In this document: piece by piece, positions 1 to 64,000 of the stretch | Layout: every line of letters begins with the position of its first letter | How positions within the stretch are numbered: the first letter of the stretch is position 1 | Assembly (NCBI GenBank): GCA_000092065.1 | Contig: CP000589.1 | Length of the DNA stretch: 64,000 nucleotides | Source: Ostreococcus lucimarinus | Taxonomy: Eukaryota | Reading direction: 5' to 3' (one strand) | Program-made: the position numbers and the translations under genes | The notes under the pieces: generated by a model | What the model was told of the DNA's origin: nothing | Databases searched by the model: none | What the model saw: the letters and a program-made list of their open reading frames with translations, nothing else

Positions 1-1318
1 CATCGCGGTGTCCTTTCAACGTTTTCACCAAATCCGTTCCCGCGGACGGACCGACATCGGCTGTGTACGCGGGCCAGACGCGCACGGTTCTGTCGTACGA
101 TCCGCTAAAGACGTAATCATTCACCGTCACCAACGTGCGCACGGGACCGTTGTGACCTCGAAGAACCTTGAGCAACTCGAGCGACTCTATGTCGTACGCA
201 CGAATGGTGTGATCGTAAGATGCCGTGTACAGTGTCGTATCGTTGTACACTTGAAGCGCCCGCACGGCGTCTGTGTGGCCGGGAAGATAGGTGATTCTTC
301 GGTACGTGCTCAGGTTCCACACCCGCACGGTGCAATCGTACGAACCACTAAATAATTTGTCGTGCTTTACGCACACCGCTAAACACAACACCGGCCGCGT
401 GTGCTCTTCTAGAACTTGTACGCAGCGTCGACTCGAAATGTCCCACGCCCGAATCGTCTTGTCTGCCGAAGCGCTAAACAACGTCGTCGCTGTCGTGTCC
501 ACGCCCCAAACGATTTCGTCGTGTCCCTCTGCGATGGTGTACACCGGATGCTGATCATCGCTCGCATCCGCGGTCGACGCGTTCGCGGCGCCACCTGCGG
601 AAGGCGCGAGCTCTTGATCCGCCGACGGAAGCCCAGCGAAATCGCTATTCTGTCTATGAATATCCACCACCGCCTTGTCGTGCAGGGGCGCAAGAGGCCG
701 CAACGCGCTCAGCTCTGCCGGCGCCCACGACTGAATGGCGGTGCGAATCGCGTGGTTGGGAATCAACTCCAAGTGTCGCAACCGCACCCCGGTCACCGGA
801 CACGTGCGATGGCCCTGGTCGAGCCATCGTTGAATCGCCGGTCTATCGTACGTGTGCCCGGTGGCGATCATCACCGGATCTTGCATCAACTCCATCGTGA
901 TCGGACATTGAAAATGCGCGGGAATCTCCACCTGTAAGCTCGGCGTCGACTTCCGTTTCTCCTCGTCCTCGAGTTCGAGATCACCGTCCCCGGGCGGTTT
1001 CCCGTCTCGATCCGAAGGCTTTCGTCGTCCGCTCGCCTTTGGCGACTCCGCCGTCGACCGTCCTCCCTCCTCTCCATCGCCCTCTCCGCTCCCTCCCGCC
1101 TCGACCCCGCACTCCATCCCGCACGTCTCATCCTCGCTTCGTCGCGCTTCCTCTCCCGTCGCGTCGCTCGCGCGTTCCGCCCGCCGCTCGCCCTGCGCCT
1201 CGCCCACCGCGTCTTGAAACACGTCGTCCCCGCTGCTCTCGGAATCCATCCCTCGTCTCCCTCGCGGCGCGTCCATCATCTCCTGATCCGTCGACCGTCG
1301 CGTCGCGTCGCGATCCAT
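1..1318 (-). CDS. U-box (plant PUB-type) plus WD40-repeat E3 ubiquitin ligase. The 5' end is complete (ATG 1318..1316, the first Met after an in-frame stop at 1438..1436). The CDS runs off the window edge at position 1, so it is 3'-partial here.
   Basis: Hand translation of the minus strand gives a U-box core (IPAHFQCPITMELMQDPVMIATGHTYDRPAIQRWLDQGHRTCPVTG). It is followed by WD40 repeats (DKTIRAWD, TVRVWNL, HTIRAYD, RTVRVWP). One continuous frame with no stop runs from 1318 to 1. It is not in the ORF track because it has no stop inside the window. Confidence 0.65.
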   Translation of the reverse strand, partial: MDRDATRRSTDQEMMDAPRGRRGMDSESSGDDVFQDAVGEAQGERRAERASDATGEEARRSEDETCGMECGVEAGGSGEGDGEEGGRSTAESPKASGRRKPSDRDGKPPGDGDLELEDEEKRKSTPSLQVEIPAHFQCPITMELMQDPVMIATGHTYDRPAIQRWLDQGHRTCPVTGVRLRHLELIPNHAIRTAIQSWAPAELSALRPLAPLHDKAVVDIHRQNSDFAGLPSADQELAPSAGGAANASTADASDDQHPVYTIAEGHDEIVWGVDTTATTLFSASADKTIRAWDISSRRCVQVLEEHTRPVLCLAVCVKHDKLFSGSYDCTVRVWNLSTYRRITYLPGHTDAVRALQVYNDTTLYTASYDHTIRAYDIESLELLKVLRGHNGPVRTLVTVNDYVFSGSYDRTVRVWPAYTADVGPSAGTDLVKTLKGHRD

Positions 1319-1610
1319 GTCGCGCCTCGATCGAGCGCCGCGCGCCTCGATCGCGCGTCGCGCTTCGTCCGCGCGCGTCGATCGCTCGACGTCGAATCGA
1401 GATCGCGTTCGAAATTCGCGTCGCGATCTTCGCCGTCACCGTCGCGATCGACGCCGCGTTCGCCCGTTCGGCGGCGCCCTCGATCGCTGGAGAACCGACG
1501 CGCGCTTTCCGACCGCGCGCGACGCTCGAGCCGTCGCGCGCGTCGCCGTGTCGCGCGCGCGTGGCGGAGCCGTTAACACGCGGCGCCCATTCGTGTGCGC
1601 AAACAGTCTC

Positions 1611-1622
1611 ATTGTATATATA
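1611..1622 (+). promoter_or_regulatory. TATA-like AT island (ATTGTATATATAG) in the divergent intergenic region between the U-box gene and the GT49 gene.
   Basis: An isolated TATATATA in otherwise ~70% GC DNA lies ~110 nt upstream of the proposed GT49 start (1734). Confidence 0.25.
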
Positions 1623-1733
1623 GTTAGTAGAATGCTATCAATCGCGCTTCAATACGGAGTCGGCGCCGCGACGCGAACGGACACCGCGACGTCTCGAGTC
1701 TCGAGAGTCACGAGGTCGAGAGCGCGACGCGCC

Positions 1734-3338
1734 ATGACGAGCGGCGGAGGAAAGCGACGACGAGCGACGGCGCGCGACGCGCGAGCGCGATGGCGCGTCG
1801 CGCACCGCGCGTGGATGGTGGTGGTGGCGGCGACGGCGGCGAGCGCGGCGCGCGGACGGCGAAGGTGGAGGCGGACGCGCGACGACGCAAACGCGAGGGA
1901 CGAGACGACGTCGAACTTGACGATGTCGGACGTGTGTCTGTACTCGCCGGCGACGATCGAACGCGCGAGATCGGCGCTGCCGCGAACGGCGAGCACGTGG
2001 CGAGGGACGGTGAGCGTGGCGGTGTTGGCGGATTTGAAAACGCCCGGCGACGCGCTCGACTTGAGCGCGATGGCGAGCGAGTTGGAGGGAGACGCGGGAC
2101 GAATCGCGATCACGATGGTGGAGGCGCTACCGGAGTACGAGAATAGATTTCCAGTGAACTTTTTGCGCAACTTGGCGCGGGAGAAGTGCGTCGCGGAGCT
2201 CGGAGCGAAGTACGTGTTGGCACACGACGTCGATTTCGAAGTCTTTGTTGCGCCCGACGAGGACGCGTTTTTGAACGACGTGCGAAACGTTTTGGGGAAG
2301 CGGAGCGGCGAAAAGGTACGCCGCGCGCTGGTCGTGCCGGCGTTTCAACTTCATGCGGTGTGGTCACAACGAGTGAACGCGAAGAGAGATGCGATTCTGA
2401 ACGCGCGGCGGGTGCAAAGACAAACAAAGTCTCGCCGCAACGAAGGCAAAGACGACGACGAGTCCATCGACGCCGTCGTGGACAGTATCGCAACCAAGGG
2501 TGATGTACGACGACTAAATCCGATGTCTCTATACGAGACGCTCGTTGAAAGAGACCGAACTCGAACGGTCGACTCAAAAGCGACCGCAATAAATCTGACG
2601 CTTCCGTATTCCACGCGCGAGCGCCTCGATCGCCTCGTTCGCGAGCGTCGACTTGCGAACGGTTTCCAAATCAATTACTTTCCGATCGCGCACGCGCCGA
2701 CAAACTACACGGCATGGTTTGAGAACACCACCACTGGTGCGGACTCAACGTATCGCGTCGCGACTCCGAAGCATCCGTGGTACTACGAGCCTTACGTCAT
2801 CGTTCGCGCAGATCTTGCGTTGCCTTTCGATGAGTCTTTCGTGCAGTACGGCTTCAACAAGATTTCATTCGTTCACGAACTCGCCGCGGCGGGATTCGAC
2901 TTCCACGTTACGAAGAACGCTCACACTGTCCATACGAACACACACCCGACGCGTGCAATGGCAAACATGCAAGGACAAGACTTGGCGCGTTGTCGCGCGC
3001 ACCCTGCAGCGTCGAACGATTTTAGAATCGCTCGAGTCGGGCACTCATGCATTCCAGCTTTTTTACGCCGAATGGAGTGCGCGTACGGTTTTACCTTGGA
3101 TGACTTAGAATTCGGTGGCGTATCGAATGCGCCGCCGCCCGATGATTTGCTTTTTCGCCTACAGTCGGATGATAACATCGTCTGCTTTGGGGGATGCATC
3201 ACGGATTTAGAAGATGCGCCGCGCACGCCGGCTACCGTCACCGTGCGAGGCGGACGATTCGTCGGCGTGACGCAAGGCTCAGACGCTCGTCGGCGTAAAC
3301 GGGGCCCTTGTGAGCGCTTTGACGTAGCTTTACAGTAG
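1734..3338 (+). CDS. Glycosyltransferase family 49 (LARGE / B4GAT1-like) type II membrane protein.
   Basis: The C-terminal half matches the GT49 signature (HPWYYEPYVIVRADLALPFDESFVQYGFNKISFVHELAAAGFDFHVTKNAHTVH). An N-terminal signal anchor (MVVVAATAASAA) follows the Met at 1734. The ORF is open from 1317, but that stretch overlaps the upstream U-box promoter and is R/S low-complexity, so the start is placed at 1734 (alternative 1632). Confidence 0.6.
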   Translation: MTSGGGKRRRATARDARARWRVAHRAWMVVVAATAASAARGRRRWRRTRDDANARDETTSNLTMSDVCLYSPATIERARSALPRTASTWRGTVSVAVLADLKTPGDALDLSAMASELEGDAGRIAITMVEALPEYENRFPVNFLRNLAREKCVAELGAKYVLAHDVDFEVFVAPDEDAFLNDVRNVLGKRSGEKVRRALVVPAFQLHAVWSQRVNAKRDAILNARRVQRQTKSRRNEGKDDDESIDAVVDSIATKGDVRRLNPMSLYETLVERDRTRTVDSKATAINLTLPYSTRERLDRLVRERRLANGFQINYFPIAHAPTNYTAWFENTTTGADSTYRVATPKHPWYYEPYVIVRADLALPFDESFVQYGFNKISFVHELAAAGFDFHVTKNAHTVHTNTHPTRAMANMQGQDLARCRAHPAASNDFRIARVGHSCIPAFLRRMECAYGFTLDDLEFGGVSNAPPPDDLLFRLQSDDNIVCFGGCITDLEDAPRTPATVTVRGGRFVGVTQGSDARRRKRGPCERFDVALQ

Positions 3339-3415
3339 GAAAGTATGTTTATTGGAAAAATACAAGACGTCTTACAAAGAGTACGAGACTCGCTACAGGT
3401 CGCTATAGGTGGCTA

Positions 3416-4803
3416 TCATCGAAGGTAGATGGATGGCGAAAACGGCGCAGCCGAAGCCGCTTCGTTGTACTTCGGCCTCGTCGGCGTCGCGCACGCGCCT
3501 TCCCTCAGTCCCGTCAGAATCGGAAACTCGCTCACATCTACCCCTCGTAAAAGCTCCTCAGCTTGCTCGTACATGCTGGTGTTGGCCCGGTTCACGGTTC
3601 GCATCAAATCCAACGCGTCAACATTTTGCGCAACTCCAGTGGAATCGTCTTTCGTCTTAGTTTGCTTACCTCCCCTTCGGAACAGGTGGGAAAGACGTGT
3701 GTTACGAGTTTTTCTTGGCTTGTCCGGTGACACGAACGCTTGCAAATCCTCGATGGAGCTGATGCCTGGCATCTTTGGCATTTGAATCGAAGACGCGTCC
3801 ATACTCACGTTAGGCGGGAAGTGCGGCAGCTTGATCTTCGTCACGTTGGATAAACCCTCCACAGCGGCGATAGCGACGCCAGATGGGAGCATCGATTTAC
3901 CCGGCGATGTGATGCCGATACCTTGATACGCGCCTTCGGGTGTCGAAGTGGCTTCCAACACTGGTGACGTCGTCACCAACGGCGTGTTCGTCGTCGTGCC
4001 TCCAAAGTCTTCAAAAATCTCGCTAATCTTGAACGGGCTCTCACCCGCGTATCTCGTCGGCGTGGGCACGTCCGAGTACGGCGACGCGAAAATGTTGGCG
4101 CTAATGCCACCAGGCGGATTCGAAGCCTCACCTTCTGACGCATCAAACATGTTCGCGCGAATGTCCGAAATCGGCTCTGAGACGCGTCGCCTCGCCCCAG
4201 AGCGCGACGCTCTCGAGGACTTCTTTCGCTTGCTCATATCGACACCACCACGCTGAGACGGTGTCATGTAGTACTGCGGTATGTTGATACGCGACGAATT
4301 CAATGCCAAAGCCTTGCGCGTGTTATTCGACTTCTTGATCGAGCCAGACTTCCCCGACTTGGAATGCTCGCGCTGCTCCGCCGCCGCGAGCGCGGGGAAC
4401 CCTTGATTCAACGCTTGGTCCACCTTGCGCTTCAACGTGGAGTTCCAGTGATTTTTAATCGCGTTATCGGTGCGTCCTTTGAAAGACTTGGCGATTTCCG
4501 CCCAGCGATTGCCGTACTGTGCGTGCGCGATGATCAACTGACGGTCCTCGTCTGCGCTCCACTCCTCGCGCTTGATCTCCGGGTCGAGGTGGTTGTACCA
4601 TCTCTCGCGGCATTGCTTCCCGATTCTCCCAGGAAGCTCGCCCGCGATTTTGGACCATCGCTTCGCCCCGAGTTCGGTGACGAGCTCGATGATTCGCGCG
4701 TCCTCCTCCGCGGTCCACGGCCCTTTCACCAGTTCGGGGTTGAGCACTTTTTGCCACCTGTGCAAGCACTGCACGTCGGTGCGGCTATCGCTAAAGTACA
4801 CCG
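3416..4803 (-). CDS. MYB3R: R1R2R3-MYB (MYB3R/c-Myb-like) transcription factor, terminal exon: end of R1, then R2, R3 and the C-terminal region.
   Basis: [35 protein letters not shown]...[32 protein letters not shown]...[18 protein letters not shown] matches the c-Myb/MYB3R R2R3 repeats. The track 'start' is a GTG (Val) sitting 2 nt after a CGCGCAG acceptor, so this is an internal exon boundary. Confidence 0.8.
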
Positions 4804-4985
4804 CTGCGCGCGTCGAGAAAACACAAACTCATCGTCAGTAACCGTGAAACACGCGAGCAATCACACAAACACCGTCCTCGTCGTCCGAACGAGTGCGAAA
4901 GAGCACGACATCAACCGCCGCGCTCGAGCGTCCCGACGCTCGTTCACGCGCGCTTCGCCGAGGGATCTCGCGGTCGCTCGCGTAC

Positions 4986-5043
4986 CAATCTTCTTCCAAT
5001 TCCTCCCCCCGTACACCGCCACCGCGCCGCGCAACAATTCATC
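4986..5043 (-). CDS. MYB3R: MYB3R micro-exon (58 nt) encoding DELLRGAVAVYGGRNWKKI(A), the middle of Myb repeat R1.
   Basis: Donor ATT G|GTACGC at 4985 and acceptor CGTTCGTAG| at 5044..5046. Joining it to the 3416..4803 exon gives [22 protein letters not shown], matching plant MYB3R ([20 protein letters not shown]). Boundaries were cross-checked against track ORF 4944..5150. Confidence 0.6.
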
Positions 5044-5127
5044 CTACGAACGCAATCACCCCACGTCAGTCTCTTTCGCCGCCCTCTTTCACCGCAAACG
5101 GCGCATTCGCGTCGCGTAAATCCGCAT

Positions 5128-5157
5128 CCAAATTCAAATTCAAATTTCAAATTTTAA
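5128..5157. repeat. (AAATTC)n / (CAAATT)n AT-rich microsatellite inside MYB3R intron 1.
   Basis: ccaaattcaaattcaaatttcaaatttta on the plus strand. It is an AT island in GC-rich DNA. Confidence 0.6.
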
Positions 5158-5162
5158 CGCAC

Positions 5163-5217
5163 CTCCTCGGGTGTCCATCCTCCTTTGGCGCTTCTCCGCG
5201 TCGGTCCTCCGATCTTC
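5163..5217 (-). CDS. MYB3R: MYB3R upstream exon fragment encoding ...KGGWTPEE, the start of repeat R1. Its 5' boundary and the initiator ATG are unresolved; further exon(s) probably lie between about 5220 and 5600.
   Basis: GGA TGG ACA CCC GAG GAG|GTGCGT donor at 5162. Spliced to the micro-exon it yields KGGWTPEEDELLRGAVAVYGGRNWKKIA, the canonical W-x2-EED-x2-L R1 start. An in-frame stop upstream and no ATG imply at least one more upstream exon. Confidence 0.45.
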
Positions 5218-5715
5218 CTGCTCGCGACGCGCGCACGGCGCGAAAGTCAGTAAATCATTCTCGCGTTTCGCGCTCGTCGCGACGACGCACCCATCACCGA
5301 ACGCGCGCGGCGCGAGTCGGTCGTTCGAATGCGGTCGCGATGCGCCGGCGTCGCGACGCGTCGCTTTCTTCGCCGCTTTCCGACTTCCGGACGCGCTCGC
5401 GCGACCGCTCGATCGCGCGCCGGATTTCTTTTTCGTCTTTCGCGGCGACGGCGGCGACGGCGAGCGTCCGCGCGCGGGCTTCGTCGCGCGGCGCGCGCGG
5501 GCGACCATCTTCGTGCGCCGCGAACTGCGGGCGGCGTCGCGTCGTTCGGCTTCACTACGCGTCCCGTTTCATAAATGTTTTTAATACGCGTGTCACTGTA
5601 TGCGCAGCTCCGAGTTGTCTGATCGTGTACCACGCGCGGAGTCAACCGCGCGCCGAGTCGCCGCGCGACCGCGCGACACGGCGACGCGCGCGCGACGGCC
5701 CGGTCCGGTCCGCGC

Positions 5716-6696
5716 ATGACCGTCGAACCGTCGTCGAGCGATGGCGACGCCCGTTTGATGAAAGTCGCCGTCGACGATGACGCGCGCGAAGATGCGAAAG
5801 ATGCGACGACGCGGGACGATTCATGTCGCAGCGGCGCTTCGACGACGGACGACGCGCTCGCGGCGTTCGCGCACGACGAGCTCGATCGCGCGAAGACGAC
5901 GATCGCGCGATTACGGTTGGAGAAGCACGCGCTCGTGATGGGGAACAAGCGAGAGGGCGAGGCGAGAGCGAGGGCGGAGGTCGAGGCGAGAGCGCGCGCG
6001 GAGGCTGAGGCGAAGGCGTTGGCGGCGGAACGCGGGGCGTTGACTGAGCGTGAACGGGCGTTGCGAGCGTTCGTCGAGGATAAGAAGGCGCATGATGAAG
6101 CGTTGCGTCGGGCGAGGGAGGAGTGCGCGCGGTTGACGGTGGCCTTAGAGTCAGAACGAGCGGACATGGAGCGGGCGTTCGCGGCGAGGACGGGGGCGAT
6201 GCGCGCCGAGTGCGACGCGCGCGTGGCCAAGGCGAAGAAACAAGCGGAATCGACGATGACGGCGCGCATGGAGCGATCTGTAAAGAGAATTTTGGCGCAG
6301 AATAGGAAAATGAGCGATGAGCTTCGCGTGCAGGTGAATGAGACAGACGCGTTGCATCGGCGCTTCGCCAAGGCGAACGCCGAGGCGGAGAGCTTGCGCC
6401 GACGCGCGGCCGCGGCGGATGACGTCGAACGCGAGCGCGCGGAGCTCGGGGCGATGCGAGCGAGGGACCTACGACGAGCAGAGGAGAAAATCACGACGCT
6501 CGAGCGCGGTATCCGCGAACTCATGGAAGCGTTCGAGACGCAAAAGCTCGAGTGGGAACGGGAGACGAACGATTTGCGACGCGCCAACGATGAGGAAGTA
6601 ACGCACCTTAAACGTTCGCTGGCGTTGAAATCGCGCGAGTTGGTCAACATCAGGCGCTTAGCGAAAGAGGTAGTGTGTCATTATGAAGACTTGTAA
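5716..6696 (+). CDS. Hypothetical coiled-coil protein (326 aa).
   Basis: Long E/K/R/A/L heptad-like sequence with a varied, non-repetitive C-terminus (EWERETNDLRRANDEEVTHLKRSLALKSRELVNIRRLAKEVVCHYEDL). The antisense ORF 5247..6650 is S/A/R low complexity and is rejected. Confidence 0.4.
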   Translation: MTVEPSSSDGDARLMKVAVDDDAREDAKDATTRDDSCRSGASTTDDALAAFAHDELDRAKTTIARLRLEKHALVMGNKREGEARARAEVEARARAEAEAKALAAERGALTERERALRAFVEDKKAHDEALRRAREECARLTVALESERADMERAFAARTGAMRAECDARVAKAKKQAESTMTARMERSVKRILAQNRKMSDELRVQVNETDALHRRFAKANAEAESLRRRAAAADDVERERAELGAMRARDLRRAEEKITTLERGIRELMEAFETQKLEWERETNDLRRANDEEVTHLKRSLALKSRELVNIRRLAKEVVCHYEDL

Positions 6697-6816
6697 GTGT
6701 ATCTAATTCATCAATCGTTTCATTACATGTTGGTCAAACCGCCGTCGCGCTGCGCTCGGTCAAAAAAAATCAATGCGTCGCGCGGCCGCGATTGATTCTG
6801 TAAAAATATATCATTC

Positions 6817-7650
6817 TCACCAGTGGTGATTGAGAAATCGGCCGCCGTGTCCACCGCCGATTGCGGCGTGATGCTCGGCGTCTTGCGTCACGTTCTCCGT
6901 CTCCACCACGGTGCCGTCCGGTAAAGTTCTTCGACTCACCGTGCGCGTTCGTCGAACGCCATCCGCGCCAATCGTCGTCGTCGTCGAAGTCGACGTTGAC
7001 CACGTCGCCCCTCGTCCTCCGAACGCCGTCGACGATGAAACCGCGCCTCCCATCCGACCCCCTCCACCGTCTCCGCCGAACCCATCGCCGAACCATCCGT
7101 CCAACGAATCGACGTCTTCAAAAATCGACCGTCGCCGTCGAAAAACCGAATCGGCGCGCTCCATCGCGAACGGATCCCGTCCGAACGATCCAAACGTCCC
7201 CATCCCTCGCCCACCGCGCGTCCCGTGCGCGTCGTCCCCGAACACTCGCCGGAACGTCTCGAACGGGTCAAAAAAGTATCCTCGTCCATCGAAATCATCC
7301 TCATTCGTCGTCGTCCGCCCTTCGTCTCGGCGTTCGCCTCGCCTCGCCTCGTTCCCGTCCTCGTCGGCTTCCTCGTCTTCCTCGCGCCCTCGTCGCGCGC
7401 GTCCCTCCGCGAATCCGAATCCACGCGCGCGATCGTACCGCGCGCGTCGCTCTTCGTCTCGCACCGCCTCGTACGCGCGCGACGCGCGCTCGAACGCGTC
7501 GCGGCCGTTCGGATTCTTGTCGGGATGCCACCGCACGGCTTGTCGACGATACGCGCGACGAATCTCGTCGAACGGGGCGTCGCGCGCGACGCCCAGGACG
7601 TCGTACGCGCACGCGCGGTCGTCGTGCGCGCGCGGGGTCTCGCGCGACAT
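6817..7650 (-). CDS. DnaJ (Hsp40) subfamily B protein, DNAJB6/DNAJB2-like.
   Basis: J domain with the HPD motif (YDVLGVARDAPFDEIRRAYRRQAVRWHPDKNP). G/F-rich region with DPFETFRRVFG, and a C-terminal S/T-rich segment (TVSRRTLPDGTVVETENV) typical of DNAJB6-class proteins. ATG at 7650. Confidence 0.8.
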   Translation of the reverse strand: MSRETPRAHDDRACAYDVLGVARDAPFDEIRRAYRRQAVRWHPDKNPNGRDAFERASRAYEAVRDEERRARYDRARGFGFAEGRARRGREEDEEADEDGNEARRGERRDEGRTTTNEDDFDGRGYFFDPFETFRRVFGDDAHGTRGGRGMGTFGSFGRDPFAMERADSVFRRRRSIFEDVDSLDGWFGDGFGGDGGGGRMGGAVSSSTAFGGRGATWSTSTSTTTTIGADGVRRTRTVSRRTLPDGTVVETENVTQDAEHHAAIGGGHGGRFLNHHW

Positions 7651-7715
7651 CGACGCCGCGGACTCGACGCGACGGTTTGTGATGATTCGCGACGCGCGCG
7701 GCGCGAATGCTCGGA

Positions 7716-7742
7716 ACGGAACGGAACGGAATGGAATAGATT
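7716..7742. repeat. (GGAAC)3(GGAAT)2 pentanucleotide repeat in the intergenic region between the START and DnaJ genes.
   Basis: ggaacggaacggaacggaatggaatag. Confidence 0.4.
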
Positions 7743-7756
7743 ACACGTAGATTACG

Positions 7757-9733
7757 TCACGACGACGACGCGGACGCGACGACGGGCCGCGCGCGCGCCA
7801 GGGCGTCGGGAACGATGACCTCGGCGGTGACGTCGTCGAATTCGGGTTCGCCCAACCGTCGACGAACCATGCGATATAAATCAGGATTGGCGTCGATGCG
7901 CGGCTGAAACAACGAATCGCTCGCGCCGAAATACTTTGGCGATTTGAGCATCTTGTCGATCATGCGATGGACCCACGGAGCCATGACGCGAAGGACGAAA
8001 CGCACGACGGTGGTGGGGATGAAACGCATCTTGACGTCGGCGTGGACGACGATGTCGCCGCGGGTGCGGATGGATTTTGAACCGGCGACGGGCGGGAGCG
8101 CGCGCATGCGCATGCCGCAATTGCCGACGAATTCGATGCGCTTGCGCGATTTGGCGGACGGTGGCGCGCCCGAACCCAGGTCGTCGCCCGATTTGTTGGT
8201 TCGAGTGATTAATATCGCACACGAATGCGGGACTTCTGATTCGAAATCATCCATGCCGGGGATGTTCAAGTGATCGTACGCTCGCGTCGGCGGTTGACCG
8301 ACGTACGTGGAATCGATGACGATGATTTTGTCTCGAGCGCTCAGCGGCCAGGGAAGCCAAATGGCGGAGTATACGACCAAGTGCGTGAGCCCGCGAACGA
8401 GCATTATGGACGTTTCTATGGCATAGACGTTCCAAAGCGTCATTAAATCCCACTCGCGCGCGATGGCGACGAGTCTATGCGGCGGCGCGTCAAACGTCGC
8501 GCTCAGTTTGATGCTGTGCACCGTTCCGCCTTTGAAGCGTCCGTAATATATCACCAAACGCTCGTCCAAATCAGGGTCGGCCTCGAACGTTTCTTGCACC
8601 ACCCCCGGGACGCCAGCGGTTCCACGCACGCTGCTTTCACCTCCGCTCTCGCTCCCGCTCAACGGATCTGGTTGCGTCGCGATGACGGCGCCGTCGCTCG
8701 AACTCACGCTACCGCTCCTCGAGTGTCTGCTTCGTCTCCGACGTCCATACCGAGGCGCCAACGGGTCTTCTTCACCGTCCGACATCGACGCGCGCGAACT
8801 CGCAAGATCGGTGAGTTCGCCAAAATCAATCACGCCTCGTTTCTCCCTATCCGTCCGTCCTAAACTCACCTCGACTTCGGCGCCCGACTGTCGCAAACTT
8901 CTCCGAGCGTCGTTCGCGCCCCCACGCTCGAAATCCACGCTCGAAGCCCACTGTCGACTCAACCCTCGCCCTAAATCTATGCTCGACGTCCGTCGACTCC
9001 CGCTCTCGCTCGCTCGCATCCGCCCGAAATCCACGCTCGACGTCCTCCGCATCCCAAAGTCCACGCTCGACGCTCGCCGGCTGTGATTCGCTCCAATGAT
9101 GACCTCCGCGTCCACCTCCACGCTCGCCTGTCGCCGATGATGCGCCGCTCGCTTCGCCCCCTTATCCACCGGTTTCCACCCATCGTGATGTTCCTCTAAT
9201 TCAACGTCGTTCAGCGCGATCGCTTGTTCGTACACGTCCCGCCACGCCTCGCGTCGACGCGTCGACGCCTCGTCCCGCGCGCTCCCCGTCGCGTCCTCCC
9301 GCGCCACCATCCACAGCGCCGCCTCGAGCTCGCCGAGCGCCGCCAACCGTTCGGCATCGTTCGCGCACGCGTCCACCGTCGTCAGCGCGTCCGCGCGGCC
9401 GATCCACTCGCGCCGCGCGCGCGCGACGTCGAAATTCGCGTCGCATCGCACGTCGTCGTCCCAATCGATCTCGAACGCGTCGTGACGCGCGTCGTGGAAC
9501 GCGTCGTGGAGCGCGTCGACGTCGGCGTCGGCGCGCGCGACCGCGTCTCCATCGTCGGCGCGCGGTCTGCAGCAGCGCGCGCCCATGACGGGCGCGCGTC
9601 GCGCGATGGCGCGTCGCGCGCGCCGCGCGTTCGTTAAATACGGTGATTGATAGCGTTCGCGCGCGCGCGAGGCATCGCGCGACCGCACACGCGCGCGCGA
9701 CGCGCCGTCGCGAGCGAACGCGCGAGGGAACAT
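7757..9733 (-). CDS. START (StAR-related lipid-transfer / Bet v1-like) domain protein with a repetitive low-complexity N-terminal region.
   Basis: The C-terminal half has START-like motifs (LPWPLSARDKIIVIDSTYV ... RFVLRVMAPWVHRMIDKMLK). The N-terminal region carries degenerate repeats (SSVDFGMRRTSSVDFGRMRAS...SSIDLG...SSVDFERGG) encoded by a DNA tandem repeat near 8900-9100. Confidence 0.6.
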   Translation of the reverse strand: MFPRAFARDGASRARVRSRDASRARERYQSPYLTNARRARRAIARRAPVMGARCCRPRADDGDAVARADADVDALHDAFHDARHDAFEIDWDDDVRCDANFDVARARREWIGRADALTTVDACANDAERLAALGELEAALWMVAREDATGSARDEASTRRREAWRDVYEQAIALNDVELEEHHDGWKPVDKGAKRAAHHRRQASVEVDAEVIIGANHSRRASSVDFGMRRTSSVDFGRMRASESGSRRTSSIDLGRGLSRQWASSVDFERGGANDARRSLRQSGAEVEVSLGRTDREKRGVIDFGELTDLASSRASMSDGEEDPLAPRYGRRRRSRHSRSGSVSSSDGAVIATQPDPLSGSESGGESSVRGTAGVPGVVQETFEADPDLDERLVIYYGRFKGGTVHSIKLSATFDAPPHRLVAIAREWDLMTLWNVYAIETSIMLVRGLTHLVVYSAIWLPWPLSARDKIIVIDSTYVGQPPTRAYDHLNIPGMDDFESEVPHSCAILITRTNKSGDDLGSGAPPSAKSRKRIEFVGNCGMRMRALPPVAGSKSIRTRGDIVVHADVKMRFIPTTVVRFVLRVMAPWVHRMIDKMLKSPKYFGASDSLFQPRIDANPDLYRMVRRRLGEPEFDDVTAEVIVPDALARARPVVASASSS

Positions 9734-10191
9734 GCGCGCGATTACGATGGAGGTCCCGGTCGACGCCGCGGCGCCGCGGCGCGCGCGCGCGAGCGAGACG
9801 ACGAAGGAAACGATGCGCGCGCGGGTCAGGGTTGCGCGCGCGCGGTGCGGGACGACGAACGCGCGAGACGGCGCGCGCGACGTCGCCGCGCGCGCGGGAC
9901 GACGCGTGGAGGTGCGTGTGATATCGCGCGATCGCGCGCGCGCGCGACGACCGGCGGAGAGACGCGGAAAGGGCGATCGGAGGCGCGGCGGTGCGCGACG
10001 CTGGTGGTGGGTTGAGGGTTAGAGCGCGAGGGCGCGCGACGGCGTCGAATTCGGTTCGCGACGAAGACGATGGACGCCGATGCGCGGCGATGCGAACGCG
10101 GGAAAACGCACGAGACTGACGGTGTGAATTGTGGTCGTTCGCGCTGACGCAGACGCGGGCGTCGTCGGATGCGATTCCGGATTCGTTTAAG

Positions 10192-10776
10192 ATGCCGTTT
10201 CGACCGTCGCCGAACGGGAACAAGGGCAAGGGATTTTTAGAGTTGTGGTTCGGCAGGGACGAGGCGAACGAGGGTAAGATACGACCGGCGCCCTATTTGC
10301 GAATCTTGGCGGTGATACCGTTCGTGATTCCGTTGATGGGGACGATTGCGTTCACGCACAGCGCGTACGAGTTTTTGCCGCTGTTCAAGCACGCGATGTT
10401 CATCTTCGCCCCGGCGATGCAGCTCTTTTACGGGAACTCGTTCATTCCGTTCATGACCTTCTTCGCGCTGTTCTTGCTCGTCGTGCGTAACGAGAAGATT
10501 CCGTACTTTGTGCGGTATTGCACCATGCAAGCCATCTTGCTCGACATCTGTTGCATGCTCGGCGGTTTGATCATGCAATACATGCCGATTTTCATAATGG
10601 TGAGCTGGGTCGGCGAGTGGATGGAGCTTTGGATCTTCGTCAACTCGTTCTTCGCGCTCGGGTACTCCATTTTCAACGCCCTTCAGGGTTTGATCCCCGA
10701 AGCGCCGCTGATCTCCGAAGCCGTGTACGCGCAAGTCCAGGAAGCTCGCGACACGGGGTACATGGAGGAGGAGTGA
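10192..10776 (+). CDS. TIC20: Tic20-family protein (chloroplast inner-envelope translocon Tic20/HP20-like), four predicted TM helices.
   Basis: PYLRILAVIPFVIPLMG ... FVRYCTMQAILLDICCMLGGLI matches the Tic20 signature (FVRFNAMQAVLLD). The first ATG in the frame is at 10192; the track start at 10129 is a TTG. No obvious transit peptide is present in this exon. Confidence 0.65.
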   Translation: MPFRPSPNGNKGKGFLELWFGRDEANEGKIRPAPYLRILAVIPFVIPLMGTIAFTHSAYEFLPLFKHAMFIFAPAMQLFYGNSFIPFMTFFALFLLVVRNEKIPYFVRYCTMQAILLDICCMLGGLIMQYMPIFIMVSWVGEWMELWIFVNSFFALGYSIFNALQGLIPEAPLISEAVYAQVQEARDTGYMEEE

Positions 10777-11041
10777 GCGCGCGCTTCGACGACGCGAGTA
10801 GGCCAACCCATTTTCTTAGTAGCTTGAAAACATTGACACTGACACACACACACCTCTCGCCGGCGCGTTCGTCGTTCCATCGCGTTTCGCCCGCGCTTTC
10901 GCGCCCGAGCGCGGTTCGGCCGAACTGGATAAAGTCGCGCGCGTCGCAGATATTTCTCACCACCGTCCTCGCGTAATCGCCGCATCCGTCACAACACGCC
11001 GCGACGCACCGCGCGCGACCGGTTCGCGTGAAAGCGTAATC

Positions 11042-12316
11042 ATGCACGCCTTCGCGCCGTTCGCCAACGCCTCGGCGACGCCCACGGTTCGTCAAACGAC
11101 GTCGAAGCGTCAACAGACGTCATCGCGCTCGAACGCGATCGCGCGCGTCGTTCGCGCGAATGCGCGGTCGAACGACGCCGAAGACGCGGTCGGCGATGCG
11201 ACGACGCGTCGTCGAGCGATCGCGACGCTGTTCGCGGGTGCGGTAGGCACCGCGGGGGCGGTCGGGAGCGCCAAGGCGGACGTGCAAGATTACCTGTCAA
11301 ACTTGCTCGTCGAAAAGCCGCCGCCGCCGAAACGGGAAATTTTGCTCCCGGATCTCGAGGTCAAGCCGTTGACTCGAGAAGAGGGGTACCGAGGAACGAC
11401 GGGGGCGAACAAATCCAAGGCGCAGATCGAGTTTGCGCAGTTTATCGCGCCGATCATCGAGGAGAATATTGATATGGACTTTGGGTCGTACTTCCGATTG
11501 GCGTTGGCGGATTTGGGGACGTTCTCCGTCGTCGGTAAGAAGAATGGGTTGAACGGAAGCATTCGATTCGAACTCGACCGTCCGGAAAATGCTGGATTGA
11601 AGCCGGCGTTCAATTCGATCGAAAAGATTAAAAAGGCTGTGGACGCGAAGACGACGCAGCCGATTACGTACGCGGATTTGATCGCCATCGTTCCGCATTT
11701 TGCGGCTCGCAGACAGTTCAAGGCGGATTACATGGAGGAAGTCGGGGACGATAAGAACTACGAGTTCTTGTTCATCGGCACCAACCCGTTCTTGGGGGCG
11801 AAAATTCGCATCGGTCGCCGTGACGCCGACGGTCCCGATCCCGAAGGTTTGATTCCGCTCGTCGACGGCAACGCCGAGGATTTCATCGCCTGGTTCCGTC
11901 GCATGGGTCTCGGTCCGAACGAACTCGCCGCGCTCGCGCCGTACATCTACGAGGATCGTCAAAAAGGTATCGATATTTGTGCCCAAGACGGCACGTGCGC
12001 GCGTTTGCTCGACGTGTACGAGACGCAGCGCATTTTGGGCAAGCGCGCCCCGGGGCCGGCGGTGACCATCATCAAGAACCTCAAGCAATGCACCGATCAG
12101 TGCATTCCGGGCGGTCCGCTGAGCGTCGCCCCGGCGCAGCTCGATCCGCTCTACGTCGACTACGCCTTCATCAAGGGTGGCGGCGAGATCCCGCGCATCT
12201 CCGCCTCGGGCGCGTACCCGGGCTCGATTTACGACAGCGGCAGCAAGTTGGCCATGCAACTTCGCGCGTCTCAGGCCGAACAGCGCGCGCAGGCCGCCGC
12301 CGCCGCCGGTAACTAA
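11042..12316 (+). CDS. Thylakoid-lumen ascorbate-peroxidase-like protein (TL29/APX4-like, probably non-catalytic) with a bipartite transit peptide and twin-arginine (Tat) signal.
   Basis: Class I heme-peroxidase fold (FRLALADLGTFS..GKKNGLNGSIRFELDRPENAGLKPAFNSIEKIKK; YADLIAIVPHFAA). The catalytic RLAWH is replaced by RLALAD. The N-terminus is S/T/R-rich, then TTRRRAIATLFAGAVGTAGAVGSAKA, which reads as an RR motif plus hydrophobic core plus AxA cleavage site. Confidence 0.7.
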   Translation: MHAFAPFANASATPTVRQTTSKRQQTSSRSNAIARVVRANARSNDAEDAVGDATTRRRAIATLFAGAVGTAGAVGSAKADVQDYLSNLLVEKPPPPKREILLPDLEVKPLTREEGYRGTTGANKSKAQIEFAQFIAPIIEENIDMDFGSYFRLALADLGTFSVVGKKNGLNGSIRFELDRPENAGLKPAFNSIEKIKKAVDAKTTQPITYADLIAIVPHFAARRQFKADYMEEVGDDKNYEFLFIGTNPFLGAKIRIGRRDADGPDPEGLIPLVDGNAEDFIAWFRRMGLGPNELAALAPYIYEDRQKGIDICAQDGTCARLLDVYETQRILGKRAPGPAVTIIKNLKQCTDQCIPGGPLSVAPAQLDPLYVDYAFIKGGGEIPRISASGAYPGSIYDSGSKLAMQLRASQAEQRAQAAAAAGN

Positions 12317-12438
12317 TCGCATCGCGTTCTCTCACGATTCAAGTTTCGTTTTACACGCTATTCTTCAAACATTGAATTTCAATCAAACGCTCGCTCGCCG
12401 TCTACGCCCGGCCCTCGCCCGGCCCTCGCCTCGCCTCG

Positions 12439-12918
12439 CTACTCCGGCGGCGGATACTTCGCCACCTCCTCCCTCACCCTCCGCTCGTACTTCGCCCTAT
12501 CCGTCGTGTACGTCACGTACGCATCGCTCTGCGCCGGCGACTTCTCGTTCGGATTATCCAGCAGTTCCTGTATCCCCAGCGCCACCTGCTTCACCGTCAC
12601 GCTCGGCCGCCACCCCTCGTCCTCGTTCAGAATGCTCAGGCACACCGTCCCGCTCGGGTACACGTTCGGGTGATAAAATCCCGCAGGAAATTTACACTTC
12701 ATCGGCTTGGCCGGGTACTCCCTCGGGAACTCCATCGTCAGCGGCACGAACGCGCCCTCCCAGCGCGTCCCGCGCGCGCCCGGTATCGAGCACCGCCATC
12801 GAAACAGATTCGTCTCCCCGCTCGCCGTTTTCTCGGGACGCGCGAAGAATCCGGGCGGGTGGTCGCGACGCCAGTTTCGGCGCTCCTCGCCCAGGCGCGC
12901 GAGGGCGACCGACGCCAT
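12439..12918 (-). CDS. UBC9: SUMO-conjugating enzyme E2 (UBC9 / SCE1).
   Basis: [24 protein letters not shown]...[42 protein letters not shown] aligns almost residue for residue with UBC9, including the active-site Cys. ATG at 12918; the track ORF start at 12963 lies upstream, in frame. Confidence 0.9.
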
Positions 12919-13018
12919 CGCGCGTCGCGACGTGACGACGCGACGAATCGATTCTCGATGCAATCGGTCGTCGGCGCGCCGATCGGCGCGTCGCGCGCGG
13001 CAGAGCGCGCCGCGCGCG

Positions 13019-15247
13019 ATGGCGCGAGGGGCGCACGCGCGGACGCGCTCGATGCGCGCGCTCGCGGTGACGCTGACGCTGACGCTGTCGCGATGGCGCG
13101 TCGGCGCGGCGATGACGACCGACGGTTTGACGTCGTCGGATCACCGATCGCGACGCGCGCGCGGCGACGAGGACGCGCGACGCGCGCGCGGTCGTCCGGC
13201 GACGTGGACGGCGTGCGCGGGTCCGTCGCGCGCGGCGCTCGAGCTCGCGTGGCGCGCGGAGACGCACGCGTCGGTGTACGCGACGCCGCTCGCGGAGGAC
13301 GTCGACCGGGACGGACGAGGCGCGGCGGTGACGCAGACGACGAGCGCGCGCGTTCGAGCGCACGACGGCGCGACGGGAATCGATTTAGACGGCGAGAGCT
13401 GGGGCGCGCGACTCGGCGCGGCGTCTCGGGGAGGCGTGGTGAGGATCGGGGAGGCGTACGCGAGCGCGTCGCTGGCGGGCGAGGCGAGGACGTTCGACGG
13501 CGAGCGAACGCGCGCGGTCGCGCGATTAGCGCCGCTGGCGATGGCGGTGGATTGGTTCGGTGACGATGGATCGGGGAAGAGCGACGCGGGCGATCCGCGC
13601 GAGGTTGAGCGGAGACACGAGGCGAGACGACGCGCGCCGGGATCGAGGCGGTTGTTGGACGTCGAAGACGAAGACGAAGAGGAAGAGCCGACGACGATGA
13701 GCGCGGAGGAAGAGGCGAGGAGCGATCGCGGTTGGGACGCGATCGATAGTGGCGGTGATTCGACGCGCGATGTCGCGAGTGGGTCCGTCGAGGCGCGGCG
13801 AGCGGTGGACGGACGAGTCTTCGTGGACGCGCACGCGTTGTGCACGCCCGCCGTCGGCGACGTGGACGGTGACGGCGAACCCGAGCTCGTGCTCGCGGTG
13901 TCGTATTATTTCGATTCTTCCGTGCGCTTTGAAGACGACGTCGATCCGAAGCAGTACGCCGCGACGGCGTTGGTCGTGTTGAACGGCGAGGACTTGTCCA
14001 CCAAGCGCTCGATCGCGCTCGATCAGAGCGCGGCGACGGCGCTGTTCAAAGCCAGAGCGTACGCCCCGCCGACGCTCGTCGATGTCGACGGCGATGGACG
14101 ATTGGACATCGTGATCGGCACGTACGCTGGCGTTTTGCACGTCGTGGACGGCGTTTCGGGGAATCCCTTGCCGGGATGGCCTCGACGGCTCGGACAGATG
14201 GAAGCGCAAGTCACCGCCGCGGACGTCGACTCGGATGGTGACATCGAACTCATCGCGTGCGACGTTCGCGGGACGGTGGCGGTGTTTAAATCGAACGGCG
14301 TCGAGCTTTGGAACAAGCACGTCGAGTCTCGGATTGCCGTCGCGGCGAGCGTAGGAGACGTCGACGGCGACGACGAAATCGAAATCGTCGTCGGCGACAC
14401 CTCTGGCGCCGTGCACGCGTTTCGCGCCAAAGACGGCACCGCACGCGAGCACTGGCCGGTGTACGTGGGCGATAAAATTCTCGCCCCGATCGTGCTCACG
14501 AAACTTCGTCAAACAAAACGCGGGCTCGATGTCATCGTCGCCACGCACGACGGCGTGGTGCACGTGCTCGAGGGCCGAAGTCGATGCCGCGACGTCTTTG
14601 ATATCGCCGAAAAGATTTACGCCGCGCCGTTTGTCACCTCTTTTGCCGGCTTCGGCGAACTCGACGTGATAATTTCCACGATGGAGGGTCACGTGCGCTC
14701 GTTCAAGGCGAAAGGGTCAAAGTTTAATGCGTTGGCGTTGACGTCGAGCGATCACGTGTCTCGCTACGATTATTTCGGTGTGGCGCTGTACGATCGCACT
14801 TATCGCGTCATTCGTGGAACGTACGTTGATGTGGTTTATGAAATCATCGATAGACGCGTGCTCGATCACGCCAAGGCGAGGAAATCGTCGCTCGCGCCGT
14901 ACAAGGTTGCGATTACGGTGACGAGTTTGGATGGTTTCAAGAAGATCGTCTCCGCTCGACACGATCGCGCCGGTCGGTACACGCTTCGGGTGGGCGTTCC
15001 ATCGACGAAAACGCGCGGGGAGATCCGAGTGCGCGTTCAAGATGTCAACTTGATCGCCGACGAAGACGCGTATTCGGTTTCGTTTCACGAAAATTACGAG
15101 ATCGCCTTGAAATGGCTCGTCGCCCTACCGTTTCTTCTCGCGAGCGCGGCGGCGATTCGGCGCGCGAGCGAAGACGCGCTCGAGATGGATGTCTTTGGCG
15201 CGTCAGCCTCGATTCCAACCACCACGAAGGGGATGCACGAGGAATAG
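13019..15247 (+). CDS. DEX1: DEX1-like (Defective in Exine Formation 1) secreted/membrane protein with FG-GAP/VCBS repeats and a C-terminal TM helix.
   Basis: Repeated VDVDGDGxxELV / [11 protein letters not shown] / [21 protein letters not shown] calcium-binding motifs. Signal peptide [14 protein letters not shown]-terminal [19 protein letters not shown]. The ORF is open from 12707, but that stretch overlaps UBC9 on the opposite strand, so the start is placed at 13019. Confidence 0.7.
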
Positions 15248-15255
15248 TAGTAGCT

Positions 15256-15861
15256 TTAGTTGTTCGTATATTGCACGTATGTATCCATTGACATGAATTC
15301 ATGTCCATTCTCGGCAGCCATCTCTTGCGTCTCGTCCCAAGGACACCCGCGCTCACGCGCGTACTTCAAACATTCCAACTCTCCATCCATGGCGGCAAGT
15401 GCGCACGTCCACTCGTTCCAGGGACATCCATTCTCGTGCGCGTACTTCAAACACTCCAATTGTCCGCTCCGGGCGGCATTCATGCACGTCCTCTCGTCCC
15501 AAGGACAGCCGTGCTCGTGCGCGTACTTCAAACATTCCAAATGTCCATTCCGGGTGGCGTAATAGCACGTCCTCCAGTCCCAAGGACACTCGCGCTCGTG
15601 CGCGTACTTCAAACACTTCAAATGCCCATTCATGGCGGCATTCGCAGACGTCCATTCGTTCCACGGAAAGTCGAGTCGCCGCGCCTCCTTCAGCTGCTCG
15701 AGATAGCCAAGTTCCGCGAGTTTTGAGCAAACTAAGCCGTCTGCATCGCGCTGCGGTCCGCGAGATACATTCTCGAGGCAAGTCTCGAGGCAATCGTGAG
15801 TCTGACTGGCCCGGCGCTTGATCAATTCGCGCAAACGCGCGTATGGGTCCTTCTTAGCCAT
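15256..15861 (-). CDS. Ankyrin-like 'GCPWDE' repeat protein (tandem ~33-aa repeats).
   Basis: Five tandem repeats of the form NGHLECLKYAHEHGCPWDERTCxxAA. The underlying DNA is a ~99-bp tandem repeat across 15300-15700. ATG at 15861. Confidence 0.6.
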   Translation of the reverse strand: MAKKDPYARLRELIKRRASQTHDCLETCLENVSRGPQRDADGLVCSKLAELGYLEQLKEARRLDFPWNEWTSANAAMNGHLKCLKYAHERECPWDWRTCYYATRNGHLECLKYAHEHGCPWDERTCMNAARSGQLECLKYAHENGCPWNEWTCALAAMDGELECLKYARERGCPWDETQEMAAENGHEFMSMDTYVQYTNN

Positions 15862-16251
15862 GTGTTTGAGAGTCGCGATGTGACCACCGACGTCGTTCTC
15901 GCGCGAGATCGAATACGCGACGGGATCAAACGCGCGCGACGACGAACGAGCGTCGACGTAAACGGGCGTTCGTACATGTAATTACATCACGCTTGAAACC
16001 GTTCGCGCCGAGCGGAGCCGGCGGTATCACGTAAAACATCAAAAAATTAAACAAAATACGTCGAGCGAGCGGCTCGCCAAAGCTCGCGCGCGATAATCGA
16101 CGCCGCCACCGAACGTTAAAACGTCCGTTTCGCGACGGCGCGTCACATCTCACGCGCGAGTTCACGCACGCTCACCCGAACGCTCGCGCCGATCTCTCGA
16201 GATCGCGTCGCGACGGTTAACCCAACAGCTTCTTGTAATTGTAATAGACGG

Positions 16252-16725
16252 TTAACCCAACAGCTTGACGATTTTCGCTTCGTTATCCGCCGCGCCGTCC
16301 CCGTTGCGTTCGACGACGTTTCCATCGCGATCCACCAAAAACTTACACGCAAAGTTCCATCGCACGTCGGATTCATCCCCCGACGCCTTTTTCAAGAACG
16401 TCCACACCGGCGACGCGTCCGCGCCGTTCACGTTCGTCTTCGCCGTCACCGTCGGCGCCGTCTCGAATTCTTGCTTCGCCACGAACGCCGCGATGTCCTC
16501 CGCCTTCGCCAGCTCCTGTCCCCCGAACTGCCCGCTCGGCGTGAGCACGACGACTAAATCCGGCGAGTACTTGTTCGACAAGTCGCGCAGCGCCGCGTAC
16601 TCGCGCTTCGTCGCGCCTCACCTGCTCGCGACGTTCGTCACGAGCACGACTTTGCCCTTCATCGATGCAAACTCGATCGTCGAGCCGTCGAGCGCGGGCG
16701 CGCGCAGGTCGTGGAACGCCGCCAT
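16252..16725 (-). CDS. GPX: Selenocysteine-containing glutathione peroxidase (GPX). The in-frame TGA at 16620..16618 is read as Sec. One continuous reading frame spans track ORFs 16618..17460 and 16252..16581.
   Basis: FHDLRAPALDGSTIEFASMKGKVVLVTNVASR-[TGA]-GATKREYAALRDLSNKYSPDLVVVLTPSGQFGGQE ... VNGADASPVWTFLKK...DVRWNFACKFLVDRDGNVVERNG. The TGA sits exactly at the catalytic Cys/Sec of the NVAS(K/Q)[C/U]G(x)T motif (human GPX1 VASLUGTT). An alternative upstream ATG at 16815 would add an R/A-rich possible targeting peptide. Confidence 0.75.
16618..16620 (-). other. In-frame UGA (selenocysteine) codon of the GPX gene.
   Basis: TGA flanked on both sides, in frame, by conserved GPX sequence. 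Confidence 0.7.
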
Positions 16726-16818
16726 CGCGCGCGTGACTCTTCCGCGCGCGCGCTTCGAGCGAGCGACGCGCGCGGGCGCGAACGAGCGAGCGAACGCGCC
16801 GAGCGCTCGCGTCATACT

Positions 16819-17508
16819 ATGACGCCGACGCCGATCTTCGGCCGCGTGTTCCTCGGCGCGCGCGCGCCGACGCGCGCGGACGCGCGGCTCGCGTGCGAGC
16901 ACGGACTGCGGTGCGGGCACAACTACCCGAGCGAGCTCGTCGGGACGTCGGACTGCGACGAGGAGGCGCCGGGACAGCGCGCGAGGTTGGAGGGACAGCG
17001 ACGACGGTCGTGGGCGATAGATCGCACGCGCGCGCGCGTCGGACGCGGCGCGCGCGCGTACGAACGCGCGGTGAAAGCGCTGAAGTCGTGGGAGCACTTC
17101 GATCTCGGTTGGGCGCGCGTGTCGCGAGAGAGCGGCACCGCGGTCGGGGACGCGGTGTGCGTCGAGGCGCGCGTGGCGGGCGTGTGGATGCGGAATCCGC
17201 TGCGCATCGTCGAGCTTCGCGAGCGGGAGAAGCGCGCGAGCGGAGGCGCGTCGTCGTCGTCCGGGGCGAGGGCGAAGGCGCGGTTCGCGTTCGCGCACGG
17301 GACGCTCGGCGGGCACTTGCTCGCGGGGGAGGAGCGGTTCTCGGTGGAGCTCGCGGAGGACGGCGAAGTGTTTTACGAGGCCTACGCGTTCAGCAGGCCC
17401 GCGCACGCGCTGAGCGTGGTGAGTTATCCGTTCGTGCGATTGTTGCAAAAGCGGTTTCACTGGGATTCGTCGCGGGCGATGCGTAAAATCTTGAGCGAGG
17501 CGGAGTAG
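16819..17508 (+). CDS. Conserved hypothetical protein (~229 aa).
   Basis: Non-repetitive sequence rich in aromatics (WEHFDLGWARVS ... FYEAYAFSRPAHALSVVSYPFVRLLQKRFHWDS). ATG at 16819 lies 4 nt from the alternative minus-strand GPX ATG. The track ORF begins at 16711. Confidence 0.4.
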   Translation: MTPTPIFGRVFLGARAPTRADARLACEHGLRCGHNYPSELVGTSDCDEEAPGQRARLEGQRRRSWAIDRTRARVGRGARAYERAVKALKSWEHFDLGWARVSRESGTAVGDAVCVEARVAGVWMRNPLRIVELREREKRASGGASSSSGARAKARFAFAHGTLGGHLLAGEERFSVELAEDGEVFYEAYAFSRPAHALSVVSYPFVRLLQKRFHWDSSRAMRKILSEAE

Positions 17509-17595
17509 GACGGAGCCTCGGTCAACTCGTACTGTAGATGGTTATAAATAATATGCGGTGTTTAGATTCTTCCCATCGACGCGCTCGCGATGCGA

Positions 17596-19620
17596 TTAGA
17601 TGGAGTGCGTGCGACGTATTCGTGTGGCATCGTACGACGCGCGCTTGGAAGCGTCCTTGAGCACCGCGTACGCCTCGGCGACGCGCTTGAAGAGCGCCTC
17701 AGACGCCGGCCGAACGGCGTCGCTCGGCGCCTTGTCGGGATGAAACTTCAGCGCGAGCGACTTGTACGCCTTACTCACGTCCGCCTTAGTCGCGCGGGAA
17801 CTCACACCGAGCACGGCGTAGTGCTCGCACGACGTTGCACCGTTCTTCACCTTGCGCTGCGCCTCGCGCAACTTCATCGCGCAGTCGTCGCCCATGTGCG
17901 GCGCGAGTTCCTCCAAATCTTTCATCGCCATCGGCCAGTCGCCCATGGACAAGTAAGCATCCGCTCGGCGCTGTAACGCGCGAATGTACGTGTCATCGAA
18001 CGTGCGAGAGACGCAGCACTCCATGACGGCGTCGCAAAACTTGCCCATGGCTTGAAGCGCGGCGGCTTTGTTCGCGTGAAGCACGGCGCGGAACGCTTGG
18101 TCATCGAAATCGATCGCCAAAGCATCAGCGTACGCTTGAAGCGCCGCATCGTACGCTTTGGCGTGAAAATTTTGATTACCCCGCACCTTGAGTTGTTCCG
18201 CTTGTTCTCGCAACGCACTGAGACGTTTCTTTGGCGACGGTCGCGTCGGCGTTCGCTGACGTCGCGGCGAAGGCTTCGCCTTTTGCGGAGTTTCACGCTT
18301 TGGTGGCGACGCTTTCGATGGTGTCGTCGTTGCCTTCGTTTCTGGAGAACTCGCGCGTCTGGGCGAGGACGCCTTACGGGGTGAGGCATCCGTGGCGAAC
18401 CTGACGAGCTTGGCGCGTTCTTGCTTCCACGACGCCTTGTGCAGGGCGAAAGCCTCACGCTCGCGTTCGAGCTCCTTCATGACCGCCGCTAACTTCGCAC
18501 TCAACGCCGAAGAATCACTATTATTCGAGTTTACACGCGAGCGAAGCGCGTCCAACTCCGAACGCGTCGCCGAGAGTTCCTTCTTACGAATGGCCTCGAT
18601 TTCTCGCGCTTTGCGCGCCTCCGCCCTGGCGCCCGCCAAAGCGTCGCGCAACTCGGCGTTCTCCGCCTTTAAGTCAGCCTGCGACGCGGTGACTTCTACG
18701 GACTCTTTCAAGGCGCGAACTTCATCCTTTTTCGACGCAAACGCGCTGACGAGCTTGGCGTTCTGCGACGCCATCTCCGCGAGCGCGTTTCTCGCCGACT
18801 TTCGCCCGTTGTCCAACTCTTGGCACTTCGCCGTCAGAGCCCCAACCTCTCTCTCCGCCGCCTCCGCGCGCTCGCGCATCAACTTCAGCGCGTTCTCAAA
18901 ATCCGTCCTCAGCGTCGCCTCGATCGCCTCGACGTCCGATCGTCTATACCGCGGCGAAGACGACGACGGCGACACTTTCCCCTCGCGCGCCGAACCGCTC
19001 GGCGACGCGTCCATCATCTCCCGATCCCCCGACGCGACGACGCCCCCCTCCGACCTCTCCCGTCGCCCTCCATTCGAATTTTTCACCCCACTTCGCATCA
19101 CCGCCGCCACCGTGCTCGCCGCTCGCGCCCGCATCGTCCGTCCTCCCTCGCGCTCCGCTCGCTCCGCCTCGCGAACCGCTCGCGCCACCGCGTCTTCCAT
19201 CCACGTCATCGTCTCCCGCCCCATCCCTCGCTCGCGTCCGACCGTCGCGCGCGAACCGTTTGTTGCATCGCGCGCCTCGCTCGTTCGTCCGTCTCGAGGT
19301 CGCGTCGCGCCGTTCGCGTCGTCGTCGTCGTCGCCGCGTCTCGCGTCGCCGTCCTTCGACCCCCTCGCCGCCGCGTCCGTTCGCATCCCATCCCGCGTCG
19401 CGTCGCGCTCGACGCCGCGATTCGTGAGATCGCGCATCGAGCGCGTGACTTTGCGCTGCAGCGCGCGCTCGGCGTCTCGAGCGCGGACGCGTGCGCGTTC
19501 GATCGCGCGGTCGATGGCGGTGGATGAACCGACACCGTTCGACGCGATGATGTTTGCGCTTCGCGCGTCGTCGTCGTCGCCGCGCGGGGACGCGCGACGG
19601 AACGTCGAGACGGAGGGCAT
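17596..19620 (-). CDS. TPR-repeat plus C-terminal J-domain co-chaperone (DNAJC7/TPR2-like), with an N-terminal coiled coil and a P/S/K-rich linker.
   Basis: TPR helices (LKVRGNQNFHAKAYDAALQAYADALAIDFDDQ...ANKAAALQAMGKF). J domain with HPD (HYAVLGVSSRATKADVSKAYKSLALKFHPDKAPS...ASYDATR). ATG at 19620. Confidence 0.75.
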   Translation of the reverse strand: MPSVSTFRRASPRGDDDDARSANIIASNGVGSSTAIDRAIERARVRARDAERALQRKVTRSMRDLTNRGVERDATRDGMRTDAAARGSKDGDARRGDDDDDANGATRPRDGRTSEARDATNGSRATVGRERGMGRETMTWMEDAVARAVREAERAEREGGRTMRARAASTVAAVMRSGVKNSNGGRRERSEGGVVASGDREMMDASPSGSAREGKVSPSSSSPRYRRSDVEAIEATLRTDFENALKLMRERAEAAEREVGALTAKCQELDNGRKSARNALAEMASQNAKLVSAFASKKDEVRALKESVEVTASQADLKAENAELRDALAGARAEARKAREIEAIRKKELSATRSELDALRSRVNSNNSDSSALSAKLAAVMKELEREREAFALHKASWKQERAKLVRFATDASPRKASSPRRASSPETKATTTPSKASPPKRETPQKAKPSPRRQRTPTRPSPKKRLSALREQAEQLKVRGNQNFHAKAYDAALQAYADALAIDFDDQAFRAVLHANKAAALQAMGKFCDAVMECCVSRTFDDTYIRALQRRADAYLSMGDWPMAMKDLEELAPHMGDDCAMKLREAQRKVKNGATSCEHYAVLGVSSRATKADVSKAYKSLALKFHPDKAPSDAVRPASEALFKRVAEAYAVLKDASKRASYDATRIRRTHSI

Positions 19621-19811
19621 TTTTACCGGCGCCCTCGCCGCGCGTCGCGCGCGCGCGGCTCGGGGCGCGTCGTGGAGTGCGGCGCGCGCGATCGATGTCG
19701 GTTCGTCGACTCAACGGGAAAAATCGGCGAGAGTTTGCGTGAATTGGCGAGGAAATGACTGAGCGTTTGCGACGCGCGAGGGTCTGCGTCTATCGCATCG
19801 CGCGACGCGCG

Positions 19812-21140
19812 CTACGACGCGCCCGCGCGCTGATCCACGAGCTTGGATTTGAGACCGACCTTTTCGTACTCCCTCTTCGTCGTCTCGATCGCGCGCGGGC
19901 TGGAATCGCGGAGGAATTCGCGCTCGCGGTCGGAGACGGCTTCGACGGCGACGGCGCGGAGACGCGTGTCAATCTTCAATCCAGCGTACGGGTCGCGCTT
20001 GGCGCCGGAGGCGTTCTGCTTTGTCGTCGTGCCGTTGTGGTGCGCGATCGTCGACGCGTCGACGCGCGCGGCCGATGCGTCGCTCGGCGGCTCGGCGCGA
20101 GACAGCGATTCGCTTCTCGAGACGCTGGGCGAAGCCGCGAAGAAGTCTTCGTCGGACGCGCCCGAATTGTTGCGCATAGAGCCCAGATCAGAGTCGGTGG
20201 GCTTCTTCCTCGGACGCGCGTGCCAATCGAAGGGTAAGCCCTCGGGTGGGAAATATCTAGACTTGCTAAATTGTTGCTCGCTGCGTTTCATCAAGTGCCA
20301 GCCCCACGCGCTCTGCGTCCGCCACCACAATCCGATCGCGACAGCCGCGACGCCGGTGACGATGGAACACGTCACCGTGGAGTACCAAAACTTCAACCAC
20401 GCGCTCAACGTGAGCGTGGTGAGAAACATCGGCACCCCGTACGTGAACATCCGAAACGCTTTTCGCCAATCCGCCTCGCATCGCGTCTCCCAATACCTCT
20501 CGAACGACCTCTGCGGCTGCGGCGGCGTGTCTCCCGGCGCGTACGACAGCGCAAATTTACGACACGCGTATAAAAACTCCGCCTCCTCGTCCTCGCTGAC
20601 GTACGACTTCCCATTCCTCAAAATATTACTCAACATGAACGAACACAGCACCATGGCGTTCAACATCAACGCCACCGTCACCGCCGTGGCTCCCGCGTAC
20701 GCCGCGATCAACGCCTCGCTCTGAAACGCCTTCACCGTCGGATCGCTGAACTGCAATTCCACCAGCGCCACGACCGCGAATCCACTGATCAACGCGCTCA
20801 GGTTCGACGTCGTTCGCAGTTGTTCGCCCTTCTCCTCCACGTCCCGTCTATTCTTCTCCGCGTACCGATTCCACACCCATCGCGCGTTCTCCAGCACGCG
20901 CTGCTCGACGTCTTGTCGTCGCCACTTCCGCTGCTCGTCCCTGTGGACGTGCTCGAGCTCCCACCAGTCGCGCTCTTCGACGCGAAATTCCAAATCTTCG
21001 CGTCGCCACTGTCGCTCTTCTTTCCGCCATTGTCGGTCCTCTTCGCGCCACGCGCGCGCGAGCGACGTGTCCAACGCGGTGAGAAACGCGGTGGCGGCGT
21101 CGCCGACGTCTCCGGCGCCGACGCCGGCGAACGACGGCAT
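19812..21140 (-). CDS. Orai / CRAC-channel-like four-TM calcium channel subunit.
   Basis: TM1 TTSNLSALISGFAVVALVELQFSD closely matches Orai1 TM1 ([21 protein letters not shown]), including the selectivity Glu. Three further TM helices follow (ATAVTVALMLNAMVLCSFMLSNIL; VPMFLTTLTLSAWLKFW; VTGVAAVAIGLWW). Start is placed at the ATG at 21140; the track ORF extends to 21503 but overlaps the divergent ATP-synthase promoter/exon. Confidence 0.7.
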   Translation of the reverse strand: MPSFAGVGAGDVGDAATAFLTALDTSLARAWREEDRQWRKEERQWRREDLEFRVEERDWWELEHVHRDEQRKWRRQDVEQRVLENARWVWNRYAEKNRRDVEEKGEQLRTTSNLSALISGFAVVALVELQFSDPTVKAFQSEALIAAYAGATAVTVALMLNAMVLCSFMLSNILRNGKSYVSEDEEAEFLYACRKFALSYAPGDTPPQPQRSFERYWETRCEADWRKAFRMFTYGVPMFLTTLTLSAWLKFWYSTVTCSIVTGVAAVAIGLWWRTQSAWGWHLMKRSEQQFSKSRYFPPEGLPFDWHARPRKKPTDSDLGSMRNNSGASDEDFFAASPSVSRSESLSRAEPPSDASAARVDASTIAHHNGTTTKQNASGAKRDPYAGLKIDTRLRAVAVEAVSDREREFLRDSSPRAIETTKREYEKVGLKSKLVDQRAGAS

Positions 21141-21174
21141 GCAGCGCGCGCGTCGTCGAATGCCGACGATGCGA

Positions 21175-21215
21175 TAAAACCCAAACCATATATATAATAA
21201 TCTAAACCCTCTATG
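21175..21215. promoter_or_regulatory. AT-rich island (CCATATATATAATAATCTAAACCCTCTATGTATGTATAT) in the divergent promoter between the Orai-like and ATP synthase delta genes.
   Basis: The only AT-rich stretch in the 21141-21297 intergenic region, between two divergent start codons. Confidence 0.25.
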
Positions 21216-21297
21216 TATGTATATCGCGAACACGCGCGCGACGCGAATGCGGACGCGCGGTTCGGCCGGCGCGCGCGCCCGCACACGCGCGCGCGCC

Positions 21298-21570
21298 ATG
21301 TCCACCACCGTCGCGCTGCGCCACGCGCGACGATGCGCGAAAACTCTCTTCGCCCGCACCGCCGCCCGCGCGAACACCGCGGCGTCGCAGGCGTCGATCG
21401 ACGCGTTCATGGAAAAGTTTGACGTCGCGAAGACGAGCCCGACGATGGACCGTCCGAGCACGCCCACGACGTTCGCGAGCGCGCCGGTCGAGGAGAGCGC
21501 CAAGGGAACGGCGGATAAGTTGAAGCTGAATTTCTACCTCCCGCACGAGGTGGCGCACGACGAGGAGGAG
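21298..21570 (+). CDS. ATP5D: Mitochondrial F1-ATP synthase delta subunit (ATP5D/ATP16), exon 1: presequence plus mature N-terminus.
   Basis: R-rich presequence MSTTVALRHARRCAKTLFARTAARAN, then KLKLNFYLPHEVAHDEEE, corresponding to MSFTFASPTQVFFNGANVRQ of ATP5D. Donor GAG|GTGCGCGAG at 21571. Confidence 0.7.
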
Positions 21571-21811
21571 GTGCGCGAGCGATGCGAGACGCGATGGGAC
21601 GGTGATCGCCCGATGGGGTTGCGGCCAACGAGTGGAAGGCGTGGGTTTGACCCGAACGCGAAGGAGACGCGCGCGAACGCGCGACGAGGCGCGGGTCGGA
21701 CGCGGCGCGCGCGGAACGATCGCGCGATGGTGGGATGGTGGCGCGCGGCGAGCGATGACGCGGGATCTCGGAGCGATGACTGACGGAACGACGAGCGTCG
21801 CGCGCGCGCAG

Positions 21812-22162
21812 GTGGACATGGTGCTCGTGCCGGCGACGACGGGGGACTTTGGAATCTTACCGGGACACGTGCCGACGGTTTCGCAGCTGCGACCGGGGGT
21901 GGTGAGCGTGCATTTGAACGATAAAGACGTGAAGAAATACTTCGTCAGCAGTGGATTCGCGTTCGTGCACGCGGATTCGACGGCGGATATTTGCGCCATC
22001 GAGGCGGTGCCGGTGGAGCAACTCGACGGGGACGCGGTGAGGAAAGGGTTGGCCGAGCATCAGGCGAAATTTACGAACGCGAAGGATGATTTCGAAAAGG
22101 CGAACGCGCAAATCGGTATCGATGTGTGCAACGCCATGGTGGCTGCGCTCGACGCCAAGTAG
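21812..22162 (+). CDS. ATP5D: Mitochondrial F1-ATP synthase delta subunit, exon 2.
   Basis: VDMVLVPATTGDFGILPGHVPTVSQLRPGVVSVHLNDKDVKKYFVSSGFAFVHADSTADICAIEAVPVEQLD matches ATP5D (VDVPTLTGAFGILAAHVPTLQVLRPGLVVVH...KYFVSSGSIAVNADSS). Acceptor CGCGCAG| at 21809..21811. Intron 21571..21811 (241 nt). The reading frame shifts from frame 1 to frame 2. Confidence 0.8.
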   Translation: MDMVLVPATTGDFGILPGHVPTVSQLRPGVVSVHLNDKDVKKYFVSSGFAFVHADSTADICAIEAVPVEQLDGDAVRKGLAEHQAKFTNAKDDFEKANAQIGIDVCNAMVAALDAK

Positions 22163-22212
22163 AGAGAAGTGTAAAGGAATATCGTTAAAAATGTACGTTG
22201 AACGGATTCGGC

Positions 22213-24717
22213 TCAGCCGGCGGCGCTCGCGATGACGATGGAACGGTCGGCACCGTTTACACCGCTCTTTTTCTTCCGCAACAACGCCAACTCGTCGTGC
22301 AACATCGTTAGTTCGTGCGTGTACGCGTCCTTGTGCGCGATGAACATCTTTAGCTCGCTTCGCAAGCCTTTGATTTGACGCGACTTTTCCTTGATGTGCG
22401 CGTGCGTCTCTCGTAGCTCCTCAAACGCTCGAGGTCCGGGTTGACGGGACAACACCACGCGAAGTTCGGCGAGTACTTTTGTTTTCTCGCTAATCAGAAT
22501 GTCTTTCGTCGTCACTTCTTCCGTTTTCGTGATCAGTTTGCGCTGCAACATTTGAACTTTCTGAATCAACTCGTACATAGTCGGATCGCTGCCTTTGAGC
22601 TGTCGCCAACGATGGACATTCATCGGATTCTCGAGTTCCTCGCTGAGTGCCTTAACTTTTGTGCGTTCGTGGAGAAGTTCGCGACCAAGCGTTTGGACTT
22701 CGTGCTTCAACGCATCGATGCTTGCCGCCGCTTCTCGCAGGGACGTGAGTTCTTGCGCGTGCGACGCCAATCTGAGCTTCAACGTTTTAATCTCGCGAAC
22801 GCGCTCACGATACTCGGCTTGGCCTTGATTCAAAATTTTCTGCTGAACCTTGACTTTCTCGTAAAGTAGCGCGCATTCTTGATTCCGCTGCACAAGTTGT
22901 GCGTTGAGAACGTCACGATCACGCTTGATGACATCGAGCTGCTTGCGATGCGCCTCGCGACTTTCTCGCAACGACGCCACAGATGAGCGTAGCGTCTTCG
23001 ATTCATCACTCGTATGCTTCAGAGACTCTTGCGTCTCGCGAAGCGTCGAGTTTAGCTTATCATTCTGTCGTCGTAGAGCATCGTGTTCTTTGTCCAACTT
23101 GCGATGCTCGAAACGCTCGCCCGCGATGACGGCGTCCTTCATTCTAAGTTCCTCGTGCAAACCTTCCATCGCCACAGTCTTGGCCTTGAAATCGCGTTTG
23201 ATCTCCGCAATTTGTGACTGGGCCTCGACGAGAGACTTTGATTGTTGATTGCGTTCCGCGCACACGACGTCGTACGCGTGCTCGGCTTGCTTAATTTTGC
23301 TTTCTGCATCTTGTAATTCTTGCCGTAAATCAACGATTTGAGACTGTCGATCATGAACGTCATCCTCCAACTTTTCCTGACGACGCACCGCCGCCGCGAT
23401 GTCCGCCAATAACTTTGCACGTTCTTGATCGAGACTTTTTATCTGCATCTCTTGCTTAACTTGTTCGCGTTTGTAACTCTTGATTTCGTTTTCGAGTGTT
23501 TGACGCTGCGCCTCATGAATACGCAGCAAATCTTGTTGCCGACTTGTGGCGTTCTGCGCCTGCGTAGTCGTCTTCAGAAGGACATCGCGCTCGCGCATAA
23601 GATCTTCTTTTCGCCTTTGCTCGTTATCTAAGTCTCTTTTTTGTTGCTCGAGACGTTGTTTGAGTAATTGAATCTCGCGCTTGAGCGCATTCTTTGCGTC
23701 GTCTGCGTTCAATTTCGTTTGCTCCGCCGCGCGGAGTTTAGACTCTAGTTGAGTGGACTTTTTTAAAGTACTCTCCTTTTCACGCTCGAGCGTTTTGATT
23801 TCATCGTTCAACGCTCGAATTTCGTGCATCTTGGCCGTGTTTGCATCCTCAGCACTCTTATTACTCGCGCGAGCTTCGTCAAGTTCGCGATGAAGCTTGT
23901 CAGATTTGCTCGCTAACACGTTCAACTCTTTCTGAGCCGCCTCTGTCCGTCGCTCTTGCAAACAAGTATCTTTTTCTAGCTTGATAATCATTTCGTCAGC
24001 CTTTGTTATCCTCGCTTTATACTCTCTGATCTCAATGTCGCGTTCTTCAGAGCGTTCCTGTACCTCGCGCATCTCGCGCTCGAGACGTTCCTTCGTGCGC
24101 TTTTGCCGCTCCACCTCCATCGCACTCGCGTGCGACAGATCACGTGCATTTTGTAATTCTACGTCTAAATCTAATTTCGTCGATTCAGCCTTTCTCGTTC
24201 GCTCCGATAGCTTATCGATATCCTCCCTGAGCCTGATGGTTTGCTCGAGTAATTCATCTCGTTCGGCGGTGAGACTCTCCTTGGCGCTCAGTAACGATTC
24301 AATCTCGCGCGAGTTCGCCCTTCGCGCACTCGCGCGCTCCATAAACAACCCATCACTGGTCGTCGTTTCGCAACCCCCTAGCTTGTCTTCATCTCGTGTC
24401 AGCCGTTCAATTTCCATCTTCAATTCGCTCGCCTCGCGCTTACTCGCCAACTCGCTCTCGTGCGATTCATCCACCATCGCCCACGCCTTCTCTAACTCTT
24501 CTTTGAGCGCATCGATGGTTGATTGATCTTCCCGCGACAAATCCAGCGTCATCATCATTTTCCTCGCCTGTCCGCGACACTCCTCCGCGAGCGTCGCGCA
24601 CTTTGCCGTCAACGCTCGCTCGCGCTCCGCGGCGTCCGCGAGCGCGGCCCTCACCTTATCGCACTCTTCTCGCACCTTGACCGCGCGCGCGTCGTCGCGC
24701 GGTAATTTTGATATCGC
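22213..24717 (-). CDS. Long coiled-coil protein, CCDC39/CCDC40-like (axonemal 96-nm ruler family), exon 2.
   Basis: About 830 aa of continuous coiled coil with a conserved C-terminal block (NPMNVHRWRQLKGSDPTMYELIQKVQMLQRKLITKTEEVTTKD...LSRQPGP). The track start at 24675 is a GTG. The frame stays open upstream to a CGCGCGCACAG| acceptor at 24718..24720. Confidence 0.6.
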   Translation of the reverse strand, partial: AISKLPRDDARAVKVREECDKVRAALADAAERERALTAKCATLAEECRGQARKMMMTLDLSREDQSTIDALKEELEKAWAMVDESHESELASKREASELKMEIERLTRDEDKLGGCETTTSDGLFMERASARRANSREIESLLSAKESLTAERDELLEQTIRLREDIDKLSERTRKAESTKLDLDVELQNARDLSHASAMEVERQKRTKERLEREMREVQERSEERDIEIREYKARITKADEMIIKLEKDTCLQERRTEAAQKELNVLASKSDKLHRELDEARASNKSAEDANTAKMHEIRALNDEIKTLEREKESTLKKSTQLESKLRAAEQTKLNADDAKNALKREIQLLKQRLEQQKRDLDNEQRRKEDLMRERDVLLKTTTQAQNATSRQQDLLRIHEAQRQTLENEIKSYKREQVKQEMQIKSLDQERAKLLADIAAAVRRQEKLEDDVHDRQSQIVDLRQELQDAESKIKQAEHAYDVVCAERNQQSKSLVEAQSQIAEIKRDFKAKTVAMEGLHEELRMKDAVIAGERFEHRKLDKEHDALRRQNDKLNSTLRETQESLKHTSDESKTLRSSVASLRESREAHRKQLDVIKRDRDVLNAQLVQRNQECALLYEKVKVQQKILNQGQAEYRERVREIKTLKLRLASHAQELTSLREAAASIDALKHEVQTLGRELLHERTKVKALSEELENPMNVHRWRQLKGSDPTMYELIQKVQMLQRKLITKTEEVTTKDILISEKTKVLAELRVVLSRQPGPRAFEELRETHAHIKEKSRQIKGLRSELKMFIAHKDAYTHELTMLHDELALLRKKKSGVNGADRSIVIASAAG

Positions 24718-24811
24718 CTGTGCGCGCGCGCGACGTCACGGCCGCGGTCAGTGCGTCGATCGCATCGTCTCGACGGTTCGCAGACTCGCCGAGAGCTTCC
24801 TAATATAGCAC

Positions 24812-24955
24812 CCGCGCGAGACGAAAGCGTGGGACGCCGACGCGCGCCGCACGCGCCTCGACGAACGCGTCCTCGTCATAATCACCAAGCGAGGTATCTC
24901 CTTCATCTAAGCTCGCTGTTTCGTCGTCGTCCGCGTCGTCTGCGTCCAAACTCAT
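24812..24955 (-). CDS. CCDC39/40-like gene, exon 1 (48 codons, acidic N-terminus).
   Basis: ATG at 24955. Encodes MSLDADDADDDETASLDEGDTSLGDYDEDAFVEARAARVGVPRFRLAR and ends at a GCG CGG|GTGCTA donor. Intron 24811..24718 (94 nt). The phase-0 join continues AISKLPRDDARAVKVREECDK. Coordinates were cross-checked against track ORF 24751..24978. Confidence 0.5.
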
Positions 24956-25073
24956 CGCGCGGCGTTGTGGGGGTTTGACGATTAATATCGCCGTGAAAAG
25001 AAAGGAGGTGCCCGGGTTGTTGCGCGAGCGCGCCAGACGCGACGACTCGTGCGCACGAAACGGGTTTCAAAGG

Positions 25074-27164
25074 TTAAAATCCATCTAGTCCGCGAGCAAA
25101 AGCTAAATCATCGAATTCGCGCGCGAGAGCGGCCACGGCGGTTCGGTCGATGCCGGGATTGCGGGAGAGCGTCGCGGCGAACGTGCGAGACGAGGACGAT
25201 TCCGCGAGACGGCGGACGGCGACGGCGGTGAGGTCACAGTCGGAGACGTCGAGCGTGTGCAAGTGAGGGAGATTGGGGAGAATATCGGTGATGGCGTCGA
25301 TGCCGTCATCGCCGATGTGGTTTCCGCGGAGGCTGAGGATCTCGAGGGGAGTAGGCGACGCGCCGGCGGCGGCGGCGGCGACGTCGAAGGCTTCGGTAAA
25401 ATCGTACGTGCCGCGCCATGAGATGACGTTCATGGACAGATCGCAACACTTTAGCATAGGAAAGTGACCATTTTGGAAGAGATTGGCCAGCGCTGGCATC
25501 GCCGAGTCGCCGATTCCGTTCGAACCAAGACGAAGAGTCTCGAGGCGACGCAGCGTTTTCAGCCCTCGAGGCGCTTCGCACAACCAAATCAATCCGTTAT
25601 CTCCTAGAGAACAACCACTCAGATCCAAGATCACGAGTGATTTCCCTATGGTTTCGAGATATGTAGAAAGCTCGGCCGCGCCGTTGGCGTCAAAACAATC
25701 GTTGCCGCTCAGATCGAGGTTTCGTAATTGTTCGCACCGCGCCACGAGTCTTGAAGCGACGTCGGCGCCGCCAATCGCGGACACGCCAACGTTCGCCAGA
25801 CGAAGCTCGCGCAAGCCAACAAATTCGATGTCACAGATTGATTTTATGCCTTCGTCGCCGATTGGGCAGAAGCTTACTTCGAAACATTCCAACTCGCGTG
25901 CGAGAGCGGGCGGAGGAAACCACGACTGTCGAAGCGCGACAATGGCTTGAGCGTTCAATCGGTCGCAACGGCTGAACTTTAAGCTCTTCAATCGACTGAC
26001 CCACGAGTTTGCAACGTTTCCACTCGAATTCGTCATCGCGTGCAAAATTTCCTCGTCGACATCCTCACCGATAATCTCCAAATCGCGCACGTCCGATTCG
26101 CAGAGAAAATCTCCCAAGGCGCGCCATCCGTCGACATCGAGCCAAGTTTCGCACAACTTCAACCTAATTAGCTTCACTCGTGACGCGTGTTTCGCAAACA
26201 CGTCGAGCAAACAACGAAGCGTGTCTTGATGTATTCTAAACGGCCCTTTCGCGTTAATCTCCAGACTCTCGATCGCGCCTCCGTGCGTCTCGAGTGTTGA
26301 ACACAAGTCATCAGCAAAGCGCTCCGTAAACGCGTCCGCGGGTGTGATCTTGAGCACGTTTAATTCAGCATCAAACCACTCACGAGCGCGTTTCGGCATT
26401 CTTGCTCGAATTTGCCCGCGCGCGCCGCACCCACCGCGTGTGATTTCGAACAAACAAGGTCGACCTTCCAACGATTCTTTGCGAGCGAGCTCGTCGAAAT
26501 CCGCCACGGGAATCAGCGTTGCGGTCCACCCACCGGCTACGATTGCCTCGTACAGCGCCCGATCCACGTGCGCCCAACGCGACACGTACGCGAGTAAAAG
26601 CATCCCATTATCACGCTCGAGCTTTGTGTGCACGACGTCTAACACATCGCGCGCCGATGCCTCGCTGTACACCACGTCGCTCGCGACGACGAGTGGAAAC
26701 GTTTTTCTCGCGAAATCATCTGCGTCCCCTCGCCCCCACTCCAGCGTCCCCGCCGTCGCGCTCCCGAGCGACGTCAATACATTGTCATCTACAAAGTTTC
26801 GATTCATCTCGATCGATCGCCGTAGATCGCTCGCGACGTCGGCGTTTCCGTCCGTCAGCGTCGTCTCGCGCGCGGCGCCGCTCAGCCAGCACAGCATCCC
26901 AGGCGTCCCCAGCCCCGCGCCGAGCTCGAGCACGCGCGAGCGCTCGACCACGATCGAGTATCCTTCGTCGCTGGCTAAATACGCGCAGAGCGCTGGGAGA
27001 GCGCGCCAGGCGACGCGTCCAGTCTCGTCGCACTCGGCGGTTGAAGTGTCTTCTGGAAAGAGTTTCGGACGCCGCGTGCGCACGCGCACGACTCCGCGAG
27101 GGGTTTTGAAGGCGTGCACGTCGACAATATCATCGTCGGCGCCGTCGGACGCGGTCGGGGTCAT
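25074..27164 (-). CDS. Fusion protein: N-terminal class I lysine methyltransferase (METTL21/FAM86, Methyltransf_16-like) plus C-terminal leucine-rich repeats (ribonuclease-inhibitor-like).
   Basis: MTase motifs VLELGAGLGTPGMLCWLSGA ... VVASDVVYSEA. The C-terminal half carries RI-type LRRs (LRELRLANVGVSAIGGADVA...LRNLDLSGNDCFDANGAAEL...LVILDLSGCSLGDNGLIWL...LRLGSNGIGDSAM...LSLRGNHIGDDG). The first ATG is at 27164; the track start at 27257 is a TTG. Confidence 0.65.
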   Translation of the reverse strand: MTPTASDGADDDIVDVHAFKTPRGVVRVRTRRPKLFPEDTSTAECDETGRVAWRALPALCAYLASDEGYSIVVERSRVLELGAGLGTPGMLCWLSGAARETTLTDGNADVASDLRRSIEMNRNFVDDNVLTSLGSATAGTLEWGRGDADDFARKTFPLVVASDVVYSEASARDVLDVVHTKLERDNGMLLLAYVSRWAHVDRALYEAIVAGGWTATLIPVADFDELARKESLEGRPCLFEITRGGCGARGQIRARMPKRAREWFDAELNVLKITPADAFTERFADDLCSTLETHGGAIESLEINAKGPFRIHQDTLRCLLDVFAKHASRVKLIRLKLCETWLDVDGWRALGDFLCESDVRDLEIIGEDVDEEILHAMTNSSGNVANSWVSRLKSLKFSRCDRLNAQAIVALRQSWFPPPALARELECFEVSFCPIGDEGIKSICDIEFVGLRELRLANVGVSAIGGADVASRLVARCEQLRNLDLSGNDCFDANGAAELSTYLETIGKSLVILDLSGCSLGDNGLIWLCEAPRGLKTLRRLETLRLGSNGIGDSAMPALANLFQNGHFPMLKCCDLSMNVISWRGTYDFTEAFDVAAAAAGASPTPLEILSLRGNHIGDDGIDAITDILPNLPHLHTLDVSDCDLTAVAVRRLAESSSSRTFAATLSRNPGIDRTAVAALAREFDDLAFARGLDGF

Positions 27165-27309
27165 TTCTGTGCTGTCATGGAGTCGGCGCGGGAGGCGCGC
27201 TGTGCCTCGGCGGTTGGACGCTCGGCGGCGAGTGGCTACTCTACGTTTGTGATACAAAACTATCGCCTAAAATCTACGTGCGATCGTGAAAAAAGTGCGT
27301 CTGTGACGC

Positions 27310-28392
27310 TCATTCGAAACAAAACGGTAAGGTGATGACGGACTCGGCATCGCGAGCCGGAAATTTCAACTCCAACAGCGCGCTCGCGATGTCGAGCATG
27401 ATGGCGTCGCGAATGTCCGTCTCACTCGGGAGCTCGGGCAAAGGAATCGGCGTCAGGGTATCGCACGTCCATCGTAGATTGGTCACCGCACCATCTGGAG
27501 CTACGGTGAGCGCGGCGCAAACCATGCCGCTCGCTCGGGGAAGCTCGACGAGACGTCCGTACAGTTCCCCGAGCGCGCCCTCGAGCGTCGGCGACGCGTC
27601 CTCCTCCGTCAATGCGCCAGAAAACGACGGTTCGGGGTCTTTAAACCATCCGTGTAGTACCAACCTTCCGTGCCTCGGATCTTGAGTCCCGAAAACTTCA
27701 GTGACGCCGTGCGGTAGGCGCGGGTCGAACGCCACGAGACGCCCAAACGTCGGCGCGATGGTCTCCATGATTTGCGACCGCTCGACGACCTCGCCGGCGT
27801 CAAAATTCTTCCAATAATTCAATCGCTCGGGGCGCATTATTTGCGTTTCACCGCCCCTAAAATGTGCGCCGTACGACCCATCCTCCGCGTCGTTCTTTGT
27901 CAAACTGAGCACGAAGGCCCACGGTCCGTGCGGCACATCGGCGTGCAACTCTTGCCGCATCCCGTGCACGTAACACGACATCCACACCGGCGTGATCGCC
28001 GAGCATCCCAACTCTCTCCGTCCGTACTCCAACAGCGCCTTTTCCAACTCGCCGTACCGCTCGGCGCCGAAATAGTCCTCCGCGGGCGTTCGCAGCAGCG
28101 TGTACTGATTCGGCACGTGCCAGTAATCCCACACGAACCGCTCCGGATCCACGCGCAGCGGATCGCGCGTGCGTCCATCGTACACGGCGCGCAAATCGTT
28201 CGCGAAATCGCTCACGAAGCCATCGACGACGCGCCAGTGCGTCGGTTTTTCCGCGATTTCCACGTCGAACCCAGCGTCCGCGTCGTCCTCGTTCGTCGCC
28301 CTTCGCGTCCCGCGCGCGCGCCGCGAGCGACGGCGCGTGCGCACCGTCGTTCCCGACGCGCGCGCGCGCGCGACGCTCGACAGCGCCGACAT
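27310..28392 (-). CDS. Conserved hypothetical protein, possibly of the 2OG-Fe(II) oxygenase superfamily.
   Basis: Non-repetitive 360-aa ORF. Candidate HxD...H iron-binding residues (ELHADVPHG ... RLPHGVTEV) and an aromatic-rich block (FVWDYWHVPNQYTLLRTPAEDYF). The functional call is tentative. Confidence 0.4.
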   Translation of the reverse strand: MSALSSVARARASGTTVRTRRRSRRARGTRRATNEDDADAGFDVEIAEKPTHWRVVDGFVSDFANDLRAVYDGRTRDPLRVDPERFVWDYWHVPNQYTLLRTPAEDYFGAERYGELEKALLEYGRRELGCSAITPVWMSCYVHGMRQELHADVPHGPWAFVLSLTKNDAEDGSYGAHFRGGETQIMRPERLNYWKNFDAGEVVERSQIMETIAPTFGRLVAFDPRLPHGVTEVFGTQDPRHGRLVLHGWFKDPEPSFSGALTEEDASPTLEGALGELYGRLVELPRASGMVCAALTVAPDGAVTNLRWTCDTLTPIPLPELPSETDIRDAIMLDIASALLELKFPARDAESVITLPFCFE

Positions 28393-28489
28393 GCGCGCCG
28401 GCGTGCGCGGTTTCGTCGCGGTTTCGTCGATCCTTTACATCAATTCGCGACGCACCGCGCGGCGTCGCGTCGCGCGCCCGTCGCGCGCG

Positions 28490-29314
28490 ATGCCGCCCAA
28501 GGGAAAGACGAATCTCCTCGCCGCGCGCATCAAGCGCGTGATGCAAAAGGACGAGGACGTGGGAAAGATCGCCGGCCCGGCGCCGATCGTCATGGGCAAG
28601 GCGTTGGAATTATTCGTCAAGCAGCTCGTGACGACGGCGAACGACGTCGCGGTGCTGCACGGGAGCAAGACGGTGAACGGGAGTCACCTGAAGGGCGCGG
28701 TGGCGATGGTGCCCGAGGCGTTCGATTTTTTGAGCGACATCGTGGAGAAGGCGAAGGATTTGGGACCGCCGCCGGATCTGCGCGCGGTGGAGGCGGAACT
28801 CAAGGCGGCGGTGGGGGGGAAAGGGAAGAAACGAGGGAAAAAGGAAGCGCAGGGAAGCTTGGGGGACTTGGATTTCGGCGGTGGGTCGTTGGATGCGGAT
28901 GATGGAGAGGATGAGACGGCGTCCGCGAAGCGGAAATCAAAGGCGAAAACCAAGGCGAAGCCGAAAGCCAAAGGACGAGCGAAGAAGGTTAAGAAGGAGG
29001 AGGATTTCATCGACGACGATGACGAGGAGTTCGTGGATGAAATGAGTGAAACTGATGAAGAATTTGATGCCGATGCGCCCGTGGAGCCGAGGGAGAAGCC
29101 GACGCGCGCGAGGTCGTCTCGCGCGACTCCGAAGAAGTACGTGGACGATTTCGTCGACGAAGACGAAGAAGACGAGGAGGCGCCAGTGAATCCCAGCGCA
29201 AAGGTGAAGGAGGAGCCCGTCGGTAATTTAGGCTCGCTTGATGTTCCGTTCGCTGGTGGATCGCTCGCGGCGGCGGCGCCAGACGTGGGCGAAGACGAGG
29301 ACGATTACGACTAA
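28490..29314 (+). CDS. DRAP1: Histone-fold transcription regulator NC2-alpha / DRAP1-like with a long K/E/D-rich tail.
   Basis: LLAARIKRVMQKDEDVGKIAGPAPIVMGKALELFVKQLVTTAN...NGSHLKGAV...FDFLSDIV parallels DRAP1 ([36 protein letters not shown]...TSHLKQCIE..FDFLKDLV). ATG at 28490; the track ORF is open from 28169. Confidence 0.7.
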   Translation: MPPKGKTNLLAARIKRVMQKDEDVGKIAGPAPIVMGKALELFVKQLVTTANDVAVLHGSKTVNGSHLKGAVAMVPEAFDFLSDIVEKAKDLGPPPDLRAVEAELKAAVGGKGKKRGKKEAQGSLGDLDFGGGSLDADDGEDETASAKRKSKAKTKAKPKAKGRAKKVKKEEDFIDDDDEEFVDEMSETDEEFDADAPVEPREKPTRARSSRATPKKYVDDFVDEDEEDEEAPVNPSAKVKEEPVGNLGSLDVPFAGGSLAAAAPDVGEDEDDYD

Positions 29315-29451
29315 TAAAGACTGGGCGCGACTAGCTCTAGCGACCGCGTGTGTACAATCATGTTGATTAAGAAATATGAATCTTCACTAGCGCTGGATAT
29401 GAAACAAGGAAAGATTCTAGCCGTATGTGCTGCGCAATTATGCTGCGAGCT

Positions 29452-29490
29452 GTGCGTGCGTGCGTGCGTGCGTGCGTGTGTGCGTGCTTT
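29452..29490. repeat. (GTGC)n / (TGCG)n tetranucleotide microsatellite in the 3' flank shared by DRAP1 and the LAMMER kinase (convergent genes).
   Basis: gtgcgtgcgtgcgtgcgtgcgtgcgtgtgtgcgtgc. Confidence 0.7.
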
Positions 29491-29506
29491 GGTGGGGCGC
29501 GAGCCC

Positions 29507-31228
29507 TCACGAGCGCGACTTCTCCAGACTCTTCGGTCGTAGTTGACTACCGTTGCGCGTGTTGATCTTCCAATCCATCTGATCGAGATTGACTGAAAAG
29601 AATGGGTGAGCCACCGCCTGATTCGACGTCAAGCGTCGCTTGGGGTCGAAATTGAGCAAGCGACTAATCAAATCGTAAAACAACTCTCGCGCCTCGCCCG
29701 CGAGCTGCTTGTCGATCAAGTTTCGAACGATGCCCGTTTTCCCGAGCGCGGCGTACGACTCGTTGTCAGTTTGATCATTTGGCCAATTCAACGATCCGTT
29801 GGTCGTGAAAAACTCGCTGTGCTTGTCCTTGGGCGCGCGTCTCGCGACGGCGACGGGGATGGCGCTTTCGAGGGCGTGTTGCATCATGGCCAAGTGCTCG
29901 AGGTTATCGTGGGTTTGAAATAACGCTTCACCCGTGAGAAGCTCGATCATTATGCATCCGATGGACCACATGTCGCACGGATACGACCAACCGAGGCCAA
30001 GAATGATTTCAGGGGCGCGGTAGTGTCGCGTCGATACTACGGCGCTGTGATGCCGTTCGACAAACGTCGTGCTCCCAAAATCAATCAAGCGAATCGTATG
30101 ATCGACTGGGACGCGATACGTGGCGTTTTCGAGGTACGAACTCGACATCAAGAGAATATTCTCGGGCTTCAAGTCCGTGTGCACGAGTCCGAGCGTGTGC
30201 AAGTATCGCACCGCTACGAGCGTCTGCTCGCAAAAGCTCTGCACCGTCTTCGGATGAAATGGCTTGTATCGATTCGATCGCAAAAAGTCATACAGACTCG
30301 GTCCGCACTTATCAAACACCATGCACACGTGTCCTTGATAATCGAACGCCCGCCTGAGCGCGATGCAATTGAACCGTTCGCCATCCCTCCGCGACGCGTC
30401 GCCCTCGGCGAGCGTCTTCAAGACTTCGATTTCCACCATCGCCGCGTCGCGATACTTTTGTACGTTTCGAATCACCTTGATCGCGCAGCGTCGCTCGGAT
30501 ATCGCGTCCCAGCATTCCAAAACCCTACCGAAAGTCCCCTCGCCGAGCAAAGAGATGATCTTGTACTCATTCGTCAGCGCGTCCCCGAGCGCGTATCGCA
30601 GGTGCCCATCGGCGTCGTTCGCTCGTCCCGCTCTCGCCCGCGTCGTCTTCTTTTCCATCTCCACGTTTCCCTCGATGTAAAACCGGGTCAGCTTGGTGCG
30701 TTTCGAGCGTGCATCGATCGTCGCCACCGCGGGCGGCGTATCTCCGTACGGCGTCCCCGTCATCGCGTCGCTCGACACCGTCGCCCCCCCCCGACGTCGC
30801 CTTATCTCCGACGCCTCCCGTCCCTCAAACAACACCTGCACCGCGCCCCCCTCCCCGCCCTCGCTCGACGTCGACGCCCCCGACGACGACTTCGACGATC
30901 GTCTCGAGCTCATCCCTCGCGTCGTCGTCGTCCCCGATCGCTTCCGTTTCCCTCCCTTCGTCGTCGGCGCCTTTTCCTCGCGTCCCGCGTCGTCCCGCGT
31001 CTCCATCGTCTTCCCCCCCTCTCCCATCGCGTTCGCCGTCTTCGCCCTCCGCCGCGCGCTCGCGCGCTTCCCGAGATCTCCCCCCATCGTCACCTCGCAC
31101 CCCGACGTCCCCGTCGTCGCGCTTCGCGTCGCCGTCGTCGATCGCGTCGCGCGTCCGCCGTCTCGAATCGCTCTCGCGTCGTCTCGAATCGCGCCTCCCG
31201 CGCGCGCGCGCCGCGTCGTCCCGCCCAT
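29507..31228 (-). CDS. LAMMER / CLK-family dual-specificity protein kinase with an R/S/G-rich N-terminal region.
   Basis: Kinase subdomains (LGEGTFGRVLECWD; AIKVIR; HTDLKPENILL; DFGS; SYPCDMWSIGCIM) and the LAMMER signature EHLAMMQHALE. ATG at 31228. Confidence 0.85.
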   Translation of the reverse strand: MGGTTRRARAGGAIRDDARAIRDGGRATRSTTATRSATTGTSGCEVTMGGDLGKRASARRRAKTANAMGEGGKTMETRDDAGREEKAPTTKGGKRKRSGTTTTRGMSSRRSSKSSSGASTSSEGGEGGAVQVLFEGREASEIRRRRGGATVSSDAMTGTPYGDTPPAVATIDARSKRTKLTRFYIEGNVEMEKKTTRARAGRANDADGHLRYALGDALTNEYKIISLLGEGTFGRVLECWDAISERRCAIKVIRNVQKYRDAAMVEIEVLKTLAEGDASRRDGERFNCIALRRAFDYQGHVCMVFDKCGPSLYDFLRSNRYKPFHPKTVQSFCEQTLVAVRYLHTLGLVHTDLKPENILLMSSSYLENATYRVPVDHTIRLIDFGSTTFVERHHSAVVSTRHYRAPEIILGLGWSYPCDMWSIGCIMIELLTGEALFQTHDNLEHLAMMQHALESAIPVAVARRAPKDKHSEFFTTNGSLNWPNDQTDNESYAALGKTGIVRNLIDKQLAGEARELFYDLISRLLNFDPKRRLTSNQAVAHPFFSVNLDQMDWKINTRNGSQLRPKSLEKSRS

Positions 31229-31658
31229 CGCGCCGCGGGCGTCCGCCGACGCGTCTCCGCCGTCGAGCGCGCGCGGTCGAGTCGCCCGCGCGTCGTCGCG
31301 CGCGTCGTCGTGCGCGGATAACGTCGACTAATCCAAAGCCGCGGTGCGGCGCGCGCGCGCCGTCGGGCGAATCCGCGTCCGCACTGTTTGCGCATACGCA
31401 TATGGCTCGATCGACGCGTCGATGGAAAAATCGCGATCGATCGACGACGCGAGGTTCGCGATCGATCGCGCGAAGTGGGTCGATCCGTCGATCGCGCCGT
31501 CGCGCGCGACGGTTCGCGTCGCCGAGGCTGACGCGCGGCCGCAGTGCGCGACGACGCGCGCTGCGATCGCTACTTTCGAGGGCTCGAGGTCGTTCGACGA
31601 GATCGCGCGAGCGAGCTGTCCCTCCTTCGCGTCCTCGCGTCCTCGCGACGACGCGACG

Positions 31659-33047
31659 ATGCGACGACGACGACGCGCGCGCGCGGCGACGGCGATGGCG
31701 ATGGCGATGGCGATGGCGACGGCGACGGCGACGCGCGCGAGGGCGCTGGAGACGGACGCGGTGATGAGGGCGATCGACGAACGGGCGTTCGCGACGGAGG
31801 AGGGCGCGAGGCTGGCGTTCACGCACGACGTGGACGCCGAGCGGCGAGCGATCGACGCGAGCGGCGCGGGCGTGGACAGCGATGGGAAAGGGAACCCGGG
31901 AATGATTTACGCGCGCGTGTTCGACGGGAACGGCGCGTCGGGGTTTCGGTTGGGCGGGGAGGACGCGCTGTGCGTCGCGCTGAGAGCGCCGCCCGAGGCG
32001 AGGTATTTCTCCTTCGCGCCGTACGTGTACAGGCGGGGCGCGCGCGTGGTGTCGGCGCAGGCGGGACATTCGATCAATAACGCGAACGCGAAGCGCGACG
32101 GTGATGTGTTGATCTTCGTGGCGACGCACTCGCGCGAGACGTTCGAGGCGATGAGGACGGCGTTCGGCGACGCGGGATACGACGAGGGCGCGGTGAATTT
32201 AGTGCCGCTCTTTGACGATGTGCGCTACGGCGGCGGGTTCGGAGATTTCGGAGATTTGCTCTCGATTTCGTTTCGCGTCGCGTTTTGGCCGTCGCGTTTG
32301 AACGCGACCGGCGAGGACGCCCTCGGTGAGTGGTCGCGATTGGAATGGCCGGCGTTTTTCGCTCGGCGCGCGAGCTCCGGCGCCGCGCGCGGCGGGTCGA
32401 CGGTTTCGCAAGCGTTACCGACGCCGACGCTGAATCTCACCGTCGAGGTCGATAAACAGCATGAATCATCGACGATCGTGGCGCCGGTTGTGGTCGTTGA
32501 TGGCGCCGCGCGCGTCGGGTCGACGACGCTCGTCGTCATGCCCGTCGACCACGCGCGATGCAGGCGAGACCCGTTCTACTCGCCCTGGTCCACCGCCGGC
32601 GTCAGCGTACGCTCGGCGTGTTTCGGCGCGACGACCGACGCGTTGTACTCGATCTCTCGAGACTTCATGCGCGTCGCGTCGCTTCGTCAATTTCTCATCG
32701 TCGTCAGAGGTCGCGACGTCGTCTCTCGCGGACGCGCCGCGTTCACCACCATCGCTTTATACGCGACGGGCGGGCCGATATCATCCTTCGCGAGCGCGCG
32801 AGACGTCCGCGTTCTCGCCGCCGTCGACGACCGCGCCTTCATCGTGGACGAGCGTTCATCGCTCTTCGCCGTCGCCTTCGGCTCTTCGCTCGCCGCGTGC
32901 GCGCGCGTCGCCGTTCCCTGCGTCGTCGCCGCTTCGCCTCCCGCGCGTTCGACGTTATTCGTCGTGTGTCGCGACTACTTGAATCCTCGCACCGCCACCG
33001 CGCCGGCGAGCAGACCCGCGCTCGTCGTCGACGCCTTCGCGTTGTGA
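31659..33047 (+). CDS. Hypothetical, probably secreted protein (~462 aa).
   Basis: ATG at 31659, followed by MRRRRRARAATAMAMAMAMATATATRARA (a signal-peptide-like stretch encoded by a hexanucleotide repeat). The rest is non-repetitive with normal aromatic content. No recognised domain. The ORF is open from 31344, but that region is the divergent promoter of the kinase gene. Confidence 0.35.
   Translation: MRRRRRARAATAMAMAMAMATATATRARALETDAVMRAIDERAFATEEGARLAFTHDVDAERRAIDASGAGVDSDGKGNPGMIYARVFDGNGASGFRLGGEDALCVALRAPPEARYFSFAPYVYRRGARVVSAQAGHSINNANAKRDGDVLIFVATHSRETFEAMRTAFGDAGYDEGAVNLVPLFDDVRYGGGFGDFGDLLSISFRVAFWPSRLNATGEDALGEWSRLEWPAFFARRASSGAARGGSTVSQALPTPTLNLTVEVDKQHESSTIVAPVVVVDGAARVGSTTLVVMPVDHARCRRDPFYSPWSTAGVSVRSACFGATTDALYSISRDFMRVASLRQFLIVVRGRDVVSRGRAAFTTIALYATGGPISSFASARDVRVLAAVDDRAFIVDERSSLFAVAFGSSLAACARVAVPCVVAASPPARSTLFVVCRDYLNPRTATAPASRPALVVDAFAL
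31689..31733. repeat. (GCGATG)4(GCGACG)3 hexanucleotide repeat encoding (AM)n(AT)n at the N-terminus of the hypothetical protein.
   Basis: gcgatggcgatggcgatggcgatggcgacggcgacggcgacg. Confidence 0.5.
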
Positions 33048-33120
33048 CGCTCGATACCGGCCAAAATCACATCCGACATCGCGGAATCGCGGCGCTCGCG
33101 ACGTCGTCGTCCTTCGCCTC

Positions 33121-33236
33121 GGCGCGCTCGCGTCCAAATGTTTATGTTTTGCCCGCGTGTTTGTCGCCTCGGCGCGCTCGCGTCCAAATGTTTATGTCTT
33201 CCAAATGTTTATGTTTTGCCCACGCCTCGGCGTTCC
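33121..33236. repeat. Tandem duplication carrying three copies of CCAAATGTTTATGT(T/C)TT in the promoter / 5' region of the ZNHIT gene.
   Basis: tcggcgcgctcgcgtccaaatgtttatgt occurs twice, and ccaaatgtttatgt three times, within ~110 bp. The AT-rich motif contains TGTTTAT, the reverse complement of forkhead-type ATAAACA. Confidence 0.55.
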
Positions 33237-33248
33237 GCACACTCTCGC

Positions 33249-33357
33249 ATGCCATCCGCCGCGCCCTGCGTCGCGTGCGCCGCGGAGACCTCATCGTACA
33301 AGTGTCCGACGTGTCGTTCGCCCTATTGCTCGGTCGCGTGCTACAAATCGCACAGGG
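33249..33357 (+). CDS. ZNHIT3: zf-HIT zinc-finger protein (ZNHIT3/Hit1-like box C/D snoRNP assembly factor), exon 1.
   Basis: MPSAAPCVACAAETSSYKCPTCRSPYCSVACYKSHR matches the zf-HIT pattern C-x2-C...YKCPxC...YCSxxC...H (ZNHIT3: [29 protein letters not shown]). Donor AGG G|GTGCGC at 33358. Confidence 0.55.
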
Positions 33358-33466
33358 GTGCGCCCGCGACGCGCGTTCGCGTCGACCGATTGCGCGCGAC
33401 GAATGCGACTTAAAACGACGACGGCGCGCTTTCAGACTGACGATGAACGACGCGCGCGCGCGATAG

Positions 33467-33780
33467 AGACGACGTGCGAACCGGTGCGCGCGTCGACCGC
33501 GCCCGCGGTCGCGGAACGCGCGAACGAGACGAGGGAACAGCCGTCTCGCGCGTTCGAGGAAGATTCCGAAGACGAACTCGGGACGCGGGCGCGTCGCGAG
33601 GATCTGCAACGCGTCGCCGACGACGCGAGCGTGCGAGAAAAGCTGCGAAGCGAGCGATTGCGAGAGATAATACGAGCGATCGACGCGGCGAAGGACGGTG
33701 AGAAGGCGCTGGCGAAGGCGAGGGAGGATCCAGAGTTCAGGGCGTTTACGGAGGACGCGCTGAGTCTGTTCGAGCGGTGA
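33467..33780 (+). CDS. ZNHIT3: ZNHIT3-like, exon 2.
   Basis: Acceptor GCGATAG| at 33465..33466. Intron 33358..33466 (109 nt); the frame shifts by +1. Exon 2 (E)TTCEPVRAS...FEEDSEDELG...ASVREKLRSERLREIIRAIDAAKDGEKALAKAREDPEFRAFTEDALSLFER parallels the ZNHIT3 C-terminus ([42 protein letters not shown]). Confidence 0.55.
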
Positions 33781-33790
33781 GCGCTCGCTG

Positions 33791-36700
33791 GTGAGGATCA
33801 TGGGGTTCATGGATAAGATGAAAGAGATGAAGACTAAGGCGAGCGTTAAGGCGGTGGGCATGCGGGATCGGGCGAAGGAGATGATGAATTCACCGAGTGG
33901 ACAGACGGCGCCGCGGTTTTCGACGACGAGTCGCAACGGCGGCGAAGAGTCGGCGACGACGACTCCACCGCCATCGCCGTATCGATACGAGTCGAATGTC
34001 GGGTTATCTATGTTAAACGTTATAGAATCGCCGGCGCCGGCGTCTCGCGCGCGTGATGTGCTTGTGGAGCGATCGAATGCGGCGGCGGCGACTCCGGAGC
34101 GACCCTCGCCGCGGCAACGACAAGAGTCGAGTGGAGTTTCTCTCGTGGATGGCATCGAGTGCGAATATTTTGATGAGCCATCCACAAGTGCGCCTTCGTT
34201 TGATCCAGTCTTAGTGTCTTTGAACCGCCTCGGCGCGGACTTCACTGTGGAGGACTTGAGCAAAGAGGAAGAGCGTCTGTCCGAGCTCGTCGAGCGCGTG
34301 TCGACGGAGTTGAATAGAGAGATTATGGCACATGGGGAAGACTTTGAGAAAGGGATAGAAAATATTGCAGAGATTTACAACGCACTTCAGTCGTCAGGGG
34401 TGTTACTGAGCAACTCTCGTCGTTTGCTCCAGCGCGTGGAGACCGACGTGAAGAGTGCGCTTCGAGTGCAAGGCTCGCATACGACGAAGGGTTCAATCAT
34501 GGGCGTGTTGCAGATTCTAGAAAATATTAGGTTTTGCCAAACGTGCGAAACTAAGATACGCGCGCGTCTGGATGTTTCTGAGTACGCGGATGCCATGTCG
34601 CTGTATTCCAAGGCGTGGGAAATTTTAGAAGACATGCACGCGTTGACGTGTACGTTAACGCTTCGAGAAGATTTCGTCGCGTTGCGATGGGAGCTCGTCA
34701 CCTGCGTTGATAACGTCTTGATTGATTTGTGTGGCACATTTGACGCTAAGAAGTTTGCAAACCTTTACGACACGTACCCAAAGCTTGGTCCAGAGGTGAA
34801 GCACTTGGCTGATAAGATTCAAGACGCGTTTCTCAAGGCGGTGGAGATGCAAACCGAAGGCATGTTGCGACTGCATGCCATGCTTTCGCACAATCAGGAC
34901 GAGGCTGACACCAAGCGCAAGAGTAGGATGGGTTACAAGCAACTGTGTTCGCAATTGTCTTCGATGCAGTTCGTACCGTGCCTACGCAAGACACTCGAGT
35001 CGTTACATGAAATTTTCCTTTCGTCGTATAGAATGACGGCGTGGTGCGAGACGGCGATGCGCGAGGTGATTGATAGCTCGGATGCAGAGGCGATCAATAA
35101 CTGCAGTGCATTGATTGCGGCGTTAGAAATTAACCGAAAACCAGTTGTTGAGATGGCGAGCGTGCGTCTGGCAGCCTTACTGCAAGCATCAGCCGCACCC
35201 AGTAACGCGGCGTTTCGCGAGGTTTTCGATCTGTGCCGCGTCTTCATAACATGCGCGGAGGCATTTTGTGGCGAAGAGTCTCGAGTTTTGCGCGCGCAGC
35301 TGGAGAGGATCGGTGATAGATACTTTGAATCGCTGCATAGCGCTAGAATGGACGCATCGAAGACGATGTTAGAGACAGAGCGATGGGTGCCAGTCTCCAC
35401 AGATGCCGTGAAGCGCGTGCAAGACGATTTGAAAAATGCCATGCAGCGCGGACGAGCGGCGAATGGGCTGGGCAAAACTTTAGGCGAGACGGTGATAACG
35501 ACTTTTACCTCGGAACAAGTCCTGAATTCTGAGTCGTTCATGAAGTTCATCGACCAGCCGAATCCATTCGTTTCAGAGTCTGGGAATTCCTCGGCGGAGG
35601 AAAATCACTCGCCGCGAGACATTCTCGCACAAAACGTCGTCGCCGCACATGAGACGACGACCACCACCAACACCACGGACGACGTCGACGATGGGTTTGA
35701 TGAAGAGATCAGCAATCAGAATGGCGATAAAACCGGTCTTGATCGCGTGGGCGTGAAGATTACGGCGTCTTCGTTGTACATTCTTCAGGGCATCGTCGAG
35801 TACACGGCGCTGATGCAAGTAATGCGGCCGAGCGTGCCGGTGATTTTCAACGGTATCTGTCAACTCTTCGAGCTCGCACTAGTGAAAACTTTTAACGCTT
35901 TCGGGCGAACGGAAGCTTTGCTTCCCGAATCGCACGACATGACGCCGCGGCTGCGAGGTACGTTGTCTAGACTCGGGAACTCGGGTGGCGCCATGGCGAT
36001 TCGACCTACGATTCGGGGACAAGGGGACGTAGACATCTTGTCCAGCGGTAATTTGTACGGTTTGAAGGAGCGCGGCATCGCGCTCGAGTCGCTCTCGCGC
36101 GTCGCCGATGAGTTCAAGCGCATCAAGGCGCGTGTGAAACGCTCGCTCCCGCTCAAAGACGCCGCGCTGGCGGATCGCTTTTACTCGCACACCGTCGCTG
36201 CGGTGGACGATTTGCGCGAGCACGTGTACAAGAACGTTGCTTCATTATTGCTCAACATTGAATTTTGCGCAGAAGCGATCGGAGACGGCGATCCAAACTT
36301 TGCGTTGGTGAACTCTACGTTCGTGGGCAAGTACAACATTCGCGAGACGCCGTCGAGGCACAACAAGTGGGTGGACGACGTCCAGGCCGAACTCTTACAG
36401 TTCACCACCAAACTCGCCTGCGCCGACGTCGCACCTGAAGCTCTGGATGTTCTGTGGCAGCACGCCGCGAGTGTGATCCAAGACTCTCTCGTCGATGGTT
36501 TCAGCAAGGTGAAAAAATGCACCGACGCCGGCAGAGCGCTCATGGCGCTCGACGTCGAAACCCTGCGCGGCGAATTCGCGAAACTCGCCCCGTCCCAGTC
36601 CCTTGCCTTCGACTGGCGCTACGTCAGCACCTACATCAACGCCTTCTACGTCCCAGAAAAAGACGTCGAGAAATGGATGCAAATCCATCCCGAGTTTTCC

Positions 36701-36817
36701 AAAAAACAAAAGCTCGCCTTGGTCGCCCACAACGCCTCGGCGGATCGCGACAGGCGCTGGACCGCGAAATTCCGCCAAGACTTGCTCAACGCCATCGAAA
36801 CCGACACGTTACTCTAG
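33791..36817 (+). CDS. Large conserved protein, probably syndetin/VPS50-like (EARP/GARP-type tethering complex subunit, Vps54-N-like domain plus DUF2451-like C-terminus).
   Basis: A 1008-aa non-repetitive ORF with normal amino-acid composition and lower GC than its surroundings. The N-terminal coiled coil and the conserved C-terminal block (KWVDDVQAELLQFTTKLA...LDVLWQHAASVIQDSLVDGFSKVKKCTDAGRALMALDVETLRGEF) are consistent with the CCDC132/syndetin family. The family assignment is tentative. Confidence 0.5.
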   Translation: MRIMGFMDKMKEMKTKASVKAVGMRDRAKEMMNSPSGQTAPRFSTTSRNGGEESATTTPPPSPYRYESNVGLSMLNVIESPAPASRARDVLVERSNAAAATPERPSPRQRQESSGVSLVDGIECEYFDEPSTSAPSFDPVLVSLNRLGADFTVEDLSKEEERLSELVERVSTELNREIMAHGEDFEKGIENIAEIYNALQSSGVLLSNSRRLLQRVETDVKSALRVQGSHTTKGSIMGVLQILENIRFCQTCETKIRARLDVSEYADAMSLYSKAWEILEDMHALTCTLTLREDFVALRWELVTCVDNVLIDLCGTFDAKKFANLYDTYPKLGPEVKHLADKIQDAFLKAVEMQTEGMLRLHAMLSHNQDEADTKRKSRMGYKQLCSQLSSMQFVPCLRKTLESLHEIFLSSYRMTAWCETAMREVIDSSDAEAINNCSALIAALEINRKPVVEMASVRLAALLQASAAPSNAAFREVFDLCRVFITCAEAFCGEESRVLRAQLERIGDRYFESLHSARMDASKTMLETERWVPVSTDAVKRVQDDLKNAMQRGRAANGLGKTLGETVITTFTSEQVLNSESFMKFIDQPNPFVSESGNSSAEENHSPRDILAQNVVAAHETTTTTNTTDDVDDGFDEEISNQNGDKTGLDRVGVKITASSLYILQGIVEYTALMQVMRPSVPVIFNGICQLFELALVKTFNAFGRTEALLPESHDMTPRLRGTLSRLGNSGGAMAIRPTIRGQGDVDILSSGNLYGLKERGIALESLSRVADEFKRIKARVKRSLPLKDAALADRFYSHTVAAVDDLREHVYKNVASLLLNIEFCAEAIGDGDPNFALVNSTFVGKYNIRETPSRHNKWVDDVQAELLQFTTKLACADVAPEALDVLWQHAASVIQDSLVDGFSKVKKCTDAGRALMALDVETLRGEFAKLAPSQSLAFDWRYVSTYINAFYVPEKDVEKWMQIHPEFSKKQKLALVAHNASADRDRRWTAKFRQDLLNAIETDTLL

Positions 36818-37009
36818 CGCCTCGTGTAATCGAACGCGTTTTAGGCATTCACTCGGCGCGGTGCGACGCATCCACCGCGCGCGTCGTCCGCTCGCCCCGC
36901 GCTGACTAGGCAACTCCAATAATTCCCATCGCGCCATTTCACGAAGCGCGACGCACGACGCACGCACGCGCGCCCGACGACGCCGACCTACGCGAGCAAA
37001 CGCGCACCG

Positions 37010-37243
37010 ATGACCGCAGACGACAAGAAACTTCACACCCACGGCTTCTGGGCGCGATTCTGGTTCGGAAAGAAGCACAAGCACCAACCCTCGGCGCCGC
37101 TCCCCGGGTACATCAATGAGATGATGAACCCGGAACATCACACCGGTGACTCGAAGAACGATCTGGGAGAGTTCATTCGACGACGATCGATGGATGAGCG
37201 GTGCACGCCGCGAACGAGCGCGTCGAGCGAGGAAGAACAGTAG
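37010..37243 (+). CDS. Small hypothetical ORF (77 aa) in the gap between two convergent genes.
   Basis: ATG-initiated ORF with mixed composition (MTADDKKLHTHGFWARFWFGKKHKHQ...). No homology recognised. It may be non-coding. Confidence 0.2.
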   Translation: MTADDKKLHTHGFWARFWFGKKHKHQPSAPLPGYINEMMNPEHHTGDSKNDLGEFIRRRSMDERCTPRTSASSEEEQ

Positions 37244-37518
37244 GGCGGCGGCTGCTCGGGGAATGAATCGCGCGCGCGCTGACGAGGACTGGGCGACCGG
37301 GACGCTCGCGAGCGATGAAACGGATCAGAGAATGATATGTGCTCCAACGCGAACGTCTGGATCGAACGGACGATGTAAAACGCGAACGATGACGCGCGCG
37401 CGGCGAGGGATACCGCGACGCGCGCGCGTGTACCAATTTTGTATTTCAACGTACGAAGCTGTGCGAACGACTCGCGAGACGTCGTCTCCCGGCGAAGGGT
37501 GCTCTTAAATGGCGCTGG

Positions 37519-38472
37519 CTACGCGTTATCGGTGAGCGCTGAGAGTTGCGATTTGAGGTCGAGCAAGACTTTAACCGCGGCTTTGACGTCGTCGTCGGCG
37601 TTCGTGAGCCCCGCGTCTTTGAGCGCTCGCACCTCGGCCGCCTTCGCGTCCACCGCGGCGGATAATTCTTCGATTTTCGCCGCGTCAACCGCCGGAGCTT
37701 CGCCCGTGGGCTCGTCCACTCGCGTCACCCAATGGCCTTCGTCGTTCACGACGCGAACTTCGCCGTCCGAACCGTCCGGCTGAAGACGCACGACGCGATC
37801 GAAGCGCACCGCCTGCCCCGTCTTGTTCCCGTCGCCATCCTTCATCGTCCACACCGTGGCGTCTTCAATCCTAAATTTCGCCCCTCTCGAGCTCACGCGC
37901 ACGCCGCTATAGTTCATGATCACCCCATCGCTCGCCGCTCGATCCAAAAGCGCCCGTCTTTCCGCTTGCGTCGCCTCGTCCGCCTCGTCCGCCGACTTTT
38001 TACTCGACATCCCCACGAACGCGTCCCACTCCATCTCCCACAGCTCCAGCGCCGCTTGATTCCCATAATTGAACACATCGTTCCCATCGTGACTCGCGCA
38101 CGCGAACGGCGCTCGAAACAGCGCCCTCGCCGCGTCGTGCACCATCACGTTCCCCTCCACCAGCTTCGTCCCCGTCGCCTTTTTATACGACAGCCCGAGG
38201 TCCAGCGCGTGAAACACCATCTCCGCCGTCTCGTGTCGCGCCGCCGACGTCCCGCCCGACCCGATCGCCGCTTCGTCTTCGTCCTCGTCCCCTGCCGCGC
38301 CGTCGCGCGGCGTCGTCGTCGCCAGATCCCTCGCGAACTCGCGCTGTTTCGCCGCGCGCGCCGCCTTTCGTTTTTTATCCTTCGCCCGCGCGCGCACGTC
38401 CCGTCGCGCTTCGCGCGCGCGCGTCGTCGTCGCGCGCGTCGTCGTCGCGCGCGTCATCGCGCCCGCCGTCAT
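37519..38472 (-). CDS. MEKHLA-domain protein with a C-terminal WHEP-TRS-like helix-turn-helix and an N-terminal organellar-type targeting peptide.
   Basis: MEKHLA-like core (VFNYGNQAALELWEMEWDAFVGMSS...VIMNYSGVRVSSRGAKFRIEDATVWTMKDGDGNKTGQAVRF). C-terminal WHEP-like motif (IEELSAAVDAKAAEVRALKDAGLTNADDDVKAAVKVLLDLKSQL). N-terminus MTAGAMTRATTTRATTTRAREARR. Confidence 0.55.
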   Translation of the reverse strand: MTAGAMTRATTTRATTTRAREARRDVRARAKDKKRKAARAAKQREFARDLATTTPRDGAAGDEDEDEAAIGSGGTSAARHETAEMVFHALDLGLSYKKATGTKLVEGNVMVHDAARALFRAPFACASHDGNDVFNYGNQAALELWEMEWDAFVGMSSKKSADEADEATQAERRALLDRAASDGVIMNYSGVRVSSRGAKFRIEDATVWTMKDGDGNKTGQAVRFDRVVRLQPDGSDGEVRVVNDEGHWVTRVDEPTGEAPAVDAAKIEELSAAVDAKAAEVRALKDAGLTNADDDVKAAVKVLLDLKSQLSALTDNA

Positions 38473-39340
38473 CGCCCGTCGTCGCCGTCGTCGTGTGCGG
38501 CGCGCGTCGCGTCGCTGGCGTGTCCATCGCCTCGTATATATAGTCTACGTGTCTACTTTTATATGGGATTAGACCACATACATTGACAGTTTCACACGCG
38601 ATGGACGCGACACCCCCGACCGACACTAAACCCTAAAGATTCGCGCATGTGCGGTGCAGACGATAAAGACGGACGCCCCGTAGTGCGCGCCGCAAAACGC
38701 CAATCAACGCGACACTCGGGTGTAAAAAGATGGTCGCGCGCCGCGCACCACAACACCCGCCATCGCGCGCCGCGCGCGCCGCGTCACCGACGCGCGCTTC
38801 GGTCGATCGCGCGCGCGAACGCACGATGGACGATTTCGACGACTTCGTGTTCGGGTTCGAGATCGGGACGACGACGACAAACGGCGCGACGGCGACGACG
38901 ACGACGATTCGCGACGCGATTCGACATCCGTTCGACGTCGTCGCGTTCGCGACGCGGAGCAAATCGCCGACGCCGGCGCCGACGCGGGAGGAGGTCGAGC
39001 GCGAGGCGGCGGCGAAGGCCGCCCTGAAGGCGGCGGCGCGGCGGGAGCGGGAGCGACGGCGAAGCGCGAGGCGGCGGTTGGCGCAGACGGAGGCGCAGCG
39101 CGAGGCGGAGCGCCTGCGGAGTCGACGACGACGCGAGGCGACGACGAGCGCGCGGCGGGCGAGCGAAGCGCGAGGGAAGGCGCGAGGACGCGCGCGCGCG
39201 AGGGAGACGGTCGAGGCGGCGGCGACGCCGGCGTCAGCGAGCGGGGACGCGGCGGCGAGGAAGAGCGTCGGCGAGCGGCGAGCGGCGACGATTCGCCTCG
39301 GCGCGCGGCGGCGAGCGGCGGCGAGCGGCGTCGCCGTGAA

Positions 39341-40447
39341 TTGAATTCGCGCGCGCGTTTCGCGAGCGCGCGATCGGTCGTCTTTCGTCGTCTGTTTCGG
39401 TCGCCATCATTTAATCATCGTCGTCATGATAATGTAAACACTCGTCGTCACGATAATGTAACCACCGCCGAACGTCACTTCGTCCCGCGTCGCGGCGCGC
39501 GCGACGCGAACGACGCGCGGCGATCGATGACGAAGTTCGAACCGCTCGCGAAGGGCGAGCGCGGGCGCGATCGCGCGCGCCCGAGCGCGGCCGAGCGCCG
39601 ATCGCGCATGGAAACATTCAAGCGCACGGGCGCGCATCCAGAACTAGAGATCGACCCGGACGACGCGAGACGCGCGAAAAGGCTGGCGAACGTCGCGCGA
39701 AAGAACGCGTCGAACGTCAAGGCGTTCGTCGACGTCGAGGTGGCGGGCGAAAACCGAGGGTCGGTGGTGATCGAGGTGTTGGAGGAGGCGGCGCCGCGCG
39801 CGGCGAGACGCTTCGCGGAACGCTTGGAGGCGACGGAGGGCGATCGCGATGGGGTGTCGTATCGAGATTCGTGCGAGATGACGACGGTGGACGATGAGTT
39901 GCGAGTGAGTTTCGGGGTTTCGGGGAAACGGGTGAAAACGACGATCGAGGTGGAGGGAGAGCTCACGCACGCGGCGGCGGGCGTCGTCGGCGTGGATCGA
40001 AGGAGCGGGGAATTTTGCGTGACGACGGCGGCGTGTGAGTCTTTGGACGAATCCGCGCAGGTCGTGGGGAGGGTTATTAGTGGTTTAGAGATTTTGCGCG
40101 CGCTCACGCACCGCGAGAAGGGAGAGAAGGTGCCGACTCCGGTTCGAGTGACGGCGTGCGGCGTCGTGCGCGGCGGCGCGGACGTTTCGGCTCTCGTCGG
40201 CGTAGCGGCGCGAGGCCGCGCCGAGGCGGCGGCGAAGGCGCGTGCTGAAGCGGAAAAGATTAGAAATGAGTCTCAGCACGACACGCTGAAGCGTCTGCGC
40301 GCGGAATCGGCACAGAAAGGGGCTGAGATGAACGAAATCGTGCGCTCGACGTTGGGAAAGAAGCTGAAAGAGGCGCCAAAGAAGAAGCCGGGCGCGGGCA
40401 TGCTCGACTCCATGCTCGGTTCGTCTTCGAGCGATTCGGAGGATTAA
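39341..40447 (+). CDS. Divergent cyclophilin-type (PPIase-like) domain protein with a K/E-rich C-terminal tail.
   Basis: KAFVDVEVAGENRGSVVIEVLEEAAPRAARRFAERL...GEFCVTTAACESLDESAQVVGRVISGLEILRAL follows the cyclophilin pattern (VFFDI.IGG...GRIV.EL...P.TAENFR.L ... GSQFFIT......LDG.HVVFG.V..G..V). The real start is probably a downstream Met (about 39527, MTKFEPLAKGE). Confidence 0.45.
   Translation: MNSRARFASARSVVFRRLFRSPSFNHRRHDNVNTRRHDNVTTAERHFVPRRGARDANDARRSMTKFEPLAKGERGRDRARPSAAERRSRMETFKRTGAHPELEIDPDDARRAKRLANVARKNASNVKAFVDVEVAGENRGSVVIEVLEEAAPRAARRFAERLEATEGDRDGVSYRDSCEMTTVDDELRVSFGVSGKRVKTTIEVEGELTHAAAGVVGVDRRSGEFCVTTAACESLDESAQVVGRVISGLEILRALTHREKGEKVPTPVRVTACGVVRGGADVSALVGVAARGRAEAAAKARAEAEKIRNESQHDTLKRLRAESAQKGAEMNEIVRSTLGKKLKEAPKKKPGAGMLDSMLGSSSSDSED
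39400..39470. repeat. Direct repeat TCGTCGTCA(T/C)GATAATGTAA(A/C)CA (two copies) just upstream of the cyclophilin-like gene.
   Basis: tcgtcgtcatgataatgtaaaca ... tcgtcgtcacgataatgtaacca. An AT-rich element in a GC-rich promoter region. Confidence 0.4.
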
Positions 40448-40506
40448 TGGCTGGATCATAATTCGTTCAATAGAAATAGATTGCAATAAACAGTAGCGGC
40501 AAATCG

Positions 40507-41613
40507 TTAAATTTCGGCGAGCAAAGCGTCGATGATTTCGACGTCGATGGCGGCGGGCGCTTTTCCCTTGGCCATATCGTATCCTTTCCTTCGCTCGCGG
40601 TCTGTGGGTGGCGTCAGCGATTGCTCGCCGAAGAAGTTCGTCTTCGTCACCACGCTCAATACTTCCACATCGTCCGGAGCGTCGTCCACGCGCGTCGTGC
40701 TGACGTGGGCGATGAACTGCGCGAGATTTAACCGCTTCGTGTAGCCTTCGGAAGTATCGCCCCTTTTGAGGTACAAATCTTGAAACTTGACGTCGTACAT
40801 GTTATCGACCAACCGCGCGCTGTAATCTCCGAGCAACAACGGCCCATTACCGCGCAATTGCCCCGAACGCACGACCGTCAACGCGTATCCGAGCTCCTTC
40901 GCCCCGCGCTCGAGCGTCGCCTCCGCCGCCGCGTACGAATCCAACAGTCCCTTACTTCCATCCACGTCCCCTCCGATCGGCAGATTCATCTGTCCAACCT
41001 TCACCATCTTTTGCACCGGTCGATTCTGTTCTTTGAACGGATTTTCATCCCGACGATTCACCCCCACGCGCGACAGCGCCACGACGCGTTTCGCCTTCGT
41101 CGCCCCCCTTCGCACGCTCGCCGCCGCCGCCTCGCTCCTCGCCCCGCTCTCGTGCGCCACGATCACGACGTCGCTCGCCCGCATCGCTCGCTCCACCGCT
41201 TCGTCGTCGTTTTCGTTCACCAGCGCGCACTTCATCATCGCCGCCGCGCTCGTCCCGAACCGTCGCTCGAAGACGTCCTCGGGCATGTCCCGCGGCACGT
41301 ACGAGTCCGCGTCCTCCACCACCAGCGCCACGCCGTCGCCGCCGCGGCGCGCGAGCATGCCCGCGATGAGTCGTCCCGTGAGCGAGCGCGCGCCGACGAC
41401 GCACACGCGCGCCGACGACGCCGACGACGACGCGACGCGAATCATCGCGCGTCCGCGCGGATTCGACGCGCGCGTCGCGCGTCGCGCGCGCATCAGCGCG
41501 CGCGAATCGACGCGAACGCGCGCGCGCGTCGACATCGCGCGATTCGCGCCTCGCGTCGACGTCGCGGCGTCGCGCGCGCGTCGAGGCGCGTCGACGAGTG
41601 TCGATCGCGGCAC
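40507..41613 (-). CDS. NAD(P)-binding Rossmann-fold protein (NmrA / atypical SDR-like) with an N-terminal organellar-type targeting peptide.
   Basis: Glycine-rich dinucleotide-binding motif VCVVGARSLTGRLIAGMLARRG after an R/S/A-rich presequence (MSTRARVRVDSRALMRARRATRASNPRG). The remainder is non-repetitive. Confidence 0.5.
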   Translation of the reverse strand: MPRSTLVDAPRRARDAATSTRGANRAMSTRARVRVDSRALMRARRATRASNPRGRAMIRVASSSASSARVCVVGARSLTGRLIAGMLARRGGDGVALVVEDADSYVPRDMPEDVFERRFGTSAAAMMKCALVNENDDEAVERAMRASDVVIVAHESGARSEAAAASVRRGATKAKRVVALSRVGVNRRDENPFKEQNRPVQKMVKVGQMNLPIGGDVDGSKGLLDSYAAAEATLERGAKELGYALTVVRSGQLRGNGPLLLGDYSARLVDNMYDVKFQDLYLKRGDTSEGYTKRLNLAQFIAHVSTTRVDDAPDDVEVLSVVTKTNFFGEQSLTPPTDRERRKGYDMAKGKAPAAIDVEIIDALLAEI

Positions 41614-42022
41614 AACGCGACGACCGAGCGCGCGCGCGCGCGAACGCGCGCGACGCTCGAGCGCGCGCGCGCGCGGTGAGAGCGTCGAGCGCTTTTGCGC
41701 GAGGCGAATCGCGGCGACGCGGACGCGGGCGAGGCGCGCGCGGGGGCGGGCGGGCGCGCGGGACGCGCGCGGGCGGTGGTGTCGAGGGCGATTCGACGAC
41801 TTCGCGACGATATGGCGTCGCAGCGGTGCGTGATTCGCGAGCGAGACGCGCGGTGCGCGGTGCGGGGGGGTCGTGAGCGTCGTTCGCGCGCGGTAGGGGA
41901 AGCGCGCGCGACGGGGGGCGCCGCGAGGGAGAATTTGAGTCGTGTTCTTAACAGAATTGCGAATTTGAATTCGGGCGGAAAGTCGACGATGACTGACGAC
42001 GCGCGAACGCGCGACGCGCAGG

Positions 42023-43651
42023 ATGAACGGACAAGGCGCGAAATTCGGACGATTTGTCTCGATCGGACGCGTCGGGGAGCCGAAACCGGCGCAATTGCCG
42101 AGCGAACGGCGCGAAGGCGGCGACGAGGACCGAAGCGCGAGACCGACGCCGGGACGGGACGAAGGACGGTGGCGAGACGAGAATGAATCGATCGATCCGC
42201 GGCGTCGGGAATCGGGAGACGGAGGCGCGCGACGATATGACGATGGGTACGGGCGAGAGCGAGGGTACGGCGATCGGGATCGAGGGTTCGGGTCGGCGTC
42301 GTTCGACGGCGGCGCGAGGCGGAGTCGGGACGACGACGGCGGTTACGGAGGGAGTTGGAGGTCGGCGGATCGGCGGATGAGCGGGGAACGCGCTGGAAGG
42401 GATTATGGAAGCGGTGGTTGGCAAGACAGGGATGATCACCGCGGATTCGGGAGACAGGCGCGGGAGAGTCCCGATCGCGAAAAGAGTTGGCGGCGGCGAG
42501 AAGAACCGGCGACGGCGACGGCGACGAGACCGGTTGCGACGGCGCCCGTCGTTCGAAGGAGCCTGGACGTGAATCATAACGCGGAGGGTGCTTTAGATAA
42601 GCTACACATTCCGCACGGCGCGCACGAATGGGGACAAGAAGACGACGATTTTGACGATTTGGCGCCTCCAGCTTGGTTGCTGCAGGACGAACGCGGCGCA
42701 AGCGGAGGCGACGACAGGCGAGCGCAACATCGCGTGCCTGAGCCGCGTCAGAGCTCCAGATCGCCACCTACGTCTCGTGTGAAAGCGCTCGTGAGGCCAA
42801 AGGGAGATGGTGGGCACTTCAACAGCGCGAAACTTCCGGACCATTTGAAAAATTTGAAGCGCGAACCCGGCGAAGAGAAGAAGCTGTGGACGCCTCCGGA
42901 ACCGGTCGGAGGCGCGGTTAAAAAGCGTCCAGAAAAGGTACACAGTACGCCTCCTAAGGCTGTACCTAAAGTCACGCCTAGGAGCGTACCAGAACCTAAG
43001 ACTCGCAGAAGCATGGACATCAGTCCCGTATCGCGAACGCCGCCTCAACCGCGCAAATCGAGCGCGTCCAAAAGGCAGCCTTCGCCTTCGGCGCCGCATT
43101 TACCGCCGCCTCATCCTTTACAACAAACACCACCACCGGCTCCACCTGGGGCTCCCCCACCGGGCGCTTCTAGAGCGCCGCCTCCGGTTCCTCCCGGCGT
43201 GCCGCCGCCGGCGACCCGGGCGCCCCCGTTGCCGCCGACTCCGCCGCCCCCGTTGCCGCCAGGCGCGCCGCCGGCGAGGCCTCCACTGCCGGCCGGTCCG
43301 CCACCAGCGATGCCACCGCTTGATGCGGCTTTGAAAGCCAAGTTAGCTGTCTCTGAAAAGTCTGCGCCCGCTAAAGCGGCGAAGAAAAAGAAAAAGAAGA
43401 GCAACATCTCCAGAACCGCGTCGTCGTCAGAGAATTTAGAGGACGCCGCGGAGAACAAGACACCGCCGCCGAAAGCGAAGATTGTCAAGGGTAAGTCGAA
43501 GGGCAAGAATTCAAAAAGTTCTTCGCACGACAATCTCGCCGCTGCGGCGAAGAAAGATGGCGGTTCTCCACCGAAACCGAACCTTTTACCAAAGGCAAAG
43601 GACAGCCCGGTGGGGAACGCGTCAAGAGCGGAGTCAAAAATCAGCATCTGA
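42023..43651 (+). CDS. Low-complexity proline-rich protein (RGG/DGGYGG-rich N-terminus, polyproline PPPxPPG tracts, K-rich C-terminus).
   Basis: PPAPPGAPPPGASRAPPPVPPGVPPPATRAPPLPPTPPPPLPPGAPPARPPLPAGPPPAMPP is formin/WASP-like polyproline. The gene model is uncertain. Confidence 0.4.
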   Translation: MNGQGAKFGRFVSIGRVGEPKPAQLPSERREGGDEDRSARPTPGRDEGRWRDENESIDPRRRESGDGGARRYDDGYGRERGYGDRDRGFGSASFDGGARRSRDDDGGYGGSWRSADRRMSGERAGRDYGSGGWQDRDDHRGFGRQARESPDREKSWRRREEPATATATRPVATAPVVRRSLDVNHNAEGALDKLHIPHGAHEWGQEDDDFDDLAPPAWLLQDERGASGGDDRRAQHRVPEPRQSSRSPPTSRVKALVRPKGDGGHFNSAKLPDHLKNLKREPGEEKKLWTPPEPVGGAVKKRPEKVHSTPPKAVPKVTPRSVPEPKTRRSMDISPVSRTPPQPRKSSASKRQPSPSAPHLPPPHPLQQTPPPAPPGAPPPGASRAPPPVPPGVPPPATRAPPLPPTPPPPLPPGAPPARPPLPAGPPPAMPPLDAALKAKLAVSEKSAPAKAAKKKKKKSNISRTASSSENLEDAAENKTPPPKAKIVKGKSKGKNSKSSSHDNLAAAAKKDGGSPPKPNLLPKAKDSPVGNASRAESKISI

Positions 43652-43745
43652 TGCCGTCATGTATAAACATACCACTCTACACACGACACAGTTATTTCTA
43701 TAATCAAGATTTACCATTAGCTACAACTACACTACCTACATTTAC

Positions 43746-44474
43746 CTACGAATACGGCGTCGTGACGCCGAAGATGCTCTCGAGAGATGTCGCGGCTGTC
43801 GCGGAGCTAACCCCCGAGGTATCGACCACATCGAAACACTCCACTACCGCCTGATCGCTCGAAACCCTACAGGGTTTCGTTCCACACTTACACGAGCAGC
43901 AGCTATCGGCGCTCGCGTAAAAATGCTCCGCCGGCACCACCGCGAGCGCCGCGCTCAGCGGCGCTCGCCAATACAGCTTCGCCGAAAACGTCCCGCTCGC
44001 GCCGTTGTACGTGATCGCCTCGATCTCCACGTCTACATTCGCTTCCAAATATTTCCAACCCGTAATATTCCCCCCGCTCTCACTGCTCGCGACGACTCCA
44101 CCGTTGACGCGCAGCGCACCGCCGGCGTTCGCTTCCAGCGCGAACAGGTGCGCGCCGGTGACGTTCGCGCGCAGGCGTCCTCGAAAGCGCGCCAGCGCGT
44201 TCGCATCGACGGTTTGCCCGCTCGCCAGCGGCAGGCTCGAGACATCGATCGACGTAACGTTGGCCGTGTGCGCGGGCGCCGCGCCGCGCACGTCCGGCAC
44301 GCGCGTCGGCGCGACGGGATACGTGAAGACGTCCAGCCTCAGGCCGCGGGCATCGACCGGGACACTCGAAGAAACGGTCGACGTGTTCGCGATGTCGATC
44401 GCGGCCGCGGCGAAACGGACGCGCGCGACGACGAGGGCGATGAGGAAAAGCCGGGCCCGCGCGCGGAGGGACAT
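43746..44474 (-). CDS. Hypothetical secreted protein (signal peptide; possible PA14/GLEYA-like beta-sandwich; Cys-rich C-terminus).
   Basis: MSLRARARLFLIALVVARVRFAAAA signal, then GWKYLEANVDVEIEAITYNGASGTFSAKLYW ... CCSCKCGTKPC. Confidence 0.45.
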   Translation of the reverse strand: MSLRARARLFLIALVVARVRFAAAAIDIANTSTVSSSVPVDARGLRLDVFTYPVAPTRVPDVRGAAPAHTANVTSIDVSSLPLASGQTVDANALARFRGRLRANVTGAHLFALEANAGGALRVNGGVVASSESGGNITGWKYLEANVDVEIEAITYNGASGTFSAKLYWRAPLSAALAVVPAEHFYASADSCCSCKCGTKPCRVSSDQAVVECFDVVDTSGVSSATAATSLESIFGVTTPYS

Positions 44475-44579
44475 CGAGGACGGTGCGCCGAGGAGTGGGG
44501 CGAGGAGAGGCGCGAACGGGACAAACAGTTACTTTGGTTTGACGGTCGACGCGTGTTATTAATGCGTCGTGCGTCGTCG

Positions 44580-47500
44580 CTAGATGCGATAACGGCCTTG
44601 TGGTTGACCTGCGGCGCCGGGAAGGGCTTGCTTAGCGATGGCGGTCTCGATGATGTTCTTGACGTAGTTCTTTCCTTCCTTGACCACGCGCTCGGTGGGG
44701 CCTTCGATGAGGAGGTAGAGCTTGCGATCGCCGGGGGCGAGCGGACGCCCGGGGGCGGCGTATTGCCCTTTTGCCGTGACTGCGGCGCCGGTATGCTCCA
44801 TGATTTGCACTAACGTGTCTTTGTGAGTGACCTTGTAGCGCGCGAATTGTGGGAAGTCGTTGATCTCGAGCTCAGTCTCGAAGTGCGAGCCTGACTGCGT
44901 CGGCCCTCTGGACGTTTTTGCGTGCTGCGCGTTGAGCGCTGCGGCGAGGGCGGCGGCTTTAGCGGCACCCGCCGATGCGCCGTGCGCAAGCGCGTAGCTC
45001 TGAGCCAATGCGATCGCTTTCGTATTTTGCGCGCCTGCAGCTTGTTTTTGCGGCTGCTTCATTTTTGCAAAAACGGATTGCGCCGCAGCTTGCGCGATCT
45101 GCGCGGGCGTCAAGCCACCCTTGGCGACGAGCGCTCCTGGCGTGTGCGCAGCCTCCGCCGCCGCCGCCGCCGCCGCCGCCGCTGCTGCGGCCGCTTGTGC
45201 TGGTGCTTGAGCAGCTGCAGCTGCTTGCGCCGCGGATGCTTGCGCTGCGGCTTGACCGGACGGACCCACAGAGGCGTAGATTGGTCCTTCGTCTTCCGCA
45301 TTGCCATCGCCGAAGACTGGCTCTTCGTCACTATCGCTCTCACCATCGTCTACATCCAGGCCAGCCGCTCGAGCGGCGTCACGCTTCTGTTTGCGCAAGA
45401 GGTCTTGCTCTTCTTGGTTGAATTTGAATCCAGAACCACCGAAGCCAGAACCAGCGGCACCGACGAGACCCTCCTTGCGCTTACGAGTAAACTCATCCGC
45501 CATTGCTTGCACATCCTGCGGGACGTTTTGCTTCGACTCTTTAAGCGCCTTGACTAAGTCGGGTGCGAACTTTTCTTCGTCTTCTGAAATAAACGTTACT
45601 GCGGTCCCTTTCTGGCCGGCGCGTCCAGTACGTCCAACTCTGTGCACGTAATCCTCCAAGTGGTTAGGCGTGTCGTAGTTGATGACGAGCCTCAAATCCT
45701 TGACATCCAACCCGCGAGCGGCGACGGAGGTGGCGACGAGGATGTTACAGACGTCTGATTTGAAGTCTGAAATCGTACTTTGTCGGTCGCTTTGTTCTTT
45801 ACCGCCATGTAAGCTCAAACACGGATAACCGCTCTTGAGCAATTCCTTAAACGTCGAGTCCGCCTTGTCCTGGCTCGCGACGAAGATTATAATCTTGCCG
45901 CGCTCGTACCATTCGCCGAGTAATTCTAAGACTCGTAAAAATCGATCTTCTTCGGGACGAAGTTCCACAAGCTGCTCTATATCGGAGTTCACCACGGACT
46001 TTCCACCGATTTGGATCTCGATCGGGTTGTCCAGCGCGGCACGCGCCAACGCCTCCATCGTGTGCGGAAACGTGGCGCTAAACATCACCGTCTGGCGATC
46101 CGGACGAAGATTGGCCAGGATGCGAGTAATTTGTGGTTCAAAGCCCATATCGAACATACGGTCTGCCTCATCGAGCACCATGTAAGTTACTCTACGCAAG
46201 TTTGTAATTTTTCCCGAACCTGTCGTCAGCAAGTCAATCATGCGACCGGGCGTGCACGCGACGATTTCCGCGCCGCGTTTCAAATCGCCAATCTGCGCCG
46301 CTATACCCGAGCCACCGTACACGGACACGGCCGAAAACCCCATGGCTTTTCCGTAACGCTTGCAATCTTTACCAATCTGCGTCACCAACTCTCTCGTAGG
46401 TCCCATGATCATACCAATAGGTCCGTCGCCGGAGGCGAGGGGCTCCTGCGCGTTGATGTGGCGCAACATCGGTAAAATGTACGCTAAAGTCTTCCCGCTA
46501 CCGGTTTTCGCGACCCCGATGCAATCGCGTCCGGACATGATCACGGGAAGCGCTTGTGCCTGAATAGGCATCGGCTTTTCGAATCCAGACCGGCGAATCA
46601 GCTCATGCACGCGATTGTTCAAGCCCGCCTGCGCCCACGTCTTGATGGGTTTCGGCACCTTTTTACCTCGACACTTGATTCCGTCCAACTCCACACGAAG
46701 CTGCTTCACCTCCGCCTTGGTCATCGACGCTATTTCCTTCGCTTCGATGTAAAAGTTTTTCTTCACCGGTTCGTAATCGATCTCGTCGTGATTCACCGTC
46801 CCGAGACGTTCAGTCTTGCTCAATTTCGCGGTTTGCTTCTTTGCCCACGCTTCGTCGTCGTCGTCGTCGTCATCTACCTCAGTTTTTGCTTCGACCGCGT
46901 CTTCCGACAGAACATCCGTAGTTTTAGCTTCATCTCTTTCGGCTTCGTCTTCGGACGACTCGCCTCCGCTTGAGTCGAAGACCTCGTTCATGACTTGCGC
47001 GCGTTTGGACGTTCTTCTATTCTTCTTCACCGGCACATAATTCACCGCCGCGGTCGGGATCACTGGACGCAAAACCTCGACGACAGACTTTTTCACCCCC
47101 AAAACCAACGGTTTCGACGTCGACGCGCCGTCCGCGGAGGTGCCTCGCGCGCCAATCTTCCCCGCCGCCGCCGCCTTTTTCGCCGCCGCCGCGAACACGC
47201 TCATCAACGCGTCTTCCTCCGAAACCTCCATCGGCGTCGCTTCAGCCTTCGCCTTTGCCTCTAACTTGGCCGCTTCCTTTTCCTCGGCCTCGCGCTTAGC
47301 GCGCTCTTTCGCCTTTTCTCGCTCCTGGTCCATCGCGTCGTCGTTCGCCGCCATGAAAGCGTCGAGCGGGTCGTCGTCTTCATCCGTCGTCTCCCCCTTA
47401 CTCCTGGACCCACTCCTCCCGCGTCGTTTCGCACCCCCCGCGACCGTCGTTTTCGCCTTTTTACCCCTCTTCCCATCGTCCTCGTCCGCGTCCGCGTCCG

Positions 47501-47798
47501 CGTCCGCATCACCGAGCGTCAATTCCGGCGGCGGCTTCGACTTCGCCGAATTCGACCCGTCGCCGTCCTCCTCCTCCTCCGCCTCGAACAATCCTCGCAC
47601 CGCGCTCGGCCTCGCGCTCGGTCTTCGCGCCGTCAGCGCGAACGACGCCGAGCGCTCCGACGCCTCTCGTCCGCCCCCCGCGCGCTCGTTCGCCCACGCG
47701 CGCGCTTTCGCGTGCCGCCGCGCCTTGACGTCCGCGTCGTCATCGTCCTCTCGCTCCCCGTTCTCCGCGCGTCGGCGCTTCGTCGCGCGCGGTGGCAT
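44580..47798 (-). CDS. DDX46: DEAD-box ATP-dependent RNA helicase DDX46 / PRP5 (U2 snRNP spliceosomal helicase) with an RS/acidic N-terminus.
   Basis: Helicase motifs AKTGSGKT, PTRELV, DEADRM, SAT, HRVGRTGRAG. The PRP5-specific C-terminal domain (EINDFPQFARYKVTHKDTLVQIMEHTGAAVTAKGQYAAPGRPLAPGDRKLYLLIEGPTE). The first ATG is at 47798; the track start at 47807 is a GTG. Confidence 0.85.
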   Translation of the reverse strand: MPPRATKRRRAENGEREDDDDADVKARRHAKARAWANERAGGGREASERSASFALTARRPSARPSAVRGLFEAEEEEDGDGSNSAKSKPPPELTLGDADADADADEDDGKRGKKAKTTVAGGAKRRGRSGSRSKGETTDEDDDPLDAFMAANDDAMDQEREKAKERAKREAEEKEAAKLEAKAKAEATPMEVSEEDALMSVFAAAAKKAAAAGKIGARGTSADGASTSKPLVLGVKKSVVEVLRPVIPTAAVNYVPVKKNRRTSKRAQVMNEVFDSSGGESSEDEAERDEAKTTDVLSEDAVEAKTEVDDDDDDDEAWAKKQTAKLSKTERLGTVNHDEIDYEPVKKNFYIEAKEIASMTKAEVKQLRVELDGIKCRGKKVPKPIKTWAQAGLNNRVHELIRRSGFEKPMPIQAQALPVIMSGRDCIGVAKTGSGKTLAYILPMLRHINAQEPLASGDGPIGMIMGPTRELVTQIGKDCKRYGKAMGFSAVSVYGGSGIAAQIGDLKRGAEIVACTPGRMIDLLTTGSGKITNLRRVTYMVLDEADRMFDMGFEPQITRILANLRPDRQTVMFSATFPHTMEALARAALDNPIEIQIGGKSVVNSDIEQLVELRPEEDRFLRVLELLGEWYERGKIIIFVASQDKADSTFKELLKSGYPCLSLHGGKEQSDRQSTISDFKSDVCNILVATSVAARGLDVKDLRLVINYDTPNHLEDYVHRVGRTGRAGQKGTAVTFISEDEEKFAPDLVKALKESKQNVPQDVQAMADEFTRKRKEGLVGAAGSGFGGSGFKFNQEEQDLLRKQKRDAARAAGLDVDDGESDSDEEPVFGDGNAEDEGPIYASVGPSGQAAAQASAAQAAAAAQAPAQAAAAAAAAAAAAAEAAHTPGALVAKGGLTPAQIAQAAAQSVFAKMKQPQKQAAGAQNTKAIALAQSYALAHGASAGAAKAAALAAALNAQHAKTSRGPTQSGSHFETELEINDFPQFARYKVTHKDTLVQIMEHTGAAVTAKGQYAAPGRPLAPGDRKLYLLIEGPTERVVKEGKNYVKNIIETAIAKQALPGAAGQPQGRYRI
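45120..45260. repeat. (GCN)n trinucleotide repeat encoding a poly-Ala/Gln tract inside DDX46.
   Basis: gccgccgccgccgccgccgccgccgctgctgcggccgc...; protein AAAQASAAQAAAAAQAPAQAAAAAAAAAAAAAEAA. Confidence 0.5.
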
Positions 47799-48124
47799 CG
47801 AACGCACCCTCGTCGAGCGTTCACCGCGCGCGCTCGACGCGTGGGCGTCCGCGCGCGCGCGCGTCGTCGCGAAATGTCGATCGAGTCGGTTGGGTTTCGC
47901 AATCGCGACGCCGCACTTCGAGACGCCGCGCGCGCTTCCGACGCGTTTCGGACCGCGCGAGCGCGAGGCGGGAGGCGCGGGGCGCGTCGACGCGCGCGCC
48001 GCGCGTCGACGAGCGCGCGCGACGCGCGAGGGCGCGCGCGCGGTCGATAATCTGAGATTTCGAGCGCGCGACGCCTCGAAACGACGTCGACGCCTCGAAA
48101 CGACGACGCGCGCGCTCGAGAGAG

Positions 48125-49192
48125 ATGTTCTCCAGGTTCGGCGTCGGTCAGGCGCGGTTCAACGCGAGCTATCGCGCGTACCCGGTGAGCTTCATCGATC
48201 GCCCGCAGTTGGAGCTCGGGGACAAGGTGATCTTGCCGCCGAGCGCGCTCGAGAGGCTGACGCGGATGCAAATCGATGATTACCCGATGCTGTTCGAGGT
48301 GACGAACGCGAAGGAGGGGAAATCGACGCACTGCGGTGTGCTGGAATTCGTCGCGGACGAGGGGGTGGTGTACTTGCCGTATTGGATGATGCAAAACTTG
48401 TTGCTGGGCGAGGGAGACATCGTAAAGTTTTCGTACTCGACGCTGCCGAAGGGGACGTACGTGAAGTTGCAGCCGCAGACGCAGGACTTTTTGGATATAT
48501 CGAATCCGAAGGCGGTGTTGGAAACGACGCTGCGGCAGTACACGTGCTTGACGGTGGGAGATACGTTTGTGATTCATTACAATAACAAGCAGTATCACAT
48601 CGACGTCATCGAGGCGAAACCGGGGGACGCCATCGGAGTCGTGGACACGGATTGCGAGGTTGATTTCGCACCGCCGCTGGATTACGTCGATCCTTACGGA
48701 CCAGACACGACGAAGTTTGAGGATACGAATTCTGGGGCGATAAATGCGCCGAAGACGGCCGACAAGGCAGACGCGGGAGCGTCTGGCGACGCGGCGACAA
48801 ACGGCGAAACGCTCGCGGCGCCGCAACCGGTGGTGAATACTTTTCTCGCGTTCGCGGGTGGTGGGCATCGATTAGACGGTAAAGCGATCTCAGAAATCGC
48901 CCCGAAAGAGGTGGAGATTCCGACGTCTTCGCTCAACGTCACCAAGGAATGGCAGCAGCTTCGTCAAGGAGGTGTTTTGGGAGGAGAAACTAGCAAGGAA
49001 CCAGAAAAACCCGCCCCGGACGCCGACATCGACCGCAAGCGCAGCGGCAAGGTGGTGTTTGGTGGCGCGCGCGCGGCGGCGATCGCTCGCAAGAAAGAGA
49101 AAGCCGCGGTTGCGAAAAAAGACGATTCCTCGAAAGACAAACCGACGTCGACGTTCCAAGCGTTCCAAGGAAGCGGGAACAAGTTACGATGA
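48125..49192 (+). CDS. UFD1: Ubiquitin fusion degradation protein 1 (UFD1, Cdc48/p97 cofactor).
   Basis: YRAYPVSF...[31 protein letters not shown]...[33 protein letters not shown]...[37 protein letters not shown] matches the UFD1 double-psi beta-barrel almost motif for motif. C-terminal FQGSGNKLR looks like a SHP box. Confidence 0.9.
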   Translation: [355 protein letters not shown]

Positions 49193-49283
49193 CACGATTG
49201 ATTGATGTGTACACACTGAATTGAAAATGAAAATAGCAAGCAGCCTACGGTTATTATACGATGCGATGATTTCGCGTTTTCGT

Positions 49284-49955
49284 TCAAACGAGCAACTGTT
49301 TTTTCACGTAGGCTCGAATCGCTCGACGCTTCTCCACAGCCTTGAGCGTCCACATATCCGCCACCACGTCCTCATCAACCATGCGATCGACGATTTCCTC
49401 CGCCCGCAGTAAATCATTCGACGCGCTGCAGCAATTCAACAGCACGTTATACGTGACGCTCGTCAGCGCGATGTCATGCTTTTCCCGCGCGCCGTTGACG
49501 AGTTGCATCGCTCGTCCCCAACCCGGCGGATCCATATTCAGATACCCTTTCGCCAACTCCGCCACCGCCACCTCATCCGGCGCGCACACTTCCTTTTCAA
49601 ATATCTCATCGTACACTTTTTGCGCCAATTCCATGTTTTTCCCGTTCACGCACGCCGATATGCACGCCGTCGCCGCGAACGCGTCCGGAGTCACCCCCTC
49701 CCGTCCCAGTCCGACGAGCAGATCCACCGCCGTCGCCGCCGCGCCTCGCTTCGCGCACTCCCTCAGCTTCGTCGTCGTGTCTTTCAGTATTCTCATCTCC
49801 TCGCTCGACGCCATCGCGCGCGTCGCGCGCATCGCGCGCGTCGTCGTCATCGGGACGCGCCGCCGCCGGGACGCGTCGGCGCCGAAAGACGCGCGAAGGA
49901 GCGCGCGCGAGCGCGCGAGCGACGCCGTGGACGCCATCGGAGCGTCGGAACTCAC
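49284..49955 (-). CDS. Small pentatricopeptide-repeat (PPR)-like organellar protein.
   Basis: R/A/S-rich presequence, then PPR-like helices (DAFAATACISACVNGKNMELAQKVYDEIFEKEVCAPDEVAVAELAKGY; VTYNVLLNCCSASNDLLRAEEIVDRMVDE). Confidence 0.55.
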   Translation of the reverse strand: MSSDAPMASTASLARSRALLRASFGADASRRRRVPMTTTRAMRATRAMASSEEMRILKDTTTKLRECAKRGAAATAVDLLVGLGREGVTPDAFAATACISACVNGKNMELAQKVYDEIFEKEVCAPDEVAVAELAKGYLNMDPPGWGRAMQLVNGAREKHDIALTSVTYNVLLNCCSASNDLLRAEEIVDRMVDEDVVADMWTLKAVEKRRAIRAYVKKQLLV

Positions 49956-50122
49956 CGCGCGCGCGTTCGTGCGTCTCGCGAGGTCGTCGTCGCGACGCGG
50001 TGTGTCGGCGTCGCTCGCGAATCACATTCGCGAGGCGAAAACGCCCGCGCGAGGCGAACCACGACCACTGACTGACTGACTGCGCGACGTTACATTACAC
50101 TACGCGTAAAACAGCGAACGAG

Positions 50123-50716
50123 CTACGGCGCGACGCCGGAAAACAACGCCGCGAGCCCGATCGTGAGCGCGGTGCCGACGAGGACGGGATTATCTCCGGA
50201 CCAAAACTTGGGCGCGCGCCGCGCCGCGCGCGCGACGTCTTCGAGCGTCTCGACGCGGCGCGCCGCCGCCGGCGCGTCGTCTCGCAATAAATACCTCGTC
50301 TCCGGATCGATCTTCGTCAGCCACTGGGCGTAGAACCATTTTTCTAATCCCTTGCCGTCGCTCCGAGCGAGGTCGTCGAGGTAGGCGCGGAGTTCGCCCG
50401 ATTTTTTATTCTTCGCCAGCCGGACGCGCGCGCTCGGGACCAAAACGAGCCACCAGTACGCCGTCATCGCGCCGATCGCGCCGAGGACGACGAGCTCGTC
50501 GCGAAGCAGCGCGGGATCGATCGGCGTCGGGACGTACGCCGCCGCGATCGGGTCGACGGCGGAGATCGCGCGCGGGGCGGCGTCGGCGACGTCGGCCTCG
50601 AACGCGCGACGCGACGTCGACGCGCGCGGCGGCGGCGACGACGCGCGACAGGGCGCGCGACAGGGCGCGCGCGCGGCGTGGAGGACGGCGGTGGTGGTGG
50701 CGGTGACGGCGCGCAT
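50123..50716 (-). CDS. Hypothetical organellar (probably plastid) membrane protein: transit peptide plus one or two TM helices.
   Basis: S/T/A/R-rich N-terminus (MRAVTATTTAVLHAARAPCRAPCRASSPPPRAST), TM LVVLGAIGAMTAYWWLVLV, C-terminal TM VLVGTALTIGLAALFSGV. Confidence 0.45.
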   Translation of the reverse strand: MRAVTATTTAVLHAARAPCRAPCRASSPPPRASTSRRAFEADVADAAPRAISAVDPIAAAYVPTPIDPALLRDELVVLGAIGAMTAYWWLVLVPSARVRLAKNKKSGELRAYLDDLARSDGKGLEKWFYAQWLTKIDPETRYLLRDDAPAAARRVETLEDVARAARRAPKFWSGDNPVLVGTALTIGLAALFSGVAP

Positions 50717-50842
50717 GCGGCGACGCGAGAGAGACGCGACGACGCGAGAGAGGCGCGGCGCGGTGTCGCGACAAGATGACGCGGTCGGTCGGACGTGGAT
50801 TTCGCGGCGTCGAGGCGGCGGGCGGCTACAGGGCTGGGTGGG

Positions 50843-51778
50843 TTACAACGAATCGTGGAGATCTTTCGCGGCTCGGCACGCGTCGATGTACTCTTGTTCG
50901 GTCATTTGTTCTTTGCGGGATTCGATGACGTTGAACATGGTTTCAAGACTCTTTCTTTGCTTGACTTTTTTGTCGTGCCTCTTGGCGAAGGCAATCGTCT
51001 CGGCGTCGCCGCTCTTTTCAGCCGACGCCAGTGTTTCGTCGTCCCAAGGACAGCCATTCTCGACCAAGTGTTTCAACACGCGGACAACGCCCTTTCTTGC
51101 TACGTTCCAAGTGGCTGTCTCACTCCAACCGCAACCGCACTCTCTGAGGAAATCGATACACTGTATTACCTCGCCCGGCTGTCCCCTCGCGGCATTGGCG
51201 CACACCGCACCTATGAACGCGCTTCCTCGCTCAACAATCATATTTTTCGCGTCGTCTTCTCGTTTCCTCTTCCTTCGTTTCGTCTGCTCTTGGTAGGCCT
51301 CGATGAGGAGCGTGATTCTCGTCACACTTGTATTCTGACACGCGGTATGCACGGCGTCGTAGTCCACTTCCAGACCGAGTTCCAACGCGTACTTGAAGCA
51401 CTGCATCTGCGTCGGCACATCCGTGGCTTCGCGCAATAGGTTCGGATGCAGAGCGCAGCCATTCTCCACGGCGTACTTCAGACACCGAATGTGCCCTCTG
51501 CGAGTCGCCAGAAGCGTCGTAAAGTCACAAAACGCGCCGGTACCGAAAGACAGCGTCTGCCCGCGTGGCCACGCGGCGGCGTCCGGCCACGACTCGCGCA
51601 ATATGCACGCACACGTCTCTGGATCGCCCGTGACATGCGCGCGATATTCGGTTGTTGGCATCCGTGCCGTTTCACGCCCGTACCGACGCCGCGCGGAGTC
51701 GTCGGTGCGGCGATGAGTGACGACGATAAGACCTCGGTTTAGCGAAATCGGCGAAACCGGGCACTGGGAACCTGGCAC
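50843..51778 (-). CDS. Second ankyrin-like 'GCPW' repeat protein, paralogous in repeat type to 15256..15861.
   Basis: IRCLKYAVENGCALHPNLL...CFKYALELGLEVD...LKHLVENGCPWDDETLASAEKSGDAETIAFAKRH. It is less regular than the first copy. Confidence 0.55.
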   Translation of the reverse strand: MPGSQCPVSPISLNRGLIVVTHRRTDDSARRRYGRETARMPTTEYRAHVTGDPETCACILRESWPDAAAWPRGQTLSFGTGAFCDFTTLLATRRGHIRCLKYAVENGCALHPNLLREATDVPTQMQCFKYALELGLEVDYDAVHTACQNTSVTRITLLIEAYQEQTKRRKRKREDDAKNMIVERGSAFIGAVCANAARGQPGEVIQCIDFLRECGCGWSETATWNVARKGVVRVLKHLVENGCPWDDETLASAEKSGDAETIAFAKRHDKKVKQRKSLETMFNVIESRKEQMTEQEYIDACRAAKDLHDSL

Positions 51779-51866
51779 TGGTTTTTCTTTGGTTCTCTAA
51801 GCACTCGCATGGGAAAACGTACTACGGATTCTAATGAACGATACCTTAAGGCTGGTGATCGCGCGA

Positions 51867-53963
51867 TCACCAGCCGCCGCGATCGACGTCGTCGCCGGCG
51901 TCTTGACGCCAGACTTGAACGTCGTCCGCGGGACGGCGTTCGCCGGAATCGCGAGGCGGCGGTCGTCGACCGTCGTCGAAAGAGCGGCGACGATCGTCTC
52001 GCGGTGGCGAACGACGGTCGTCGTCGTTGAAAGAGCGACGCTGCGGACGGGCGCGGTAGCCTTCGTTGTCGTAGCGAGGACGGGAGTCGTCGTCGAAACG
52101 CTCGCGAGGGCGGAAGGAATCTCGCTCGGGGCGGCGATCGTCGAAACGACGGCCGAATTCGCCCCTGTCCTCGCTTCGCCGATCGTCGAAAGAGCGCCGT
52201 GGTGGGCGATCGTCGAAGTTGTCGCGGTTGCGGAAAGAATCGCGTCCACCGCGACCGCCGCGGTCGCCGAAACGTCCACCACCGCGACCGCCGTCCCGGT
52301 CGCCGAAGCGACCGCCGCCGCGGTCGCCGAAGCGTCCGCCACCGCGACTGCCGTCGCGATCGCCGAAGCGATCGCCGCCGCGACCGCCAAAGCGACCGCC
52401 GTCGCGACCGCCGAAGCGTTCGCCTCGATCTTCGAAGCGACCGCCACCGCGACCGCCTCTGTCATCGAATCGGCCGCCGAAGTCACCGCCGCGACCACCG
52501 CCGTCCCTGCGCTCGAATCGCGGCGGACGATCGTCGAACCGATCGAAAGATTGACGTCTATCGTCGTCGAAGCCGCGACCGCGGCCGCCGCGACCACCGC
52601 GACCTTCGTATCCGCCACGACCGCGTCCACCGCGGTCGCCGAAGCGATCGTCCGAGCGCCTGTCGTCGAATCTGCTTCCGAACTCCTCTCTTCGATCGTC
52701 CCTGTCTCTGCGCTCAAATCGCGGCGGCCCGTCGTCTCTTCTCCGTTCGTATCCACCGCGATCATCGCGGCGTTCAAACCTTGGCGCCCTGTCGTCTCTT
52801 CTTTCGTACGATCCACCGCCTCTTCCCCAGTCGTCTCGCCTTTGGCCTCGGAAAGAATCGCCGCGGCCGCGACCGCGACCGCGATCGTCGTAGCGAGGCG
52901 GTCTGTCGTCGAAAGATCTTCGTCCCGTGGACGATTTCGCGGTCGAAACTTTGGACGTGTCGATCGGCATTTCCTCCGGCGGTGGTTTCGGCGATTCCGC
53001 CAGGCGCAACAATCGTCGAACGCAATCCGACGCCAGTTCCTTGGACGGAAGATCGGCGAACTCGTCGGGATCGTCGATGTCATTCAGCACCAACAGAACG
53101 CGAAGCAAATCCGATAATTGCAGCGCCGGATTCTCTTGTCTGTCCTGAAGTTTATCGCACGCCGAGCACTTGCCTCGCAAATGCGAAACGTCCATCGACA
53201 TCGACGCTCGCAGGCGCTGCAAACCGGCGTTGAGCTTGCGATTATTCAACCTTCGAGGCAACGGCCAATCGATGAGTTGATACACCAGAGACTCGGGCAA
53301 TCGCGAAAATAAATCAGGTCGATCGCGCGCGAAAGAGAGCGCCAATCGTTTGATCTCTCCTGGATCCGACGGCGTCAAATCCTCTTCGTCGCTCTCGAAT
53401 TTAGACTCCGAGTCGGCGCCGGCGGCCGCGTCGTCTCCGCCGCCGCTCACGCCTCGCGCCCACTCCGGCGTCTTCGAATCCCCCGCCGCGACGACGATTT
53501 CATCCGCGTTCACCCCACTGTACCCGAGCGCTTGCAAACGCGCGAGAAATATGACAAACTCCGCCCAATCCCCTCCCCACGTCGTCGTCGTTCGCACGCT
53601 CGACAACAATTCGTCCACGTCGGCGTCCACGCGCGCGCCAACCACCGCTTCGTCCGCCGCGCGCACCGCGCCCTCGTCCGCGTCCTCGCTTTCGAAATCA
53701 TTCGCGTCGACGACGCGATCAACGTCGTCTTCTTCCGCGTCATCGCTCGCCGAGGCGACGACGCGTCCCGCGCGCGCCGCCGCCGTCCCGACTAACCCGC
53801 GCGCGCGCCGAGCGCCGAGCGATTCGAGCGCGACCGGCGCTCGCCACGGCGGTGCGACGCGCGGGAGCGCGCGCGCGGTCGTCGACGCGCGCGCGCGGTC
53901 GACGCGCGGGAGCGCGCGCGCGATGGGCGCGCATCGCGCGGACGCGACGCCGCCGCCGCGCAT
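51867..53963 (-). CDS. RGG/RG-repeat protein (putative RNA-binding) with an N-terminal presequence, a conserved globular N-domain and a ~350-aa (F)GDRGG(R)GG repeat array.
   Basis: Presequence MRGGGVASARCAPIARALPRVDRARAST. Globular part WAEFVIFLARLQALGYSGV...HLRGKCSACDKLQDRQENPALQLSDLLRVLLVLNDIDDPDEFADLPSKELA. Then dozens of RFGDRGGRGGG / FDDRRxxR repeats. Confidence 0.5.
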   Translation of the reverse strand: MRGGGVASARCAPIARALPRVDRARASTTARALPRVAPPWRAPVALESLGARRARGLVGTAAARAGRVVASASDDAEEDDVDRVVDANDFESEDADEGAVRAADEAVVGARVDADVDELLSSVRTTTTWGGDWAEFVIFLARLQALGYSGVNADEIVVAAGDSKTPEWARGVSGGGDDAAAGADSESKFESDEEDLTPSDPGEIKRLALSFARDRPDLFSRLPESLVYQLIDWPLPRRLNNRKLNAGLQRLRASMSMDVSHLRGKCSACDKLQDRQENPALQLSDLLRVLLVLNDIDDPDEFADLPSKELASDCVRRLLRLAESPKPPPEEMPIDTSKVSTAKSSTGRRSFDDRPPRYDDRGRGRGRGDSFRGQRRDDWGRGGGSYERRDDRAPRFERRDDRGGYERRRDDGPPRFERRDRDDRREEFGSRFDDRRSDDRFGDRGGRGRGGYEGRGGRGGRGRGFDDDRRQSFDRFDDRPPRFERRDGGGRGGDFGGRFDDRGGRGGGRFEDRGERFGGRDGGRFGGRGGDRFGDRDGSRGGGRFGDRGGGRFGDRDGGRGGGRFGDRGGRGGRDSFRNRDNFDDRPPRRSFDDRRSEDRGEFGRRFDDRRPERDSFRPRERFDDDSRPRYDNEGYRARPQRRSFNDDDRRSPPRDDRRRSFDDGRRPPPRDSGERRPADDVQVWRQDAGDDVDRGGW
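52150..52950. repeat. Highly repetitive DNA encoding the RGG array ((GGCGGTCGC)/(GCGATCGCC)-type degenerate repeats).
   Basis: Visible period-9/18 repetition of cgccgccgcggtcgccgaagcg units on the plus strand. It coincides with the long artefactual antisense ORFs 51834..53117 and 52199..53233. Confidence 0.5.
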
Positions 53964-54168
53964 GCGCTCGGTCGAACGCGCGCGCGCGCGCGCGGTCGCG
54001 CGAGCGATGGACGCGCGCGCGAGGGCGCGCAGGCGATCGGCGCGTATGGTTCGCGAGCGCGCCGCGACCTCGAGGACGGGCGCGAGGTGTCGAACGGTGA
54101 CGCGGTGCGAAGTGAGGGAATCGAACGGACGCGGCGGCGGTTCGTCGGTTGGTTGGACTGCGCTCGAG

Positions 54169-55944
54169 TTACATTTGGTCGAGATAGGCGCCGTAACCGA
54201 GCTCTTCGAGCTTGCTCGCCTTGTTCAACACGACGTTCTCCATGTCGTCTTGGTACGCTAACATTTTAGAGCACACGTCGGGCTCGAACGCGGCGACGAT
54301 GCGAGCGGCGATGAGACCGGCGTTGGCGCTGTTGCCGATGGCCACCGTCGCCACGGGAACGCCTTTGGGCATTTGAACGATGGAGAGCAAGGAATCCATG
54401 CCGTCGAGATACTTGAGCGGGACTGGGACGCCGATAACGGGAAGAGGGGTCATGGCGGCGACCATGCCGGGTAAGTGCGCGGCGCCGCCGGCGCCGGCGA
54501 TGATGGCGCGCAAGCCGCGCGTGTGCGCGCTTCTCGCGTACTCGTTCATACGCTCGGGCGTTCTGTGCGCCGAAATGACGGTGACTTCGCAACCGATGCC
54601 GAAAGATTCGAGGACCTCCGCAGCGGCGCTCATCGTGGGCAAGTCACTGTCGGAACCCATGATGATGCCGACTTGAGCCGCCTTCTTCGGCGGCGTCTTG
54701 TCCCCGCTCGCGGCGCGCAAAAGCGTGTCCAGACGCTCCGTCGCCACCGCCGCGCTCGGGCCGACGACGGTGAGGTGACCCATCTTGCGCGCGAGCTTCA
54801 TGTCAGGCTTTTCGTACCAGTGAATGCTCGCACCGGGAGTCGCTAGCGCGGCGCCCATGAGACGGTGCGCCCGGCCCATGGCCTCGTCGCCGTCGCCGTC
54901 TCCCAAAATATTCTTCATCACCGCCCCGCCAACCTTGAGCGAGGTGTCACCCAAGGGCCAACCCAAAATGGCGCGCAAGTGATTTTCGTACTGCGAGCAC
55001 GCGCAGCCTTCGATGGTGTAGTGACCGCTGTTGTGCGGTCTCGGCGCGCACTCGTTGAGCAAAATCGAGCCATCCTTGAGGAGGAAGAGCTCGACGCCAA
55101 AGATCCCCGCACCCGTGAAAGACCCGATCGCTCGCTTCGCCGCCGCTTGCACCGCTTCGGCAACTTTATTCGGAATCGGCGCCGGCGTCGTCGTCGTGTC
55201 GCAAATATTGTTTTCGTGAACGGTTTCGACGACGGGGTACGCCCGCGTCTCCCCATTCTTGGCGCGCACCACCATCACCGCCAATTCCTTCTCAAACGGC
55301 ACCCACTTCTCGCAATACAACCCTTGTTCAAACCCACCCAACTTCGCCACCGCATCGGCCAAATCCGCGGCGGTCTTCGCCACCGCGTTCCCGCGCCCGT
55401 CGTACGCCAAACGCTTGGACTTTAACATGAGCGGAAACCCAAACTCGCTCGCCGCGCTCTGCAACGCGGCTTCATTCGGGCAATCCGCGTACGGCCCGAG
55501 CGGGACCCCGGCGTTCGTGAAGTGTACCTTCTGCGCATACTTATCCTGAATCGTCGCCAACGTCTCCGGCGTCGGCTGCACGTCCACGCCCGCCGCGCTC
55601 AGCTCTCGCAGCGCCTCCACGTCGATGTGTTCAATCTCCACCGTCACCACATCGCACGTCTCCGCGAACGCCTTCACCGCCGCCTTATCCCTAAAACTCC
55701 CCACCACCTGCGTCGCCGCGATCGACGCCGGCGCGCGCTCCGTCGGATCCAGCGCTTTCAACCGCACCCCCATCGGCGCCCCCGCGATTGCGAGCATGCG
55801 TCCGAGCTGTCCGCCGCCCAATATCCCCACCCGACAGTCCCGTCCGTACCCCTCGAATCCCGGTTCATCGCTATCGCGTCCGCGCGCGTTCGCGCTTTCG
55901 TCAGTCCATCGCTCGATCGCTCGCGTCGTCCCGCGTTCGCGCAT
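54169..55944 (-). CDS. ADE2: Phosphoribosylaminoimidazole carboxylase, bifunctional PurK-PurE fusion (ADE2-type; N5-CAIR synthetase plus mutase).
   Basis: N-terminal ATP-grasp ([14 protein letters not shown]...; [18 protein letters not shown]). C-terminal PurE ([42 protein letters not shown]...[29 protein letters not shown]). ATG at 55944. Confidence 0.9.
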
Positions 55945-55966
55945 TCATTCATTCATTCATTCGCTC
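55942..55966. repeat. (CATT)5-6 microsatellite overlapping the ADE2 start codon / 5' UTR.
   Basis: gcattcattcattcattcattcgctcactcattcgcc. Confidence 0.5.
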
Positions 55967-56185
55967 ACTCATTCGCCCGGTTCAAACCGACGCACCTCAC
56001 TCGAAACTTGGCCTCCCCGCTCGCGCGCGCGCGCGTCCGGCGCGTTCGCCCGCGCGCGTTCGCCCGCGCGCATCGTCGCGTCGCGCGCGGCGCGCTCGCG
56101 TCGGTCGTCGCGCGCGCCGCGGCGCCCGTCATCGCCGTCGTCGTCGTCGATGTGACGACCGCGCGGCGGGCGGCGCGATCGCCCT

Positions 56186-56335
56186 CGCGTTCGCGTATTC
56201 GACCGGTCCTGACTCGTGAAGAGTCTCACACTACGACGCGCGCGCGAACGATCGCGATCGACCCTCGCGTTCGCGCATTCGACCGGTCCTGACTCGTGAA
56301 GAGTCTCACACTACGACGCGCGCGCGAACGATCGG
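56186..56335. repeat. Tandem duplication (2 copies, ~80-bp period, 1 mismatch) of a unit containing a GACTC-GTGAA-GAGTC hairpin, in the divergent ADE2 / ACT-kinase intergenic region.
   Basis: ccctcgcgttcgcg(t/c)attcgaccggtcctgactcgtgaagagtctcacactacgacgcgcgcgcgaacgatcg occurs twice, 80 bp apart. Confidence 0.6.
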
Positions 56336-56516
56336 CGACCGGGCGACCGACCGTCGCGAAAGGCCACGGGGCGCGGCGCCAACCGAAGCGTCGCCAACCG
56401 ACGCGTCGCGCGACGCCGACGCGCGCGACACCGCGCGACGCCCGCGCGAGCGCTCGAACGCGCGCGCGTATTTCGCGCGACCGGGCGCGCGGGCGCGCGG
56501 GCGCGGCGCGGGCGCG

Positions 56517-58376
56517 ATGGCGACGGCGCGCGGCGACGACGACGCGCGCGCGGCGACGACGCGACGCGAGGACGACGACGACGACGACGGGACGCGCGCG
56601 AGGACGCGCGACGCGCGGGACGCGGCGATGCGCGAGGAACTGGCGAAACGATTTCCCACGTGCGATTGGCGGGAGGCGCGGGCGATGGACGACGCGTGCC
56701 TGGTGCTCGTGCGCGCGGCGGTCGCGGCGGAGCGACACGGGGCGAGGGCGCTCTCGTGCGGGGCGCGGAGAGTCGCGGGCGAGGACGAGGACGACGCGTC
56801 GCAGAGAATGGCGCGGGGGGGATCGAACTCGTCGAGCGCGTCGGCGGGGACGTCGTTTTCGCGCGAGGCGTACGAGCTGGAACAGCTGACGGCGGCGGTG
56901 CGCGGCGCGGGTCTGAAGACGCCGGAGGAGACGGAGTATAAATTGGTGTTTTGCGGCGCGGACGTCGGTGGGATGCTAACGAGGACGATGCAGGTGGTAG
57001 ATAGGATCGGGTTGGAGGTGAAGGATGCGCAGGCGCACAAGAGCGTGGACGGAATGGCGTTGAATTTTTTCACCGTCGTCGGGTACGAGGGCGAGGACGA
57101 ACGCGCGCTCGAGGAAGCGGTGGAGGCTGCGCTTGTGAACGAGGAAAGCGAGGAGAAGAAGCCGCCGGTACCTTTGATCATCAACGCGGCACCGCCGAAG
57201 TCGGGAGTGAAGCGCCGGAGAGACGCACGGGCGCGAGGTGGTGAAGCTTTTTCCCCGAGCACGTCTGCGGAGCATCACGGTAAATCGCAACGGGCGGCTG
57301 CGAGCTTTGGCGGACGCGCTTCTAGTCGGCGTTCGCATTCGCGGTCTGGCTCAGAACTGTCGATGAATGACTCGTTCAACAATACAGCATCGGCGACGGA
57401 TACGCCGGGGAGTGAAGAAGCTACAGAGGAACCCATGTCGGAGGACAACAGCGACGGCGCGTTGAGCGTAGGAAGCGACATCGATTCGAAAAAGCTTCAA
57501 ATCGGACGCAAAATCGGTGAAGGGACGTTCGGAACGCTGTATCACGGCATTTATCCCAGCAGAACGAGAGAAGGACGAGTCGTTCACATCGAAGTCGCGC
57601 TAAAATATGTGACGCTCAAGCGGGACGATGTCAAATCGGCGCGGCTTGACTTTTTCCAAGAAGTCAAGATGCTTCGAACTCTCAAGCACGCAAACCTTGT
57701 CGGGTACGTTGGCTCGGTGGTCGAGGGATCGGAGCTATGCTTGGTGACAGAATTCATGGCAAAGGGTCCCTTACTAGAGTACTTGCGCGAAAATGGTCCG
57801 ATGCGAAAGGTGGAAGCGATACGAGTCGCCGTCGGCATCACGCGAGGCATGACGTACTTGCACGAAGTGGGCGTGATACATCGAGACTTGAGGGCTGCGA
57901 ACGTCTTACTTTCTGGATCTTTTGACGCAAAAATTTCCGATTTTGGTCTTGCACGTCGCGTACCTCGAAACCGATCGAGGATGACCGCGGAAACAGGCAC
58001 GTATCGATGGATGGCTCCGGAGGTCATCACGCACGGCGAGTACGACGTCAAGGCAGATGTGTTTTCTTTCGCCATTACGCTTTGGGAAATCGTCACCGGA
58101 GGCGCAAACCCGTACGGGGAGTTGAATCCTCTTCAAGCCGCAGTGGCGGTCGTTCAGAGAGGAATCCGCCCGCCGATACCGCATAAGTGCGATCCCCTGT
58201 TCGCAGAATTGATGCAGAATTGTTGGAAAACCGTGCCGCAGTCGCGGCCTCGTTTTAGAGATTTGCAGCCTTTACTCGAAGCGTGTGATTCTCCGGAAGA
58301 AGTCATCGAAACCTTGGCGAAACCTCCGAGCAAGTCTTTTTTCTCCAAGTTCCGCTTCGGAAGAAAGCAACAATAA
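56517..58376 (+). CDS. ACT-domain-containing TKL-family Ser/Thr/Tyr protein kinase (plant STY-type).
   Basis: ACT-like region YKLVFCGADVGGMLTRTMQVVDRIGLEVKDAQAHKSVDGMALNFFTVVGYEG. Kinase core IGEGTFGTLYHG...HIEVALKYV...HANLVGYVG...HRDLRAANVLL...DFGLAR...GTYRWMAPEV...FSFAITLWEI. The very acidic/R-rich N-terminal ~60 aa may not be coding. Confidence 0.8.
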   Translation: MATARGDDDARAATTRREDDDDDDGTRARTRDARDAAMREELAKRFPTCDWREARAMDDACLVLVRAAVAAERHGARALSCGARRVAGEDEDDASQRMARGGSNSSSASAGTSFSREAYELEQLTAAVRGAGLKTPEETEYKLVFCGADVGGMLTRTMQVVDRIGLEVKDAQAHKSVDGMALNFFTVVGYEGEDERALEEAVEAALVNEESEEKKPPVPLIINAAPPKSGVKRRRDARARGGEAFSPSTSAEHHGKSQRAAASFGGRASSRRSHSRSGSELSMNDSFNNTASATDTPGSEEATEEPMSEDNSDGALSVGSDIDSKKLQIGRKIGEGTFGTLYHGIYPSRTREGRVVHIEVALKYVTLKRDDVKSARLDFFQEVKMLRTLKHANLVGYVGSVVEGSELCLVTEFMAKGPLLEYLRENGPMRKVEAIRVAVGITRGMTYLHEVGVIHRDLRAANVLLSGSFDAKISDFGLARRVPRNRSRMTAETGTYRWMAPEVITHGEYDVKADVFSFAITLWEIVTGGANPYGELNPLQAAVAVVQRGIRPPIPHKCDPLFAELMQNCWKTVPQSRPRFRDLQPLLEACDSPEEVIETLAKPPSKSFFSKFRFGRKQQ

Positions 58377-58608
58377 AATAGCAAAAATACCGTATTTACG
58401 CAGAAGAGCGGCGCTCGCGAGCGCTTGCGCGCAAAATCTGAGCACGATGGACTATTCAACATCATCGAGTGCCAGTGTACCATCACCTCCCTAATAATGT
58501 TTATCTATTAGTTTGAGTTGAATAAAAACAGATGTACTGTATCACCCAAGAACACCAGCGTCGTTGCCTTCATTACGATGCGCGCGCATTACATACGAAT
58601 TAAAACTA

Positions 58609-59753
58609 CTACTTCTTAGTCGAAGGGAAAAGCGTCGTCAACGACGGTCGCGTCGGATTCACTTTGACGACTTGGTCGCCGACGACTTCGACGTTCTTGT
58701 ACGTGTAACCGACAAAGTTGGAATCTTTGCCCGCATCCGTTTCCCCAAGTTCACTCTTCTTTCGCATGCTCTCGTCCTCTTCGAAATCTTCAAAGTTACG
58801 AGTGTCCAATTGATGCGAAACGACGGGACTATGGGGTGGCTTCCTCGTGTAGAGAGTGTCCCAGTCGATGCCGCTAAAAAATTTGTGCGATTTGATCTCT
58901 TCCACGCCTCCGCTCGTTCCTAAACGCTGATCGACGTCGCATAACAGACGTTCGATCAAGTCGCGCGCTTCGGGAGAGATCGTCGCGTCGTCTGGAATTC
59001 TCAAGTGGTGTCTCCAGTGCACGATTTTACGGCACGTCGTCATCGGCTCGTCGCTGTAAAACGGCGCGTAACCCATGAGCATTTCAAACATGATAGCACC
59101 GACGCTCCACCAATCGCACTCCAAGCCGTATCCTTTCTTCAGGAGAACTTCTGGGGCGATGTAGTCCGGCGTACCAACTGTGCTGAACGCCAACCGACGT
59201 CGATTCTTCTGCCAGTTCGCGAGCTCTTCTGCGCGCTTTTGATCCGTCTCGATCGTGTTTGGCAAATTGCCCTCGCCGTCTCGACTCATCGCCGCTTCGT
59301 TCTCCAAGATTTCCGGGAGAACCGCCTGCTGATACGCCGGATCGATGGGTTTGCACAATCCGAAGTCGCTCAACTTCATGTGACCATCCTTGTCGAGCAA
59401 CAAGTTGTCCGGTTTGATGTCTCTGTGAATAAAGTTGTGTCGATGAATCGTCTCCAGCGCCGCCACCGTCTGCGCCAAGTAAAACCGCGTCTCTTCCTCC
59501 GTGAGCGTATCGCGTCGAATCAACAGAGTCATCACGTCTCCACCCGGTAAATATTCCATCACGAGGTACAAGAATTGATCGTCTTGAAACGAATAATACA
59601 GCGTCACCACCGCGCGCGAGTTCACCTCGGCGAGCAAGTTTCGCTCCGCCTTGACGTGATCGACTTGCCCGCGCCGAACCATTTCCGACTTTTTCAGCTT
59701 CTTCATCGCGAAAATCTCCCCCGTGCTCTTCTGTCGCACCAACCGCACCTCCC
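58609..59753 (-). CDS. NDR/LATS-family AGC Ser/Thr kinase, exon 2 (kinase domain and AGC C-terminal tail).
   Basis: (G)[24 protein letters not shown]...[26 protein letters not shown]...(NDR insert)...[10 protein letters not shown]...[16 protein letters not shown]...FVGYTYKN hydrophobic motif. The track start at 59781 is a GTG; acceptor CGAACAG| at 59754..59755. Confidence 0.85.
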
Positions 59754-59862
59754 CTGTTCGCGCGCGCGAAACGAATCCCACCCGTCGTCAGTCCCGCGTC
59801 CTCCCGGAATATTCCCGCGCGCGTCGTCGTCCGCGTCGCGTCGCGTCGCGTCGTTCACGCAC

Positions 59863-59940
59863 CGAAAGCCCCTCGCCCGATCAACTTCAGCGGTTCAAAA
59901 TCCTCGACGCACATCCTTTTCCCCGTCCCCTGTTGCGCCT

Positions 59941-59984
<44 letters not shown>

Positions 59985-60133
59985 TCGCCCGCGCTCGCCT
60001 CGGTCCTCGCGCGCGCGTCCCCCGTCGTCATCCCTCCCTCTCGCTCGCTCGCCGCCCGCTGCGCCTTGCTCGCTCGCTGCGTCTTGCTCGACATCTTCGC
60101 CACCGCGCGCGAGAACCACGACTCCTTCCCCAT
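59863..60133 (-). CDS. NDR/LATS kinase, exon 1 (N-terminal regulatory region with a poly-Thr14 tract, and the start of the kinase domain).
   Basis: ATG at 60133: MGKESWFSRAVAKMSSKTQRASKAQRAASE...TTTTTTTTTTTTTT...KRMCVEDFEPLKLIGRGAFG. Donor TTC G|GTGCGTGA at 59862. Intron 59862..59754 (109 nt). The splice restores LIGRGAFGEVRLV. Cross-checked against track ORF 59855..60133. Confidence 0.75.
59941..59982. repeat. (ACG)14 / (CGT)14 trinucleotide repeat encoding poly-Thr in NDR kinase exon 1.
   Basis: gtcgtcgtcgtcgtcgtcgtcgtcgtcgtcgtcgtcgtcgtc on the plus strand. Confidence 0.7.
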
Positions 60134-60525
60134 GTCGTCGCCGCGCCTCGTTCGTTCGTTCGTTCGTTCGAATCAAATCTCAAATCCGACCCCTCGTCGT
60201 CGCCGTCGTCGCGACGCGTTCGATCCCGATCGACGCGCGACGCCGCGCGTCGTCGTCCTTCGTCGCGCTCGCGCGGTCGCCGCGTCGCGATCGCCGTCGC
60301 TCGACGATCCGGGTCGCGTCGTCGCGCGCGCGCGAGTGCCGAGCTCGATCGATCGATCGAACGCGTCGCGTCGCGCGCGTCGACCGCGCGACCGCGGCGC
60401 CGGTCGACGACGCGCCGGCGCGCGGCGCGCGCGACGACGCCGACGCGCGCGCGCGACGTCGCGGCGCGCGACGGTCGGATTGGATGTCGTTTCGGACGCG
60501 CCGCGTCGGCACACGCGCGCGCATG

Positions 60526-60561
<36 letters not shown>

Positions 60562-61349
60562 ACGCGACGCGTGCTGCGCGACGTCGTCCGCGCGCGACGC
60601 GCGCTTCGCGAGATCCGCGCGTCGCTCGACGCGAATCGCGCGCGGACGACGCGCGATTCGCGTCGAGCGTCGCGACGCGCGCGGTCGGACGCCGCGCGCG
60701 CGATCGCGCGCGACGCGAAGCGCGCGTCGAAGCGCGACGAAACGGACGCGCGAACGGCGACGGCGGCGACGCGCGCGCGGTTGGCGACGGCGGCGACGCG
60801 CGCGCGCGAGACGAGCGAGACGCTCGCGGCGGCGCTCGCGGCGGCGGCCGACGCGCGAGGCGGCGCGCGAGCGCTCGAGGACGCGCGAGGCGAGGTCGAG
60901 GACGCGAGGCGAGCGATTCGGGACGGCGCGCGCGCGATCGAGGCGCGCGCGAGGGCGATCGGGGCGACGATGGCGGCGACGGCGGCGGACGTCGAGGACG
61001 CGACGGAGGCGCGAGACGCGCGCGAGCGCGCGAGGCGGGCGACGGAGGCGGATTTCGAGCGCGCGCTCGCGCGCGAGCGGCGCGCGTGCGAGCGCGCGAT
61101 CGATGCGATGGACGCGCGCGCGCGCGATTGCGTCGTCGACGTCGCCGTCGCTCGACGCGGCGTCGCGTAACGTCACGTCAATGTAAAGTCAGTGTAATGT
61201 AATGTAACGTCAATGCAATGTAATGCGGCGCGTCGTAACGCGACGCGACGGACGCCGCGCCGACGGACGCCGCCTCGAATCGACGCCGCGTCGACGCGCG
61301 CGTCGGCGTCGCGTCGACGCGCGCGTCGACGTCGTCTCGCGTCGACGCG

Positions 61350-62441
61350 ATGACGATTTCATTCGCCGCGGCGGCGGCGGCGGCTTCGACGTCGACCGCG
61401 CGCGCGCGTCGACCGCGCGCGCGCGTCGACGCGGCGACGCGCGACGGCGACGGCGACCGCGCGCGTCGCCGCGTCGTCTGTCGCCTCGCGCGCGCGCCGC
61501 AGCGGCTGAGCGCCAACAAAAAGCGCGCGAAGCGCGAGCGCGAGGACGCGCGGCGAGAGGCGCGAAAAGTGTCGCGCGAGGACGGCGCGCTGCGCGGCCG
61601 GGTCGAGGACGCCGAGCACGAGGCGCGACGGTGGCTCGGACAACACTTTTTGGTGGACGCGAGCGTGGTGACGGACGCGGTGGAGGCGGCGAGGCTGGGA
61701 GCGGGGGAGCGAGTGCTGGAGATTGGACCGGGGACGGGAAACTTGACGAACGAGATGCTGAAGCGCGGGGCGCGCGTGTTGGCGGTGGAGAAGGATAGGA
61801 ATTTAGCGGAGAAATTACGGGAAGGGTTGTGCGTGGAGTATAAAGATGCGTTCGAGTTGGTGGAGGGGGATTTTTTGAAGTGGGACGGATTGGCGACGGC
61901 GTTTGAGCGCGCGACGCCGGAGACGCCGAGGGCGAAAGTGGTGGCGAATATTCCGTACAACATCACCACAGACGTGTTGAAGGTGTTGCTTCCGATGGGT
62001 GACACGTTTGAGGATATGATTTTTATGTTTCAAGAGGAAGTGGCGCAGCGTTTGGTGCGCGACGACGCCGGCGGCGGAGACTATCGGGCGATGAGCGTTC
62101 GCGTCCACTACTACTCCAAGCCGTATTACATCCGTCCAGTTTTGCGTGATTGCTTCATGCCGCCGCCGAACGTGGAATCGTGTTTAATCGGATTCAAGCC
62201 GAAAGAGCCGCACGAGCTCTTACCCTTGAACGGCACCGACAAGCAATTCTTCACCTTTGTCCAGGCGTGCTTCGCGCAAAAGCGTAAAATGTTACGCAAC
62301 AACCTCAAGGCGGTGTGCGACGAGGCGACGATGGACGGCGCGTTCGCGTTGCTCGACCGCGGACTTAAAGTTCGTCCGCAAGAGCTCACCATGGAGGAGT
62401 ACGTCAAACTATTCAATTTCGTACGCGATCGAGAGACGTGA
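61350..62441 (+). CDS. rRNA adenine N6,N6-dimethyltransferase (KsgA/Dim1 family; probably organellar TFB1M/PFC1-type given the N-terminal presequence).
   Basis: GQHFLVDASVVTDAVEAARLGAGERVLEIGPGTGNLTNEML...VLAVEKDRNLAEKL...ANIPYNITTDVL matches the KsgA SAM-binding motif and fold. The N-terminus MTISFAAAAAAASTSTARARRPRARVDAATRD is presequence-like. Confidence 0.85.
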   Translation: MTISFAAAAAAASTSTARARRPRARVDAATRDGDGDRARRRVVCRLARAPQRLSANKKRAKREREDARREARKVSREDGALRGRVEDAEHEARRWLGQHFLVDASVVTDAVEAARLGAGERVLEIGPGTGNLTNEMLKRGARVLAVEKDRNLAEKLREGLCVEYKDAFELVEGDFLKWDGLATAFERATPETPRAKVVANIPYNITTDVLKVLLPMGDTFEDMIFMFQEEVAQRLVRDDAGGGDYRAMSVRVHYYSKPYYIRPVLRDCFMPPPNVESCLIGFKPKEPHELLPLNGTDKQFFTFVQACFAQKRKMLRNNLKAVCDEATMDGAFALLDRGLKVRPQELTMEEYVKLFNFVRDRET

Positions 62442-62494
62442 GCTCGCGTCTCGCGTCGTTGTAGCATTACATCGTTACCATATAATGTGTACTC

Positions 62495-62767
62495 TCACGC
62501 GCTCGCCTTCATGAACAACTGCACCCCGTGCACGATGCTCCACACCCATCCGACGAAGAACACGAAACACATCAACCACATCATCGCGAAACACTTCAAC
62601 CCTTCGAACGTTTTGTTTGCGGTCACGCACGCGACGAGCGTCCCCACTCCGGGGAAGATGATGTTCAGCACCATGGCGACGATGGCGATCGGTTTTTTCG
62701 CCTTGACGAGGGCATCGTCGTGCGTTTTGCGCAAAAAATCTTGAATCTTTTTCAGCGTGTCGCTCAT
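62495..62767 (-). CDS. Small membrane protein of the Stum/SPEC3 family (90 aa).
   Basis: MSDTLKKIQDFLRKTHDDALVKAKKPIAIVAMVLNIIFPGVGTLVACVTANKTFEGLKCFAMMWLMCFVFFVGWVWSIVHGVQLF carries the LNxxxPGxGTxxA ... GWxWSI signature. ATG at 62767; the track ORF is open from 63073. Confidence 0.5.
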   Translation of the reverse strand: MSDTLKKIQDFLRKTHDDALVKAKKPIAIVAMVLNIIFPGVGTLVACVTANKTFEGLKCFAMMWLMCFVFFVGWVWSIVHGVQLFMKASA

Positions 62768-62919
62768 CTCGTGCTTCGCGCGTTCCAGGCGTCGTCGTCG
62801 TCGAGGGAGAGGCTCGTTTTGACGACGCGGTCGGTCTGGGCGGTCGGTCGGTCGGTCGCGGCGCAAACTGGAATCTGATAAAATACAACACGAATAAAGC
62901 CTAAATGCGGGCGAAGCGC

Positions 62920-63531
62920 TCATCCGAACGTGTTCAACGCGCCCTGGGTTTGCTCTAGAAAGCTCGCGAGTCGCGCGCGGGCGACTTTCGCCGCCGCCGG
63001 CTTGGCGCGCTCCGTCTCGTCGTCGTCCTCCGGCGGCGCGCGCCACGACTCGGCGAGCGGGCCGTCCCACCATCCGAACGGTACGTCCCGCAATCGCGCG
63101 TCGTGCGCTCGCAGAGCCTGCGCTATGAATTCTGCATCCTCAACGCTCACTTTACGCGCGTCTTCGTGCACGGTGGGCGTGAGTAAGACGCCTCCCGGAA
63201 TCGTCCCGGCGTCTCCGCGTCCGCCCAGCAGCGCGCGCGCCAGCGCCGTCGTCGGCGGCGACGCGCGCGAATCGCCGCGTATCATCACCACGCCTCGCGC
63301 GCTCGCGAGATTTAAGTACGCGTTCGACGCGCTCACGCCCCAGCACTTGGCGCACGCCGCGTCGTCGCGCGTCGTCGTCGTCGTCGTCTCGTCGCGCGCT
63401 GTCCCAGGGGGCGTCGCGCGCGCGGCGCCGGCGAAATCCGGCGGCAGCGCCACGGCGAAGATGGCGCGGTAGGGCTCGATGGCGGCGAAAAATGCGTCGC
63501 CTCTGAGCACGCCTCGCGCCGCGCCGCGCAT
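62920..63531 (-). CDS. Hypothetical protein (203 aa), no domain recognised.
   Basis: Non-repetitive ORF (DVPFGWWDGPLAESWRAPPEDDDETERAKPAAAK...). The gene model is uncertain. Confidence 0.3.
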   Translation of the reverse strand: MRGAARGVLRGDAFFAAIEPYRAIFAVALPPDFAGAARATPPGTARDETTTTTTRDDAACAKCWGVSASNAYLNLASARGVVMIRGDSRASPPTTALARALLGGRGDAGTIPGGVLLTPTVHEDARKVSVEDAEFIAQALRAHDARLRDVPFGWWDGPLAESWRAPPEDDDETERAKPAAAKVARARLASFLEQTQGALNTFG

Positions 63532-63663
63532 GGCGATTCCGCGCGTCGCGGAGTGCGCCGGAGCGGGCGCTTTCGAACGCGACGGTTTCGATTCCTCGTG
63601 CTAAAAGTTTGGTCTGCGCTAAAATGTTTCTACTGATTGCGACTGCTCGACCGCGACGTTGGG

Positions 63664-63999
63664 TCAATCCAACCCGTCGTGCGCCTCGACCGCGGCGCCA
63701 CCGCCCGTCATCTCTCGCTTCAACGCGGCGATGCGCTTCGCCACGTCCGGGTCCTCCTCCGCCTCTGACTCGGCGGATTTGCGCTTCTTGGTCGCCTTCT
63801 TCTCCACGTCCTCGGTGATCGGTGTGTTCCACCAGATTGGACCGCCCATGATACCGTCCCCGGAACAACACGAGATGCATCCCGTCTTCACGTTCGGCGT
63901 CAAGCGCTGTTGCGGCGCTCTCGACGCCATCGGCACGCGACAGATGCTCGCCGTGCCGAAATTCGTCGCCGACTTTTGAATCGACAAGAGCGAACACAA
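63664..63999 (-). CDS. Small hypothetical protein with a CxxCC motif and a K-rich acidic tail. It may begin at the internal MASRAPQQ.
   Basis: GCISCCSGDGIMGGPIWWNTPITEDVEKKATKKRKSAESEAEEDPDVAKRIAALKRE. It reaches the window end. Confidence 0.25.
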   Translation of the reverse strand: MCSLLSIQKSATNFGTASICRVPMASRAPQQRLTPNVKTGCISCCSGDGIMGGPIWWNTPITEDVEKKATKKRKSAESEAEEDPDVAKRIAALKREMTGGGAAVEAHDGLD

Positions 64000-64000
64000 A

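Follow-up and report, generated by a model that had tools for sequence, protein, structure and literature searches.

The window, by which we mean the whole 64,000-nt stretch of Ostreococcus lucimarinus DNA that was analysed, contains at 21298-22162 (+) the gene ATP5D, which codes for the delta subunit of the mitochondrial F1 ATPase. Its first exon, from the ATG to the donor (21298..21570), is placed by the spliced translation and by homologue alignment, and its second, through the stop codon (21812..22162), by translation and homologue alignment. The 241-nt intron between them (21571..21811) has the donor GAG|GTGCGCG, the branch motif GACTGACG and the acceptor CGCAG. Its ends read GAG|GTGCGCGAG...CGCGCAG|, and the branch A lies at 21783, 28 nt from the 3' splice site. 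Splicing changes the frame and yields a 207-aa product in which the Pfam domain ATP-synt_DE_N (residues 75-147) runs across the junction. This junction, ...PHEVAHDEEE|VDMVLVPATTGDFG... (HDEEE|VDMV), is gapless against full-length and partly transcript-derived homologues, while ORFs taken from metagenome DNA read through the intron, which then appears as an insertion in the alignment.

The position of the ATP5D intron is common to several Ostreococcus-like lineages known from metagenome loci. The donors of these relatives are GTGCGC, GTGTGC, GTACGT, GTACGC, GTGCGT, GTGAGG and GTACGA, and in the Ostreococcus-like relatives GACTGAC stands 22-33 nt from the 3' end of the intron. A sister lineage of about 96% DNA identity (loci L007 and L008) differs from the window by 25 substitutions and 6 indels in the intron and by 4 substitutions and no indels in exon 2. 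At the place homologous to 21779-21784 this lineage has the branch motif ATTGAC, not ACTGAC, and both ATTGAC and ACTAAC are also present in related introns of the CFAP58-like gene described below, which means that the branch consensus tolerates AYTRAC. Micromonas-like ATP5D loci carry a different intron, with a GTACGY donor and with CTGAC 41-50 nt upstream of its 3' end. This sole intron lies at or near aa 133/134, whereas the sole intron of the window gene lies at aa 91/92. One Ostreococcus-like clade has a second ATP5D intron at aa 133/134 (KK|YF; loci L031-L037 and L038-L081 were compared). These differing positions imply that introns were gained or lost within the order.

An earlier note on this DNA had drawn six introns, in ATP5D and four other genes, all of which were said to start with GTGCG(C/T), GTACGC or GTGCTA and to end in YAG. 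The YAG ends stand and five of the six introns were drawn exactly, ATP5D among them. The ZNHIT3 intron (33358..33466, +, 109 nt; donor GGG|GTGCGCC, branch motif GACTGACG, acceptor GATAG) has its branch A at 33440, 26 nt from the 3' splice site. It separates a zf-HIT domain in exon 1 from ZNHIT3_C in exon 2, and the spliced protein of 140 aa is identical, residue for residue, to RefSeq XP_001419489.1. In the NDR/LATS-type kinase gene the intron is again 109 nt long (59754..59862, -; donor TCG|GTGCGTG, branch motif GACTGACG, acceptor AACAG; branch A at 59788, 34 nt from the 3' splice site). Its removal rebuilds the glycine loop GRGAF|GEVRL, without gaps against human STK38 (PDB 6bxi) and yeast Cbk1. 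The two MYB3R introns, which keep here the numbers given to them earlier, measure 119 nt (intron 1, 5044..5162, -; donor GAG|GTGCGTT, branch motif GACTGACG, acceptor CGTAG) and 182 nt (intron 2, 4804..4985, -; donor TTG|GTACGCG, branch motif TACTGACG, acceptor CGCAG), with branch As at 5066 and 4835, 22 and 31 nt from the respective 3' splice sites. After splicing, the MYB3R repeat R1 aligns to the R1R2R3 structure of c-Myb (PDB 1h88, E = 3e-64), and both junctions, WTPEE|DELL for intron 1 and WKKI|AVYF..RTDVQC for intron 2, are continuous with c-Myb R1.

The intron of the CFAP58-like gene

The sixth intron lies in a gene previously labelled CCDC39/40-like, which is a homologue of CFAP58 (Pfam CFAP58_CC, PF21771, E = 9e-44). 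Its acceptor at 24718 had been placed correctly and its GTGCTA donor had not. This becomes apparent when the locus is compared with related lineages, in all ten of which exon 1 ends with the conserved motif (D/N)E.(A/R)F..(E/Q), followed directly by a donor that reads GTGCGT, GCGCGT, GTTCGT, GTGAGC, GTTTGT or GTAAAC. At the homologous position, 24856, the window reads GTCGAG|GCGCGTGCGG, which fits GYGCGY. Given this homologous donor in ten lineages, the intron is 139 nt long, not 94, and starts with GC. The corrected GC-AG intron (24718..24856, -) has the donor GAG|GCGCGTG, the branch motif CACTGACC and the acceptor CACAG, with the branch A at 24748, 30 nt from the 3' splice site. Like that of ATP5D it is conserved in position in related lineages, where donor, branch point and acceptor are kept and the remainder has diverged.

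The donor chosen earlier, G|GTGCTATATT (GTGCTA, 24811), is in frame in the window and lies 45 nt downstream of the conserved one. The 13-nt string GCTATATTAGGAA follows GA, not GT, in the syntenic locus of a relative, and in the sister lineage it stands in a third reading frame. Between 24856 and 24718 that same lineage (L007/L008) differs by indels of 1 nt and 2 nt, of which one falls just upstream of the 24811 donor. A frame-breaking indel within 24812..24856 means that these 45 nt, taken earlier as exon, are intron, and in the compared loci indels that are not multiples of three occur only inside introns. The wrong donor had been picked because GT was required at the start of the intron; GC donors must be allowed. 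With the correction the range of intron lengths, once given as 94-241 nt, keeps its upper end and becomes 73-241 nt when the introns of the next section are counted. A homologue search with the N-terminus of the CFAP58-like protein returned three ORF fragments only, none of which bears on the junction.

The start of a conserved element, CTATATTAGGAA (24797..24808, -), is overlapped by the GTGCTA "donor". In its 12-13-nt form, CTATATTAGGAA(C), it is kept in all Ostreococcus-like lineages and occurs once in the window, and the Micromonas-like or Bathycoccus-like CFAP58 loci carry TATCTAAAAATAG(G/A) instead (loci compared: L005, L013, L031, L032, L010, L081, L045 and L055). In its general form, CTA-(A/T)n-TAG, the element is similar to a site of the MEF2/MADS type or to a TATA-like box. 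As a smaller possibility, the CTA(W)3-4TAGG element in this first intron may be a functional cis-element retained across the order. The GCTATATTAGG motif was also considered as a GC donor at GCTATA, as an AT-AG or U12-like donor, as an internal TATA box and as an upstream ORF, and all of these were dropped since relatives show the canonical donor 45 nt upstream. Wherever the CFAP58-like gene (22213-24955, -) was found in Mamiellales-like loci, it adjoins ATP5D. Ostreococcus is not known to have a flagellum, though CFAP58 is a cilia- and flagella-associated protein.

Introns at the 5' ends of genes

The earlier note had suspected that single-ORF models in the window miss short terminal exons. 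This is borne out by a scan in which all three signals (donor, branch point and acceptor) were required together: it gave four extra introns, all at the 5' ends of genes, one of which is confirmed by a RefSeq model. That one lies after codon 4 of a gene with a BAT2-N domain (41826..42021, +, 196 nt; donor GCG|GTGCGTG, branch motif GACTGACG, acceptor CGCAG) and has its branch A at 41996, 25 nt from the 3' splice site. The spliced product of 547 aa is identical to RefSeq XP_001419493.1.

For Tic20 a 241-nt intron is predicted at 9912..10152 (+; donor GAG|GTGCGTG, branch motif GACTGACG, acceptor CGCAG; branch A at 10119, 33 nt from the 3' splice site). The ORF of this gene matches exactly the RefSeq protein XP_001419482.1 (194 aa, O. 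lucimarinus CCE9901), which starts at an internal Met at 10192. Upstream of this ATG, the only one in the ORF, is a motif A-I-P-D-S-F that is conserved in Micromonas and Mantoniella transcripts, and the transcript-derived Tic20 proteins of these two genera have an N-terminal extension (presequence) of about 70-85 aa. Among the in-frame donors, none but that at 9912 agrees with the consensus at 5/5 positions. From the sequence, XP_001419482.1 appears to lack the transit-peptide exon and so to be truncated at its N-terminus. With the predicted intron the gene spans 9732-10776 (+), and its transit-peptide-like exon covers 9732-9911.

There are two other predictions. A 5' intron of MYB3R (5218..5290, -, 73 nt; donor TGG|GTGCGTC, branch motif TACTGACT, acceptor AGCAG; branch A at 5247, 29 nt from the 3' splice site) is predicted from its signals and from the reading frame: the exon at 5217..5163 has no in-frame ATG after the upstream stop, and splicing joins it in frame to an ATG at 5508. 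The predicted 5' intron of PurK/PurE (AIR carboxylase; 55871..55995, -, 125 nt; donor GAG|GTGCGTC, branch motif GACTGACG, acceptor GATAG) has its branch A at 55901, 30 nt from the 3' splice site, and would join a 45-aa transit-peptide-like presequence, rich in Arg, Ala and Thr, to the PurK domain. It is suggested by its signals, and the unspliced ORF from the ATG at 55944 is open as well. A (GAAT)n repeat inside this intron (55944-55965, -) makes several ATGs, one of which is in frame with the enzyme. For the MYB3R 5', Tic20 and PurK/E introns, alternative GC donors would be possible in the CG-repeat-rich sequence. An exact look-up in the protein collection found no sequence identical to the spliced ATP5D, NDR, MYB3R, PurK/E or CFAP58 models, which may reflect different start codons or RefSeq models that are missing or different.

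Signals shared by the ten introns

The ten introns of the window, 73-241 nt long, share nearly all of their splice signals. At the donor, G at -1, C at +4, G at +5 and a pyrimidine at +6 are found in every one of them and G at +3 in nine, and the extended donor G|GYGCGY is matched in full by 9/10, the exception being GTACGC with its A at +3. Nine introns are GT-AG and one is GC-AG, and all end in YAG. ACTGAC is present in 10/10 and GACTGACG in 7/10, with the branch A always 22-34 nt from the YAG. The pyrimidine tract usual in other organisms is replaced by a stretch rich in CG repeats (33-55% pyrimidine), and the introns as a whole have 49-72% G+C and many CG repeats. The window itself has 51-73% G+C in 2-kb steps and about 62% overall, which sets it outside the low-GC outlier region. 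The RefSeq proteins matched exactly by the Tic20 ORF and by the spliced ZNHIT3 and BAT2-N models all belong to O. lucimarinus CCE9901, a member of the Mamiellales.

Taken singly, neither the donor motif nor the branch motif is over-represented. The heptamer GGTGCGY occurs 34 times in the 64-kb window against 35.5 +/- 6.4 in shuffled sequence, and for want of enrichment it was dropped as a stand-alone signal; ACTGAC occurs 18 times against 18.4 expected. Looser scans (GTRCG with CTGAC, and GC donors with AYTRAC) gave dozens of candidates and were set aside as unspecific when used without coding context. The picture changes when the signals are required in order, as GGTGCGY, 30-300 nt, ACTGAC, 12-40 nt and YAG: this composite is observed 8 times against 0.44 expected from 200 dinucleotide-preserving shuffles, among which the maximum was 3, an 18-fold excess. 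The non-random features are that GGTGCGY is used at junctions defined by homology and that it occurs together with ACTGAC and YAG. Of the two motifs, the one at the branch point, overlooked in the earlier note, is more diagnostic than the donor. The whole arrangement, G|GYGCGY ... ACTGAC ... (22-34 nt) ... YAG, is specific enough to locate Ostreococcus introns without transcript data, and its value for annotation is seen in the short 5' exons recovered above, which bear start codons or transit peptides.

Two side observations concern the same signals. On both strands the pentamer CTGAC is scarcer than expected (71 against 99 +/- 10 in dinucleotide shuffles, about 2.7 sd in one window), as it would be if the branch-point motif were avoided outside introns. 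In addition, none of the ten intron lengths is divisible by three (chance about 1.7%), although 6/10 of the introns were first found via a frame change. Retention of any of them would thus always shift the reading frame. Such lengths are consistent with reports of selection for short introns that are visible to NMD.

Interpretation and comparison with published introns

We consider these to be, with a probability of about 0.95, ordinary U2-type spliceosomal introns of O. lucimarinus CCE9901 from the high-GC, intron-poor part of its genome, a reading that draws on the sequence comparisons above. The few introns that remain in the Mamiellales would have converged on strong signals that hardly vary. 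Their donor reads G|G(T/C)GCG(T/C), in many cases with G as the next base, and their branch motif is (G)ACTGAC(G), its A standing about 22-34 nt from the 3' end of the intron; a CG-rich stretch and a final YAG complete the set.

Composition offers a simpler account of the donor, in which GCG at +3 to +5 merely reflects GC- and CpG-rich sequence and only GT and the +5 G are real signals. The introns are indeed 49-72% G+C with CG repeats, GGTGCGY is no commoner than in shuffles, and relatives vary at +3 (A), +4 (T or A) and +6. We nevertheless think this improbable. Homologous introns of only 46-52% G+C in relatives still begin with GTTCGT or GTGCGT. C-G-Y occupies +4 to +6 in 10/10 introns, which has p < 1e-8 even if CG is allowed a generous 0.15 per intron, and GCG stands at +3 to +5 in 5/6 of the junctions fixed by homology or comparison (p about 3e-7 at about 0.035 per intron, by our own estimate). 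Moreover, within this one genome the introns of chromosome 2 use GTRNGT, whereas the 5' splice sites of the others hold 4.8 bits of information (PMC2483917). A more general worry is that GT...AG pairs had simply been picked so as to restore frames in GTGCG-rich sequence. GTGCG(C/T) occurs 176 times in the window, a nearby match is easily had, and one of the six original donors was wrongly picked. This can hardly be the explanation, given that homologues and RefSeq models pin the junctions down to the residue, that an independent motif, ACTGAC, stands 22-34 nt from the 3' splice site in every intron, and that the composite signal is 18-fold over expectation.

The remaining alternatives concern the origin and the removal of the introns. 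Mobile introner copies, as in Micromonas pusilla CCMP1545, would have similar ends through shared origin; introners with AG|GYGCGT are found in that related genus (PMC3879977), and two of the window introns are both 241 nt long. All-against-all blastn of the ten introns gave matches of at most 17 nt, however, most of which were CG repeats or came from the splice signals that the introns share. The two of 241 nt are not related to each other. In relatives, too, the orthologous introns have diverged everywhere but at their signals. Since no extended similarity exists among the ten introns searched in the window, they are not introner copies, and we hold an introner origin to be very improbable. 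Removal by a second, divergent spliceosome, either minor (U12-like) or lineage-specific, might be suggested by the atypical donor, and two spliceosomes for two classes of Ostreococcus introns were raised as a possibility by Irimia & Roy 2008 (PMC2483917). The U12-type donor RTATCCTT and branch site TCCTTAAC are absent from all ten introns, though, and ACTGAC fits the U2-type consensus CTRAY. The spliceosomal snRNAs are reported to be single-copy (PMC2483917), and in five Mamiellales just one U1 candidate was found, its pairing region being the standard one, unchanged (Roy & Bowser 2022 preprint, bioRxiv 10.1101/2022.06.08.495308). We give a second spliceosome next to no credence. Nor are these the BOC1 introns of the low-GC region of the outlier chromosome, defined in PMC2483917 and PMC3879977, which are very short and AT-rich, with a weak donor (GTRNGT) and no branch motif; those of the window are 73-241 nt long, with 49-72% G+C and strong motifs.

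As ordinary U2-type introns they should be recognized in the usual way. From general knowledge of splicing, U1 snRNA would pair with the donor by Watson-Crick pairs at -1G, +1G, +2U, +5G and +6U and by a wobble at +3G, leaving a mismatch at +4C, and U2 snRNA would pair with ACUGAC, a CURAY-type site, and bulge out the A. Scanned in full against Rfam, the window yielded no hit to any RNA, snRNAs included. The literature records no change in U1 that would compensate for the +4 C, which mismatches standard U1 here as reported for Thecamonas (bioRxiv 10.1101/2022.06.08.495308). Tentatively, the preference for C at +4 could be imposed by a lineage-specific change in the ACAGAGA region of U6, in U5/Prp8 or in U1-C/LUC7-type proteins, an idea that we find rather doubtful. 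If it were true, the Mamiellales would be a natural case in which donor recognition was re-tuned without co-evolution of U1.

The suggestion in the earlier note of a lineage-specific extended donor consensus agrees with what has been published for the species and the order. Irimia & Roy 2008 (PMC2483917; PLoS Genet 4:e1000148) examined 319 EST-confirmed O. lucimarinus introns outside chromosome 2 and described an "atypical consensus GTGCGTG"; the published donor, with its 4.8 bits, thus shows the enrichment that a donor logo had been expected to show. They found ACTGAC in 87% and GACTGACG in 66.5% of these introns, compared with 10/10 and 7/10 in the window. Like the published introns, those of the window are short and come from high-GC DNA with few introns, and we see no difference of substance between the two sets. 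To the published set the window adds one GC-AG example, in the CFAP58-like gene, and the 22-34 nt from branch A to 3' splice site. For Micromonas, Verhelst et al. 2013 (PMC3879977; GBE 5:2393) described canonical introns with AG|GTGCGT and an NCTGAC branch, and for the Mamiellales as a whole Roy & Bowser 2022 gave the donor preference GYGCGY. The observation made earlier is thus largely correct and its interpretation supported, and the feature is typical of the lineage and already known. The splice consensus has here been re-derived from raw sequence; as it was published for O. lucimarinus in 2008, it is nothing new to biology.

The comparison with other systems shows both likeness and difference. 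Canonical Micromonas introns are like those of the window in AG|GTGCGT, in NCTGAC and in tolerating GC donors (GYGCGT), but their branch point is reported to lie 43-52 nt from the acceptor (41-50 nt in the Micromonas-like ATP5D loci), against 22-34 nt in the window. The introner elements of Micromonas (IE-A to IE-D) have a similar donor, AG|GYGCGT, with GC donors reported among them (PMC3879977), and IE-C has the branch motif GACTGACG; they are multi-copy repeats, whereas the window introns are unique sequences. Other intron-poor eukaryotes with strong-consensus introns, Saccharomyces for one, likewise have few introns with a bias to the 5' ends of genes, near-invariant signals and a constrained distance from branch point to 3' splice site, but their consensus sequences (GTATGT and TACTAAC in Saccharomyces) are different.

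Two minor features of the window are recorded here. A tetranucleotide repeat, (ACTG)n, at 50067-50082 (+) adjoins the end of a gene. The glutathione-peroxidase gene at 16252-16815 (-) has an in-frame TGA (16620-16618) at its active site (LVTNVASR[TGA]GATKREY), where the ORF calls are split into 35 and 98 aa. Selenoproteins are known in Ostreococcus, and this TGA looks like a selenocysteine codon.

Follow-up and report, generated by a model that had tools for sequence, protein, structure and literature searches.

A methyltransferase family 16 domain joined to a leucine-rich repeat horseshoe in Ostreococcus lucimarinus and other marine microalgae

Introduction

Characterized lysine methyltransferases of methyltransferase (MTase) family 16 each modify one abundant conserved protein, for example calmodulin, a translation factor or a chaperone, and how they choose these targets is only partly understood. 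The window analyzed here, a 64,000-nucleotide stretch of Ostreococcus lucimarinus contig CP000589.1 (GenBank assembly GCA_000092065.1), holds a reading frame in which a domain of this family is followed by a long series of leucine-rich repeats (LRRs). Is this a genuine gene with an intact enzyme, and what might the repeats do for a lysine methyltransferase?

Results

One reading frame, two domains

The minus strand carries an uninterrupted ORF at 25074..27164, with 696 codons plus a stop counted from the first ATG at 27164. An upstream TTG start would extend the same ORF to 25074..27257 (727 aa), and it is the Met at 27164 that the orthologues share in the alignment. The single 696-residue ORF proposed by an earlier sequence-only reading is thus borne out, and the translation contains both motifs quoted in it, VLELGAGLGTPG (residues 78-89) and VVASDVVY (residues 159-166). 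A protein of 100% identity (P0001) represents 222 member sequences from marine metagenomes. The main parts are as follows.

25074..27164, minus strand: MT16-LRR fusion protein, complete single-exon coding sequence (696 aa plus stop; from the ORF and its translation)
26430..27029, minus strand: methyltransferase domain, seven-beta-strand, MTase family 16 (residues 46-245; from Pfam, PDB profile and Foldseek)
26277..26429, minus strand: structured linker (residues 246-296; from alignment, AF2 and dN/dS)
25095..26276, minus strand: LRR solenoid of 13 repeats, ribonuclease-inhibitor-like (residues 297-690; from Pfam LRR_6/LRR_4/LRR_1 and 13 strand-helix units)

In a Pfam search both domains scored beyond the curated cut-offs, Methyltransf_16 (PF10294) at residues 46-196 with 55.6 bits (cut-off 21, E 7.3e-15) and LRR_6 (PF13516) in the C-terminal half with 74.5 bits (cut-off 23.4, E 2.3e-21). 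LRR_4 and LRR_1 likewise exceed their cut-offs in the C-terminal half. Both domain matches are far beyond chance. The same search gave no FAM86 domain up to E=1 and no match in the fusion protein to NACHT or NB-ARC, to an F-box or to a RanGAP-specific domain. The enzyme had been described as METTL21/FAM86-like; the first half of that label holds, but the second does not, since the FAM86 domain is missing and EEF2KMT scores below METTL21D and METTL21A. The repeats, put at about 10 from the letters, number 13 beta-strand units in the structure model.

Distribution and conservation in microalgae

About 20 clusters of full-length orthologues, at 42-94% identity, share the architecture. These include the O. 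tauri orthologue (XP_003081050.2 / CEF98940.1 / UniRef A0A090M3Y7), which has 691 aa, 46% identity and both domains. The same architecture recurs in at least five more distant groups at 28-32% identity, whose PF10294 scores are 58-71 bits. In an exhaustive profile search the fusions were visible only above ~193 bits among giant LRR proteins, and remoter ones were possibly missed. A search with a diverse alignment brought up nothing new within its 8000 candidates, which close relatives filled. Both domains are encoded collinearly at 52 of 70 metagenome loci with a GC content of 0.37-0.72, and one of them, from an intron-rich relative (L073), has both halves collinear on one strand across about 12 exons. 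The fusion had been called unusual, which is correct in that no characterized member of the family has one, yet it is universal within the Mamiellophyceae-type algal group.

The alignment is continuous, with no stop, frameshift or lineage-specific insert between the domains, and dN/dS is lowest in the linker (0.21), followed by the LRR (0.30) and the MTase (0.41). The proposal that a stop or an unrecognized intron might separate the domains finds no footing here: the linker is conserved under purifying selection and the exons of the intron-rich relative are collinear. Judged from these sequences, the fusion is a single-exon gene of a Mamiellophyceae-type green picoalga, one unit rather than two genes.

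A search with the MTase half, together with the metagenome loci, yielded no stand-alone member of the fusion's MTase subfamily, only fragments and one candidate (P0021 on contig L012). We rejected this candidate: it arises from a 1-nt frameshift that falls within LRR repeat 2, away from the domain junction, and lies on an error-prone contig where the kinase and CFAP58 genes are broken as well. MTase-only metagenome loci were likewise set aside as contig-end cuts or other family 16 enzymes. An example of the latter is the MT16 ORF of L071, which has GADLAF in place of SDVVY and lacks the SRW motif described below.

Within the close family the locus keeps a stable gene order: kinase, histone-fold protein, 2OG oxygenase, fusion gene, CFAP58, ATP synthase delta/epsilon and Orai. 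The fusion is older than this synteny, because one distant group (P0161) sits in a different gene neighbourhood. A functional link to the adjoining 2OG-Fe(II) oxygenase or to CFAP58 was considered and rejected, as both belong to a longer syntenic block that is absent in the P0161 group, and the neighbouring genes suggest no candidate substrate.

Fold and active site of the N-terminal half

In the AF2 model strands and helices alternate through residues 77-243, as in the seven-beta-strand, class I fold, and Foldseek places the N-terminal half on human VCP-KMT (8hl6) with a TMt of 0.78 and an rmsd of 3.7 A over 242 columns. A PDB profile search gave 69 bits for AtMETTL21D, 66 for human METTL21D, 64 for METTL21A, 58 for METTL21C and 56 for EEF2KMT. 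In this search seven solved lysine-specific members score 53-69 bits, compared with 25 bits for the histidine-specific 4rfq (Hpm1 homologue). The elements that we could place in this half are these.

27066..27137, minus strand: N-terminal beta-hairpin preceding the methyltransferase core (residues 10-33; AF2 strands 12-21 and 24-33, pLDDT 85-91)
27009..27056, minus strand: loop PE.TS....DETGRV, low-confidence yet invariant (residues 37-52; pLDDT <50)
26898..26933, minus strand: motif I, SAM-binding loop VLELGAGLGTPG (residues 78-89; from invariant positions in alignments)
26667..26684, minus strand: Post II / family 16 hallmark ASDVVY (residues 161-166; putative catalytic Asp163 and cage Tyr166)
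26553..26582, minus strand: subfamily signature SRWxxVDRAL (residues 195-204; C-terminal of the Pfam match)

In motif I, E80, G82, G84, G86, P88 and G89 are all invariant; its E80/G82/G84/G86 set and the acidic, ribose-binding Post I residue D105, equivalent to D96 of METTL21D, do not vary among 19 close and 11 diverse sequences. The hallmark, which reads D163-V-V-Y166 in this protein, has its D163 and Y166 unchanged across all fusions. The role of Post II in family 16 has been described (PMC10238732), as have the (D/E)XX(Y/F) hallmark at the end of beta4 and the cage residue Tyr147 of METTL21D (PMC9942839). The METTL21D cage residues V38, W43 and Y147 correspond to T48, W53 and Y166, which are invariant, and METTL21D W126 corresponds to W143, a position held by W or F. 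The gene is real and conserved, and the residues for cofactor binding and catalysis are all present. The positions that bind SAM and form the lysine cage in METTL21D are all invariant in the fusions, which makes an active enzyme very probable, and the conserved cage together with the profile scores of the lysine-specific members points to a protein lysine as the acceptor.

The loop at residues 37-52 includes cage residue T48 and ends shortly before W53. Its D46, T48 and G49 are invariant in 24 of 24 fusion sequences, and it aligns with the beta2-alpha2 loop of METTL21D, in which V38 shifts by ~8 A upon substrate binding (PMC9942839). From the model we infer that this loop is a mobile, substrate-gated lid. 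The SRWxxVDRAL signature has R196, W197, D201 and L204 invariant even in the fusions of 28-32% identity, and it is missing from the stand-alone MT16 ORF of L071 and, in the alignments, from METTL21D. By these sequence features the fusion enzyme is a separate subfamily of MTase family 16, nearest to METTL21D/A.

The horseshoe and its concave face

Between the two domains, the linker contains the motifs REW (261-263) and DA.T..F (277-283), both invariant within the close family, and is modelled at pLDDT 77-89 with strands at 251-254 and 270-273 and a helix at 283-297. The whole-chain AlphaFold (AF2) model, built on an alignment of 19 sequences, has a pLDDT of 84.5 and a pTM of 0.83. For domains of ~250 and ~400 residues such a pTM indicates that their relative placement is confident, and the model suggests that the two form a rigid body.

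The 13 repeats are irregular in length (26-36 residues) and do not follow the regular alternating 28/29-residue pattern. Repeats 4, 5, 8 and 12 have Cys rather than Asn at the conserved position, so that RI-like and Cys-containing repeats are mixed. In Foldseek the LRR half matched ribonuclease inhibitor (RI) structures at E 1e-11 to 1e-12 and TMt 0.62-0.70 (4per_A 0.70), rna1p (1yrg_A) at TMt 0.75 and FBXL2 at TMt 0.66, and the LRRs of NLRP14, NLRP3, NLRC4 and NOD2 were also among the top matches. The similarity found to RanGAP is only generic (9b62_G, E 5e-7 over ~120 residues; 1yrg_A as above). By sequence, the LRR half matched the axoneme structural proteins RSP15, DRC5 and trypanosomatid LRRPs at E 1e-8 to 1e-11. 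The LRR half matches the enzyme core in conservation (0.60 vs 0.65), and within it the exposed concave positions are more conserved (0.63) than the convex helices (0.50), a difference reached in 3 of 10000 permutations. Conservation of the concave face is highest in the following stretch.

25266..25730, minus strand: repeats 7-11, candidate partner-binding site (residues 479-633; concave-position conservation 0.66-0.82 per repeat)

Invariant residues in this stretch are D484, S486, D514, G517, W527, G547, S548, D575 and W583. In the model the conserved concave face suggests a fixed protein partner. The concave D, S and G residues at repeat positions 5, 7 and 8 agree with the generic RI-type consensus, and this part of the conservation may have structural reasons and not be driven by a ligand.

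Discussion

A proposed built-in substrate receptor

We propose that a catalytically competent, SAM-dependent family 16 (METTL21-like) lysine methyltransferase would be held rigidly by the structured linker to a 13-repeat LRR domain, whose concave face would bind one specific, conserved, folded partner protein. The target lysine of the bound partner would then be positioned at the Thr48/Trp53/Tyr166 cage beside SAM, and the mobile invariant loop 37-52 would shut over it as the equivalent loop of METTL21D does. The LRR would in this way act as a built-in substrate receptor, comparable to the FAM86 domain of EEF2KMT or the LRRs of F-box and IpaH ligases. Family 16 enzymes recognize folded substrates with great specificity (PMC10238732). 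We put the probability of this overall model, an active lysine methyltransferase with the LRR as its substrate receptor, at roughly 55%. Recruitment of a substrate by the LRR, already suggested from the sequence, agrees with the conservation of the concave face and with a rigid, confidently predicted model, and we infer it as the best-supported reading. The wider claim, that several marine microalgal lineages share a previously unrecognized class of seven-beta-strand lysine methyltransferase that has its own LRR receptor and methylates one conserved protein docked on repeats 7-11, is more tentative and in our estimate falls a little short of an even chance.

Alternative readings

Chance read-through of two genes, an unrecognized in-frame intron or decay to a pseudo-enzyme could each make the fusion an artefact or a dead gene, and a relative called as two ORFs (P0021) might be taken in this sense. 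Its break, however, is the 1-nt frameshift in LRR repeat 2, on a contig with other split genes, and a continuous alignment without window-specific insert, a partly invariant linker under purifying selection, collinear halves at 52 independent loci and the invariance of all cofactor and catalytic residues make such an origin scarcely credible. We also think it very unlikely that the acceptor is something other than a protein lysine, such as histidine (as with METTL18/Hpm1), a protein N-terminus or a small molecule. Family 16 does include a histidine methyltransferase, and the Hpm1 homologue 4rfq is a weak match, but its 25 bits contrast with the 53-69 bits of the solved lysine-specific members, and the fusions share without exception the Asp-x-x-Tyr Post II motif and the Trp/Tyr cage found in lysine-specific METTL21D. 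Several cluster members bear the JGI automatic name 'predicted nicotinamide N-methylase', a label that we take to be a legacy transfer from yeast Nnt1, later shown to be an eEF1A methyltransferase.

Because characterized METTL21 enzymes find their substrates without an accessory domain, the LRR is not strictly needed for substrate recognition and could serve another purpose. It might be an anchor or scaffold that tethers the enzyme to a complex or cellular site, its partner then not being the substrate. The conserved concave face and the rigid fusion are equally compatible with such a role, and stand-alone METTL21 enzymes recognize substrates via the catalytic domain itself (PMC9942839, PMC10238732). 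By sequence, axonemal LRR proteins (RSP15, DRC5, trypanosomatid LRRPs) rank among the best matches to the LRR half, but at E 1e-8 to 1e-11 they reflect generic RI-type similarity. A flagellar role is unlikely and would not be a general one, since O. tauri, which has no flagellum, keeps the gene. A rigid linker (pTM 0.83) also suits the positioning of a bound substrate better than a loose tether, and we regard an anchoring function as unlikely overall. We give still less credence to the LRR as a regulatory or autoinhibitory sensor that restrains the enzyme until a ligand binds, in the manner of NLRs or IpaH and possibly as a switch against the viruses that abound in these algae. The NLR proteins among the top Foldseek matches and the predicted mobility of the catalytic lid (37-52) would agree with it, and autoinhibited LRR-enzyme fusions such as IpaH9.8 are known (PMC7728815). 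Against this, Pfam detected no NACHT or other switch domain, and viral relatives were not found by a sequence scan, the fold search yielding only LRR-only viral proteins. The LRRs of immune sensors usually occur in many copies and evolve quickly, while the fusion has apparently a single syntenic orthologue per lineage, a dN/dS of ~0.3 and a highly conserved concave face.

Significance

Our literature search found no description of a Methyltransf_16-LRR protein and no publication on the O. tauri orthologue; public databases already contain the architecture, unstudied, and it is an uncharacterized variant of a known enzyme family. A hard-wired horseshoe offers a tractable handle on target choice, as the protein bound by the LRR is probably the substrate or the complex that the enzyme serves. 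The universal occurrence of the fusion among Mamiellophyceae-type picoalgae, and its presence in more distant microalgal lineages, make a core cellular component the likely partner. Ostreococcus tauri is genetically tractable. If the receptor class is real, its substrate would extend the short list of family 16 targets, and the enzyme would be the first in which an LRR directs protein methylation. The analysis also corrects automatic names that say little or mislead ('LRR, ribonuclease inhibitor subtype', 'RanGAP' and 'nicotinamide N-methylase'). Its practical value is modest; it flags a testable enzyme family and overturns no concept.

Comparison with known systems

The LRR half resembles those of RI, RanGAP (rna1p) and NLR proteins in its LRR_6 match, its superposition and its cytosolic-type horseshoe for protein-protein binding. 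It differs from them in sharing only 13-20% identity, in its irregular repeats, some with Cys for Asn, and in belonging to a protein without NACHT, RanGAP C-terminal domain or F-box; compared with NLR immune receptors, a methyltransferase N-terminal half stands in place of NACHT/NB-ARC. The O. tauri protein XP_003081050.2 is automatically named 'Leucine-rich repeat, ribonuclease inhibitor subtype', which omits the methyltransferase. The JGI names 'RanGAP' and 'NLRC3' on some members are generic LRR transfers.

The FBXL F-box proteins (FBXL2, FBXL17) share the LRR fold only, as the fusion has no F-box. They and the bacterial IpaH E3 ligases, whose LRR-NEL regulation has been described (PMC7728815), do have in common with it a catalytic or recruiting module covalently joined to an LRR that binds a target protein. 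Ubiquitination and methylation employ unrelated catalytic folds, which makes this an analogy of design, not homology.

METTL21D/VCP-KMT, the family 16 lysine methyltransferase of p97/CDC48 (human; AtMETTL21D; PDB 7OAS, 8HL6, 4LG1), is the top profile match (69 and 66 bits) and the top structural match (8hl6) of the N-terminal half. It is nearest by profile score, and its margin over METTL21A (64 bits) and METTL21C (58) is small. The two enzymes share motif I, the Post I Asp, the adenine-stacking aromatic, a (D/E)XX(Y/F) Post II and a three-residue lysine cage after a mobile loop. METTL21D has a single domain, ~220-230 aa in all, and lacks an LRR, whereas the fusion adds a 400-residue LRR domain, has an invariant Thr as first cage residue (Thr48-Trp53-Tyr166) where METTL21D has Val or Leu, and possesses its own SRWxxVDxxL signature and N-terminal hairpin. 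No link of the fusion to CDC48 appeared in this analysis.

EEF2KMT/FAM86A, at 56 bits, likewise combines a family 16 catalytic domain with a non-catalytic accessory domain. Its accessory domain is N-terminal and of the FAM86 fold, while that of the fusion is a C-terminal LRR, with ~45 residues and no FAM86 match before the catalytic domain. The FAM86 accessory domain is reported to confer substrate specificity (PMC10285254), and by this analogy EEF2KMT comes nearest, among known enzymes, to the proposed receptor logic.

Gene structure and domain content

The gene for the methyltransferase-LRR fusion occupies a minus-strand reading frame that runs without interruption over 25074..27257 in the ORF listing of the window. 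Translation from the first ATG at 27164 gives 696 residues and a stop codon, in agreement with the single 696-aa ORF (25074..27164) of the sequence-only reading, and alignment shows that the start methionine is common to the window protein and its orthologues. Both motifs quoted in that reading were located, and the domain search that it proposed returned both families above their Pfam cut-offs:

Residues 78-89: VLELGAGLGTPG, quoted motif
Residues 159-166: VVASDVVY, quoted motif
Residues 46-196: Methyltransf_16 (PF10294), 55.6 bits against a cut-off of 21, E 7e-15
C-terminal half: LRR_6 (PF13516), 74.5 bits against a cut-off of 23.4, E 2e-21

LRR_4 and LRR_1 matches also exceed threshold, and the Pfam search of the window protein detected neither a FAM86, NACHT or F-box domain nor one specific to RanGAP. 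Within 25306..27252, ORFs of 82-302 aa with a high content of Arg, Ser, Ala and Pro overlap the gene in alternative frames on both strands (for example antisense 26344..27252). They are what out-of-frame or antisense reading of GC-rich coding DNA is expected to give, and nothing marks the opposite-strand ones as genes.

Conservation of the fusion

A protein cluster whose representative (P0001) is 100% identical to the window protein contains 222 member sequences from marine metagenomes, and another 19 clusters, 42-94% identical, are full length, each with both Pfam domains. One of these includes Ostreococcus tauri XP_003081050.2 / CEF98940.1, so that the orthologous fusion sought in other green algae does exist. 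The junction between the domains is gap-free in a 19-sequence alignment, where the linker carries the invariant motifs R261-E262-W263, D277-A278-x-T280-x-x-F283 and E302-x-N304-x-K306-G307-P308. When the gene is compared with the 94% identical relative at metagenome locus L011, dN/dS is 0.41 in the N-terminal/methyltransferase part, 0.21 in the linker and 0.30 in the LRR, and differences cluster at third codon positions (21/25/46). A metagenome scan found both halves collinear in 52 of 70 loci; these fall into nine or more sequence groups, whose GC runs from 0.37 to 0.72. The sequence-only reading had raised the possibility of two genes; the conserved gap-free junction, the linker dN/dS and the collinear loci instead favor one, and all computed evidence indicates that the methyltransferase and LRR halves constitute a single gene.

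Exhaustive searching of 1.8 billion representatives with a profile recovered at least five more distant fusions (P0161, P0176, P0237, P0247 and P0257) at 28-32% identity, all with Methyltransf_16 and LRR_6. The window sequence is compact, intron-free and ∼62% GC. In locus L073 (3717..7761) the fusion is spread over ∼12 short collinear exons on one strand, 45-73% identical to P0161 and separated by gaps of ∼30-320 bp, and it therefore holds in an intron-rich genome too; the family is present in a lineage with a very different genome architecture. Additional divergent full-length fusions lie in genomes that differ widely in base composition: L060 (GC 0.37), L061, L062, L065 and L067 (GC 0.65-0.72) and L068 (GC 0.43).

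The sole apparent split of the fusion is P0021, a 394-aa methyltransferase-only protein. We rejected it as a separate gene since a frameshift of 1 nt within LRR repeat 2 accounts for the split: frame 0 stops at '...LLNLVEIE' and frame +1 resumes at 'IVETWMNDDCW...', exactly matching the intact relative P0019. On its contig (L012, JGI 3300046170 contig Ga0494229_00862, 850..10076) at least three genes, namely the kinase, the fusion and CFAP58, each appear as two adjacent ORFs, a pattern that suggests assembly indel errors and not pseudogenes. Two 360-aa 'hypothetical protein' members of the 90%-identity cluster of the fusion (P0027 and P0028) may be fragments of it; their length is exactly that of the neighboring oxygenase ORF.

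Genomic setting

The fusion gene is flanked by an oxygenase gene and a CFAP58-type gene:

22213..24675, minus: CFAP58-type coiled-coil flagellar protein, 820 aa (CFAP58 central domain PF21771, E 7e-44)
27310..28392, minus: 2OG-Fe(II) oxygenase, 360 aa (PF13640, E 5e-7), directly upstream of the fusion
28169..29314, plus: histone-fold-like ORF, N-terminal part KRVMQKDEDVGKI..., with a long acidic and basic tail

A local GC dip to 0.51 falls on the Lys/Glu-rich CFAP58-type gene. This flagellar gene implies that the source organism is flagellated; together with the O. tauri orthologue and the compact, intron-free sequence of ∼62% GC, it points to a Mamiellophyceae alga with flagella, such as Micromonas or Mantoniella. 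Only 145 bp separate the oxygenase gene from the fusion on the same strand. The histone-fold-like ORF diverges from the oxygenase in its direction of transcription and is the counterpart of a CBFD_NFYB_HMF gene that occupies this place in all the syntenic relatives. Relatives at 94, 54, 44 and 42% identity share the block kinase / histone-fold protein / 2OG oxygenase / fusion / CFAP58 / ATP synthase delta-epsilon / Orai, and a 51% identical relative, whose contig stops just past the fusion gene, shares part of it. Each close-family locus that was examined, over an identity range of 94% to 42%, has the oxygenase next to the fusion (window, L001, L002, L008-L012). We read this adjacency as synteny, co-regulation of oxygenase and methyltransferase being a possible alternative. 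The distant P0161 group lies among other genes (MEKHLA, kinase, hydrolase, ATP11) without the oxygenase, and the fusion therefore predates the close-family synteny and its neighbors give no clue to function. The gene is kept in O. tauri, an alga without a flagellum, and the role of the protein is thus not confined to flagella.

The methyltransferase half

When a profile of the methyltransferase half built from 11 diverse fusions was searched against solved structures, Arabidopsis METTL21D (7OAS; PMC9942839) scored 69 bits, followed by human METTL21D (66), METTL21A (64), METTL21C (58), EEF2KMT (56), CaM-KMT (54) and METTL21B (53). These lysine methyltransferases form a narrow band; the histidine methyltransferase homologue 4rfq scored 25 bits, and an acceptor other than lysine appears quite improbable. 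The earlier label METTL21/FAM86-like survives in its METTL21 part, as METTL21D/A rank top, but not in its FAM86 part, given the EEF2KMT score and the missing FAM86 domain. The N-terminal half of the AlphaFold2 model matches human VCP-KMT (8hl6) with a TMt of 0.78 in Foldseek.

Asp96 of METTL21D binds the ribose of SAM and Trp126 stacks on its adenine, while Val38, Trp43 and Tyr147 form the target-lysine cage (PMC9942839). HMM alignments place D105, W143, T48, W53 and Y166 of the fusion at these positions, all invariant in close and diverse alignments except W143, which is sometimes Phe. No variation is seen either in motif I (E80, G82, G84, G86) or at Asp163 of Post II, a motif that has been implicated in lysine positioning (PMC10238732). 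An artefact or pseudo-enzyme is scarcely credible. Val38 lies on the beta2-alpha2 loop, which shifts ∼8 Å upon substrate binding (PMC9942839); segment 37-52 of the fusion is invariant in sequence, yet has a pLDDT below 50 in the model, as would be expected of a mobile, substrate-gated lid. The size of METTL21D residue 38 sets the methylation degree, V38L losing and plant L26V gaining trimethylation (PMC9942839). As Thr, which fills the first cage position of the fusion, is close to Val in size, these mutant data weakly suggest that trimethylation is sterically possible.

The fusions form a subfamily with a signature of its own, S195-R196-W197-x-x-V200-D201-x-x-L204. The distant fusions, too, retain it without change, and both the aligned METTL21D and a stand-alone family-16 ORF in locus L071 lack it. 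No stand-alone member of this subfamily was found by searching with the methyltransferase half or in the 70 metagenome loci. Judged by sequence, the enzyme appears to be a distinct, active-looking family-16 subfamily nearest METTL21D/A; orthology to any characterized enzyme is not demonstrable.

The LRR half and its possible role

The AlphaFold2 model, computed from the 19-sequence alignment, has a mean pLDDT of 84.5 and a pTM of 0.83. It contains 13 strand-helix repeats over residues 297-690, so that of the ∼10 ribonuclease-inhibitor-like repeats described earlier the type stands and the count does not. Repeat lengths of 26-36 residues and Cys in place of Asn at a conserved position in repeats 4, 5, 8 and 12 indicate an array mixing ribonuclease-inhibitor-like and Cys-containing repeats. 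The best Foldseek matches were ribonuclease inhibitors (TMt 0.62-0.70), yeast RanGAP rna1p (0.75), FBXL2 (0.66) and NLRP LRRs, with no chain among solved structures spanning both halves. The linker is structured in the model (strands 251-254 and 270-273, helix 283-297; pLDDT 77-89). Because the pTM exceeds the usual value for a floppy two-domain chain of ∼250 + ∼400 residues, we infer that the relative orientation of the halves is probably fixed.

Across ten non-redundant orthologues the methyltransferase core had a mean conservation of 0.65, the linker 0.57 and the LRR 0.60; within repeats, core positions averaged 0.77, exposed positions on the concave strands 0.63, ascending loops 0.67 and convex helices 0.50. 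The concave-versus-helix difference was matched in only 3 of 10000 permutations and peaks in repeats 7-11, but it coincides partly with the generic LRR consensus and is thus supportive, not decisive. Exposed invariant residues include D484, S486, D514, W527, S548, D575 and W583.

We propose, at a probability of about 0.55, that the LRR is a built-in receptor: its concave face would dock one conserved folded protein, whose lysine would be offered to the family-16 active site, much as the FAM86 domain acts in EEF2KMT (PMC10285254) and LRRs in F-box and IpaH ligases. The EEF2KMT FAM86 domain is a precedent for such an accessory receptor, and family-16 enzymes are known to be highly specific for the three-dimensional structure of an individual substrate (PMC10238732). 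The conserved concave face favors a single constant partner over a fast-evolving sensor. An autoinhibitory or sensor LRR is unlikely also in view of a single syntenic orthologue per lineage, a dN/dS of ∼0.3 and the absence of a switch domain in Pfam. A lesser possibility than the receptor is an LRR that anchors the enzyme to a complex through a partner other than the substrate.

Comparison with known systems

Full-text searching found no description of a Methyltransf_16-LRR fusion in the literature, and a sequence scan and fold search found no viral one. The architecture is already in public databases under automatic names: 'Leucine-rich repeat, ribonuclease inhibitor subtype' in O. tauri, and 'predicted nicotinamide N-methylase', 'RanGAP' or 'NLRC3' in JGI metagenomes. 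Domain fusion in protist genomes is unsurprising in itself and current understanding is unchallenged, but this one is testable and tidy. We rate it as a real, ancient and conserved accessory-domain variant of METTL21-type lysine methyltransferases. The characterized family-16 enzymes covered by solved structures, a review and individual papers are single-domain or FAM86-bearing, none with an LRR; whereas EEF2KMT carries FAM86 as its accessory domain, the window fusion lacks FAM86 and carries a C-terminal LRR.

Follow-up and report, generated by a model that had tools for sequence, protein, structure and literature searches.

The duplicated sequence between the divergent ADE2 and protein kinase genes of Ostreococcus lucimarinus is, in our judgment, probably a young, species-specific and non-coding minisatellite (VNTR) that originated by slippage or unequal exchange and is likely to be neutral. 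It lies at 56174–56334 of the window, by which we mean the whole 64-kb stretch of DNA that was analyzed, and the number of its 80-nt units differs among wild members of the same species. The features on which the description relies are as follows (TRF marks a tandem-repeat call).

54169–55944, minus strand: ADE2 (PurK-PurE fusion, AIR carboxylase), 591 aa; Pfam preATP-grasp, ATP-grasp, PurK_C and AIRC
55942–55974: (CATT)n microsatellite adjoining the ADE2 start codon (TRF)
55945–56516: divergent spacer, CpG-rich, 572 bp from the ADE2 ATG to the kinase ATG; holds the array
56174–56252: repeat copy 1, 79 nt; without the A after CGCGATCG and with T at 56196
56211–56225: palindrome GACTC-GTGAA-GAGTC of copy 1, with 5-bp arms and a 5-nt spacer; one TGACTC inside
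56253–56332: repeat copy 2, 80 nt; equal to the consensus unit of the wild population
56291–56305: palindrome GACTC-GTGAA-GAGTC of copy 2, identical to that of copy 1
56333–56334: CG dinucleotide after the last copy, equal to the first 2 nt of the unit; the sole junction microhomology
56335–56352 (18 nt): hypervariable low-complexity segment, (GGCGACCG)-like, immediately right of the array; three population haplotypes
56517–58376, plus strand: Ser/Thr/Tyr protein kinase, 619 aa; Pfam PK_Tyr_Ser-Thr

The repeat itself is plain in the sequence. TRF returns an array at 56174–56334 with a period of 80, 2.0 copies, 97% matches and a score of 306, in agreement with the near-perfect tandem duplication of about 80 bp described in the first-pass annotation, and a repeat finder delimits two 73-nt cores (56182–56254 and 56262–56334) that are 99% identical. 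A 37-nt core, searched with up to 3 mismatches, occurs exactly twice in the 64 kb, where dinucleotide shuffles predict 0.00 occurrences; a repeat of this kind is thus far outside what chance would produce. The copies are arranged strictly head to tail and sit between the start codons of the two divergent genes, where the first-pass annotation had placed them. The array is non-coding, since its period of 80 is not divisible by 3 and the length differences between alleles are of entire units. The two copies in the window differ at one base, T at 56196 in copy 1 and C at 56276 in copy 2, and copy 2 has one more A, at 56261; the “single mismatch” given for the duplication in the first-pass annotation is therefore correct within 56186–56335, but the full unit has a 1-nt indel besides. 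The T at 56196 is private, being seen in the window only, while the 1-nt deletion of copy 1 is common to the window and to two metagenome contigs (L007 and L016; L033 matches by array length only). The inverted repeat GACTC-GTGAA-GAGTC is indeed present in both copies. The spacer region also holds an exact 15-mer, CGCGTTCGCGCATTC, which occurs once in the ADE2 start codon region (55932–55946) and once in the 5' part of the unit (56266–56280; repeat family D2), and this pair could be the trace of an older, now degenerate duplication or merely low-complexity sequence.

That the window belongs to O. lucimarinus, a picoalga very abundant in the sea, is confirmed by two more of its encoded proteins, which are exactly the same as XP_001419483.1 and XP_001419494.1, predicted proteins of strain CCE9901. 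The genome of O. lucimarinus is compact, at about 13 Mb, and has scarce intergenic DNA. Within the 572-bp spacer the array stands 230–390 bp from the ADE2 ATG and 180–340 bp from the kinase ATG. Pfam finds the complete PurK-PurE set of domains in the minus-strand gene, which upholds its identification as ADE2, and its protein is 90% identical to that of O. tauri and 92% and 89% identical to those of two sister clusters. The public assembly collection lists the identical ADE2 protein in 427 blocks, and all places among the matches listed are marine metagenome assemblies. The opposite gene, previously labeled an “ACT-kinase”, is a kinase by its PK_Tyr_Ser-Thr domain, but the ACT part of the label is unconfirmed because Pfam gives no ACT match at E ≤ 0.01 in 56517–58376. 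On some contigs prokaryote-style gene callers push the kinase reading frame upstream into the repeat, which yields models of 694 and 712 aa. The (CATT)n tract that had been noticed at the ADE2 start is located by TRF at 55942–55974, and it is polymorphic in length, with one additional CATT unit in L006. On the ADE2 strand it reads (AATG)n, with the result that several ATGs lie out of frame shortly before the annotated start; if transcription covers the leader, these would constitute upstream ORFs.

Two other compositional features of the window were observed. A second array with a period of about 81 bp (15331–15667; 4.2 copies, 75% matches) is coding and unrelated to the 80-nt array; its product, a 27-aa repeat (NGHLECLKYAHE.GCPW..), belongs to a minus-strand ORF of 201 aa (15256–15861). 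The GC content is 0.51–0.54 in three 2-kb windows (22001–24000, 34001–36000 and 58001–60000) against a background of about 0.62.

To describe the array at the level of the population, we compared about 30 marine-metagenome contigs of O. lucimarinus at the ADE2/kinase locus, which were gathered by identity to ADE2, by identity to the kinase, from near-identical variants of either, and by scanning metagenomes for a 25-mer of the unit core. Array length was measured between fixed exact anchors on either side. The 2-kb flanks on each side of the array are 99.0–100% identical between the contigs and the window, which places the contigs in the same species as the window. The alleles obtained in this way are listed by copy number.

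1 copy: L004 and L036 (diverged right flank); L037 (common right flank with a private SNP)
2 copies: the window, L002, L003/L027, L006, L007, L008/L029, L010, L014, L016, L031, L033
2 copies and a truncated third (at least 3): L026
A partial copy and 2 copies: L034
5 contiguous copies: L001
N-gaps inside the array: L005, L009, L025, L028
N-gap in place of the array: L030, L032

It is clear that the number of copies varies in nature. Most contigs carry 2 copies, and the one-copy alleles are found on three contigs with two flank backgrounds. In the commonest allele (L002 and L008) the two copies are 100% identical, and these 2-copy alleles share one flank type with the one-copy allele L037. Variation is also present within the units, with a CGAC[C/G]GG site that reads G, G, C, G, C along the five units of L001 and C, then G in L031, a GACGTG variant in L009, L014 and L034, a CGCGTGCG variant in L006 and L035, and an insertion within the palindrome loop in L010. 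Unit variants that segregate in differing orders fit unequal exchange and not the mis-assembly of a single 2-copy allele. The segment at 56335–56352 is itself hypervariable, with a common form, a form with 17 extra nt (L003/L027) and a form with about 8 differences in 34 nt (L004/L036), although the flanking genes differ by less than 1%. Most of the alleles come from short-read metagenome assemblies, which are able to collapse or mis-size tandem arrays, so single copy counts (especially the one copy of L037) are less certain than the variation itself. Four contigs (L001, L004, L010 and L036) are taken to be long-read assemblies only from their “contig_N” names and from indel-type gene breaks. 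Seven metagenome scaffolds have N-gaps within the array or in its stead, and several of the metagenome pieces that were fetched begin or end inside it. In L034 (positions 1–135 of contig Ga0255763_1002619) an AT-rich head of about 110 nt is followed by (GAGT)6 and fused into the unit at GAGTCTCAC. This head has no match in the window or in the other loci, seven more places like it are reported, and it could be an assembly chimera or a genuine structural variant or insertion in the array.

The unit is restricted to one locus and one species. All 7 of the JGI metagenome contigs that contain the unit-core 25-mer map to the ADE2/kinase locus (this is exact matching, which diverged copies would escape), the same 25-mer has zero matches in IMG/VR, and the unit core is not found elsewhere in the 64-kb window at up to 3 mismatches. 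The divergent order of ADE2 and the kinase is kept in the P0031 clade (L018–L021) and in O. tauri (L022), while the L023 contig of the P0033 clade stops inside the spacer, short of the kinase side. Comparison with blastn-short shows that the 80-nt unit is absent from the three sister-lineage spacers (L018/L020/L021, L022 and L023), in which only GCGCGC-type words of at most 14 nt match. These spacers are unalignable with that of the window, while the ADE2 coding DNA is about 83% identical to it. Each of them has short repeats of its own: (CACCGAACCGAACGG)x2.5 and (CAAAT)x4.6 in L018 (3387–3604), a perfect (GACTCGAG)x8.6 in L023 (261–329) that shares the word GACTC with the palindrome of the window, and several GC-rich tandem units in O. 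tauri L022 (3597–3744). That the repeats differ from one sister spacer to the next points to a general liability to slippage in this spacer, which is rich in CpG and low in complexity. It was in the O. lucimarinus lineage that the 80-nt array came into being, and the view that the duplication is young, already put forward in the first-pass annotation, is borne out by the identical copies of the commonest allele, the segregating single-copy alleles and the absence of the unit from sister species.

We found no report in the literature of an Ostreococcus minisatellite at the ADE2/kinase locus. One article (PMC3887541) carried out a tandem-repeat survey of its own that covered units of 1–50 bp only; it cites earlier surveys of tandem repeats as well, one of which (Mayer et al., 2010) took in O. 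lucimarinus.

The anatomy of the junction can be read from the perfect 2-copy alleles. Identity at period 80 extends over 82 nt (80 + 2) in L002 and L008, which sets the junction microhomology at 2 nt (CG). The array is flanked as ...GGGCGG / unit / CGGCGACC..., and no direct repeat beyond the 2-nt overlap abuts these flanks. CGATCG words near both ends of the unit were considered as microhomology arms; as they are spaced 74 nt apart and not 80, they are not the arms that recombined.

With this in mind, the array would have begun with the head-to-tail duplication of an 80-nt stretch of the ADE2/kinase spacer. Because the junction microhomology is only 2 nt, this initial duplication most likely came about through slippage of replication or a switch of template with hardly any microhomology. 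Two identical copies may then have let slippage or unequal exchange, between sister chromatids or homologs, expand and contract the array, which would have resulted in the 1-, 2-, at least 3- and 5-copy alleles that segregate in wild populations. The palindrome and the GC-rich inverted segments inside the unit would be passengers of the duplication. Slippage or unequal exchange is thus the most likely mechanism, and the array is most likely selectively neutral, altering at most the spacing and the number of motifs in the shared promoter; we infer neutrality from the lack of conservation. The first-pass annotation had offered simple slippage duplication as its fallback, to be accepted on three observations, and two of them are made here, namely that the unit is unique to this locus (in the window, the JGI metagenomes and IMG/VR) and that there is no flanking TSD. 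A slippage-type duplication is what is left standing, but it is more than a simple one, as its copy number now varies in the wild.

A regulatory role is the alternative that retains the most plausibility, and even so we consider it unlikely. Under this reading each unit would add binding sites, so that copy number would tune the transcription of ADE2, of the kinase or of both, and the candidate sites are the dyad GACTC-N5-GAGTC (which includes a GCN4/Bas1-type TGACTC) and two inverted GTTCGCGC words (E2F-like). Several aspects of the locus are in its favor. The array lies in the shared divergent spacer, where transcription could plausibly respond to a change of copy number, alleles of several lengths occur side by side in nature, dyad symmetry is typical of sites for dimeric transcription factors, and TGACTC is the Bas1/Gcn4 box of yeast ADE genes.

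The counts and the comparison with sister species are less favorable. The dyad, like the unit, is absent from all three sister spacers, and the O. tauri spacer is without any GACTC or GAGTC (0, compared with 3 in L018 and 12 in L023, the latter mostly in an unrelated 8-mer microsatellite). In the window TGACTC is under-represented, with 15 observed against 25.7 expected, and GTTCGCGC is at the level of chance, with 33 against 31 expected. The spacer with one copy would have 2 GACTC/GAGTC words per ~490 bp, only about 2 times the 1.8 per kb of the background, and four or more are present in 3.3% of 600-bp windows. The full dyad is found in the two copies only and so counts as a single independent occurrence where 0.09 per window are expected, and the 5-bp hairpin is by itself unremarkable. 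Neither the unit nor its motifs are conserved in the orthologous spacers or enriched, which tells against the cis-regulatory module suggested in the first-pass annotation.

A bolder version of the regulatory reading would make the array a natural expression dial of the ADE2/kinase promoter, with selection keeping different alleles in different ocean regimes, and it would see in sister lineage L023 the independent amplification of another repeat containing GACTC. L023 has indeed amplified a different GACTC-containing 8-mer in its ADE2/kinase spacer, a point that could be counted for a regulatory role in general. However, the coincidence is not significant, since the chance that some repeat unit of a sister spacer contains GACTC or GAGTC is about 0.25 by estimate, and we do not treat it as evidence. 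Judged from sequence comparison, the expression dial appears quite improbable.

The preferred reading of a neutral minisatellite also has to be set against that of a mobile element, in which the unit would be a MITE-like footprint or a tandem insertion whose ends carry short inverted repeats (CGATCG...CGATCG and CGTTCGCG...CGCGAACG). The unit of about 80 nt is within the size range of MITEs and its predicted fold pairs the two ends, but the terminal pairings consist of GC-rich words that are common across the spacer (repeat families D2 and D4), and the fold of the unit is no better than that of shuffled sequence. There is no second locus in the JGI metagenomes, in IMG/VR or in the rest of the window, though the species is abundantly sampled. 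The head-to-tail order is strict, the copies overlap by 2 nt at their junction, no direct repeat (TSD) flanks them, and no empty-site allele was seen among the contigs. These locus, junction and fold data effectively refute the MITE reading, and with no dispersed copies, no clean TSD and no convincing TIRs the miniature mobile element of the first-pass annotation finds no support.

The possibility that the unit is a duplicated gene for a small structured RNA, or a hairpin-forming element of a 5' UTR, fares equally poorly. A hairpin can be drawn and the location could lie in a 5' leader, but a scan of 55000–57500 against Rfam at E ≤ 1 gives zero matches and ARAGORN finds no tRNA or tmRNA gene. 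The folding energy of each copy on both strands is inside the shuffled distribution (z of −0.5 to −1.5, not distinguishable from shuffled sequence). With the unit absent from sister species there is no covariation to show, and the L010 allele carries its insertion in the very loop of the hairpin. We therefore regard the small-RNA locus that had been suggested, given its lack of an Rfam or tRNA match, of a fold better than shuffled and of conservation, as highly improbable. Finally, tandem repeats are sometimes mis-assembled and scaffolds are gapped at this locus, but an assembly artefact of the reference sequence has a negligible probability, as the 2-copy structure was assembled independently in more than 10 samples with different assemblers and the copies of the window are told apart by a substitution and by an indel that recurs in other contigs.

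Among known systems, the minisatellites (VNTRs) are the closest to the array. Its 80-nt unit is within their 10–100 bp, its copies are head to tail and non-coding, individuals vary in how many copies they carry (1, 2, at least 3 and 5), its unit variants are interspersed in varying orders and the adjacent flank is hypervariable; the array thus has the unit size, the intraspecific difference in copy number and the non-coding character by which a VNTR is recognized. It is unlike them in being very short (mostly 2 copies), very young and in a compact algal genome.

A second comparison is offered by microhomology-mediated tandem duplication (MTD), for which a trajectory from 1x to 2x to a tandem repeat (TR) has been proposed as an origin of tandem repeats, for segments of 10–500 bp (PMC8639346; bioRxiv 10.64898/2026.02.28.708716). 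The coexistence in one species of 1x, 2x and multi-copy alleles of an 80-nt segment is similar, and the length is within that range. However, the working definition of MTD requires the single-copy segment to be bordered by microhomology arms of 4 bp or more (bioRxiv 10.64898/2026.02.28.708716), and as the array has a junction microhomology of 2 nt (CG), below that length, we do not file it as MTD.

The resemblance to other systems is more distant. The array shares with MITEs a size of about 80 nt and some internal inverted symmetry, but it is at a single locus, in tandem copies only, with no TSD and no significant TIR. The repeats of yeast promoters are for the most part short and AT-rich, and their effect comes from the exclusion of nucleosomes. 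Like them, the array is polymorphic in length and located in a spacer that contains promoters; unlike them, it has a unit of 80 nt that is GC-rich. Vinces and colleagues reportedly described, in Science in 2009, how unstable tandem repeats in yeast promoters tune expression.

The array adds one further case of a well-known kind, the VNTR, and its biological importance is small. It does account for the assembly breaks and gaps at this locus, and it can serve as a ready-made length marker for O. lucimarinus genotypes in cultures and in metagenomes. If its copy number altered the expression of ADE2 or of the kinase, the array would be a promoter VNTR of a sort rarely documented in a marine picoeukaryote. 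With single-copy, duplicated and expanded alleles segregating in one species, the locus captures cleanly, in a natural setting, how a tandem repeat comes into being.
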